Shown here piece after piece: positions 1 through 64,000 of a stretch of DNA of 64,000 nt (within the stretch, counting starts at the first letter, position 1; each line of letters starts with the position of its first letter). The stretch is from Macrostomum hystrix (lineage: Eukaryota; Animalia; Platyhelminthes), in the NCBI GenBank assembly GCA_950097015.1, contig CATNEN010000002.1, positions 682,001-746,000 on the forward strand, read 5' to 3'. The notes under the pieces were generated by a model. That model had not been told where the DNA came from. It was given only the letters and a program-made list of their open reading frames with translations, and ran no database searches. The position numbers and the translations under genes are program-made.

Positions 1-423
1 CCGGAGTGCCTCTCACCCCAGGCCCGCACACGCACAGAGCTGACCAAACCAGGGGAGGACTTAGATGCCTGAAGGGTAGGGACGAGATTACACATTGGTG
101 CACACCAATACAACGCCCCACCCCATACAACGCCTCACACCCGGCCCAACGCACAAACACAAACACAAACAAGCAGGCACGCAGAAGGCAGGGGTTAAGC
201 TATTTTAAATTAGCTTTGGTTGCACAGAATAAGGTGCATCTCCGCATGTCACTACTTCGCAAACCTCCAACTAAGCCCCGAAATAATCGTGACTTGGAGG
301 GAGGAACGAACCAGCGACCATTGGAAAGTGAGGCAGCGACACTAGCCGCTGACCCACTCACCCCCAGATTATTCAGTATCCCACCGCAGCCACCATTGTA
401 ATTAGAAACCTGTCTGTCCTCAC

Positions 424-3400
424 CTGCAGCTGTTCGATTGCGGCGTCTCTCGCCGCCAACTGGTCACCGAGTCGTCGACAGGCCGCCTGCAGCTCGGCCC
501 GATCGCCCTTCCAGGCCGCCTCGCGCTGTCCGGCACCCAGTTCGAACTCGGCACAGCGAATTCTCAGGGCCTCCAGCTCTCTCAGCGTGTCCTCCCTCTG
601 CCGCTGCCACTGCTGACTGGCGGCCTCGGCACGACGCAGGCGTTCCTGTGCTTCGGCTGCACATTCACCGGCCGAAGCAAGCTCTGCGCGCAGCTGCTTA
701 AGCATCTGCAAATGCGCAAGCCGATATGTACAGAAAATATCGAAATATTGAAGTTATCGTATTCTGGTTTAATCCGAACTTAGCGCTTTGGAACTACAAC
801 CATGAGATTTGTGGTTTTAATCACGATTGAGAGAAAAGAAATGCCCTTCTATTTTATTTAATTTTCTGAAGTCCTCAATTGTTTTCATTCAATAAATTTT
901 AAGGAAACTAAAATTGATTTTACTGAACTTTTTCATTTCAGCACTACATACCTCCGATCTCTGATTCGCCACATTCACGGCGTCGTCAAACCGTTCCTCC
1001 AACGATTTGGCTTCAGCTTTTAGTCTCAACAGAGAGTCGTGCCGTTCAGCAATCTCGCCCGTCAGCGCGTCTCTTGTCTCCTTCGAGCTGGACTGCAGCT
1101 TCTGCAGGCTGTCAGTCAGTCGTTTTACCTGCTCCTGAAGCTCGGCCTGCTGCGATCGGAGCGTCTCATTCTCGCCGCGCAGTCGGCCGATGGTCGCCTC
1201 CTGACGACCGCCGGAGTCGGCGGACCTGGCTGCAGTGTCGAGCTGCCTCCTCGCCTCGGACAGCTGCTGCTGAAGGTCCTGACAGCGAGCCATGGAACTG
1301 TTCAACTGGAAATTTTCGAGGTTTGACTTGAAAACTTGGTTAGATAAAGTTAGTCATGTGGTGTGTTTGCTGTTGACACTAAAATCAACGTCACCTATAT
1401 TTAGGCGTTCTAAATATATAACAAAGAAATCTGTAAGTTGAGTCAGTATACCAAAATAGCATTGTACGAGTAAAATGTTGGCATTGTAAGAAGTTTCAAA
1501 TTAAGTTTCGTTTCAACAGCTGGTTTTCCGTTGAATTAAATAGACAAAATGTTTGTTATATCAAACCACGTTTAGTAACAGTAATGTGTCACGACAGAAG
1601 CTAAAAATGCATTACATAAGCAAAAATAAAAAAATAGTTTAAACAAACTATTGTCTGATTGCCATGTTAGGCCTTTCAGCACTAAACTTTTGCCAATAGC
1701 ATATAGCTACGAGCTAAACGCGTTATCAAGCTCAAACATAATCTCAAAATCTCAGTGTATATCCCAAATTTCTCACAAAATGTAATAGTACATGTAAGTC
1801 TTTTATTGTATATCACTCACAATCTCACTGTCTATTCCATATATCCTCACTGTCCATGAAACATAAATATGAGTACTTAAAAAGGCGTTAACAAAAAAAG
1901 AAAATCTAAAAGCATTACCTCTCCTTCCTTCTTTTTTAAATTGCCTTCCAACGTGGATAGTTTGTTACGCAAAGAACTGTGCTGAAATCAGGTTTTGTTG
2001 GAAAATAATTATTTTTCTAACTATGCCGCCGCAAAAGTTAGTTAAAAGCACTACGCATTAACATAAAAAATATGCACTTTTAACTATCTGTGTTTTACAG
2101 TTGCAATTAGGTAGCAGGGTATCTAATAGATTTGAGGTATTATCTATTATTTGACAGGTGTTATCTAGGTGTCTAACAGGTGTTATCTAGTTGTCTAACA
2201 GGTGTTATCTAGGTGTCTAACAGGTGTTATCTAGGTGTCTAACAGGTGTTATCTAGTTGTCTAACAGGTGTTATCTAGGTGTCTAATAGGTAATATCTAA
2301 GTGTCTAACAGGTGTTATCTAGGTGTCTAGTAGCTAATATCTAAGTGTCTAACAGGTAATATCTAGTTGTCTAACAGGTATTATCTAGTTGTCTAAAGGG
2401 TGTTATCTAGGTGTCTAAAAGGTGTTATCTAGGTGTCTAACAGGTAATATCTAAGTGTCTAACAGGTGTTATCTAGTTGTCTAACAGGTGTTATCTAGTT
2501 GTCTAACAGGTGTTATCTAGGTGTCTAATAGGTAATATCTAAGTGTCTAACAGGTGTTATCTAGGTGTCTAGTAGGTAATATCTAAGTGTCTAACAGGTA
2601 ATATCTAGTTGTCTAACAGGTATTATCTAGTTGTCTAAAGGGTGTTATCTAGTTGTCTAACAGGTGTTATCTAGGTGTCTAATAGGTAATATCTAAGTGT
2701 CTAACAGGTGTTATCTAGGTGTCTAGTAGCTAATATCTAAGTGTCTAACAGGTAATATCTAGTTGTCTAACAGGTATTATCTAGTTGTCTAAAGGGTGTT
2801 ATCTAGGTGTCTAAAAGGTGTTATCTAGGTGTCTAACAGGTAATATCTAAGTGTCTAACAGGTGTTATCTAGTTGTCTAACAGGTGTTATCTAGTTGTCT
2901 AACAGGTGTTATCTAGGTGTCTAATAGGTAATATCTAAGTGTCTAACAGGTGTTATCTAGGTGTCTAGTAGGTGATATCTAAGTGTCTAACAGGTAATAT
3001 CTAGTTGTCTAACAGGTATTATCTAGTTGTCTAAAGGGTGTTATCTAGGTGTCTAACAGTTGTTATCTAGGTGTCTAACAGGTGTTATCTAGGTGTCTAA
3101 CAGGTAATATCTAAGTGTCTAACAGGTGTTATCTAGGTGTCTAACAGGTGTTATCTAGTTGTCTAACAGGTGTTATCTAGTTGTCTAAAAGGTGTTATCT
3201 AAGTGTCTAACAGGTGTTATCTAGGTGACTAACAGGTGTTATCTAGGTGTCTAACAGGTGTTATATATTTGTCTAACAGTTGTTATCTAAGTGTCTAACA
3301 GGTGTTATCTAAGTGTCTAACAGGTAATATCTATTTGTCTAACAGGTATTATCTAGTTGTCTAAAGGGTGTTATCTAGGTGTCTAACAGGTGTTATCTAG

Positions 3401-6400
3401 GTGTCTAACAGGTAATATCTAAGTGTCTAACTGGTGTTATCTAGGTGTCTAACAGGTGTTATCTATTTGTCTAACAGGTGTTATCTAGTTGTCTAACAGG
3501 TGTTATCTAGTTGTCTAACAGCAAGCCTCACCTCAATCAGCAGTTGCTCCTTAGCTTCGTGCGTTCGTCCAACATCCTGTCTCAGCCCGACGATGACTTC
3601 GTCTCGTCTTTTGAGCTCAGATTTGAGCACGTCGACTCTATCCAACTCCAAAAGTGACTGCCGAGCGCTGGCCAGCTCCTCCGAGTCGCGTTGGCGCTGA
3701 TCGCGAGCTTCGCGTAGCTCGTCTTCCAGCGACTGAATTCGGCGCTCGTACTGGTTGATCTGCGTGGAATTTTTATTTTAAATTTGCTAGTTAGACTACT
3801 GTGAAATTCTTATTAAGTACTGTGTGTAGCTTTTTTAATCATGTAGCAATCTAAAACACCAAAGCGGGAAATAAAAAAAGAAGTTACTAATTTGGTTAGA
3901 AAAATGGTAGCAAAGTTAACCAAAAATAGCAGTCGAGGCCACCAAAACTGGCAGCCGAGGCTATAAAAACTGGCAGCCGAGGCTATCAAAAATGGCAGCC
4001 GAGGCGACTAACAAAAAGCAGCCGCAAGATAGCCCAGTCTCACCTCCTGACCGGCCCGTCGCAGTTTCTCGTCCAGTGCCTGCAGGTTGCGCATTGTGCC
4101 AGCCGACTCGCCGTCGTGGCGAGCTAAACGGGACTGCAGACTGCCTATCAGGGCCTGCTGCTCCATTGACTGGGCCTCGCGTTCGTCCAGCTGGTTGCAA
4201 ATCGGAGTATAGAGAAGATTATGGAAGTAGAGAGAGTAGATTGTGGGAGTAGAGAGAGTAGATTGTGGGAGTAGAGAGAGTAGATTGTGGGAGTAGAGAG
4301 AGTAGATTGTGGGAGTAGAGAGAGTAGATTGTGGGAGTAGAGAGAGTAGATTATGGAAGTAGAGAGAGTAGATTATGGGAGTAGAGAGAGTAGATTATGG
4401 GAGTAGAGAGAGTAGATTGTGGGAGTAGAGAGAGTAGATTGTGGGAGTAGAGAGAGTAGATTATGGAAGTAGAGAGAGTAGATTGTGGGAGTAGAGAGAG
4501 TAGATTATGGGAGTAGAGAGAGTAGATTGTGGGAGTAGAGAGAGTAGATTGTGGGAGTAGAGAGAGTAGATTGTGGGAGTAGAGAGAGTAGATTGTGTGA
4601 GTAGAGAGAGTAGATTGTGGGAGTAGAGAGAGTAGATTATGGGAGTAGAGAGAGTAGATTATGGGAGTAGAGAGAGTAGATTGTGGGAGTAGAGAGAGTA
4701 GATTGTGGGAGTAGAGAGAGTAGATTATGGGAGTAGAGAGAGTAGATTGTGGGAGTAGAGAGAGTAGATTGTGTGAGTAGAGAGAGTAGATTGTGGGAGT
4801 AGGGAGAGTAGATTATGGGAGTAGAGAGAGTAGATTGTGGGAGTAGAGAGAGTAGATTATGGGAGTAGAGAGAGTAGATTGTGGGAGTAGAGAGAGTAGA
4901 TTGTGTGAGTAGAGAGAGTAGATTGTGGGAGTAGAGAGAGTAGATTATGGGAGTAGAGAGAGTAGATTGTGGGAGTAGAGAGAGTAGATTATGGGAGTAG
5001 AGAGAGTAGATTGTGTGAGTAGAGAGAGTAGATTGTGGGAGTAGAGAGAGTAGATTGTGGGAGTAGAGAGAGTAGATTGTGGGAGTAGAGAGAGTAGATT
5101 GTGGGAGTAGAGAGAGTAGATTATGGGAGTAGAGAGAGTAGATTGTGGGAGTAGAGAGAGTAGATTGTGTGAGTAGAGAGAGTAGATTGTGGGAGTAGAG
5201 AGAGTAGATTATGGGAGTAGAGAGAGTAGATTGTGGGAGTAGAGAGAGTAGATTATGGGAGTAGAGAGAGTAGATTGTGGGAGTAGAGAGAGTAGATTGT
5301 GTGAGTAGAGAGAGTAGATTGTGGGAGTAGAGAGAGTAGATTATGGGAGTAGAGAGAGTAGATTGTGGGAGTAGAGAGAGTAGATTATGGGAGTAGAGAG
5401 AGTAGATTGTGTGAGTAGAGAGAGTAGATTGTGGGAGTAGAGAGAGTAGATTGTGGGAGTAGAGAGAGTAGATTGTGGGAGTAGAGAGAGTAGATTGTGG
5501 GAGTAGAGAGAGTAGATTGTGTGAGTAGAGAGAGTAGATTGTGTGAGTAGAGAGAGTAGATTGTGTGAGTAGAGAGAGTAGATTGTGTGAGTAGAGAGAG
5601 TAGATTGTGGGAGTAGAGAGAGTAGATTATGGGAGTAGAGAGAGTAGATTATGGGAGTAGAGAGAGTAGATTGTGGGAGTAGAGAGAGTAGATTGTGGGA
5701 GTAGAGAGAGTAGATTATGGGAGTAGAGAGAGTAGATTGTGGGAGTAGAGAGAGTAGATTGTGTGAGTAGAGAGAGTAGATTGTGGGAGTAGAGAGAGTA
5801 GATTATGGGAGTAGAGAGAGTAGATTGTGGGAGTAGAGAGAGTAGATTATGGGAGTAGAGAGAGTAGATTGTGGGAGTAGAGAGAGTAGATTGTGTGAGT
5901 AGAGAGAGTAGATTGTGGGAGTAGAGAGAGTAGATTATGGGAGTAGAGAGAGTAGATTATGGGAGTAGAGAGAGTAGATTGTGGGAGTAGAGAGAGTAGA
6001 TTGTGGGAGTAGAGAGAGTAGATTGTGTGAGTAGAGAGAGTAGATTGTGGGAGTAGAGAGAGTAGATTGTGTGAGTAGAGAGAGTAGATTGTGGGAGTAG
6101 AGAGAGTAGATTATGGGAGTAGAGAGAGTAGATTGTGGGAGTAGAGAGAGTAGATTATGGGAGTAGAGAGAGTAGATTGTGGGAGTAGAGAGAGTAGATT
6201 GTGTGAGTAGAGAGAGTAGATTGTGGGAGTAGAGAGAGTAGATTATGGGAGTAGAGAGAGTAGATTGTGGGAGTAGAGAGAGTAGATTATGGGAGTAGAG
6301 AGAGTAGATTGTGTGAGTAGAGAGAGTAGATTGTGGGAGTAGAGAGAGTAGATTGTGGGAGTAGAGAGAGTAGATTGTGGGAGTAGAGAGAGTAGATTGT

Positions 6401-9400
6401 GGGAGTAGAGAGAGTAGATTGTGTGAGTAGAGAGAGTAGATTGTGGAAGTAGAGAGAGTAGATTGTGGGAGTAGAGAGAGTAGATTGTGGGAGTAGAGAG
6501 AGTAGATTGTGGGAGTAGAGAGAGTAGATTGTGGGAGTAGAGAGAGTAGATTGTGGGAGTAGAGAGAGTAGATTGTGGGAGTAGAGAGAGTAGTTGTTTG
6601 TTGAAAAACTTTAAGCGAACACATCATTAGATACAGTAAGTAAAAATAGAAGACGCACAATTAGCAATTCGATACGTTGAACTCACCTGCATCTGCATTT
6701 GCCTCAGCCGCTCCTTTGTCTCGCCCAGTTCCAGGCTGCATCGAATGGCCGGATCGCCGTGACGAGCCTGCAGCATTTAGTGGCAGATGAGAGTGACAGA
6801 TGAGAGTGACAGATGAGAGTGACAGGGGAGAGTGACAGCGTGGAGTGACACATGAGTGTGACAATTGATAACGATAGTGAAAGTTTCGTGAATAAGAATC
6901 TAACTGTCGAACATGAAGAGAGAAAATTGATCGTTCTTAAACGAAGTGAGAAAAGAGCGTTCACAGAGTTCTCTCTGGTGGCTTAAATACCACAAAAGCC
7001 ACAGAGATTCTACATGCGAATGTACAAGTCTTCACGAATCTTTACATGAAATATACATTCGTGCATTGTATACGGCTTATAATATTCAGTGAATGCTAAA
7101 ACGAATATAATATGCAGTTACGATGAAGAAAGTAAATATTTGCTACGGCATGGCTACTGGCTTGCTAATACCGCTTCAACAGCATCAACGTGTGGATTAA
7201 AAAGAATGTGAGTGAATAATTTTTTTGGCTATATAAGAACTATAGGAAGTGAAACGTTAAAAATATGTTTTTGGCGAGCTATATACTATAGTCACTATTT
7301 TAGAAATCGATATTTTTTTGTTTTAATGTAACTGATTCTACTTTATTCTACGTTCAAACTTTATTCTACTCTAAGATTGATTTATGCATGCAAAATATAC
7401 ATACAGTATTGCAAACTGACTACTTCACAAATAGTTTAATATTAGTGTTTTTAGAAGCTGTAATTAAATTTAATTAAGTACAAAATTGGTATTTTTAAAG
7501 CCTAAAAATCTTTCTTGCTATTGTCTCTATGTGCCACAATTATTTTTTAAATTAACTAACTTGTTAATTTAAGATCCATTGTGCAACTAAAGTATAAAAA
7601 TAAAGTTATAATTTTTTTCCAGAACATCAGACTTATTTTATCGTGAATTTTATTTTTATCCGTCGAAGCAGAAATAAAATTTAAAATATACTTTGTTCAT
7701 TTAAATATAAATAGTAAGTTTAAAATGCAATCAACGAAGTAAATTTCATGGATCAAGTTTTCATTACTTTTTTGCCAAAAATGCCATTTTACCTCAGGCC
7801 GATCAGTCGGTGTGTCAATCACTGAGGAAATTGCAGATGAATCGTCGCTTCGCTGTAAAAAGTTTTTTGTGTTAAGACGCTTGGGAAATTTCACAATCAC
7901 ACGACTTAATTGCCATAAAATAACTGTAAAATATACTTGCAAAGTTACGCGCGTGAATGTGTCTACTCATAGTAGAATAATCAATAAATAAATAAAACTT
8001 TAGGAAACTGTGTGAGAAGGTTGATGAAAATGGACGAATAAATATTATTATCATGAAACTGAGACACTCGTAATACTGATAAGTGGCTTTTATGAAAGTT
8101 TCAATTGAAGATCATGGTTAAGTTCATATCAATCATACCTGAGTGGCTAGCGGCTCAGCCATGGTCACGTGATGCCCAAAGCGACTCCCATTGGCCAGGC
8201 TGTCCCGCGATCCGCCACCGAACGCCCTTTCGGGATCTAGGGCTAAAAATTTGCCTCTATCGAATTCCCACTTGCCAGTAGTCTGGGCTGACCTCACTGC
8301 CCGCACCAGGGCGTCCATATCGTGCTGAAGGCATGCGTTCTCCTCGCGCAGGTCGGTCAGGCTTCCACTGACTCCACCGGGGCGACCCGCTGATGCCAAA
8401 GTCGGGCCGCTGACGTTCGGTTGCGCGGTCGCCGAATTCGATAACAAATTGCGCTTCTGTGCCACGTATTCCTGGAAGGGAGAGAGAAGGCTTGAGTACT
8501 TGAGTTGCTGCCGCCGAGCTTGTCCTGCTCAATGCATGACAGATTTTAAACTCAACGGGTACTGACTCTCCCTTCCGTCTCTCTCCTCTCCCTTCTGACT
8601 CTCTCCTCTCCCTTCTGACTCTCCCCTCACCCTTCTGACTCTCTCCTCTCCCTTCTGACTCTCTCCTCTCCCTTCTGACTCTCTCCTCTCCCTTCTGACT
8701 CTCCCCTCACCCTTCTGACTCTCTCCTCTCCCTTCTGACTCTCCCCTCACCCTTCTGACTCTCTCCTCTCCTTCTGACTCTCCCCTCACCCTTCTGACTC
8801 TCTCCTCTCCCTTCTGACTCTCTCCTCTCCCTTCTGACTCTCTCCTCTCCCTTCTGACTCTCCCCTCACCCTTCTGACTCTCTCCTCTCCCTTCTGACTC
8901 TCTCCTCTCCCTTCTGACTCCCTCTTCTCCCTTCTGACTCTCCCCTCACCCTTCTGACTCTCTCCTCTCCCTTCTGACTCTCTCCTCTCCATTCTGACTC
9001 TCTCATCTCCCTTCTGACTCTCCCCTCACCCTTCTGACTCTCCCCTCACCCTTCTGACTCTCTCCCCGTCTCCATTCTGACTCTCTCCTCTCCCTTCTGA
9101 CTCTCGCCTCTCCATTCTGACTCTCTCCTCTCCCTTCTGACTCTCTCCTCTCCATTCTGACTCTCTCATCTCCCTTCTGACTCTCCCCTCACCCTTCTGA
9201 CTCTCCCCTCACCCTTCTGACTCTCCCCTCACCCTTCTGACTCTCTCCCCGTCTCCATTCTGACTCTCTCCTCTCCCTTCTGACTCTCGCCTCTCCATTC
9301 TGACTCTCTCCTCTCCCTTCTGACTCTCTCCTCTCCCTTCTGACTCTCCCCCTGTCCCATCTGACTCTTCCTGTCTCCATTCTGACTTTCCCCTTCTGAT

Positions 9401-12400
9401 TTTTATACTGTACAGTTGCTTCCCATTTCGAACGGTACATTCCCCTGAAAATCGAATTCTCTGCATTTTAGTGCAAATAGGAAAGTACATGTAAAAATCT
9501 AAAAATTACGAGTATAAGCTAAAACAAAATAATCTAAAGATAAAAGTGTTTCGTGCAACTTGTAGATCGTGTTGCTAAATTTGCGCAGAATAAAATAATA
9601 AACTTCTGTGTTCCAAATAAAAAGCTCATCATGGAACTCAAATATAAAACCAGGAATGTTCCGAAAAGTTGGTGTCAGGTGGAGGCAGTGGAGTGACAGA
9701 TGGAGGCAGTGGGTGTCAGATAGAGGTAGTTGGGTGTCAGGTGGAGGCAGTGCAGTGTCAGAGGGAGACAGTGGGTGTCAGATGGAGGCAGTGGGTGTCA
9801 GATGGAGGCAGTGTGTGTCAGATGGAGGCAGTGTGTGTCAGATGGAGGCAGTGTGTGTCAGATGGAGGCAGTGTGTGTCAGATGGAGGCAGTTGGTGTCA
9901 GATGGAGGCAGTTGGTGTCAGATGGAGTCAGTTGGTGTCAGATGGAGGCAGTGGGTGTCAGGTGGAGGCAGTGGGTGTCAGATGGAGGCAGTGGGTGTCA
10001 GATGGAGGCAGTGTGTGTCAGATGGAGGCAGTGTGTGTCAGATGGAGGCAGTGGGTGTCAGATAGAGGTAGTTGGGTGTCAGGTGGAGGCAGTGGAGTGT
10101 CAGATGGAGACAGTGGGTGTCAGATGGAGGCAGTGGGTGTCAGATGGAGGCAGTGTGTGTCAGATGGAGGCAGTGTGGGCCAGGTGGAGGCAGTGGAGTG
10201 TCAGATGGAGGCAGTGGAGTGTCAGATGGAGGCAGTTGGGAGTCAGGTAGAGGCAATGTGGGCCAGGTGGAGGCAGTGTAGTGTCAGAGGGAGGCAGTGG
10301 GTGTCAGGTGGAGGCAGTGGGTGTCAGATGGAGGTAGTTGGGTATCAGGTGGAGGCAGTGGAGTGTCAGATAGAGGTAGTTGGTATCAGGTGGAGGCAGT
10401 GGGTGTCTGCTGAAGGCTGTGGGTGTCAGATGACGAATCGGTGTACCATGAATCAAAATTCTAACCCATTTTATAATCTTATATAAGAAGTTTAACACCG
10501 CCACCTTACACTGATTGGTACAGCGACAAGTCGGCATGCTCTGGGCACAAAGGTGACCCAGTTAAAATGATCTGCTGACAGAGTGTCACAAGCAAGACTA
10601 AAATAACTGCTGTGCTGTGACTGCCCAATTGTTTCCTGTGGTGAAAGTGACCGGATAGAATGTACTTTTGGCTGCTATAGAGTCGTTATCGATCTAGGTA
10701 GAGTAATTTGCCTTGCAGCAATAGTGCAGTCTCGGGTCTTCATTCATGTTTACAAGAGGTTGATGCCGACAAAGGAAATCGTGGTATTGTTGTTTTTAGG
10801 TTAAAGAAAAATAAGAAAAAACCTTTTCCTCAGAAATAGAGTTACATACGTACATCAGTCTCTCATATCTAACATTCTGTGATATCGAATTATTAATATT
10901 ACACACAAACTGGTATCAGCTTCATCACACCTGTCACTGAGGTCAGCTTCATCACACCTGTCACTGAGGTCAGCTTCATCACACCTGTCACTGAGGTCAG
11001 CTTCATCACACCTGTCACTGAGGTCAGCTTCATCACACCTGTCACTGAGGTCAGCTTCATCACACCTGTTACTGAGGTCAGCTTCATCACACCTGTCACT
11101 GAGGTCAGCTTCATCACACCTGTCACTGAGGTCAGCTTCATCACACCTGTCACTGAGGTCAGCTTCATCACACCTGTCACTGAGGTCAGCTTCATCACAC
11201 CTGTCATTGAGGTCAGCTTCATCACACCTGTCACTATAACTGAGGTACTTCATCACTCCTGTCACTATAACTGAGGTACTTCATCACACCTGTCACTATA
11301 ACTGAGGTACTTCATCACACCTGTCACTATAACTGAGGTACTTCATCACACCTGTCACTATAACTGAGGTACTTCATCACACCTGTCACTATAACTGAGG
11401 CACTTCATCACACCTGTCACTATAACTGAGGTACTTCATCACTCCTGTCACTATAACTGAGGCACTTCATCACACCTGTCACTATAACTGAGGTACTTCA
11501 TCACTCCTGTCACTATAACTGAGGTATTTTATCACACCTGTCACTTACCTGAGGTACTTCATCACACCTGTCACTATAACTGAGGTATTTCATCACACCT
11601 GTCACTATAACTGAGGTATTTCATCACTCCTGTCACTATAACTGAGGTACTTCATCACTCCTGTCACTATAACTGAGGTACTTCATCACTCCTGTCACTA
11701 TAACTGAGGTACTTCATCACTCCTGTCACTATAACTGAGGTACTTCATCACACCTGTCACTATAACTGAGGTACTTCATCACTCCTGTCACTATAACTGA
11801 GGTACTTCATCACTCCTGTCACTATAACTGAGGCACTTCATCACACCTGTCACTATAACTGAGGTACTTCATCACTCCTGTCACTATAACTGAGGTACTT
11901 CATCACACCTGTCACTATAACTGAGGTACTTCATCACTCCTGTCACTATAACTGAGGTACTTCATCACTCCTGTCACTATAACTGAGGTACTTCATCACA
12001 CCTGTCACTATAACTGAGGCACTTCATCACACCTGTCACTATAACTGAGGCACTTCATCACACCTGTCACTATAACTGAGGCACTTCATCACTCCTGTCA
12101 CTATAACTGAGGTACTTCATCACTCCTGTCACTATAACTGAGGTACTTCATCACACCTGTCACTATAACTGAGGTACTTCATCACTCCTGTCACTATAAC
12201 TGAGGTACTTCATCACACCTGTCACTATAACTGAGGTACTTCATCACTCCTGTCACTATAACTGAGGTACTTCATCACACCTGTCACTATAACTGAGGTA
12301 CTTCATCACTCCTGTCACTATAACTGAGGTACTTCATCACACCTGTCACTATAACTGAGGTACTTCATCACACCTGTCACTATAACTGAGGTACTTCATC

Positions 12401-15400
12401 ACTCCTGTCACTATAACTGAGGTACTTCATCACTCCTGTCACTATAACTGAGGTACTTCATCACACCTGTCACTATAACTGAGGCACTTCATCACACCTG
12501 TCACTATAACTGAGGCACTTCATCACACCTGTCACTATAACTGAGGCACTTCATCACTCCTGTCACTATAACTGAGGCACTTCATCACTCCTGTCACTAT
12601 AACTGAGGTACTTCATCACACCTGTCACTATAACTGAGGCACTTCATCACTCCTGTCACTATAACTGAGGTACTTCATCACTCTTGTCACTATAACTGAG
12701 GCACTTCATCACTCCTGTCACTATAACTGAGGCACTTCATCACTCCTGTCACTATAACTGAGGTACTTCATCACACCTGTCACTATAACTGAGGCACTTC
12801 ATCACACCTGTCACTATAACTGAGGTACTTCATCACTCCTGTCACTATAACTGAGGCACTTCATCACACCTGTCACTATAACTGAGGTACTTCATCACTC
12901 CTGTCACTATAACTGAGGTACTTCATCACTCCTGTCACTATAACTGAGGCACTTCATCACACCTGTCACTATAACTGAGGTACTTCATCACTCCTGTCAC
13001 TATAACTGAGGCACTTCATCACACCTGTCACTATAACTGAGGCACTTCATCACACCTGTCACTATAACTGAGGTACTTCATCACTCCTGTCACTATAACT
13101 GAGGCACTTCATCACACCTGTCACTATAACTGAGGTACTTCATCACTCCTGTCACTATAACTGAGGTACTTCATCACACCTGTCACTATAACTGAGGTAC
13201 TTCATCACTCCTGTCACTATAACTGAGGTACTTCATCACACCTGTCACTATAACTGAGGCACTTCATCACTCCTGTCACTATAACTGAGGTACTTCATCA
13301 CTCCTGTCACTATAACTGAGGTACTTCATCACTCCTGTCACTATAACTGAGGTACTTCATCACTCCTGTCACTATAACTGAGGTACTTTATCACTCCTGT
13401 CACTATAACTGAGGTACTTCATCACTCCTGTCACTATAACTGAGGTACTTTATCACTCCTGTCACTATAACTGAGGTACTTCATCACTCCTGTCACTATA
13501 ACTGAGGTACTTCATCACACCTGTCACTATAACTGAGGTACTTCATCACTCCTGTCACTATAACTGAGGTACTTCATCACTCCTGTCACTATAACTGAGG
13601 TACTTCATCACTCCTGTCACTATAACTGAGGTACTTCATCACACCTGTCACTATAACTGAGGTACTTCATCACACCTGTCACTATAACTGAGGTACTTCA
13701 TCACACCTGTCACTATAACTGAGGTACTTCATCACTCCTGTCACTATAACTGAGGCACTTCATCACACCTGTCACTATAACTGAGGTACTTCATCACTCC
13801 TGTCACTATAACTGAGGTACTTCATCACACCTGTCACTATAACTGAGGTATTTCATCACTCCTGTCACTATAACTGAGGTACTTCATCACTCCTGTCACT
13901 ATAACTGAGGTACTTCATCACACCTGTCACTATAACTGAGGTATTTTATCACACCTGTCACTATAACTGAGGTACTTCATCACTCCTGTCACTATAACTG
14001 AGGTATTTTATCACACCTGTCACTATAACTGAGGTACTTCATCACTCCTGTCACTATAACTGAGGTACTTCATCACACCTGTCACTATAACTGAGGTACT
14101 TCATCACTCCTGTCACTATAACTGAGGTACTTCATCACTCCTGTCACTATAACTGAGGTACTTCATCACTCCTGTCACTATAACTGAGGTCAGCTTCATC
14201 ACTCCTGTCACTATAACTGAGGTACTTCATCACTCCTGTCACTATAACTGAGGTACTTCATCACTCCTGTCACTATAACTGAGGTACTTCATCACACCTG
14301 TCACTATAACTGAGGCACTTCATCACACCTGTCACTATAACTGAGGTACTTCATCACTCCTGTCACTATAACTGAGGCACTTCATCACACCTGTCACTAT
14401 AACTGAGGCACTTCATCACTCCTGTCACTATAACTGAGGTACTTCATCACTCCTGTCACTATAACTGAGGTCAGCTTCATCACTCCTGTCACTATAACTG
14501 AGGTACTTCATCACTCCTGTCACTATAACTGAGGTACTTCATCACTCCTGTCACTATAACTGAGGTACTTCATCACACCTGTCACTATAACTGAGGCACT
14601 TCATCACACCTGTCACTATAACTGAGGCACTTCATCACACCTGTCACTATAACTGAGGCACTTCATCACTCCTGTCACTATAACTGAGGTACTTCATCAC
14701 TCCTGTCACTATAACTGAGGTACTTCATCACTCCTGTCACTATAACTGAGGTACTTCATCACTCCTGTCACTATAACTGAGATACTTCATCACACCTGTC
14801 ACTATAACTGAGGTCAGCTTCATCACACCTGTCACTGAGGTCAGCTTCATCACACCTGTCACTATAACTGAGGTACTTCATCACACCTGTCACTATAACT
14901 GAGATACTTCATCACACCTGTCACTATAACTGAGGTACTTCATCACTCCTGTCACTATAACTGAGGTACTTCATCACTCCTGTCACTATAACTGAGGTAC
15001 TTCATCACTCCTGTCACTATAACTGAGGTACTTCATCACTCCTGTCACTATAACTGAGGTACTTCATCACTCCTGTCACTATAACTGAGGCACTTCATCA
15101 CACCTGTCACTGTCAAAGGTCATTAAGAATTGGAGCTTCAAGCATCTATGTACAGTCACACTCACCTTTCGCCAGCCAGTGAGTGGTACTCCGGGTGTCT
15201 TCACGCTATCCGGCACGGAGCTGACCACGGTGACATCGTCGGGCGAGTCGGCAAAGCTAGCCGAACGAACAAGACCGAGGGCGGTGGTGGGTCTGGAGCC
15301 GCATTGTCCGCGCTCGTAACTGTCTGTGTAACTGTCGTTGTACATTCGACTGTACAGTTCAGGAAAGCTGGGCGCACTTCCCAAGTTTCCAGCCGATGCC

Positions 15401-15465
15401 TGAGTAGCTGCAGTTGTCCGATATCTTGGCGGCTGTTGATTGAGGCGACTCAAAGGTGAGGACAT
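424..15465 (-). CDS. Long coiled-coil protein, 3'-incomplete (runs off the window start); at least 603 codons
   Basis: Exons (minus) 15465-15166, 8471-8139, 6767-6687, 4190-4044, 3759-3532, 1981-1919, 1326-952, 705-424. Each internal exon has an AG acceptor and a GT donor, each exon length is a multiple of 3, and they join into a stop-free, heptad-rich E/Q/R/L protein (MSSPLSRLNQ...LREENACLQHDMDALVRAV...INQYERRIQSLEDELREAR...IEQLQ). No stop after exon 8. Family not recognised. Confidence 0.8.
2153..3521. repeat. 22-bp minisatellite (AGGTGTCTAACAGGTGTTATCT), intronic
   Basis: About 60 direct tandem units with point variants. It ends about 10 bp from the donor at 3531. Confidence 0.95.
4210..6593. 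repeat. 22-bp minisatellite (GTAGAGAGAGTAGATTGTGGGA), intronic
   Basis: About 108 near-identical units. Produces the spurious periodic ORF 5935..6660. Confidence 0.95.
8565..9400. repeat. 20-bp pyrimidine-rich minisatellite (GACTCTCTCCTCTCCCTTCT)
   Basis: About 40 tandem units. Confidence 0.93.
9669..10432. repeat. 20-bp minisatellite (GTGTCAGATGGAGGCAGTGG)
   Basis: About 38 tandem units with variants. Confidence 0.93.
10914..15112. repeat. Compound minisatellite: 27-bp unit (GAGGTCAGCTTCATCACACCTGTCACT) to about 11232, then a derived 31-bp unit (GAGGTACTTCATCACACCTGTCACTATAACT)
   Basis: About 12 x 27 bp followed by about 125 x 31 bp, with occasional hybrid units. Lies in intron 1 of the coiled-coil gene. 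Confidence 0.95.
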
Positions 15466-16269
15466 TCCCTTAGTCTTCCGCTCTGACTCTTCAATGCTAA
15501 GATCTGACCAGACTAAAGGCCGTTGGATTTTATTTGCGAGCTGTTTAATTTTAGACAGGAAAATAATATTACTGACTAGTTCCGCTGACTCTCGCTTTCA
15601 GCCAGAGCATTTGGCCTCTGCCTTTCACTTGGAAGGTATGGAGCTGTGCGCGTGTGCACAGATTCCGTCAGAAACGCTCTGACTCTCTCTTCTCTCTCTC
15701 CTTTTCTTCTTTCTCTGCTCTAGTTTGGATGGGGTTGCTGTGTGTGCACACACAATGTGAATGAAATCCGCAGAGAGCAAGCCAACAAGAGCTGCATCAT
15801 CTTCCTTTTCTGGTACACAATTCGTCTGACTAAAAAAAGGAGAGAGAAGGAGTGAAGGGCCTCCAGCCTGCCCTCACGTCCTTGCGTTAGACGCATTCAT
15901 TTAATAAGCTTTCCTACAGCTCAGTACGGCATCAGGCCCGCTAAACACACACAAACACTCCATGAAAATATGCTCTACCTGGCGAATGAAATGGCAAATA
16001 GAATTTCAACAGAGTTGAAAAAAGCAGAAGGTAGACAATGCGTTAAAAAAGCTATAGATGACGTCTAAAAGCCATTTAGGCAGCTTCAGCTCTCAATGCC
16101 TTGGATAAAATTGGCAATTTAAAATGAAATCTAGATCATTATTTGTTCTCGTCAGTCAATACATGACAAATTTAAATCTGGTGCTACTATTCCGTTGTAT
16201 ACAGATTTTATATGTAATCCTGCAATTTTGTATTATTGAAATACTGTCATACTGTCATATTGAGATTCT

Positions 16270-16660
16270 GTCATACTTTGTTTCTGTGATTTTGTGTTTC
16301 TGTGATTCTGTGATTTTTTGATTCTGTGATTCTGTTATTCTGTGATTCTGTGGTTCTGTGATTCTGTGATTCTGTGATTTTTTGATTCTGTGATTCTGCT
16401 ATTCTGTGATTCTGTGGTTCAGTGATTATGTGATTCTGTGATTCTGTGATTCTGTGATTTTGTGGTTCTGTGATTCTGTGATTCTATGACTCTGTGATTT
16501 TTTGATTCTGTGGTTCATCACACCTGTCACTGAGGTCAGCTTCATCACACCTGTCACTGAGGTCAGCTTCATCACACCTGTCACTGAGGTCAGCTTCATC
16601 ACACCTGTCACTGAGGTCAGCTTCATCACACCTGTCACTGAGGTCAGCTTCATCACTCCT
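16270..16660. repeat. 8-bp TTCTGTGA array (about 16270-16515) fused to about 5 units of the same 27-bp unit as at 10914
   Basis: Direct inspection of the unit sequences. Confidence 0.9.
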
Positions 16661-16925
16661 GGGGGTGCCGGGCGAGAGCGGCAGCGGTGACGGGAAACTC
16701 AATGGTCCATGGGGTCTGGCGGTGGTGACGGAAGGTGCGCGCGAGCAGCTGGTGGTGGCTGACGGAGCCAACCGTCGACTGGTGGTGCTGAATGTGGAGT
16801 GAGGCGTCAGTGAGCGCGTTGAAAGCAGCGACTTTGCAGAATTGGGTCGGGCAGTTTTGGTCTCTGTAGTTTTCAAAAATAAAAACGATGTGAGAAGCTA
16901 CAGGCAGGAGACGGCGATGGCGGAA
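16659..16925 (+). pseudogene. Orphan 3' fragment of the NHL-repeat gene family
   Basis: 16659-16802 reads LGVPGESGSGDGKLNGPWGLAVVTEGAREQLVVADGANRRLVVLNVE*, homologous to the C-terminus of 53532..55136. It is followed by a homologous 3' UTR and then a ~40-bp piece (16885-16925, DVRSYRQETAMAE) matching the coiled-coil region of that gene. Confidence 0.85.
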
Positions 16926-17454
16926 AAAATGTAAATAAATGTAAACTTTATGCATAATTTTTTTCTACAATTAAAAATAGTTTACTTGAATTCCGCCATG
17001 CGAGTTAAAAAACAAATTATAAAAAACAGAGGGAAGAGGGAGTTTTGATAGAAAGAGGAAGGAGTGGAAAGGTAGAGAAATGGTGTGTAATAAGTGTGAT
17101 GAATGTGAAACTGTAAGAGACGGAGAGTGGGAAGGAGTGGAGAGAGGAAGTAAGGGAGAGAGATAGAGGATGGAAGGGGGAGAGAGGATGGAAGGGAGAG
17201 AGTAGGGATGGAAGGGAGAGAGAGTTGGGGAGGAAGGGAGAGGAAGGGAACAGTTAGAAGGCCATAGTGCATCACTAAATCAGTAATCACTAAATGCATC
17301 ACTAGTAGCAAATATAGCAAAGAATATGATCGCAACTCTGTGTTTATGCTTCGATTGAACCCCAAAAATGAGACCGGAGCACTACATTTTCAGTTCGTCA
17401 ACCACACTCCTGCTGATCTTCTTCTGCATATCCGTGTCAGGATCCGGTAAGCCG

Positions 17455-17851
17455 CAGGTGTCGGCAAACTTATTAGCTAACGGGCCAAAGAGCGAACCCA
17501 AAAGACGACAGCGGGCCGCATTGACTGTAGAAATATGATATAGGGGAGAGATGAGACAGGGGAGAGATAAGACAGGGGAAAGATGAGACAGAGGAGGGAT
17601 AAGACAGGAGAGAGATGAGAAATGATTAGAGATGAGACAGGGGAGAGACGAGACCGAGGAGAGATCAAACACGGGAGCGATGAGACCAAGGAGAGATGAG
17701 ACCGAGGAGATATCAGACACGGGAGAGAACAGACACGGGCGACCGACGAGAGATGAGACAAGATACTGTAGGTGTTGAAAGGGGCAACGGGCCAGATTTG
17801 GGAGCTTCGAGTGCCGCATCTGGCCCGCATGCTGGAGTTTGCCGACCCCTA
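17455..17851 (+). mobile_element. Non-autonomous hAT/Charlie-like MITE with an internal GAGAGATGAGAC minisatellite
   Basis: Terminal inverted repeats CAGGTGTCGGCAAACT (17455-17470) and AGTTTGCCGACCCCTA (17836-17851), 14/16 match. They resemble MER58/Charlie-type ends (CAGGGGTCGGCAAACT...GGGCC). No 8-bp TSD visible. Confidence 0.7.
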
Positions 17852-17966
17852 CAGTGAGGATTAGCAGACCAATTAGCAGACTACATGTGCATCTTGTAGT
17901 ATAAGCGTCACATTGTCATTAACTACTCCATATTTGCAATTGCTTTGCATTGATAACTCATTACAG

Positions 17967-19313
17967 GCTTCGAACTGATTACGATAGCCAAGAACAAGCC
18001 TGCAAGTGCTTCCACACGCTACCCTACTACTGCCGACCCGAAGCCGTCAATGATGGAAGCACTATTGACTCGCCAATTTTTCATACGGCTGCTGGCGACC
18101 CTCTGCCTTGGGTCCTGCTGGATCCGCAGCTGAAGTTCGCGGTGCTCAGCCTCCGAGTTGGGAACCGGCTCGACGGCTCGTGTCCTCAGAGGTTCTCGCA
18201 GATTGGCTTCGGTGAGGTGTCTACCTGTGTTAAGTCTATTAACATTACTCGTCAATTAATCCAGGCAACTACAGTGACACTAGGGACACTCAACCAGATT
18301 CTAACCCAGCTAATGCCGATGCCCGTTTTAAGAGCTCTTATTAACTTAGCGTTGACTCGTTAACTCTAGGAAACATAATGTACGCTCGTACTTATCAAAT
18401 GAGCTCGAACCCTCCATTAGAACTACAAAGGCAACGCAAATTTTCTCCCCGTGGAAAGAACACGGTGAATTGGGCTTACAATAAACAGACTTTGAAAGCG
18501 TCCGACGTCAGCATCGTCAAGATATTTTGTGGTTCTGGAAGTTGCTTCATCGGTTAAAAAGCGGAAAATACGAGTATAAGCCCGAGTTTACATTGCGATT
18601 GGTTGAATATTTCAGAAGATGCAGAAAAAAGTTGGGTGTATGAAATACCGCCAATGCATGGTCCTTCTAATTTTAAGGAGTCACAAACAACGCAGCTGTG
18701 TGAACGGAGTTCAACAAAGACCTCGACCTATGCTTCTACTATACGGAAGTTCCAACTGCCGCTGACAACCCTATCAACATCACCCGCCGGAAACCTATTT
18801 TGGACAGATACCTGGCCATTTACAAGAATAACACGGGCATTGCAACTGACATGCAAATATCTTCATTTCTACGAGGTGGATATTTTCGCTCGTAAGTCCT
18901 TCGCTTATCCAAAGAAATCGATAATTTGAGTTTTAATAGACATTGAATGACAGGCTCAGATACTGATTGCTCGATCAACTTCAGTGGCCAAAGGCGCATC
19001 GCTCTACACCGCTGGTGCTCTTCCCAGCCTCCCAGCCTCATCCGGCACCTTCCTGGGTCATTGGCCAGGCCTTGGAGGTTCTCATTTGGACTGCCTGATG
19101 AAGTGCTCGCACCAGCAGCCAGACTGTCAGTTTGCTCTGGTCTGCCCGGACACAGGCCAGTGCTGGCTGTTCGGAGCAGTCAGTGAGTTCAGCGGCTTCA
19201 GCCACGGCTGCAGGAGCTTCAGCTTGACTGCCCGCTACACATATGAGGCTCACGACCAACTGCAAAGCAGCCACTGTCTCATCTCCCCACTGTCTCATCT
19301 ACCCCCTGTCTGA
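17967..19313 (+). pseudogene. Probable decayed F-type lectin (fucolectin-like) + PAN/apple-like secreted gene
   Basis: Putative exons 17967-18211 (EAVNDG...FHT...PWVLLD...NRLDGSCPQR, close to the FTLD H-x26-R-x-D-x4-R motif), about 18616-18891 (LCFYY...PILDRYLAIYK and LHFYEVDIFA in different frames, with an in-frame TGA) and 18985 onward (CLMKC...DCQFALVC...CWLF). Splice sites give matching phase-1 junctions. Confidence 0.45.
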
Positions 19314-19590
19314 TCTCTCTCCTGTCTGATCTCTCTCCTGTCTCATCTCCCCCCTGTCTGAACTCTCTCCTGTCTCATCTCCCCACTGTCTCATCTCCCC
19401 CCTGTCTGATCTCTCTCCTGTCTGATCTCTCTCCTGTCTGATCTCCCCCCTGTCTGATCTCTCTCCTGTCTGATCTCCCTCCTGTCTGATCTCTCTCCTG
19501 TCTGATCTCTCTCCTGTCTGAACTCTCTCCTGTCTGATCTCTCTCTGGTCTGATCTCTCTCTTGTCTCCTCTCTCTTCCGTCTTATCTCT
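19272..19590. repeat. ~16-bp minisatellite (CTGTCTGATCTCTCTC), reverse complement related to the MITE-internal repeat
   Basis: About 19 tandem units. Confidence 0.9.
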
Positions 19591-19793
19591 CGATTCGTGA
19601 TACACATGTGGGCTGGTTTTTATAGTGATTTGAGAAGCTTTTTATGAAAATTTCAAAATCTTTTAAAGTCGTTTAAAGTAGTTGTCCTAAAATTCGTGTT
19701 TCATTTTGGTCTAGTGTTGTCGTCAAATATGTTGCTTGGGATTCAAAAATTGACAATTATACTCGTATATATATATATAATAATAATAAGCAA

Positions 19794-20108
19794 GAGGTTG
19801 CAGCCTAGTGATTAGAGCGTCAGACTCACGACTTGAAGGTCGGGGGTTCGATTCCCGACTCCACTGAAACAATTTGTGTCCTTTAGCAAGACACTTAAAT
19901 CTGCATTGCTTCAGTTCACCCAGCTGTTAAATGGGTACCAGAATCAGCTGGGATAATTGAAGGTGGGTGTGGCGTCCCCCCCAGTCCATGGACTGAACAG
20001 CTGTACGCAGCCTTCAGATGCGCCGCGCAATAGCTGCGGCTGTGCTGTCGGCTGCACATCTGACCCAATTGGGCCAGGTGTAATCAATTATTATTATTAT
20101 TATTATTA
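19794..20108 (+). mobile_element. tRNA-derived CORE-type SINE (family A), apparently full length
   Basis: tRNA-like head with A box and B box (GGTTCGATTCC), then TGTGTCCTTTAGCAAGACACTTAAATCTGCATTGCTTCAGTTCACCCAGCTGTTAAATGGG, resembling the MIR CORE, and a (TTA)n tail. Confidence 0.75.
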
Positions 20109-20554
20109 GTTATTTATATTTATATATATACTTAGGCTCATTCGCAATACATTCGATGTGTCATCACGTCAACTTATTAAATTTAAAATTTCCTTACAGT
20201 TTTCTATACTCCTTACTCTGTAGTAGTATCATACGCATTTTTATAGGGAGGCGAGTGTGACGATATACGAGTACATGTAAGCTTCGTGTATCAGTAAATT
20301 TCGTTTTTGCCAACTATTATCTTAGGTATTTCATATTTTATAAACAAAACTTTTTAATTATTCTATTCTCAATTTTTATTGGACATACTGTTTTACGTAT
20401 AGTATTAAATCTTAATATAGTTTTACTGTAGAATTATCGTATTTAAATAGCGTTCGAAATTAAGCGTTTTAGCGTTAAACAGTGCAAAATTACCTAATTT
20501 GGGCATAATAATTTCTATGCATACAAAATTTTATAATGTAACCATGTTGGCTAC

Positions 20555-20790
20555 GGGGCAGAGTTAACCAGTTTGCTCTCGCACCAAGGTCCCTGCTGAT
20601 CTCGATTTTACAGCCGGCCACATTAAATTGGGGCGCAGCCGCGGAGAGAAAGAAGGCTTGGGGGCTTGTCGTGCAATTTGTGCTCTTGAGGGCCAACCTC
20701 CAAGGCACAGTGAGAGTGTACACTGCCTGACGATGAGAAAGAAAAGTCAGGGCACATGTATACACACCTGTGTGAGCGTATACCGATGCC
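20555..20790 (+). mobile_element. tRNA-derived SINE family B, copy 1 (degraded)
   Basis: Shares AAGGTCCCTG, GGGGCGCAGCCG, GAAGGCTTGGGG, GGGCCAACCTCCAAGG and ACACTGCCTGACGATGAGAAAG with the copy at 41914-42116. Confidence 0.65.
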
Positions 20791-20934
20791 ATGCGTATGC
20801 CAGGGTCTTCGACAAGAATCGATGAATATCTAGACGATGCTGACGTCGCACAGTTTTAAGAGTTAATCGTTTTGTGCGCAAAATTTTGTTACAATTTTTC
20901 CAAATGTATCCAACAATTTTCTGAATGTATACAA

Positions 20935-21270
20935 CAGTTTTCCAAAAGTGTCCAACAGTTTTCCAAAAGTGTCCAACAGTTTTCCAAAAGTGTCCAACAG
21001 TTTTCCAAAAGCGGGTCCAACAGTTTTCCAAAAGGGTCCAACAGTTTTCTAAATGTGTCCAACAGTTTTCTAAATGTGTCCAACAGTTTTCTAAATGTGT
21101 CCAACAGTTTTCTAAATGTGTCCAACAGTTTTCTAAATGTGTCCAACAGTTTTCTAAATGTGTCCAAAAGTTTTCCGAAATTGTCCAACAGTTTTCTAAA
21201 TGTATCCAACAGTTTTCTAAATGTGTCCAACAGTTTTCCAAAAGTGTCCAACAGTTTTCCAAAAGTGTCC
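20935..21270. repeat. 21-bp minisatellite (TGTCCAACAGTTTTCTAAATG)
   Basis: About 16 units. Produces several spurious periodic ORFs. Confidence 0.92.
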
Positions 21271-22041
21271 AGTTTCTTCTTTCTGTTTCTTAGATGCGGG
21301 TATACTGGTCTGTTGATCTGTCTGTTGAAAAGTCCAAGGCTTAATTTATCTTGTTTTAGAGGCCATGACTTAAACTCGGATCGGGCTGTCTGAGTGACAC
21401 GATACGGCTGATATATTAGGACTGGAGTAGAAGGACTGGAGTTTTAGGGCTTGGAGTAGTTATAGGACAAGTAGTAGCAGTAGGCAGCTGCATCAGCGCA
21501 TTCAAAATGAAAATAATAAGCCGTGGATTTACAGCTCGAGATCCACGCGTATGATACACGTATCACTAGAGTAATTACTCTTAAAGTGTGCGATATGTGC
21601 GCATATTTTATGCTTTGATTACGCGAATAAACTACGTGAAAGTACTGCGTATATGTTGCTCATGTGCTTTGACTGGGAGTGGTCTTATGTAAATTATTTT
21701 TACTCACGGTACCTAACTGCATTTTAGTTTCCGAGTTTGCTTAGTAGTTTAACAAAAAGTTGTAAAGACTCTTGTTTATTTCTCAAGTTTGGACAAAAAA
21801 TCACTAAATTAAAAATTACTGCCCCTTTTTAAAGTAAAAGCGCAGCTCAGCTAACTTAAGAACAGAAAATTCAAACTTTCGCTCCTCCTCGCGCCGTGCG
21901 GGAGTCTTATAAAACTTTGGCCGCCATTACGTTGTACTTGAGCCTTCATTTCGCGTACCAACCGGTTTAGCTAAGTTGTCAGTGTATACTTCGATTTCTT
22001 TTTATACGTTTATTTTTTCTATTGCACATAGTCGCTGATAA

Positions 22042-28440
<6,399 letters not shown>

Positions 28441-29416
28441 CAAAACTAATAAATCAGACGTTTTCTTACGGTGCTACTGACTTTGGTTCGTAAGTAGTGT
28501 AGTTTGAACATTTATTCATAATTATTCTGCTTTTGCTTTGAACCTATAAAGTAGCATTCTTCTAAAAAAAGCTATTTTAAGCATTGCATTCTCTTTCGAA
28601 CTGTTTTTTGTCTATGGTATTATGTCTTGCGCGGCATTGCTCAGTCCTCTCTAATGGCAGCTTAAATACACACTGGCGCATCGTCCTACTTGCAGTAGTT
28701 GCACTGTGCCAAATCCTGCAATGTTGGTCATGCTCAGCTGTGTTGTGAATAGTTATTCTCAAATACGTCATGAAAAATTTTGTTGTACTACTGTTTTTAA
28801 TCTATTTTTAACTACCCTCGAATATATGAATAAAGTAATAATGTACGGATGAAGCATTTTCTCGACTTTCTATTTTCCTACTTTTTACACTTAAATTTGC
28901 GAAGCTTTTTAATCCGACCCAATTAAAATAATAAGGCATTTTCGCATAAATTAATCATCTTTTTAATTCATGTTTTTGTACGCCAATACATAATCTCTAT
29001 TTATTATTTTCCTAGTTTATTATATAACAAATACACTCGACTAATGAAAATGGCCAAGTTAAGCCGTGCTCTATTTTCGATAAAAAAGGTCGTCCTAAAT
29101 GCTGCTTTTTAGTGCTGGTTATTATTGAAAATCGTTTGTCCTTTGAATAAATGGTTTCATTCATTTAGAAAGTAAATTAGTTTTATTGTATTAAGGTTTG
29201 CTATTTTTCTTTAAAAAATGTTGTAGTATTTACTATTTTTGAGTAAGTAGTATGGTGTGAATTATAGATTCCCTCGTCATCTAAGATTGCGCCACGGTGA
29301 CTACAGTGTGTTGCGCAGCTCAAAGAGTGCATTTTACTCTTAATAACTGCGCGGCATTGCTGGCCTGACTGGATCGTGGCAGAGAAAGAAAGGCAGGCAG
29401 ATTATAGCTGTACACT

Positions 29417-29430
29417 GTTGTCATGGCAAC
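29417..29430. promoter_or_regulatory. RFX X-box-like palindrome GTTGTCATGGCAAC
   Basis: One mismatch to the canonical GTTGCCATGGCAAC. It lies 220 bp upstream of the ATG at 29650, in intergenic DNA. Confidence 0.55.
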
Positions 29431-29649
29431 GGTGGGATAGGGAAATCTATTTTTAGATTCGCTGGCGAGAGTTTTCTTACGAAAAATGACTAAGGCTATT
29501 ATTTTTAGAACTCTCCCATGCTGTAGTCCTCTAGGTCTAGCATTTATAAAGGCCCCATCGACCGATAGTTTGTAGGGCGTAGCCATTTTTTCGAATCTGT
29601 AGAAATTCGTTTCGTTAGTCTAGCAACTAATAAATCGCTTAGAAATTAA

Positions 29650-31534
29650 ATGGCTTTCTGTTGCCCGTCGTCTTCCTCTAGCACCAGCGACGACTTGGCG
29701 ACTGCTGGAAACGAAAGAGAGGCTGCGTTGCAGATCCGGCTGGATCAGATGAAAAGGTATTTAATAGGAGTTTCAAAAAGTATCTCAAAAAGCTGGCTTA
29801 TCAGAGGTGGATAAATCCCACGTTTTCTAAGCAATGCAGTTTGGCATTTTATGCGTATAATTTGTTTAAATTTATGAAATCTTATTTTCAGAGAGCGCCA
29901 GACTGAACTGAAACGCATCGGCCGTCTTGTGGCCGACGCCGCTGCCAGTACCTCGCCGGCTCAGGCTGCTGAAGATGCCGCCGCTTCATCGACCAATCGG
30001 CAGTCGGCAGTTCAGCGTCTATTTCAGGATCGGATTCAACGCGCTGAACCAGCCGAGCCGGCCGTCGCGCCGCCGACGTCAATTCGAGTGGAAGTGATCG
30101 GGCTGAGCGAGCTGCGCCCGGTCAGCCGGATTCTGCAGTCCAGTGCCTTTCGCACCGAGCTGGAGAGCCTGGTTCGTGCCAGCCTGTCGCCTAGGCAACC
30201 GCCACAGCGTCCTCCGCTTGTTCTAGCTACTCAGGAGCATCTTGCAGTGGAACAGCAGCTGCCGCAGCCTGTGCAGCAGCAGCAGCCGCAGCCTGTGCAG
30301 CAGCAGCAGCCGCAGCCTGCGCAGCAGCAGCAGGACCGATCCATCACCGAGCTTCGTCGTCAGCGTCATGAGGAGCTGGTCCAGGAAATCAATGAGCTGC
30401 TGCACTCGCAGCTGGTCAGCGGCGGCTTGGACGGCGCCTTCCGTTCCAGGCTGGAAAGGGAGCTACGGTCAAGGGTCGCCGCTCTGCCCGATGGCGGCCG
30501 GCGAGCTCAGACGGCGTTGCAGGGACTGCCGCCTAGCGGCATCCAGCGCAACGATTTCAGCCACCTTGGCCTCTGGCAGCAGCAGCAGCAGCAGGGCATG
30601 GATGGGCCCGGCGACCTGCTGGACGATTCGGCGTCCTCCGCCGAGGAGGTAAGGCAGATTTTTGCCTGGATTGGGAGACAGAATTAAAGTTCCCGCGCAC
30701 CTATGTCTGATCCCAAAAATTTAATCCCTATTGTCTGATCTCCAGTATCTCCATGTCTGATCCCTATTCTCTAATCCCTGTTGTCTGATCCCTACTGTCT
30801 GTTCAATACTGACTAATCCCTACTGTCTAATCCCTATTCTTTGATCCCTAGTGTTTGATCCCTATTGTCTGATCCCTACTGTCTGTTCAATACTGTCTGA
30901 TCCCTACTGTCTGTTTAATACTGTCTGATCCCTACTGTCTGTTCAATACTGTCTGATGTACCTTAGTAACTTATTTTAGTGATACAACAAATAGCAATAA
31001 ATAACCTTTTTAAATTCAATGCTCGATATGCTCAAATGGACTCAAAAGTACATCTTGTCTGTCTATACGTGCATTCAGGTACTCTCCGCCGTCTCAACCG
31101 CGGCAGCCAACGCGGCTGTGTCTCTGAGCACCACTGCAGTGACCAGGCAGCTGCACTCGGTGCAACGCGAACTAACTGACGTTCGGCGCACTCTGCGCTT
31201 GTTGCTAGGCAACCAGTTGGAGACTCAGCGAATGATTCGACAGGAGGTGGCGGCCGCCTTAGTGGCCAACGCGGCGGGCCCCAGCGAGCCAGCTGTTAGT
31301 CTGCAGTGCCAGCCTCCGACTGCTTCCATTGCGGGGGCCTGTTTGATCTGCCTTACTAACAGAGCCGACACTGTGATGTACCGCTGCGGCCATCTGTGCA
31401 TGTGTACTCTCTGTACGGCCAGAATGCGGGAGGCAGCTCCTGGCGGTCGAATGTGCTGCCCAGTCTGCCGGGCTCCTGTTGCCGACACGATGCGCGTCTT
31501 CGCTGCTAGCTCCGATAGCGACAATCGGGAATAG
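29650..31534 (+). CDS. C-terminal C3HC4 RING E3 ubiquitin ligase, PIR1/PIR2 (neuralized-like-annotated) type, 439 aa
   Basis: Exons 29650-29756, 29892-30648, 31079-31534, GT/AG and in frame (1320 nt). RING: CLIC...DTVMYRCGHLCMCTLC...CPVCRAP. Upstream LETQRMIRQEVAAAL and VSRILQSSAFRTELESL motifs. Confidence 0.88.
30700..30960. repeat. Degenerate CTGTCTGATCCCTA minisatellite in a RING-gene intron
   Basis: Recurrent 14-27 bp units. Confidence 0.8.
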
Positions 31535-32109
31535 AGAGAAACTGATGAATGAATCATGCGCTTCTTGCTAACTACTCTACTTAGTAGTAGAAATGCACGA
31601 ATCTTGTATATTTTTTGTTCGATTTAAGTATATTTTCGCCACTATGGTATACAGGGCGCGAACATCATATTTAAACGATGGTTTTACTTGTAAGTAATTA
31701 TCAACAGAAACTATTTTATTTTCCAGTAAGAATTGGCATATGTACAAGCGTATTAATATATCAGAAATACACCATTTAATCGTTTCAGCTTTATTTTTCA
31801 TGGCACTGTAAATTATGGTTTCTGGTTTTGTTTAGTGTCGTTAAAAGATTATCGCAAATGGATTTTAGAATGGGGGCAGATAGATAGATAGGAGAGTAGA
31901 GAAGTGGGGAGATAGAGAGAGAGAGTGGGATTGAGAGGCAGATGGAGGAATGGGATATTGGAGAATAATTCAACCAGTTATTATCCAACTACTTTGCTGG
32001 TAGTAGCTATCAAGCAATTTTATTATTTTTTTTCCTTTCTTGTCTATTACAGAAGAGTGCGTAATTTAGATTGGCTGGAAAAAACTTTTGTATCTAAAGA
32101 AGAACCGCA

Positions 32110-35100
32110 ATGCAATCATTCACCAACGAAGCCGCGATGCGCTGCGTCGAGGAGCTGCTGATGTCGTTGCACAATCCGATGGCGCGCGACTCTGCCCTGG
32201 CTGAGCTAAGCAAGCACCGCGACCTCATACCCGACCTGGCTTGTCTGCTGTGGCAGTCGTTCGGCTGCCTGGCCGTTCTTCTAGAAGAAATTGTCTCGGC
32301 TTATCAGTACCTGAGCGCTGGTGGACTTTCGGTAAGAAAGTTTTCTTTGTAGCGATTGTGAGCCTACCCGATATGTTTAGAAAAAGATGAATGCAAATAA
32401 GTTAAAAAACAGCTAAATTTTAGGGAGAGAATGCAGGAAAAAAGAAAGTTAAATAAAAAAGAGGGTAATTGGCGACCCAAAGCTCCTTAGTGTCTTATCC
32501 CTAATGCCTTATCCCATGTGCATCATCCCGAGTGTCTTATCCCTAATGCCTTATCCCATGTGCCTCATCCCGAGTGTCTTATCCCTAATGCCTTATCCCA
32601 TGTGCCTCATCCCGAGTGTCTTATCCCTAATGCCTTATCCCATGTGTCTGATCCCGAGTGTCTTATCCCTAATGCCTTATCCCATGTGTCTCATCCCGAG
32701 TGTCTTATCCCTAATGCCTTATCCCATGTGCCTCATCCCGAGTGTCTTATCCCTAATGCCTTATCCCATGTGTCTCATCCCGAGTGTCTTATCCCTAATG
32801 TCTTATCCCATGTGCCTCATCCCGAGTGTCTTATCCCTAATGCCTTATCCCATGTGCCTCATCCCGAGTGTCTTATCCCTAATGCCTTATCCCATGTGCC
32901 TCATCCCGAGTGTCTTATCCCTAATGCCTTATCTCATGTGTCTGATCCCGAGTGTCTTATCCCTAATGCCTTATCCCATGTGCCTCATCCCGAGTGTCTT
33001 ATCCCTAATGCCTTATCTCATGTGTCTCATCCCGAGTGTCTTATCCCTAATGCCTTATCCCATGTGTCTGATCCCGAGTGTCTTATCCCTAATGCCTTAT
33101 CCCATGTGTCTGATCCCGAGTGTCTTATCCCTAATGCCTTATCTCATGTGTCTGATCCCGAGTGTCTTATCCCTAATGCCTTATCCCATGTGCATCATCC
33201 CGAGTGTCTTATCCCTAATGCCTTATCCCATGTGCCTCATCCCGAGTGTCTTATCCCTAATGCCTTATCCCATGTGCCTCATCCCGAGTGTCTTATCCCT
33301 AATGCCTTATCCCATGTGCCTCATCCCGAGTGTCTTATCCCTAATGCCTTATCCCATGTGTCTGATCCCGAGTGTCTTATCCCTAATGCCTTATCCCATG
33401 TGTCTCATCCCGAGTGTCTTATCCCTAATGCCTTATCCCATGTGCCTCATCCCGAGTGTCTTATCCCTAATGCCTTATCCCATGTGTCTCATCCCGAGTG
33501 TCTTATCCCTAATGCCTTATCTCATGTGTCTGATCCCGAGTGTCTTATCCCTAATGCCTTATCCCATGTGCCTCATCCCGAGTGTCTTATCCCTAATGCC
33601 TTATCTCATGTGTCTCATCCCGAGTGTCTTATCCCTAATGCCTTATCCCATGTGTCTGATCCCGAGTGTCTTATCCCTAATGCCTTATCCCATGTGTCTG
33701 ATCCCGAGTGTCTTATCCCTAATGCCTTATCTCATGTGTCTGATCCCGAGTGTCTTATCCCTAATGCCTTATCCCATGTGCATCATCCCGAGTGTCTTAT
33801 CCCTAATGCCTTATCCCATGTGCCTCATCCCGAGTGTCTTATCCCTAATGCCTTATCCCATGTGCCTCATCCCGAGTGTCTTATCCCTAATGCCTTATCC
33901 CATGTGCCTCATCCCGAGTGTCTTATCCCTAATGCCTTATCCCATGTGTCTGATCCCGAGTGTCTTATCCCTAATGCCTTATCCCATGTGTCTCATCCCG
34001 AGTGTCTTATCCCTAATGCCTTATCCCATGTGCCTCATCCCGAGTGTCTTATCCCTAATGCCTTATCCCATGTGTCTCATCCCGAGTGTCTTATCCCTAA
34101 TGCCTTATCCCATGTGTCTCATCCCGAGTGTCTTATCCCTAATGTCTTATCCCATTTGTCTCATCCCGAGTGTCTTATCCCTAATGCCTTATCCCATGTG
34201 TCTCATCCCGAGTGTCTTATCCCTAATGCCTTATCCCATGTGTCTCATCCCGAGTGTCTTATCCCTAATGCCTTATCCCATGTGTCTCATCCCGAGTGTC
34301 TTATCCCTAATGTCTTATCCCATGTGCCTCATCCCGAGTGTCTTATCCCTAATGTCTTATCCCATGTGCCTCATCCCGAGTGTCTTATCCCTAATGTCTT
34401 ATCCCATGTGCCTCATCCCGAGTGTCTTATCCCTAATGCCTTATCCCATGTGCCTCATCCCGAGTGTCTTATCCCTAATGCCTTATCCCATGTGCCTCAT
34501 CCCGAGTGTCTTATCCCTAATGCCTTATCCCATGTGCCTCATCCCGAGTGTCTTATCCCTAATGCCTTATCCCATGTGTCTCATCCCGAGTGTCTTATCC
34601 CTAATGCCTTATCCCATGTGTCTCATCCCGAGTGTCTTATCCCTAATGCCTTATCCCATGTGTCTGATCCCGAGTGTCTTATCCCTAATGCCTTATCCCA
34701 TGTGTCTCATCCCGAGTGTCTTATCCCTAATGCCTTATCCCATGTGTCTGATCCCGAGTGTCTGATCCCCAGTGTCTTATCCCTAATGCCTTATCTCATG
34801 TGTCTGATCCCGAGTGTCTGATCCCCAGTGTCTTATCCCTAATGCCTTATCCCATGTGTCTGATCCCGAGTGTCTTATCCCTAATGCCTTATCCCATGTG
34901 TCTCATCCCGAGTGTCTTATCCCTAATGCCTTATCCCATGTGTCTCATCCCCAGTGTCTTATCCCTAATGCCTTATACCATGTGCCTCATCCCGAGTGTC
35001 TTATCCCTAATGCCTTATCCCATGTGTCTCATCCCGAGTGTCTTATCCCTAATGCCTTATCCCATGTGTCTCATCCCCAGTGTCTTATCCCTAATGCCTT

Positions 35101-38100
35101 ATACCATGTGCCTGATCCCCAGTGTATTTTCCCCGATGTGTGATCCCTAATGTCTAATCCCTTGTTTCTATCTCCCAGGGTCGATCTGGCTAGTCTAGTT
35201 TTAAGGCCAGACATCCAGAAATGTGTCTGCAGACTGCAGTTAATAACACAATCTATTTTGTGTCCAGCACTTTCATAAGCAAGCTATTTCAAATTAAAAA
35301 TCACTAACTCGTATTTCCACTAGTTTTCCCATCTTCAGTTCTTACGAGTATTTGATTTCCTCGCTTGTCCTTCTTGTATTTCCCCATCCTTCCCATCTCT
35401 CTTCCTCACCCTAGTCTTCGAACCCTAGTCCTGTCTAGGCGAGCCTTGTCTTTAATTAAAGCCTGGACCTACTCGGCCTACCGCTTGTGAGCGCGTTTCC
35501 TGTGTCCTGAGCTTAGAAACAGAATATGCCCATGTCTAGGCAGGCAGGACACGTCTCTAGCCCTGTGTCCTCATTAGTTTCTCCACCTTTCACTAGGCCG
35601 AGCCTCAGATTGTCATTAACTTTCTAAACATGCCGTTTGCAATCTCCTAGGCTATGCTTAATTGCTGTCTACTTTGTGTCTACCGGGTATGTAGCTTGTA
35701 ACTTTTTATTACCTATGCCCCTTTGAACTAAAGTTTGTCAGCGTCTCATTGTGCCTTGTTCAAATTTATCGATTTTTTTCTGATTGCGCGAGCGTTGATT
35801 ACTTTTCCATTGTCTAACTCTTTATTTGTACCATCGCACCACCTTTCCGCCCTCTACTCTCCTCATCCGCCCACTACTCTCCTCATCCGCCCTCTAACCT
35901 CCTCATACGCCCTCTAACCTCCTCATACGCCCTCTACCCTCCTCATACGCCCTCTAACCTCCTCATACGCCCTCTACCCTCCTCATACGCCCTCTAACCT
36001 CCTCATACGCCCTCTAACATCCTCATACGCCCTCTAACATCCCCATACGCCCTCTACCCTCCTCATACGCCCTCTACCCTCCTCATACGCCCTCTACCCT
36101 CCTCATACGCCCTCTACCCTCCTCATCCGCCCTCTACCCTCCTCATCCGCCCTCTACCCTCCTCATCCGCCCTCTACCCTCCTCATCCGCCCTCTACCCT
36201 CCTCATACGCCCTCTAACCTCCTCATACGCCCTCTAACCTCCTCATACGCCCTCTACCCTCCTCATACGCCCTCTAACCTCCTCATACGCCCTCTACCCT
36301 CCTCATACGCCCTCTACCCTCCTCATCCGCCCACTACTCTCCTCATCCGACCTTTACCCTCCTCATCCTCATTCAATCTGCATTGATCCTCATTCAATCT
36401 GCATTGATCCCTATTCAATCTGCGTTGATCCCCATTCAATCTGCATTGATCCTCATTCAATCTGCATTGATCCCCATTCAATCTGCATTGATCCCTATTC
36501 AATCTGCATTGATCCTCATTCAATCTGCATTGATCCCCATTCAATCTGCATTGATCCCTATTCAATCTGCATTGATCCCCATTCAATCTGCATTGATCAC
36601 CATTCAATCTGCATTGATCCCTATTCAATCTGCATTGATCCCTATTCAATCTGCATTGATCCCCATTCAATCTGCATTGATCCCTATTCAATCTGCATTG
36701 ATCCCTATTCAATCTGCATTGATCCCTATTCAATCTGCATTGATCCCCATTCAATCTGCATTGATCCCCATTCAATCTGCATTTATCCCCATGCAGGTGC
36801 AGCTGTCCAATCGTGTCTGCAATGCCATGGCCCTCCTGCAGTGCATGGCCAGCCATCCGGTTACCCGTCGCACCGTGCTGGATCTGCACCTGGTGCACTA
36901 CCTTTTCCCATTCTTACCTGGCCAGCAGCAGCAAACTGTTGATCCTCGGCCGGCCGAGTTTCTCCGCCTGACCGCCCTCGGCGTCATCGGCGCCCTGGTG
37001 AAATCTGAAGATCCCAACGCGGTCGAGTGCCTCCTGCGCACCGAGCAGCTGGTGCCGCTCTGCCTGCGGGTGATGGACTGCGGCAGCGAACTCAGCCGCA
37101 CCGTGGCCACCTTCGTGGTGCAAAAACTGCTCCAAGACCCCGCCGGCTTGGCCTACGTGTGCAACACCTATCAGCGATTCGAACAGGTGGCCGCCGGCCT
37201 GGCCAGCGTTCTAGCCTACCTGCGCGTCAATCCTAGCGCCAGGCTGTTAAAACACGTTGTTAGATGCTACGTATTGTTGACGGAGAATTTCAGGTGAGCA
37301 CAAAACTTGGCCGATATGTATCGAAAAAAAGCAAAAATTCTAATTTTTTATGAAATATTTTTTAATTTTCTCAAACTTAATTATTTAACCTAGTATCTAA
37401 TGTTTTCTGTGCCCGAAAAAACAGGTTTTTAGGACAACGTCATAAGTAAAAATTGTAAAAAAAGTTGGCCGATATGTATACAAAATGTTTGAGAAGTGAT
37501 TATCACTGATCCTCAGTTTGAGGATTTATTATTCGAGATCCCAATTTTGAGCAGTGATTATCTCAGTTATGGTCCCAGATCCTCAGTTTGAGCAGTTATT
37601 GTCAAAGATCCTCAGTTTGAGCAGTTATTATCGCAGATCCTCAGTTTAAGCAGTTATTATTCCACATCCTCCGTTTGAGCAGTTATTATCCCAGATCCTC
37701 AGTTTAAGCAGTTATTATTCCACATCCTCCGTTTGAGCAGTTATTATCCCAGATCCTCAGTTTAAGCAGTTATTATTCCACATCCTCCGTTTGAGCAGTT
37801 ATTATCCCAGATCCTCAGTTTAAGCAGTTATTATTCCACATCCTCCGTTTGAGCAGTTATTATCCCAGATCCTCAGTTTAAGCAGTTATTATCCCAGATC
37901 CTCAGTTTGAGCAGTTATTATCCCAGATCCTCAGTTTAAGCAGTTATTATCCCAGATCCTCAGTTTGAGCAGCTATTATCCCAGATCCTCAGTTTGAGCA
38001 GTCCTCCTCCATCCTCCATGCTCAGAGCCCGCCAAGCCCTGAGCCTCTACCTGCCACAGGAGCTGAAGGATGACGCCCTGTTGTGCCGCATGCAGCTGCA

Positions 38101-38230
38101 GCAGCGGGATCGCAAGACCCTGCTGGGCGTGCTGCATCTCCGACGTCTCGCCGAGCGCGTTGAACAATCCTGGCCTCCGGTGCCACTTCGCCCTGGCACC
38201 GCCGCGGCTGCACCAACTCACGCCTGCTGA
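32110..38230 (+). CDS. CNOT9: CCR4-NOT subunit 9 / RCD1 (CAF40) family, divergent, 307 aa
   Basis: Exons 32110-32331, 36797-37293, 38026-38230, GT/AG and in frame (924 nt). Hallmarks: [67 protein letters not shown]. Confidence 0.92.
32487..35150. repeat. 42-bp minisatellite (GAGTGTCTTATCCCTAATGCCTTATCCCATGTGTCTCATCCC) in CNOT9 intron 1
   Basis: About 63 units. Stop-free in two frames, giving the artefactual 753 aa and 767 aa ORFs. Confidence 0.96.
35860..36790. repeat. Two adjacent minisatellites: 20 bp (CCTCCTCATACGCCCTCTAA, to about 36345) and 21 bp (ATTCAATCTGCATTGATCCCC, 36368-36790)
   Basis: The second array runs directly into the CNOT9 exon 2 acceptor at 36796. Confidence 0.93.
37505..38001. 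repeat. 29-bp minisatellite (CAGATCCTCAGTTTAAGCAGTTATTATCC) in CNOT9 intron 2
   Basis: About 17 units, with two alternating variants. Confidence 0.9.
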
Positions 38231-38399
38231 GTAGTCAGGGCTGCGCTCCGTTGAGAAGGATTTGTACTGAGATCTGTTCAACCTGTGCCATGCCTTGTGC
38301 AATGCAACTGGCTGATTGCCTGAAACTGACTTCCACTATTTTGATCACATCGTTGCAGTCCGAATCTCGACCGACTCGACCCCTCTACATATTCCCTTG

Positions 38400-39050
38400 T
38401 TATTCCTCCCCTCTGACTCTTCCCCTGTGATTCCTCCCCTCTGACTCTTCCCCTGTGATTCCTCCCCTCTGACTCTTCCCCTGTGATTATTCCCCTCTGA
38501 CTCTCCCCCTGTGATTCCTCCCCTCTGACTCTTCCCCTGTGATTCCTCCCCTCTGACACTTCCCCTGTGATTCCTCCCCTCTGACTCTTCCCCTGTGATT
38601 CCTCCCCTCTGACTCTTCCCCTGTGATTCCTCCCCTCTGACTCTTCCCCTGTGATTCTTCCCCTCTGACACTTCCCCTGTTATTCTTCCCCTCTGACTCT
38701 TCCCCTGTTATTCATCCCCCCTGACTCTTCCCCTGTGATTCCTCCCCCCTCACTCTTCCCCTGTGATTCCTCCCCTCTGACACTTCCCCTGTGATTCCCC
38801 CCTCTGACTCTCCCCCTGTGATTCCTCCCCCCTCACTCTTCCCCTGTGATTCCTCCCCTCTGACTCTTCCCCTGTGATTCCTCCCCTCTGACTCTTCCCC
38901 TGTGATTCCTCCCCTCTGACACTTCCCCTGTGATTATTCCCCTCTGACTCTTCCCCTGTGATTCCTCCCCTCTGACTCTTCCCCTGTGATTATTCCCCTC
39001 TGACTCTCCCCCTGTGATTCCTCCCCTCTGACTCTTCCCTGTGATTCCCC
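38400..39050. repeat. 28-bp minisatellite (CCCCTGTGATTCCTCCCCTCTGACTCTT)
   Basis: About 23 units. Confidence 0.92.
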
Positions 39051-39724
39051 CTCGAGTTCTACCTCTCTCACTCTCCCATTCTGACTCTCACATCAGATTC
39101 TATTCCTCTGTATTAGTCCATTGTACAGCAATCATCCATCTGAGTTAAAATCCTGTTTGCCGAAAGTGCTACCAGATTTTTTAAACTTTTTTCAATACTA
39201 CTTTATCTAAAAGTTGCGAGAATTTTTTCAGCAGATAAAAGATGGCGTCCTTGGTGACATTTTTATAATTACTTTCTTATGCAGGATGTTCTAGTTTCTA
39301 CCTTTCTAAAATGCAAGAAACATTTTTATCATATTTTTTCGCTGTCAGTAATGTTAACCAAATTATCAAAAGTTATTTCTTGATGTAAAAGTCGTCTTTC
39401 TATAAATTTACTTAGTTTTTATAATTGACAACCAGTTTGCATTGCCACTGACAGCCATTCGCGATTTTCTCACCTACGAGTATAATTTATTTAACAAAAC
39501 GGTGTCGGGTCAGTTTTTTACATTGGCGCACTAAATCTATTGGTGTTTCTTGTATAAGCTCTGTTTGTATCATTTATTTTTAAGTACATTTTCTAAGCAG
39601 TGCGACAGTCGCTTTATTGTTGCGAACGCATATTTTGGACTAAAGAAATAACTTTTAAATATGTGCTTCACTTTGTGACCATTTGCTTATTTCATCTCCC
39701 TTTACAACATCCCGCCTTTTCCTT

Positions 39725-41235
39725 GACCCCCCTGATCCCTTAGCTAGCCTGATCCCCTGATCCCTTAGCTAGCCTGATCCATTGATCCTTCAGCTAGCCT
39801 GATCCATTGATCCTTCAGCTAGCCTGACCCCCTGATCCCTTAGCTAGCCTGATCCATTGATCCTTCAGCTAGCCTGATCCATTGATCCTTCAGCTAGCCT
39901 GATCCATTGATCCTTCAGCTAGCCTGATCCATTGATCCTTCAGCTAGCCTGATCCATTGATCCCTCAGCTAGCCTGATCCCCTGATCCCTCAGCTAGCCT
40001 GATCCATTGATCCTTCAGCTAGCCTGATCCCCTGATCCTTCAGCTAGCCTGATCCCCTAAACCTTCAGCTAGCCTGATCCCCTGATCCCTCAGCTAGCCT
40101 GATCCCCTGACCCTTCAGCTAGCCTGACCCCCTGATCCCCTGATCATTCAGCTAGCCTGATCCCCTGATCCCTTAGCTAGCCTGATCCCCTGATCATTCA
40201 GCTAGCCTGATCCCCTGATCCCTTAGCTAGCCTGATCCCCTGATCATTCAGCTAGCCTGATCCCCTGATCCCTCAGCTAGCCTGATCCCCTGACCCTTCA
40301 GCTAGCCTGACCCCCTGATCCCTCAGCTAGCCTGATCCATTGATCCTTCAGCTAGCCTGATCCCCTGATCCTTCAGCTACCCTGATCCCCTGATCCTTCA
40401 GCTACCCTGATCCCCTGATCCCTCAGCTAGCCTGATCCATTGATCCTTCAGCTAGCCTGATCCTCTAAACCTTCAGCTAGCCTGATCCCCTGATCCCTCA
40501 GCTAGCCTGATCCCCTGATCCCTCAGCTAGCCTGATCCATTGATCCTTCAGCTAGCCTGATCCTCTAAACCTTCAGCTAGCCTGATCCCCTGATCCCTCA
40601 GCTAGCCTGATCCCTCAGCTAGCCTGATCCCCTGATCCCTCAGCTAGCCTGATCCATTGATCCTTCAGCTAGCCTGATCCTCTAAACCTTCAGCTAGCCT
40701 GATCCCCTGATCCCTCAGCTAGCCTGATCCCCTGATCCCTCAGCTAGCCTGATCCCCTGATCCCTCAGCTAGCCTGATCCATTGATCCTTCAGCTAGCCT
40801 GATCCCCTGATCCCTCAGCTAGCCTGATCCCCTGATCCCTCTGAACGCATATTTTGGACTAAAGAAATAACTTTTAAATATGTGCTTCACTTTGTAACCA
40901 TTTGCTTATTTCATCTCCCTTTACAACATCCCGCCTTTTCCTTGACCCCCCTGATCCCTTAGCTAGCCTGATCCCCTGATCCTTCAGCTAGCCTGATCCC
41001 CTGATCCCTTAGCTAGCCTGATCCATTGATCCTTCAGCTAGCCTGATCCCCTGATCCGTCAGCTAGCCTGATCCATTGATCCCTTAGCTAGCCTGATCCA
41101 TTGATCCTTCAGCTAGCCTGATCCCCTAAACCTTCAGCTAGCCTGACCCCCTGATCCTTCAGCTAGCCTGATCCCCTGATCCTTCAGCTAGCCTGATCCC
41201 CTGATCCTTCAGCTAGCCTGATCGCAGCTAGCCTA
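39725..41235. repeat. 25-bp minisatellite (GATCCTTCAGCTAGCCTGATCCCCT), interrupted by a duplicated unique flank at about 40843-40945
   Basis: Tandem units. The unique segment beginning GAACGCATATTTTGGAC occurs at both 39624 and 40843. Confidence 0.92.
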
Positions 41236-41262
41236 GCCATCGGTTCATCAACGCCTCCACTG

Positions 41263-41730
41263 TCAGCCAGGACTGACCAGCTGCACCGGCACGCTGACGT
41301 GCTTCAGCAGAAACTCGGCCACACGGCCAACTCCTGCGGGCCTCTGTCCCGGCCGGTAGCTGCGGCCCCTGGCGCTCATGAGCACCTCGTCAACCTGATG
41401 ATTGTTGACGTAATTGACTAGGCAGACTTTCACATCGGTGCCCACCAGCTCGGTGAACCGGTAATTTGACAGGTGAACCTCTCGAGCTCGCTCGAACACC
41501 GCGTCGCGCACTTTCTTGGCTAGCTTCTCCTCGTCAGGAATGCTGCAGCCGTGGCTGTGCTGCAGGACGTGCACGAACATGACATTGTCGCGGGGTTGAC
41601 GAGCATTGTCCAGGTACCAGTTGAACACTCGGGCGTCGTACGGTCCGCCGTCCACTGGGATTAGGACGAATCTGGCTGAGTCCGCTGGTTGGGACTCTGC
41701 GGTGACTGCGGCTGCGGCTGATGATGACAT
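41263..41730 (-). CDS. Universal stress protein (USP) family, intronless, 155 aa
   Basis: FVLIPVDG...VFNWYLDN...DNVMFVHV at the N-terminus and VDEVLMSARG...GRVAEFLLKHVSVPVQLV at the C-terminus match the UspA fold. ATG to stop is intact. Confidence 0.85.
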   Translation of the reverse strand: MSSSAAAAVTAESQPADSARFVLIPVDGGPYDARVFNWYLDNARQPRDNVMFVHVLQHSHGCSIPDEEKLAKKVRDAVFERAREVHLSNYRFTELVGTDVKVCLVNYVNNHQVDEVLMSARGRSYRPGQRPAGVGRVAEFLLKHVSVPVQLVSPG

Positions 41731-41913
41731 TGTGGAGCTTGGCTAGTTTTTTGGTTGCTTCACCTTTAATGTTGATTTCAAGAAAACTTATCACTTTCAT
41801 AATAATAGCAGGAGGGCTGCGGGCAATGGCACGTCATTTGGTGACACTAGACCCGCAGCCAGCGAGGAGGCAATTCTGCCTATTTCGTTATCTCCTGAGC
41901 ACACACGCACTCA

Positions 41914-42116
41914 GATACCGTGCGTAGGCACTCGCTCACACTTTCTCATCGTCAGGCAGTGTACCCTTGGAGGTTGGCCCTAAGGGCGTAAATTGCTCTA
42001 AAAGTCCCCCAAGCCTTCTCTCCTCGGCTGCGCCCCTAAATGAATGTGGCCTCGCCGCGGAATCGAGCTCAGGGACCTTGTTGCGAGAGGCAAACGCGGT
42101 AACCGCTCTGCCACTC
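41914..42116 (-). mobile_element. tRNA-derived SINE family B, copy 2
   Basis: Reverse-complement head GTGGCAGAGCGGTTACCGCG...GGTCCCTGAGCTCGATTCC (A/B boxes), with a body shared with 20555-20790. Confidence 0.7.
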
Positions 42117-43017
42117 AACCCAAAAACCTTACTCCAGTTTGAGCAACTTTTTTACTTGAAGCAAATTATGTTCACATTCACTGCACTCTCTTTACATCAA
42201 TGTCTACAACATTTTACTGTTGTGTACAAGGATGTCCTTGCATGGTAGTGCTGCTATGTTAAGGTCTATACATGCATCGTACAGTACATGTACAGAAAGT
42301 GTGCGTGTTGTGTATGTGCAAGTGAGACCTAGTTGAACAGAAGTGGTAAACTAAACAGTTCTAACGTTTAATCAATAATTTTTATATCCACGATTTTCGG
42401 CACAAATAAGTTTGTATAGATTTCTGTTCAGCCAAATTGTTCAAAAATCGAACTCCCAACCTTTGATACAGATGCTAATTTGTTAATTATTGTAGAACTG
42501 TATGAAATAAACTTACCGTTTATTATTTAATTAAATTTACTAATATACAAGTTGTAGATTAATTTTTAGCTTGTGAATTCTCGTACTTATAAAATAATTT
42601 TCTACATTTGTCCGGAATGCAGACTTCACATACCAATATATATATATATACATAGTGCAATGCGCGCAATCTATTGGGCAGAGCAGCAAGCAATGGACAC
42701 GGAGGAATGGATTGAGGAAAAAGGGGAAGAAAACGAAGAAGAGGAGGAGACAGTGTTAGGGATGTGAAAACCGACCAGTGCCTGTGCCCTGTAACGTGTG
42801 CGGCTATAGCGTCTCGTCCCACACGCGCGCTCACACTGATCTATATAAGAATATGATTTTGGAGATTTCGCGAAAATTCCTTCGACCAGTTTTGAGTGGG
42901 AAGTTTTTGTACCACATCGAAGGTTGTCCTATACTTTCCAAATTTATTGACGGTCATTTATCCCGCAGTCAATGTACCCATCACAGTTATCAGTTCTCTC
43001 TATTGCATGATTCCTCG

Positions 43018-43412
43018 GGATGACCACTTCGATGCTACTCCATGATTCTCCACAATGACCACTTGTTTCTACTCCATGATTCTTCACAATGACCACTTGT
43101 TTCTACTCGATGATTCTTCACAATGACCACTTGTCTCTACTCCATGATTCTCCACAATGACTACTTGTCTCTACTCCATGATTCTCCACAATGACCACTT
43201 GTTTCTACTCCATGATTCTTCACAATGACCACTTGTTTCTACTCGATGATTCTTCACAATGACCACTTGTTTCTACTCCATGATTCTTCACAATGACCAC
43301 TTGTTTCTACTCCATGATTCTCAACAATGACCACTTGTCTCTACTCCATGATTCTTCACAATGACTACTTGTCTCTACTCCATGATTCTTCACAATGACT
43401 ACTTTTCTCTAC
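43018..43412. repeat. 34-bp minisatellite (ATGACCACTTGTTTCTACTCCATGATTCTTCACA)
   Basis: About 11 units. The reverse complement is 28/34 identical to the unit at 46895-47906. Confidence 0.92.
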
Positions 43413-43679
43413 TGCCACAAAAATCACGTTTCTAAATTTTAACAAGTTTTCACTCCTAGTCTTACGTCTCCATGCAAGTTTCGTTTGGTGAAAAATCAGT
43501 ATATTGTAAAAATGGCTAAAAATAAATGTGTCTGAATCAGACTTTTTGCGTGTTTTGATACTTTGTTTGCTATAAAAATACTTGCTAACTTTTCAAATGC
43601 TCATTCACAAAATTTACTTCTATAAATTATACTAAGAGATTCCAGATCTTAATTTTGAGCCCGTTGGGTCAACTGATTT

Positions 43680-44585
43680 TGAAACCTACACGACCGAGCT
43701 CGAGTGCCGCCAGTGTGCTGAGTGAGTTCGTGCAGATCCGGACTTGGGAGAGCGCAGCACGTGCCCGGACCGAGAGCACACAGGGCAGGGCCTCAGCTAT
43801 CGCCATGAGCTCCGCGTGGAGGCTGGAGGTCATGCAGCCGGCTTAGCTCGGTATCAGGCTCGACAAGGATGCCGCTGACACCGTCTTGGACGCCATCTTT
43901 TGCGGCCCGTCTGTCCAGATGATCGTTCAGGCCGGTGAAAGCACAGCGAGCGTTTCTTCGCGCCAGCCCCGCGCGCCCTGGAGCCGGCGGCGGGGCACGT
44001 CGCTATTAGCACAGTCGCGCAGTGGGTTTTCTGGAGGCTGCCGGGCGGCGCTCTGGTAGAGTAGACTGGCGTGCATCTCCGCGCGCAGTGTCATCGGCGG
44101 CAGCCCGGCCTCATGCCCCAGGACCGTTCTTTCGTCAACGATCCATATTGTTCCTCCAGCCAGGCAGTCAAGGGCAGCTTCGGTCGGGAGCGGAAGCTGG
44201 CCCAGTCCGCCTTCGCCCAGGCTTGACATGCGGCGCCTGCTCGTTTTGCTACGCAGCGGCTGTAATGAATGGTGAGGAGACTCGTCAGGCGGTCGCAGAC
44301 AAGATCCTCCTTCTTGTGAGTTGTGGCAAATGCAAATTCTGACTTCGGGGCTGTCTGACGCGCACCGGCGCGGCGCGGCATGTGCGCAGACAACTGACCA
44401 CTCGAAGACCGCCGTACCCTTGTCTGTCTCATCCGCATCGGAGTCCCAGGCCGGGTGGTGCGCATTAAAGGCACCCAAAATGATCGCGTTGGCGCCAGAC
44501 GGAAGAAGTTGGGGGTTGAACCGTTGTGGGTGGTCGTCGCCCTCCGCATTTCTGATCGGTGGTACGTAGAGCCAGCTGATCTTCT
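43680..44585 (-). mobile_element. Degraded RNase H-bearing non-LTR retrotransposon remnant (APE endonuclease + RNase H, RT missing)
   Basis: APE-like YVPP...IILGAFNAHHPAWD and WAKADWASF (44200-44585). RNase H-like TIIWTDG (~43900-43925) and AELMAIAEAL...VRICTNSLSTLAAL (~43690-43820). Contains frameshifts and stops. Confidence 0.75.
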
Positions 44586-45309
44586 CAAGAAACCTCATGT
44601 TCCCTCAAAGCCAGCAAAGCGGAAATATCCTCTCAATGGTGGAATCCGGCGCTTGGAAATCCCCAAAGCGGATCGCGCAAAAGAGCAAGGACCAAAAAGA
44701 CCTGACCACTATACGCGATTCGCGACTTCAAGCGTGAGACCAGGAAAGCCAAAGTCTGAAAATTGGCGCCAAAAACTGAGCTAAACTCGAGGGCGACCGC
44801 CCTACCTCTCGCGTAGTAAAGCTCTCACTCTTGACAAAATGTACAAGCTCTCAGTGATAAAAAGACCGGATTACCGGCTTGCTGAGAATCCTGGCGAATC
44901 GCTGGACCCGCCGCACCATAACTCCAGCTGGACTCATCCTAGCAGCTACCATTATCACTAGAGAATGGACAGCTCGCGCTGATCATTCTGCCTCGCTCTT
45001 CATGTCGCCTGGAAACGTCTACATTTACCCCACCTTAGGACCTGCGTCATTCTCGAGTACATCCCGAAAATCGGGTAAATCGATGTTCGGGTTTCTAATG
45101 CTTAAATGTTTTTGCTTCTAGAAATGTCTCCTTTTTCTATACTGTAGATCCGTGGTCTATCAACAGTAAAGCAAAAATATAAATTTATGATAACTAAAGA
45201 GCTGTTCACAAACTCCTGTCATCTATCCGTGTATTTTGAATAAATTTTTATGCTACTTTAAACGCAGATTCTCACATTCTAACCAGCTTGCATATTGATT
45301 GACAGCTTG

Positions 45310-46829
45310 TCAATGAATCAGGCTGAAGTTTGGCATCTTCAGGTTCTTCAGCAGGTCGTTGACCTTGGACTTGATGGGGTTCTCGATGGCCTGGATGATC
45401 TTGCCGCGGACTCCGTTCACGACCAGGGTGGCGAGGGGGCCCAGGATCCAGTTCAGAGGTCCGAGGCCACTGACCTTCACGCCAATGTTGGACACCTCGG
45501 TGATGTTGAACTGCTCCAGGACGGCCTTCAGGTCGTTGTCAATGTCGGCGTGCAGGCGAGCGCGGACACGGACAGTCTGGACCGTCAGCTCGATGCCAGC
45601 CGAGATCCTGATGGCCATGAACCAGGCGCTGGCGCGGAAGCTGCCCCACAGACCGTTGACACCGACGGCGCCGTCGATGGTGAGTCGATTTCCGGTCTGC
45701 TGGAGGCCGAAGTTGCCAGTTCGGTGGATGCTGGACAGGCTGCGAAGGCTGCCCTGGCTGATGCTGGCGCCGCCGTGCCAGGTGACGAACCAGATCTTCT
45801 TGGAGAAGCCGGTGGACATGTCCGGAAGGCTCATTGGGTCCATGCCGTTTTCGCGAAGGTACGGACGCAGATTCTCCATCAGCATGTCAATGTAGGTGTT
45901 GACGGAGTTCTGAACTGGAGACACGCTGAACCGGCTGACGGGCGCAGCGCCGATGCCGCCGATGATGTCGGAAAGCTTGATCTTGGCCAGCTGCTCGTTC
46001 AGGGCGTCCTTGATGATGCGGTTCAGTGGTGGCAGGATCTGGTCCTTGAACTTGTCATACAGCAGCTTGCCAAGCATGTTGAGCAACGTGTTCACAATGT
46101 TGCCCGCGTTGCCACCGCCGATGATGTTCTCCAGGTAGACTTGGATCTGGGAGAACACGATGTGCAGATCGAAGTGGTCGAGCTGCAGCATCTGCATGTC
46201 CTTGATGGTGATGCGGGCGGAGCCTTTGAAATGCAGATCGTTGACCTTCAGGCCGGCCATGCCACGACCGTACAGTGGGAAAATCAGCACCTTGCCCTGC
46301 GTGGGGGTTAAAATAATAGGTAACCTATGTAAATATAATTGCTTAAGGTCCTTCCTGTCTACTTTAAGTAGCTTGGAATCAATAGAAACTGTTTGAAATT
46401 CGCAAACAGCCGATCGATGCGACTCACGTCCAGATCGTAGAAGCTCTGTCCGGTGATTTCCGGCAGGAACAGGTCCAGAGAGAAGCTCAGAGTGTTCAGG
46501 TCGCCCTTGACCTCGCGAACAACAAAGCTGGACAGACCTTCCATAATGAGGTCCAGCATGTGCAGACGGATGTGGGCGACGCCCTCCTTGATTTCGGTCC
46601 TGATCTCCGGCATGTGCAGCGGCTCCAGCGGCGGAATGCCGAGCTCCGGGATGCCCTTCGGCATCTCCTCCTTCAGGTTTTCCAGCAGGGCCTTGATGTA
46701 GCGGTTCAGAGACTCGTTCTCGTCTTCGGTGAACACTCGATCGCTGGCGACGGCAGTGTCGGGCAGGCGGGCGCTCAGGCTGACCGAGGCCAGCGACAGG
46801 AGCGCCAGGGCGCACACGAGCTTCAGCAT
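45310..46829 (-). CDS. Secreted two-domain TULIP lipid-binding protein: Takeout/JHBP domain + Der p 7 (group 7 allergen)-like domain, 462 aa
   Basis: Exons 46829-46428 and 46296-45310 (131-bp GT/AG intron, phase 0). Signal peptide MLKLVCALALLSLASVSLS, JHBP hallmark GIPELGIPPLEPL, second domain NTYIDMLMENL...GMDPMSLPD. A 5' UTR intron is likely at 47956-46866. Confidence 0.85.
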
Positions 46830-46894
46830 GACGCTGCGGATGGCGGGATGGGGGGCGATGGGATCCTGGAGACATGAGCGATTGTGGGGTAAGA

Positions 46895-47906
46895 AACAAG
46901 AGGTCATTGTGAAGGATCATGGAGAAGAAGCTACTGATCATTGTGAAGGATCATGGAGAAGAAGCTACTGATCATTGTGAAGAATCATGGAGAAGAAGCT
47001 ACTGATCATTGTGAAGAATCATGGAGAAGAAGCTACTGATCATTGTGAGGGATCATGGAGCAGAAGCTACTGATCATTGTGAGGGATCATGGAGAAGAAG
47101 CTACTGATCATTGTGAAGGATCATGGGATCGGAGCAGAAGCTACTGATCATTGTGAAGGATCATGGAGAAGAAGCTACTGATCATTGTGAAGGATCATGG
47201 AGAAGAAGCTACTGATCATTGTGAAGGATCATGGAGAAGAAGCTACTGATCATTGTGAAGGATCATGGAGAAGAAGCTACTGATCATTGTGAAGGATCAT
47301 GGAGAAGAAGCTACTGATCATTGTGAAGGATCATGGAGAAGAAGCTACTGATCATTGTGAAGGATCATGGAGAAGAAGCTACTGATCATTGTGAAGGATC
47401 ATGGAGAAGAAGCTACTGATCATTGTGAAGGATCATGGAGAAGAAGCTACTGATCATTGTGAAGGATCATGGAGAAGAAGCTACTGATCATTGTGAGGGA
47501 TCATGGAGAAGAAGCTACTGATCATTGTGAAGGATCATGGAGAAGAAGCTACTGATCATTGTGAAGGATCATGGAGAAGAAGCTACTGATCATTGTGAAG
47601 GATCATGGAGAAGAAGCTACTGATCATTGTGAAGGATCATGGAGAAGAAGCTACTGATCATTGTGAAGGATCATGGAGCAGAAGCTACTGATCATTGTGA
47701 AGGATCATGGAGAAGAAGCTACTGATCATTGTGAAGGATCATGGAGAAGAAGCTACTGATCATTGTGAAGGATCATGGAGAAGAAGCTACTGATCATTGT
47801 GAAGGATCATGGAGAAGAAGCTACTGATCATTGTGAAGGATCATGGAGAAGAAGCTACTGATCATTGTGAAGGATCATGGAGAAGAAGCTACTGATCATT
47901 GTGAAG
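46895..47906. repeat. 34-bp minisatellite (AAGGATCATGGAGAAGAAGCTACTGATCATTGTG) in the 5' UTR intron of the JHBP-like gene
   Basis: About 29 near-identical units. Confidence 0.95.
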
Positions 47907-48639
47907 GTCGTGTAGTGTAAGCAACAGAGAAATTGAGTTAAAAACAGAAAACTTACCTTTGTTTAGCTGCGTTAACAATAGGGCTATGCAATGAAACCAG
48001 AACTGAATTACTAATTCTCAACCAACGGTGGACTAGTTTATATGCTTCGAGGCTTATCAAGAATTTTTTGTGAACTTTTTTTCTGTGGCTCGGCAATAAC
48101 CAGCGAAAATGGCGTTAATGGACAAAACATCTGGCCATTTTGCCAGGTGAGACGGTTCTCGCCAAATTAATTGTTTCTTAAGTCGGCATTTGACTGAATT
48201 ATAATATTAGCTTTTATCTGCAATAATTTATTACCATTAAAACCTAAGGCGACTTGGAATAGCCATTCAATAGTAAATGCTTTATAAGGTGTTGAGTTAG
48301 TTCGCAGGTCTTTTTCTCACGAAGCTTTCCAAATGCCACTTGAAACCCGAAATCGAACCACTTTTTAGCCAATTATCGAACTAGAATCAGCAAATTGTTG
48401 CACACTGATAAGGCCCAAGTGACAGACGACTATAACTACGAGATTTGGGACTTTTCGATTAGAAAAGAGACATTTTCGGCTGTTCCGTCTGCCAATTCAA
48501 ACAAAGGTAAGGCTTGATTTGAAAGGCATTTTAAGTGATTATTTCAATATCATACCAATCTCTAACGCTTCAGAACCATGTCTAACAATTTGGAACCGTG
48601 TCTAACAATTTACAACCGTGTCTAACCAATTTGAACCCT

Positions 48640-49590
48640 ATCTAACACTTCAGAACTTTTCGTAACACTTCAGAACTCTGTATAACACTTCAGAACCATG
48701 TGTAACACTTCAGAACCATGTGTAACACTTCAGAACCATGTGTAACACTTCAGAACCATGTGTAACACTTCAGAACCATGTGCAACACTTCAGAACTCTG
48801 TGTAACACTTCAGAACTCTGTGTAACACTTCAGAACCATGTGTAACACTTCAGAACCATGTGTAACACTTCAGAACTCTGTGCAACACTTCAGAACTCAG
48901 TGTAGCACTTCAGAACTCTGTGTAACACTTCAGAACTCTGTATAACACTTCAGAACTCTGTGTAACACTTCAGAACTCTGTGCAACACTTCAGAACTCTG
49001 TGCAACACTTCAGAACTCTGTATAACACTTCAGAACTCTGTGCAACACTTCAGAACTCTGTGTAACACTTCAGAACTCTGTGTAACACTTCAGAACTCTG
49101 TGTAACACTTCAGAACTCTGTATAACACTTCAGAACTCTGTGTAACACTTCAGAACTCTGTGTAACACTTCAGAACTCTGTGTAACACTTCAGAACTCTG
49201 TGTAACACTTCAGAACTCTGTGCAACACTTCAGAACTCTGTGCAACACTTCAGAACTCTGTGCAACACTTCAGAACTCTGTATAACACTTCAGAACCATG
49301 TGTAACACTTCAGAACTCTGTGTAGCACTTCAGAACCATGTGTAACAATTCAGAACTCTGTGTAGCACTTCAGAACCATGTGTAACAATTCAGAACTCTG
49401 TGTATCACTTCAGAACCATGTGCAACACTTCAGAACTCTGTGCAACACTTCAGAACCATGTGTAACACTTCAGAACTCTGTGTAACACTTCAGAACCATG
49501 TGTAACACTTCAGAACTCTGTGTAACACTTCAGAACTCTGTGCAACACTTCAGAACTCTGTCTAACACTTCAGAACTCTGTTTAACGCTT
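48640..49590. repeat. 20-bp minisatellite (AACACTTCAGAACTCTGTGT)
   Basis: About 47 units. Confidence 0.95.
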
Positions 49591-49698
49591 CAGAACCCTG
49601 ACTATCAACTTTCGGACAATGTCTAACAGTAAAAAAACGTTTATTTTCGATTCTAGTCAAAAGTCTCGTAGAAGACTTCTCAAATCAACTCCAGCGAC

Positions 49699-50007
49699 AT
49701 GCCGAAATTCTGTCTGCTCCTCCTGGCTCTGCTCGTGGCTTGCGCAGGCGCCGCCGCTGCCAACAGTCGCGAAGGTGTTCAACCTGGCGACTATGTGGAG
49801 TCCATTGTGGAAGGCGAGAAGGTGCACTACAACCTGAACGAGATGGAAGAAGACTGGGACATCGAGGTCGAAATCCTGGAGAAGCTGCTGCAGACCAACG
49901 GTCACATCGACATGCTGCCCAACACCAACCCGATGAGTCTGGTGGAGACCGAGAACGGCCAGATCGAGATGCACCCGTGGGAGACCCCCCTGCCTTCTAG
50001 CAAATAA
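49699..50007 (+). CDS. Small secreted acidic protein, 102 aa, unknown family
   Basis: GC3-rich intact ORF with signal peptide MPKFCLLLLALLVACAGAAAA and an upstream acceptor-like TTCTAG at about 49654. AATAAA overlaps the stop. Confidence 0.75.
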   Translation: MPKFCLLLLALLVACAGAAAANSREGVQPGDYVESIVEGEKVHYNLNEMEEDWDIEVEILEKLLQTNGHIDMLPNTNPMSLVETENGQIEMHPWETPLPSSK

Positions 50008-50486
50008 AACTGAAGCATATATTTGAGAGTGGAAAGAATTGTTTAAAAACATCGCGCTAAAACTGTAGTTTCAATTTGTCATTTGCTACACCTAAATTGA
50101 ATGAGAAAATCAATATACGCTTGATTTGCTACTGAGAAGCTCGCACATCTAGTATGATGTTATGCACATTTATTGTGCATAATAATAAAAGTTCGAAGAG
50201 TTTAAAAAAAAACTATTTTTATATCAAAATTTCAAAGTTGGCTTTCAAAATTGCTTAAAAAATGAATTGCATATACGTCCAAGTGAATCCAAGTATCGTA
50301 CGAGCTACCGAGGTGCGTGCAAGGTACGAGGTATGAAGTTTCTTGCTATCTTTTGCTGACAAAATAACAATATTCTTATCGTTCCAAGAAGGAGAGCTAC
50401 GGATGCAGACAGTGAAGCAAAAACAAAAGATAAAATTTGCTGCCCACTTTTATAAATTCACTGTTTCATATGTGCTCACCGGCTCC

Positions 50487-51313
50487 TTATTCCACATTCA
50501 GCACCACCAGTCGCGTGTTGGCAATGTCAGCCACAACCAACTGCTTGCACGCACCTCCCGTCACCACCGCCAGGCCGTATGGATTATAAGGGCTGCCGCG
50601 CTCTCCCGTCACCCTCAGAGTCCACAGCAGCGACCCGTCGTCGGCAGCCACCGCTCGCACTGAGTGACCACTCCACTCACTCACGAACAGGCGGCCTCTC
50701 CTGTCCACGGCCACACCCGCTGGCAAAACAAACTCTTTGAGGCCGCAACGCTCAGTCGGGTGCGAGGCGACCACCTGCTGGGTGTCAATGCGCACTCTGT
50801 GCACCTGATTGTGCTTCCAGTCTGTCACCAGAATACAGTTGTCGTGAATCGCTAGGTTGCCCAGTCCAGCATCAGGAAACTCAGTCAGCGTGATGACCCA
50901 CTCCATCTCGCCAGTCGCTTTGCTGAATGCAACAATTTTGTTGCCACCAGACACAAACACGGAGGCTGCGTTGCCGCCGATTCCCTCAATGCCACGAAAG
51001 CCCTCGATTCGAGGTTTGTGGTTCGATTCGACGCACCTTTCGACCGCTCAGGTCCGTCACTGTCACTGCGTCAACTTGAGCAATGAACAGCAGTTGACGG
51101 TCGCCATGAAGACCCCAGATTGTCTTCTTCCAGCCGATGTCGCAGTGGCACCGCAGCTTCTTCGAGCCGTCCACAGACAGCATCTGAAGGTGATCTTTGC
51201 AATATAATGATGCGAAGATGCATGGCTGAGGCAGAGCCTCACCCCCGCCACTCGCTGACTCGGCAGACACCACACGGCCTGAGCGGTCACCAACGAATTC
51301 GCTGGTGTCGCTG
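50487..51313 (-). pseudogene. 5'-truncated, frameshifted copy of the NHL-repeat gene (copy 3)
   Basis: Homology to 53532..55136 begins at the SDTS codons. A 7-nt insertion at about 51008-51014 shifts the frame. The 3' ORF 50487..50960 is open. Confidence 0.85.
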
Positions 51314-51315
51314 AA

Positions 51316-51724
51316 CTCCTCCTTCCCCCGTCCTCCCCCTTCCTCCACCTTCCTCCTTCCTCCTTCCTTCTCCTTCCTCCTTCCTTCCTCCTCCTTCCTC
51401 CTTCCTTCCTCCTCCTTCCTCCTTACTCCCTCGTCCTTCCTCCTCCTTCCTCCTTCCTCCTCCTTCCTCCTTCCTCCTTCCTCCTTCCTTTCTCCTTCCC
51501 CCTTCCTCCTCCTTCCTCCTTCCTTCCTCTTTCCTCCCTCCTCCTCCTTCCTCCTTCCTCTTTCCTCCCTCCTCCTCCTTCTCCTTCCTCCTTTCTCCTC
51601 TTTCCTTCCTCCTCCTTCCTCCTCCTTCCTCCTTCCTTCTCCTTCCTTCCTCCTCCTTGCTCCTTCCTCCTTCCTCCTCCTTCCTCCTTCCTCCTTCCTC
51701 CTCCTTCCTCCTTCCTCCTTCCTC
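51316..51724. repeat. Polypyrimidine (CCT/CCTT) low-complexity tract
   Basis: About 410 bp, almost entirely C/T, directly abutting the truncation point of NHL copy 3. Confidence 0.92.
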
Positions 51725-51959
51725 CATTGCAAAAAACATTCCAAAAAAGAAATAACAAAAACAAATTATAACAATGGCACGCTATATTGATATATTTTAT
51801 CATTTACATGCCTAATTACCACATACATGTTTTCACATATTTTATCAAATACTACTAATTGTTCCTCTCGTTAAAACTTCAAACGCATAAACAAAAGACC
51901 CTTTTCACCGAACCACTCCTGCAAATTCTCTGCTTCATCTACGCTCACTCACTGACCAC

Positions 51960-52798
51960 TCACTCCATATTCAGCACCACCAGTCGCTTGTTCCCAAAGT
52001 CAGCCACCACCAGCTGCTCGCGGGCGCCTCCCGTCACCACCGCCAGACCGCTTGTATAATTAAATCTGCCGGCACCGCTGCCGCTCTCGCCCGGCACCCC
52101 CAGAGTCCACAGCAGCGACCCGTCGTCTGCAGCCACCGCTCGCACTGAGTCACCCCAATATTCACTCACGAACAGGCGGCCTCTCCTGTCCACGGCCACA
52201 CCCACTGGCCGAGCAAACTCTTTGAGGCCGCAACGCTCAGTCGGGTGCGAGGCGACCACCTGCTGGGTGTCAATGCGCACTCTGTGCACCTGATTGTGCT
52301 TCCAGTCTGTCACCAGAATACAGTTGTCGTGAATCGCTAGGTTGCCCAGTCCAGCATCAGGAAACTCAGTCAGCGTGATGACCGTCTCCATCTCGCCAGT
52401 CGCTTTGCTGAATGCAACAATTTTGTTGCCACCAGACACAAACACGGAGGCTGCGTTGCCGCCGATTCCCTCAATGCCACGAAAGCCCTCGATTCGAGGT
52501 TTGTGGTTCGATTCGACGCACCTTTCGACCGCTCAGGTCCGTCACTGTCACTGCGTCAACTTGAGCAATGAACAGCAGTTGACGGTCGCCATGAAGACCC
52601 CAGATTGTCTTCTTCCAGCCGATGTCGCAGTGGCACCGCAGCTTCTTCGAGCCGTCCACAGACAGCATCTGAAGGTGATCTTTGCAATATAATGATGCGA
52701 AGATGCATGGCTGAGGCAGAGCCTCACCCCCGCCACTCGCTGACTCGGCAGACACCACACGGCCTGAGCGGTCACCAACGAATTCGCTGGTGTCGCTG
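51960..52798 (-). pseudogene. 5'-truncated, frameshifted copy of the NHL-repeat gene (copy 2)
   Basis: Same truncation point and same 7-nt insertion (52493-52499) as copy 3, offset by 1485 bp. The 3' ORF 51960..52445 is open. Confidence 0.85.
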
Positions 52799-52800
52799 AA

Positions 52801-53250
52801 CTCCTCCTTCCCCCGTCCTCCCCCTTCCTCCACCTTCCTCCTTCCTCCTTCCTTCTCCTTCCTCCTTCCTTCCTCCTCCTTCCTCCTTCCTTCCTCCTCC
52901 TTCCTCCTTACTCCCTCGTCCTTCCTTCCTCCTTCCTCCTTTCTCCCCTTCCTTCCTCCTCCTTCCTCCTTCCTCCTTCCTCCTTTCTCCCCTTCCTTCC
53001 TCCTCCTTCCTCCTTCCTCCTTCCTCCTTTCTCCCCTTCCTTCCTCCTCCTTCCTCCTTCCTCCTTCCTCCTTTCTCCCCTTCCTTCCTCCTCCTTCCTC
53101 CTTCCTCCTTCCGCCCTCCTTCCTCCTTCCTTCTCCATCCTCCTTCCTCCTTCCTCCTTCCTCCTCCATCCCCCTTCCTCCTTCCTCCTTCCTTCCTCCT
53201 CCTTCCTTCCTCCTCCTTCCTCCTTCCTTCCTCCTCCTTCCTTCCTTCTC
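52801..53250. repeat. Polypyrimidine (CCT/CCTT) low-complexity tract
   Basis: About 450 bp, abutting the truncation point of NHL copy 2. Confidence 0.92.
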
Positions 53251-53531
53251 TTTCCTAATTCCTATTTCCTCTAAAAGCATTACAAAGAGCAAAAACAAAA
53301 ACAAAAAGAAAAACAAATAGCAAGAAGGATACGCTATATCATATTTTTCAATCATACCTATGCCAAATAAGCACATACATTTATTGACATATTCATTGAA
53401 TATCAAATTAAAGATCGAATGGCTAATCGTTTCTCTGTTTAAAAATTCAGACACATAAACAAAAGAGCCAATTGACCGAACCACTACTGCAAAGTCTCTG
53501 CTTCATCTACGACTGCTTCATCACTGCCGAC

Positions 53532-55136
53532 TCACTCCACATTCAGCACCACTAGTCGACGGCGCCAATAGTCAGCAACAACCAGATGCTCGCGCACGCC
53601 TCCAGTCACCACCGCAAGACCGCATGGACCATTGAGTCCGCCGCCACCGCAGCCGCTCTCGCCCGGCACCCCCAGAGTCCACAGCAGCGACCCGTCGTCT
53701 GCAGCCACCGCTCGCACTGAGTCACCCCAATATTCACTCACGAACAGGCGGCCTCTCCTGTCCACGGCCACACCCACTGGTACAGCAAACCTTTTGAGAC
53801 CGCAACGCTCAGTCGGGTGCGAGGCGACCACCTGCTGGGTGTCAATGCGCACTCTGTGAACCTGATTCTGCTTCCAGTCTGTCACCAGAATGCAGTTGTC
53901 GTGAACCACCAGGTTGCCCAGTGTAGCATCAGGAAACTCAGTCAGCGTGATGACCGTCTCCATCTCGCCAGTCGCTTTGCTGAAGGCAACAATTTTGTTG
54001 CCACCAGACACAAACACGGAGGCTGCGTTGCCGCCGATTCCTCTGATGTCACCGAAGCCCTCGATTTGTGGTTTGATTCGACGCACCTTTCGACCGCTCA
54101 GGTCCGTCACTGTCACTGCGTCAGATTGAGCAATGAACAGCAGCTGACGGTCACAGTGAAGACCCCAGATGTCCCTCTTCCAGTCGATGTCGCAGTGGCA
54201 CCGCAGCTTCTTCGAGCCGTCCACAGACACCACCTGAAGGTGATTCTTGCCATCGACTGATGCGAAGATGCAGGGCTCAGGCAGAGCCTCACCGCCGTCA
54301 CTCGCTGACTCGGCGGCCACCACACGGCCCGAACGGTCACCAACGAATCCGCTGGTGTCGCTGCACACCGCCAGCCACTTAACCAAGCCATCCAGCTTCA
54401 CCTCGTGACTGTACACAATCGGATCGAGCAATGCCTGTCTCGCCATCGCCTTCATTGCGTCGTCAATCTCCTCGGGTGTCGCGCTGACCTCAGCGTCTCT
54501 CCAGCCCTCACCAGTCCACACGTTCACACGAGCCAACGCTCTGCCGAACTGCTCCGACACCTGCCCCAGTCGCTCCAGCTGCTGCTCCGCTCCCAAACTC
54601 TCCTCCAGCGACTTCTGCAGCCGATCAAAGTCCGCCTTCAAGTCATCGAGCGACAACTCCATCGACATCGTCAGCTCGACAAGCTTCGACATCTCGCCTG
54701 CAGCTTCCGCCATCGACGTCTCCTGCCTGTAGCTTCTCACATCGTCCATGTCCCTCTGCCACACACGCGCTGTCTCAATCCGAGCTATCATCGGACCTGT
54801 CAGTCGATCTTCACTCGAATCCTGGTATCTCCGCATCGTCTCATACAGCTGCTTCGCCCGTCGCAACTGCTCCTCCATCTCGTGAATCCAATCTCCTCCA
54901 CCACCTGCTGCACTGCCGCCTGCAGCTTCGGCTTGTGGGAAGGCACGCAGCTTCTCTGCGACCTTCTCCTTCAGCTTGAGGGCATCCGCCACATCAACAC
55001 TCAGGTGTTCCGAGCACAGGTAGCGCTCGGAGAACGGACCCAGGCCGACTGCAGCTTTTTGGCAGACGACGCAGATTGGGATCACTTCAGGAGGTCCTTC
55101 GGAACTCGAGCTGTCGCTGGAGTCTCCACGCTGCAT
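53532..55136 (-). CDS. Intronless B-box-like zinc finger + coiled-coil + NHL-repeat beta-propeller protein (TRIM-NHL-like, no RING), 534 aa
   Basis: CVVC...YLCSEH at the N-terminus, a helical E/L-rich middle, and NHL motifs ILVTDWKQNQVHRV, FAVPVGVAVDRRGRLFVSE and LNGPCGLAV...LVVADY. Acceptor TTTCCAG just upstream of the ATG. Confidence 0.88.
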   Translation of the reverse strand: MQRGDSSDSSSSEGPPEVIPICVVCQKAAVGLGPFSERYLCSEHLSVDVADALKLKEKVAEKLRAFPQAEAAGGSAAGGGGDWIHEMEEQLRRAKQLYETMRRYQDSSEDRLTGPMIARIETARVWQRDMDDVRSYRQETSMAEAAGEMSKLVELTMSMELSLDDLKADFDRLQKSLEESLGAEQQLERLGQVSEQFGRALARVNVWTGEGWRDAEVSATPEEIDDAMKAMARQALLDPIVYSHEVKLDGLVKWLAVCSDTSGFVGDRSGRVVAAESASDGGEALPEPCIFASVDGKNHLQVVSVDGSKKLRCHCDIDWKRDIWGLHCDRQLLFIAQSDAVTVTDLSGRKVRRIKPQIEGFGDIRGIGGNAASVFVSGGNKIVAFSKATGEMETVITLTEFPDATLGNLVVHDNCILVTDWKQNQVHRVRIDTQQVVASHPTERCGLKRFAVPVGVAVDRRGRLFVSEYWGDSVRAVAADDGSLLWTLGVPGESGCGGGGLNGPCGLAVVTGGVREHLVVADYWRRRLVVLNVE

Positions 55137-55904
55137 TTTCAGATTCGAGGTCTGGAAAGAGAGTCGGAAAGAGGCCGTGTGAGTTGAAGACTGCTGCTGG
55201 AATCTGCCAGAACTCTAATATTATCTCAGTGTTAAAAGTTCTCAACTTCAACTCGCTACCACAGAAAGCTGTGAAACAGAAAAGTTGCAGAACTGCCGTA
55301 AGCAGGCCGATGCTGAGGCTCAGGTGAGAATGAGTTTCAATCAGACAGCAGTCGGAAGCTGTGCTCAGGAGTCTGAGATGACTCTTATGTCAGGTATCTC
55401 AGTTAAACTCTGCTCTGTTGCTAAGCAACAGTGAGAAGCCTGAGTCTGGTCGATATAGAGAACAGAATGAAATCCTTGAGTCGCTCTGCTCCGGCAGCTC
55501 AGTTTGTCGGCAAAAGACAGTGAGAGTGAAATCTGTTTTTGTTTATTCTCGGTCGAACGCGAATTCAAAATTCTTTCTGTGGCTGCGTGCATTTCTCTGC
55601 GCCTGGGACAGAGAGGGCCGGCTCTGCGTAGCTGTGAGCACAGCTGAGCACCCACCTCTGCCTCCAACTGCTCACAATGGGAGCGTAGATTGGGCGAGTG
55701 TACTCAAATGCATTGTTTGTGCACTTAGCTGTGCCATCTTGAGCCCAAAGTACGACCCGAGACATTGTGGCTCTGCTTGTCAGACACTTTCTGACAGATC
55801 CGAGCTGTTAGAGAGGCGATCGACCTGTTAGAGTAGGGAAAAACAACAGGCCAGCAGTTCAAGACGTTGGAAAAATCTCATATTTACTTTTTTGTCTGAT
55901 ATTA

Positions 55905-56412
55905 GCCTCATCAGCTCACCTACCATTAGCCTCATCAGCTCACCTACCATTAGCCTCATCAGCTCACATTAGCTTCATGAGCTCAAATTAGCTTCATCAG
56001 CTCACATTATCCTCATCAGCTCACATTATCCTCATCAGCTCACATTATCCTCATGAGCTCACATTAGCTTCATCAGCTCACATTATCCTCATGAGCTCAC
56101 ATTATCCTCATGAGCTCACATTATCCTCATGAGCTCACATTATCCCCATCAGCTCACATTATCCTCATGAGCTCACATTAGCTTCATCAGCTCACATTAT
56201 CCTCATCAGCTCACATTATCCTCATCAGCTCACATTAGCTTCATCAGCTCACATTATCCTCATCAGCTCACATTAGCTTCATGAGCTCACAGTAGCTTCA
56301 TCAGCTCGCATTTTCCTCATGAGCTCACATTATCCTCATCAGCTCACATTAGCTTCATCAGCTCACATTATCCTCATCAGCTCACAGTAGCTTCATGAGC
56401 TCACAGTAGCTT
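55905..56412. repeat. 19-bp minisatellite (CAGCTCACATTATCCTCAT)
   Basis: About 26 units. Confidence 0.92.
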
Positions 56413-57139
56413 CAACGCCACCTGCAGGCCAGAGAAGGACTTTGGCAGTGCCCAAGTGCCCTATTCTTAGTCAATAACCTTTTGTTATTCGCTTTTATGA
56501 CTGTTTAACAAAATGTTTGTTGTTTGACAGCAATTTTGTTGGTAACTAAATTCTACCCGAGTCCACCAGATACACTCAACGTTTTCTTTCTGACCCTTCA
56601 ATGTTTCTTCCCCAACCATGATCTCGTACCCAAATGTACATTCTATGCCTAAATATCTCTTCCCCAAATGTACATTGTACCCCCAAAGATCTCTTCCCCA
56701 AGGTGCGGTTTAAGTATAAATCATTATCATTTTGCAACACTCTAATTTCAACAACAAATGTTGTGAATCTGCATTCTATACATATAAGCATGTTTATTAG
56801 GCCACAGTCACGTACAGCAGACAGCAGCAATTCCATTGATTTCCTCCTCATCAGTGTATTAGTGCACCGAGGGTTACAGGGCAAAGTCGGGAGATTCGGC
56901 CGAACGAGGTCGCCCTTGATTTCCCGACACCGAAGTGATTTATTATCCGACTCCCAACGGAAAACCAAAAATATTCGAGTCCCAATGCGAAGGAGACATG
57001 AGACCATTTCTTTTTCCCTGTGGTCACGTTCCCAACGGGAGTTCTGTTAGGGATAAAATAGAAACACAGAGAGATCAATACAAACACATCCCCAACAGCG
57101 CAATCTGAAGCTTGATTTGGGATTTATTGCCCAAGCAAT

Positions 57140-57690
57140 CCTTCAGTGTTCTACTCCCCCTGATCCTTCAGTCTTCTACTCCCCCTGATCCTTCAGTGTT
57201 CTACTCCCCCTGATCCTTCAGTGTTCTACTCCCCCTGATCCTTCAGTGTTCTACTCCCCCTGATCCTTCAGTGTTCTACTCCCCCGGATCCTTCAGTGTT
57301 CTACTCCCCCGGAACCTTCAGTGTTCTACTCCCCCTGATCATTCAGTGTTCTACTCCCCCGGATCCTTCAGTGTTCTACTCCCCCTGATCCTTCAGTGTT
57401 CTACTCCCCCTGATCCTTCAGTGTTCTACTCCCCCGGAACCTTCAGTGTTCTACTCCCCCGGAACCTACAGTGTTCTACTCCCCCTGATCCTTCAGTGTT
57501 CTACTCCCCCGGATCCTTCAGTGTTCTACTCCCCCTGATCCTTCAGTGTTCTACTCCCCCTGATCCTTCAGTGTTCTACTCCCCCTGATCCTTCAGTGTT
57601 CTACTCCCCCTGATCCTTCAGTGTTCTACTCCCCCTGATCCTTCAGTGTTCTACTCCCCCCTGATCCATCAATATTCTATTGCCCCCCTG
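57140..57690. repeat. 25-bp minisatellite (GATCCTTCAGTGTTCTACTCCCCCT)
   Basis: About 21 units. Confidence 0.93.
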
Positions 57691-58361
57691 ATGCATGTCT
57701 CATCCTAGAAATTGTGTGCAATTTAAAGTATGACATGTCATTATTAGTTTGTTTACAAAACGTGATAAATTTGTAATAAATCAATCCCACTGGCCAGCTG
57801 AGTCCTGCTCAAGATGCTCAAGTGCAAAGACTCGGGCAAGAATCTGTCTTCCCGCGGATCAGCTAAGAATGTCTCTCGCTGAAACAGCAGCTGCAAAATT
57901 TGGGGATAATTACGCTTCTGAAATTTCCTTCCAGCTCTCCGGATTGCCACCTGGAGTAAGACGTAGCTTCAGAGATTCGTCGAACGTGCCGTCATCGACT
58001 TGTTTCAAGCCCTCCTGTCTGATCGTGTTTTTGGTTGACTAGGCATCTGTAACTCAGCTTTTAAGCCGAACTCGAAAATATATTTTCCCAGTTGATTGAG
58101 GCAAAGTAGAACTCTGTGAATCTGAATGAGGTCAAAAGTTGGATGGATAATATTTATTTCTTTTCATTCTCAGAACTTACAAATTGTATTAACATTCTCA
58201 GAACTTCTTATCCTACCAGACTTGACATTGACTTTTAAAAATACCATCCGACGAGATGTACATTGATAGTCTAGATTCTCGTCTCCTCAGATGTACATTG
58301 ATAGTCTAGATTCTCGTCTCCTCAGATGTACATCGAGTGTTTTAATCTCCTCCCTCTAGAT

Positions 58362-58935
58362 GAGGGGTCGGCACACTTATGAGCAAGCGGGCCAAAGAGA
58401 GAAACTAAAATACGACAGCAGGCCGAATTGACTGTAAAAATATGATATAGGGGAGAGATGAGACACGGGAGAGATGAGACACGGGAGAGATGAGACACGG
58501 GAGAGATGAGACACGGGAGAGATGAGACACGGGAGAGATGAGACACGGGAGAGATGAGACACGGGAGAGATGAGACACGGGAGAGATGAGACACAGGAGA
58601 GATGAGACACGGGAGAGATGAGACAGGGGAGAGATGAGACAGGGGAGATGAGACACGGGAGAGATGAGACACGAGAGAGATGAGACAAAAGAGAGATGAG
58701 ACACGGGAGAGATGAGACACGGGAGAGATGAGACACGGGAGAGATGAGACAAGGGAGAGATGAGACAGGGGGAGATGAGACACGGGAGAGATGAGACAGG
58801 GGAGAGATGAGACATGGGAGAGATGAGACAGGGGAGAGATGAGACACGGGAGAGATGAGACACGAGAGAGATGAGACACGGGAGAGATGAGACACGGGAG
58901 AGATGAGACACGAGAGAGATGAGACACGGGAGAGA
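58362..58935 (+). mobile_element. Second, right-truncated copy of the hAT-like MITE, with an expanded 16-bp GAGAGATGAGACACGG array (58447-58935)
   Basis: 58362-58460 aligns with 17455-17552 (GGGGTCGGCACACTT...CGGGCCAAAGAG...CGACAGC...ATTGACTGTA.AAATATGATATAGGGGAGAGATGAGAC). No right TIR found. Confidence 0.7.
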
Positions 58936-58937
58936 CA

Positions 58938-59432
58938 GTGTCAGGTGAAGCATCAGGGTGTCAGGGGAGGCATCAGGGTGTCAGGGGAGGCATCAGGGTC
59001 TCAGCGGAGGCATCAGGGTCTCAGGGGAGGCATCAGGGTCTCAGGGGAGGCATCAGGATGTCAGGGGAGGCATCAGGGTCTCAGGGGAGGCATCAGGGTG
59101 TCAGGGGAGGCATCAGGGTGTCAGGGGAGGCATCAGGGTCTCAGGGGAGGCATCAGGGTCTCAGGCGAGGCATCAGGGTGTCAGGTGAGGCATCAGGGTC
59201 TCAGCGGAGGCATCAGGGTCTCAGGGGAGGCATCAGGGTCTCAGTGGAGGCATCAGGGTGTCAGGGGAGACATCAGGGTCTCAGCGGAGGCATCAGGGTC
59301 TCAGGGGAGGCATCAGAGTGTCAGGGGAGGCTTCAGGGTGTCAGGGGAGGCATCAGGGTCTCAGTGGAGGCATCAGGGTGTCAGGGGAGGCATCAGGGTG
59401 TCAGGGGAGGCATCAGGGTGTCAAGTGAGGCA
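58938..59432. repeat. 20-bp minisatellite (AGGCATCAGGGTGTCAGGGG)
   Basis: About 24 units. Confidence 0.92.
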
Positions 59433-60159
59433 GTAGATGCAAAATCTAATATTCGCTGAAGAAACTAAGAGCGGAGAGCCATATAACCGAGGATCGATAA
59501 GAAGGCCGGACACCCAAATGGCGAGTTAGTCTGAGCGCAGCAGAGTAATGTTTAAGTGTCTGAAATATATTTATTAGTGCTTTAGTTTTTCTGTACTTAA
59601 TTTTTCTTCAAGACAAAAAAAAAAATTTCGGACGTCAAGCTGCCTAAAATGTGCTTATATATGAAGATATTTTCTTGATAATTTGATAAGGTCAGCCTGG
59701 CAAGGCGAGGTGCTTGTAGAGGGCTGTAAGCTGCTCATGGGTCTAATTAAGGTTGAGTAATTTTATGTCCCCCGGATAAAATAGGACGATTTTCCCCAGT
59801 CTTTGCAGTTGCAGTGGTCCGTAAAAATATGGAATTCAGTCCCTCTATGGGATTAGCTGCTTCTTGCGTTTCCACGCCTGGTTGCTAGTCCTTGAGTAGT
59901 GCTCACCATAATGGCAGTAGTAGAGCTATTAACTAATACTATATTGTTGGACTTTGCAGGAAACCATTATTTAGATTTAAAAACTGCGGTTATTATTCTG
60001 TTACTTATCTAAAAGTACTTTACCTACTTTTTTGCTTGCGTAAACAATCCTTATTTGATGCTGTCCTTTAATGGAAAGCATATCCGGTGAATCGTAAGAG
60101 GCGGTGTGTCATGTTATTATGACAGCCATGGAGTAGCAAATTTGGGTTTGGGATGGGGT

Positions 60160-60810
60160 GGAGGGCAGTTAAATAACTGACTGGAGGATGGGGTGGCGGG
60201 GCAATAACTGAATGGAGGATGGGGTGGAGTGCAGTTAAATAACTGACTGGAGGATGGGGTAGTGGGCAGTTAAATAACTGTCTGGAGGGTGGGGTTGCGG
60301 GCAGTTAAATAACTGACTGGAGAATGGGGCGGCAGGCAGTTGTATAACTGACTGGAGGATGGGGTAGTGGGCAGTTAAATAACTGTCTGGAGGGTGGGGT
60401 TGCGGGCAGTTAAATAACTGACTGGAGAATGGGGCGGCAGGCAGTTGTATAACTGACTGGAGGATGGGGTAGTGGGCAGTTAAATAACTGTCTGGAGGGT
60501 GGGGTTGCGGGCAGTTAAATAACTGACTGGAGAATGGGATGGCGGGGCAGTTGAATAACTGACTGGAGGATGGGGTGGCGGGGCAGTTGAATAACTGACT
60601 GGAGGATGGGGTGGCGGGGCAGTTGAATAACTGATTGGAGGATGGGGTGGCGGGCAGCTGTATAACTGATTGGAGGATGGGGTGGCGGGCAGCTGTATAA
60701 CTGACTGGAGGATGGGGTGGCGGGGCATTTGAATAACTGACTGGAGGATGGGATGGCGGGGCAGTTGAATAACTGACTGGAGGATGGGGTGGCGGGCATT
60801 TGAATAGCTG
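60160..60810. repeat. ~36-37-bp G-rich minisatellite (GCAGTTAAATAACTGACTGGAGGATGGGGTGGCGGG)
   Basis: About 18 units. Confidence 0.9.
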
Positions 60811-61264
60811 TATGATCAAGAGTTGAAATTTTTTATTATGCAGCAAATCAATGTGTCGAAAAAATGTAATTAAATTCGTAGAGAAATTATTCGTTTTCGA
60901 CATGTAGTTCTTGAAATCTTGAAGATCTTGAATCTTGAAATAGCATGTTTACGATTTCCGAATTAAAGAACGACTCAGTTGCTAAGGCTCGCTGACCTGA
61001 GGCCATAAAAGCGCCCGTGCGAGAACTCCTGTTAGGATTTTCTGGTTAAAAGTGAGATGGAGAGAAAACGAAAATGGATTTCGACGGTTAACCGTCACTC
61101 ACTTTGATACGCAAGCTCAGTTTTATTTGCGACTCACTGAGGCGAATGAGGACTAAATAAATGCCTTTTAGGGGAAGTGTGAGCAGCTGGCTTTTGCATC
61201 GCGAGCAACTGCTAAGCTTAAACTATAATTTCTAGACACACTAGAGAATGTGTATTAAGCAGGA

Positions 61265-62100
61265 AAGGGAGATGGAGAGAGGGAGATGGGGAAAGGGAGA
61301 TAATGAGAGGGAGATAAGGAGAGAGAGATAAGGGGAGGGAGATTAGGAGAATAAGATAAGGAGAGGGGGATAAGGAGAGTGAGATAAGGAGAGGGAGATA
61401 AAGATAGAGATATAAGGAGAGGGATATAAGGGGAGGGAGATAAGAGGAGGGAGATAAGGAGAGGGAGATAAGGAGAGGGAGATAAAGATAGAGATATAAG
61501 GAGAGGGATATAAGGGGAGGGAGATAAGAGGAGGGAGATAAGGAGAGGGAGATAAGGAGAGGGAGATAAGGAGAGGGAGATAAGGAGAGGGAGATAAAGA
61601 TAGAGATATAAGGAGAGGGAGATAAGGGGAGGGAGATAAGAGGAGGGAGATAAGAGGAGGGAGATAAGAAGAGGGAGATAAAGAGACGGAGATAAGGAGA
61701 GGGAGATAGGGAGAGGGAGATAGAGATAGAGAGATAAGGAGAGGGAGATAAGGGAAGGTAGATAAGGGGAGGGAGATAAGGGGAGGGAGATAAGGGGAGG
61801 AAGATAAGGAGAGGGAGATAAGGAGAGAGAGAGATAAGGAGAGGAAGATAAAGAGAGGGAGATAAGGAAAGGAGATAAGGGAGGGAGATAAGGGGAGGGA
61901 GATAAGGGGAGGAAGATAAGGGGAGGGAGATAAGGGGGGAGATAAGGAGAGGGAGATAAGGAGAGGGAAATAAGGGGAGGGAGATAAGGGGAGGGAGATA
62001 AGGGGAGGGAGATAAGGGGAGGGAGATAAGGGGAGGGAGATAAGGGGAGGGAGATAAAGGGAGGGATTTAGGGAGAGGGAGATAGTGAGAATGAGATAAG
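61265..62100. repeat. ~14-bp polypurine minisatellite (GGGAGATAAGGAGA)
   Basis: Degenerate tandem units. Confidence 0.9.
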
Positions 62101-62571
62101 GAGAGAGAGATGCTAAAAGGAGATGGAAAGAGGAAGATGAAATCGGGCAGATAAGGCGATGGATGGACAACAATGATTAAAACATGGATTACTTTGAAGT
62201 GGATTCAGAACGCTAGTAAAAGTAGGAATGTACAATTAATAACATTGTGAATATATGACTTACGCCAGCTGTCAATCAAATTGCATTTCCGCATAATCCC
62301 TTAATCTGTCTAGACGCATAAGCTCGATTTGAATTGCGGTCGAATTGGCATTCGGAAATGCTTGAGGAATGAATTCGCAGCAGATGCACTTATATCAGGG
62401 TCTCTGATTAGTGTTCAAGTGGTCAGCACTGGAGATTTATTTTCACAATCAGTTCCCACACCGGAAGTGCTATCAAGACGGCTATCAAACAAGGCCGCTA
62501 CTTCCTGTCAACAAAATATCTAATCAATTTTTTGTGTGAGTCCACTTTAGGAACTAAAAATATAACATTGA

Positions 62572-62700
62572 GGAGGTTGGCCCTCAAGGACGTAAATCAC
62601 ACGACATGTCGCCATGCTTTCTCTACGCGGCTGGACTCGTGGTGGAATCGAACTCAGGGACCTCGGCGCGAGACGCGAACGCGTTAACCGCTTTGCCACC
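62572..62700 (-). mobile_element. tRNA-derived SINE family B, copy 3
   Basis: Reverse complement GGTGGCAAAGCGGTTAACGCG...GGTCCCTGAGTTCGATTCC...GAGGGCCAACCTCC. Confidence 0.65.
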
Positions 62701-63174
62701 GACCCAAACGTTCTTAGAATTCAAGTAGAAGTTCGTCATTCGTGTGGGCTACTCAAATTGGATAGTTCCCATTCGTCATTTATCCCCAGACCAGAACCGC
62801 CGCCATTGGTTGGCTGGGTAGATGCAGTTGCTAAGCAAACCAACCTGATAAAAGTTGCTCCCAGCGCTGCAAACAAAGATTTGGCTGCCACACAAAAATT
62901 CTCCCCCGCGTACTTCCGGCCCAGCAACAGAGCCGAGCCAAGCCGAGCAAATCAAACGACAGATAATTGACGAGTTCGCCATTGTCAGTCGGCGTCGACA
63001 GGTAAGGCCAAGCAGACTTGTGGAATTAACGATGGATAGGGCAAAAACACTGGGCCAACATGCTGGGAGAAAAGTTTTGGAAAGTACTTTAGGGAAAGGA
63101 GAATTAAGAGGGGATGGATTAGAAAGGAATAAAGAGAAGTGAGAGTAGGAAGATGTGAAATGAGTGGAAGAAAT

Positions 63175-64000
63175 GAGAGAATAGGAGAGGGGAGAATGGG
63201 AGAGGGGAGAATGGGAGAGGGAAGAATGGAAGAGGGGAGAATGGAAGAGGGAATAATGGGAGAGGGGAGAATGGGAGAGGGGAGAATTGTAGAGCAGAGG
63301 ATGGAAGTGGGGATAATTGGAAAGGGGAGAATAGGAGAGGGGAGAATGGGAGAGGGGAGAATAGGAGAGGGGAGAATGGGAGAGGGAGAATGGGAGAGGG
63401 AAAAATTGGGAAGGGGAGAATGGGGAGGGGAGAATGGAAGAGGGAAGAATGGAAGAGGGAATAATGGGAGAGGGGAGAATGGGAGAGGGGAGAATTGTAG
63501 AGCAGAGGATGGAAGTGGGGATAATTGGAAAGGGGAGAATAGGAGAGGGGAGAATGGGATGGGAGAGGGGAGAATGTGAGAGGGGAGAATGGGAAAGGGG
63601 AGAATGGAAGTGGCGAGAATGGGAGAGGGAAGAATTGAGAAGGCGAGAATGGGAGAGGGAAGAATTGAGAAGGCGAGAATGGGAGAGGGAAGAATGGGAG
63701 AGGGGAGAATGGAAGAGGGAAGAATGGAAGAGGGGAGAATGGAAGAGGGGAGAATGGGAGAGGGGAGAATGGGAGAGGGAGAATGGGAGAGGGAAAAATT
63801 GGGAAGGGGAGAATGGGGAGGGGAGAATGGAAGAGGGAAGAATGGAAGAAGGAATAATGGGAGAGGGGAGAATGGGAGAGGGGAGAATAGTAGAGCAGAG
63901 GATGGAAGTGGGGATAATTGGAAAGGGGAGAATAGGAGAGGGGAGAATGGGATGGGAGAGGGGAGAATGTGAGAGGGGAGAATGGGAAAGGGGGGAATGG
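63175..64000. repeat. ~15-bp polypurine minisatellite (GGGAGAGGGGAGAAT) with a ~393-bp block duplication
   Basis: The distinctive variant AAAAATTGGG recurs at 63401 and 63794. Confidence 0.9.

Follow-up and report, generated by a model that had tools for sequence, protein, structure and literature searches.

The known TRIM-NHL proteins, for example Brat and LIN-41, bind RNA through their top face. Fish finTRIM and primate TRIM5alpha are cytoplasmic coiled-coil proteins, which carry a RING and a B-box, form expanded lineage-specific families and have a demonstrated antiviral role, and in these selection falls on the recognition loops of the B30.2/SPRY domain. Conversion templated by pseudogenes is known from chicken Ig pseudo-V, Neisseria pilE/pilS and trypanosome VSG. 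When a receptor family is expanded and has a hypervariable face, this usually signals an arms race, between host and parasite or in self/non-self recognition; to our knowledge, no such family has been described on an NHL propeller, and innate recognition in flatworms is poorly known. Hypervariable WD40 propellers are found in the fungal NLRs HET-E, HET-D and HNWD (PMC4986451, PMC12222747).

The window, a 64,000-nucleotide stretch of the Macrostomum hystrix genome (contig CATNEN010000002.1), contains an intact gene for a predicted coiled-coil/NHL protein and two truncated copies beside it. The family to which they belong is probably an inherited repertoire that is under diversifying selection and is shuffled by germline gene conversion, with copies 2 and 3 being remnants of a neighbouring member.

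Architecture, family and variable positions of the predicted protein

The intact gene and the two parts of its predicted product are located as follows.

53532–55136, minus strand: intact single-exon gene (family member L001) encoding 534 aa, stop codon included; ORF list and 100% self-match in the genome search
54417–55136, minus strand: N-terminal part, residues 1–240, predicted zinc knuckle then coiled coil; AF2 helices and near-invariant Cys/His columns
53535–54416, minus strand: predicted six-bladed NHL beta-propeller, residues 241–534, pLDDT >90; structural alignment, Foldseek and family profile

The modelled propeller was aligned with the NHL domain of TRIM71 over 251 of 277 residues (VIA-align Z 30.6, rmsd 2.3 Å), and Foldseek gave a TM of 0.77 against a solved NHL fold. 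The family profile matched TRIM71 with an E of 2.6e-23, and 25 of the 28 family members matched the NHL repeat (PF01436), the intact protein alone scoring 16.4 bits, below the 20-bit cut-off. Judged by modelled fold and family profile, the intact protein is an NHL-propeller protein.

The N-terminal part (residues 1–240) is ~97% conserved among the paralogues. Its predicted zinc knuckle has the form Cys-x2-Cys...Cys-x2-His (C22, C25, C41 and H44), and these columns are near-invariant. Long helices span residues 42–233 in the AF2 secondary structure, and predicted coiled-coil helices (42–72, 80–146, 149–180 and 183–210; pLDDT 50–85) separate the zinc finger from the C-terminal domain. The protein may dimerise via the coiled coil. 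An earlier note on this DNA had described the N-terminus as B-box-like. None of the 28 family members matched the B-box profile PF00643, and the conserved C22, C25, C41 and H44 amount to only four ligands; the M. lignano relatives carry the UniRef label 'B box-type'. No Pfam match to a RING was found in any family member, with just 21 residues ahead of the first Cys pair, and no signal peptide was seen on inspection of the family protein.

The genome search gave 82 family matches, and at least 14 intact paralogues share 87–93% identity. The family amounts to ~20 genes, with ~6 full-length pseudogenes and only ~5 truncated fragments genome-wide, two of which are in this locus. The only matches outside the M. 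hystrix genome are M. lignano proteins, with 54–62% identity, and the paralogues cluster by species. In the literature, nothing was found that pairs Macrostomum with NHL, ties TRIM-NHL to lineage-specific expansion or names the M. lignano gene ids. As a whole, the evidence is best explained if the intact gene encodes a RING-less, Brat-like protein of a Macrostomum-lineage family, which its reading frame suggests is likely to be a working one.

Across all paralogues ~25 loop positions are hypervariable, and the remainder of the protein is near constant. The hypervariable sites recur periodically in the loops before strand A (D-A) and after strand B (B-C) of each blade, and the A-B and C-D loops, on the opposite face, are invariant. 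The exceptions are a patch with indels at residues 294–299, in an irregular region beside an extra hairpin, and residue 413, in an A-B loop. As the C-terminus of an NHL propeller lies on the bottom face (PMC9634614), the B-C and D-A loops should be on top. Strand topology, rather than 3D coordinates, thereby places the hypervariable sites on the putative top, ligand-binding face, and supports the earlier suggestion that the variable blocks lie in propeller loops forming that face. The blocks in blades V and VI are as follows.

53775–53792, minus strand: hypervariable block 1, residues 449–454, loop entering strand A of blade V; 6–7 amino-acid states among 14 paralogues
53721–53732, minus strand: hypervariable block 2, residues 469–472, B-C loop of blade V; 5 and 9 states
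53622–53651, minus strand: hypervariable block 3, residues 496–505, loop entering strand A of blade VI; up to 8 states
53559–53570, minus strand: hypervariable block 4, residues 523–526, B-C loop of blade VI; 7 and 9 states

Each of the at least 14 intact genes has a different combination of loop blocks, and the best reading is that this repertoire is inherited.

Truncated copies and the exchange of short tracts

The two copies, the repeats, an orphan fragment and a candidate conversion tract were located at the following positions.

51960–52799, minus strand: copy 2, 5'-truncated pseudogene fragment, residue ~258 to the stop; ORF list and alignment
50487–51314, minus strand: copy 3, 5'-truncated pseudogene fragment, junction as in copy 2; ORF list and alignment
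52801–53271, minus strand (gene strand): (GGA)n polypurine microsatellite between the 3' flank of the intact gene and copy 2; TRF
51317–51725, minus strand: second (GGA)n microsatellite; TRF
16665–16802, plus strand: orphan fragment of the last blade, 45 codons, adjoining a 27-nt minisatellite (16514–16661); genome search
53652–53781, minus strand: gene-conversion tract in which the intact gene is identical to copy 2 at 52080–52209; pairwise alignment and tract test

One intact coiled-coil/NHL gene with two truncated copies had been reported here, and this is borne out by the ORF list, the alignments and the fold. Both copies align to the last ~840 nt of the intact gene and have in common a 7-nt insertion (52494–52500 in copy 2 and 51009–51015 in copy 3), with a premature stop after the frame shift (52471–52473 and 50986–50988, respectively). 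As the same 7-nt frameshift and early stop are present in both, the copies were classed as pseudogene fragments, and from their reading frames they look like dead genes. Identity between them is 99.7% in the first 600 aligned columns and 85.8% thereafter, and the 3' end of copy 3 is diverged, with a 12-nt deletion in block 3. No exact donor for either diverged 3' end was found in the assembly, the best matches being 93% for copy 2 and 86% for copy 3. Private framework substitutions comprise 47 nonsynonymous and 26 synonymous changes, with the pseudogenes similar to the intact genes, though counts are small; as these substitutions do not set the pseudogenes apart, the copies may be young or recently converted.

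The block sequences recorded previously were all recovered. In the intact gene, copy 2 and copy 3, respectively, block 1 reads RFAVPVG, EFARPVG and EFVLPAG, block 2 SEYWGDS, SEYWGDS and SEWSGHS, block 3 GGGLNGPCG, AGRFNYTSG and GSPYNPYG, and block 4 ADYWRRR, ADFGNKR and ADIANTR. The orphan fragment has DGKLNGPWG in block 3 and ADGANRR in block 4.

Other origins of the copies were considered and rejected. For alternative 3' exons, the frame into copies 2 and 3 meets the 7-nt insertion and a stop after ~105 codons, and the repeat ahead of them reads as polypurine, not as a polypyrimidine tract, on the gene strand. Retrocopies, suggested by the 5' truncation, are at odds with the retained genomic 3' flank and microsatellite of intact genes and the absent poly(A) tail. 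A recent partial duplication of the adjacent gene does not fit the identity of the copies to that gene, which at 92% is no closer than to other paralogues (family mean 91%).

Copy 2 had been described as a mosaic, resembling the intact gene over about 125 bp and copy 3 in its 5' part. This was confirmed, as copy 2 has both the 99.7% identity with copy 3 and a 129–130-nt tract identical to the intact gene, from which it diverges by 10% overall (P ~5e-5 under random placement of differences). Recombination tests on paralogues collected genome-wide found mosaic tracts throughout the family: 77 of 120 pairs contained a significant tract, 36% of site pairs failed the four-gamete test, and the PHI-like statistic was 0.305 against 0.358 ± 0.013 when permuted, a value reached in 0 of 2000 permutations. 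The segmental gene conversion that had been proposed among the copies is thus statistically clear.

The further proposal of the earlier note, that the truncated copies are donor cassettes, was not upheld. In a dedicated system, silent truncated copies would be retained as donors so that directed gene conversion, whether germline or somatic, could overwrite the expressed gene's binding face. The exact 129-nt tract common to the intact gene and copy 2 spans a variable block, the silent copies cover only the variable part of the propeller, and the order of gene, microsatellite and truncated copy is repeated at a second locus (L007 on contig C11), all of which would suit such a system. However, ~5 fragments, set against at least 14 intact genes and ~6 full-length pseudogenes, do not form an array of donors, and 12 of the 14 close intact genes have no fragment downstream. 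Tracts of equal significance link the intact genes with one another, transfer may have run either way, taking one event from the intact gene to copy 2 and two in the opposite direction, and the fragments have differing breakpoints (residues ~258, ~397 and ~490), as fits accidents. A dedicated donor system is regarded as very unlikely. The two copies appear instead to be what remains, frameshifted, of another family member, and the repertoire resides in the intact genes; they take part in exchange, but look like debris of a family process and not a dedicated donor store. The main outcome at this locus is a correction, in that the 'cassettes' are by-products and not the mechanism.

The same (GGA)n array begins ~230 nt past the stop codon in 10 of the 14 close paralogues, and polypurine sequence belongs to a class that can adopt a triplex DNA structure and cause breaks. 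At the single M. lignano locus examined, no (GGA)n tract was found and a 38-nt minisatellite was present instead. It is a long shot that the (GGA)n tracts after the propeller 3' ends, together with the nearby fragments, are a built-in recombination promoter that accelerates the exchange of binding-face blocks, perhaps also in stem cells (neoblasts) of soma or germline; if true, flatworms would have a diversification system based on an NHL propeller.

Probable selection on the loops and proposed history of the locus

For the 27 propeller codons with at least 4 states, dN was 0.82 and dS 0.41, with framework values of 0.03 and 0.096, respectively. At the hypervariable positions dN/dS is 1.5–2 and dN is ~8 times the framework dS. 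Sites picked solely on the M. lignano paralogues gave a dN/dS of 1.55 here (bootstrap 1.02–2.34) and a dN 7.6 times the framework dS, and the same positions are variable in both species (entropy 1.69 vs 0.29 bits, P = 3e-16). Among the paralogues dN/dS is above 1 at loop sites, with the amino-acid excess confined to the predicted binding loops.

The dS at the hypervariable codons (0.41) is also high. As it is raised, part of the diversity may be old preserved blocks and not new change.

Were the variable blocks unconstrained surface loops in neutral drift, with the mosaic due to recurrent mutation and no selection for diversity, change would simply be tolerated by the loops, and the private framework changes (47 nonsynonymous vs 26 synonymous) do suggest rather relaxed constraint. 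However, 22 codons had at least 5 states where neutral simulation predicted 1.5–3.7, and 9 had at least 7 states where 0.01 were expected. The dN/dS above 1 at sites chosen independently in M. lignano and the invariance of the neighbouring A-B and C-D loops also argue against drift, and with frequent conversion the loops would become uniform unless diversity was favoured. Neutral drift is thus highly improbable. Least probable of the alternatives is that a long microsatellite has caused an assembly or haplotype artefact. The tandem copies do have in common a 415-nt stretch without a single difference beside simple repeats, a setting in which misassembly is known to occur. However, they differ by 14% over the last 266 columns and also in microsatellite length and 3' flank, both are truncated and frameshifted so that neither can be an allele of the intact gene, and a comparable arrangement exists on another contig.

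As an inherited repertoire shuffled in the germline, the family would evolve via gene birth and death with diversifying selection on the loops, and short (60–130 nt), frequent germline conversions would reshuffle blocks among paralogues, including those on other contigs. Copies 2 and 3 probably descend from a nearby member of the family whose 5' half was lost where it meets the polypurine microsatellite found after most family genes, and which gained the frameshift. Duplication, or homogenisation over the 5' 600 nt, would next have given copies 2 and 3, with tract exchange between copy 2 and the adjacent gene and between copy 3 and L005 on contig C11.

Comparison with known systems

As the same loop positions are variable in two Macrostomum species, there is likely to have been long-standing selective pressure on the surface with which Brat and LIN-41 bind RNA. 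As the earlier note supposed, this looks like a diversified recognition protein. The hypervariable face may recognise ligands, and the family may have an immune or anti-selfish-element role; it could serve inside cells to sense variable RNAs or proteins, e.g. those of viruses or transposons. As M. lignano is a transgenic, RNAi-amenable model, the sensor idea is testable.

Like chicken Ig pseudo-V, pilS and VSG, the locus has silent partial copies of a variable region beside an expressed-type gene, and a shared conversion tract. However, it has no large silent array, and expressed-type genes that are intact are many.

With finTRIM and TRIM5alpha the family shares a predicted coiled-coil, putatively cytoplasmic protein, lineage-specific expansion and positive selection concentrated in the loops of a C-terminal recognition domain. 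The fold is SPRY in those proteins and predicted to be NHL here, and an antiviral role has been shown only for finTRIM and TRIM5alpha.

The TRIM-NHL proteins (Brat, LIN-41/TRIM71, TRIM2/3, Thin/TRIM32 and Mei-P26) resemble the predicted protein in having a coiled coil followed by a C-terminal six-bladed NHL propeller (Z ~30, rmsd 2.3–2.9 Å), and a RING is absent from Brat as it is from the Macrostomum family. However, identity is ~20%, and the Macrostomum proteins have only a four-ligand zinc knuckle, with no RING or recognisable B-box. Known TRIM-NHL members are single-copy conserved developmental regulators, whereas the Macrostomum family has ~20 genes and a hypervariable top face.

In the fungal HET-E, HET-D and HNWD proteins, as here, each blade of a propeller scaffold has a few hypervariable positions, periodic and on the binding face, that are under positive selection, and units are reshuffled by recombination or concerted evolution. 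Fungal shuffling involves repeats of one gene or of different genes, with a NACHT/HET module as the effector, whereas in Macrostomum whole-gene paralogues appear to swap 60–130-nt tracts, the blades lack near-identity with one another and a predicted coiled coil forms the N-terminus.

Structure of the locus and origin of the truncated copies

In the window (contig C2, 682001-746000), the intact gene (L001, one of 14 close intact paralogues, L001-L014, in the M. hystrix genome) is followed in gene orientation by two truncated copies, copy 2 and copy 3, and each copy lies behind a (GGA)n array.

Features of the locus in gene orientation (window positions), and of the fragment at the paralogue L007
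53532-55136, minus strand: intact open reading frame, 534 aa, no interruption
53423-53511: conserved 3' flank of the intact gene, the first element downstream
52801-53271: (GGA)n microsatellite, between the 3' flank of the intact gene and copy 2
51960-52799, minus strand: copy 2 with its own 3' flank, after the first (GGA)n array
51317-51725: second (GGA)n array, between copy 2 and copy 3
50487-51314, minus strand: copy 3, the last unit
L007:481-885 (contig C11, 5964430-5964834), minus strand: 5'-truncated fragment, residues ~397-531, 67% identity

Very regular minisatellites are present on both sides of the locus (20-nt at 49000-49600; 19/24-nt at 55901-56411). A 102-codon open reading frame just downstream of copy 3 (49699-50007, plus strand) opens with a hydrophobic, signal-peptide-like stretch and may encode a small secreted protein.

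Copies 2 and 3 start at one identical microsatellite junction, corresponding to residue ~258 in the intact protein, and share a 7-nt insertion (52494-52500 in copy 2; 51009-51015 in copy 3) that shifts the frame onto a stop codon (52471-52473 and 50986-50988, respectively). Both are therefore predicted, from the sequence, to be 5'-truncated, frameshifted pseudogene fragments. Their identity to the adjacent gene over the first 600 columns is 92%, which does not exceed that to other members (family mean 91%). The two copies descend from a separate family member and were not recently derived from part of the intact gene.

The (GGA)n polypurine array, 0.4 to >1.2 kb in length, belongs to the gene unit and starts at a fixed distance, ~230 nt past the stop codon, in 10 of the 14 close paralogues (L002-L010 and the intact gene in the window). 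L011-L014, which have no array, form a well-resolved clade, and the paralogues with the array form an unresolved star. The array is the truncated-copy junction at two independent loci: L007 repeats the order of gene, (GGA)n and fragment, but there the break falls at residue ~397. The orphan last-blade fragment (16665-16802, plus strand; 45 codons) starts at residue ~490 and directly abuts a minisatellite (16514-16661; 27-nt unit, 5.5 copies, 99% matches), itself preceded by an 8-nt repeat array. As these three breakpoints differ and each lies at a tandem repeat, they look like repeated accidents in unstable DNA.

In the simplest history, two gene units would have been adjacent, and a deletion from the microsatellite of the first into the second gene would have left a fragment that later gained the frameshift. 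The unit of microsatellite plus fragment would then have been duplicated, or homogenised along its 5' 600 nt, with 3' ends swapped with other paralogues.

Mosaicism across the gene family

A six-frame search of the 220-Mb, 42-contig genome gave 82 matches, including the 14 intact full-length paralogues (87-93% identity), located on contigs C2 (0-1 Mb) and C11 (5.0-6.6 Mb). The matches also covered several intact but more divergent members (45-78% identity), about six full-length pseudogenes and just ~5 C-terminal fragments, namely copies 2 and 3, the orphan, one downstream of L007 and one on contig C7. Outside this genome, the only relatives were M. lignano proteins (54-62% identity). Matches to the N-terminal coiled coil only (43-45% identity) were found on C2 (contig positions 17324-17686, 43972-44370, 947727-948038 and 954557-954868, plus strand), ~1-1.5 kb upstream of four family genes and on the opposite strand, and may represent a recurrent head-to-head neighbour gene.

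In the paralogue alignment, the N-terminal 260 residues are ~97% conserved and the propeller contains ~10 short hypervariable patches within a near-invariant framework. The four variable blocks and the orphan read exactly as in the earlier note, and the blocks are four of these patches, variable in every paralogue and not just in the truncated copies. The intact gene carries the private changes S496C and Q517H, and at residue 525 (53559-53570) Arg replaces the Asn of the last AD-x-x-N-x-R motif, which the other 13 close paralogues retain.

Copy 2 had been described as a mosaic, and this is real and beyond chance. It shares 99.7% identity with copy 3 in the first 600 aligned columns but 85.8% in the last 266, and 52080-52209 is identical for 129 nt to 53652-53781 in the intact gene, from which copy 2 differs overall in 10% of columns (P = 5e-5 with differences placed at random). 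Mosaicism is, moreover, a property of the whole family. A PHI-like statistic of 0.305 (111 informative sites) compared with 0.358 +/- 0.013 in shuffled site order, and none of 2000 permutations reached it. The four-gamete test was failed by 36% of site pairs, the conserved N-terminal half included, and the best-matching paralogue of any copy switches every ~60 nt. A GENECONV-like scan gave a tract significant at 0.05 for 77 of 120 pairs (11 pairs at 0/2000 permutations). These tracts, 60-130 nt long, include that shared by the intact gene and copy 2 and a 125-nt tract common to copy 3 and L005 (C11), and also link intact genes, e.g. L001 with L005 and L004 with L011. Segmental gene conversion between copies, as suggested in the earlier note, is statistically well supported, and germline conversion is pervasive in the family.

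The earlier note also suggested that non-expressed copies act as donors. Such a cassette system would be expected to have many silent copies feeding one or a few expressed genes, with transfer from silent to expressed. However, intact genes outnumber fragments in the genome, 12 of the 14 close intact genes lack a nearby fragment, and pseudogenes show no excess of tracts. For the tract shared with copy 2, transfer may have gone either way, with one event needed from the intact gene and two for the reverse. The role of silent copies as donors is therefore not supported, and the tandem 'cassettes' are best read as pseudogene debris; the original observation is confirmed and its interpretation partly supported.

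Selection and position of the hypervariable sites

Among the 14 close intact genes, dN was 0.82 and dS 0.41 at the 27 propeller codons with at least 4 amino acid states, compared with 0.03 and 0.096 at 240 framework codons. If all propeller codons were neutral at the framework dS, 1.5-3.7 codons with at least 5 states and 0.01 with at least 7 would be expected, whereas 22 and 9, respectively, were observed. To avoid a circular choice by variability, 24 sites were picked on M. lignano paralogues alone, and at these the M. hystrix paralogues gave a dN/dS of 1.55 (bootstrap 1.02-2.34) and a dN 7.6 times the framework dS. The hypervariable positions coincide in both species (entropy 1.69 vs 0.29 bits; Mann-Whitney P = 3e-16), although the paralogues group by species. 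Because hypervariable codons have an elevated dS as well, some of the diversity probably consists of old blocks retained while the frameworks became homogenised. Diversity at these sites is favoured, whether the blocks are old or new.

The top face of the NHL propeller binds RNA in Brat and LIN-41. In an AlphaFold model from 28 family sequences, the propeller (residues 241-534) was predicted at pLDDT >90 and the N-terminal half was helical, with lower confidence. DSSP strands of this model, which give topology and not geometry, place the hypervariable residues of blades II-VI at two periodic positions: two non-adjacent residues right before the glycine opening strand A (D-to-A connection), and the first two residues past strand B (B-C loop). 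No variation is seen in the A-B and C-D loops, apart from residue 413 in an A-B loop; a patch with indels (294-299) adjoins an extra hairpin and is of uncertain placement. As NHL propellers terminate at the bottom face (PMC9634614) and this propeller finishes with a C strand, the B-C and D-A loops are predicted to form the top face. Strand topology, rather than geometry, thus supports the earlier placement of the variable blocks at the predicted binding face.

Relationship to known NHL proteins

Structural comparison aligns the propeller with the six-bladed NHL domains of TRIM71, Lin41, Thin and TRIM2/3 (Z 29-31, rmsd 2.3-2.9 Å, ~250 residues aligned; Foldseek TM 0.77), and at the sequence level the family profile found the TRIM71 NHL (E 2.6e-23). 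A Pfam NHL match was obtained for 25 of 28 members, the intact protein by itself being sub-threshold. Neither a RING nor a B-box was detected by Pfam in any of the family members, and a conserved knuckle (C22-x2-C25...C41-x2-H44) is the sole zinc-type element ahead of the long helices. Inspection of the hydrophilic N-terminus shows no signal peptide, so the intact protein is probably cytoplasmic.

We conclude that the underlying family is specific to flatworms and built on an NHL propeller whose predicted top face is hypervariable, with diversifying selection and with germline gene conversion throughout. It is of interest and, as far as literature searches reach, undescribed. The family is at most a candidate member of the tripartite-motif proteins, but the architecture is similar to that of Brat, a RING-less TRIM-NHL protein.
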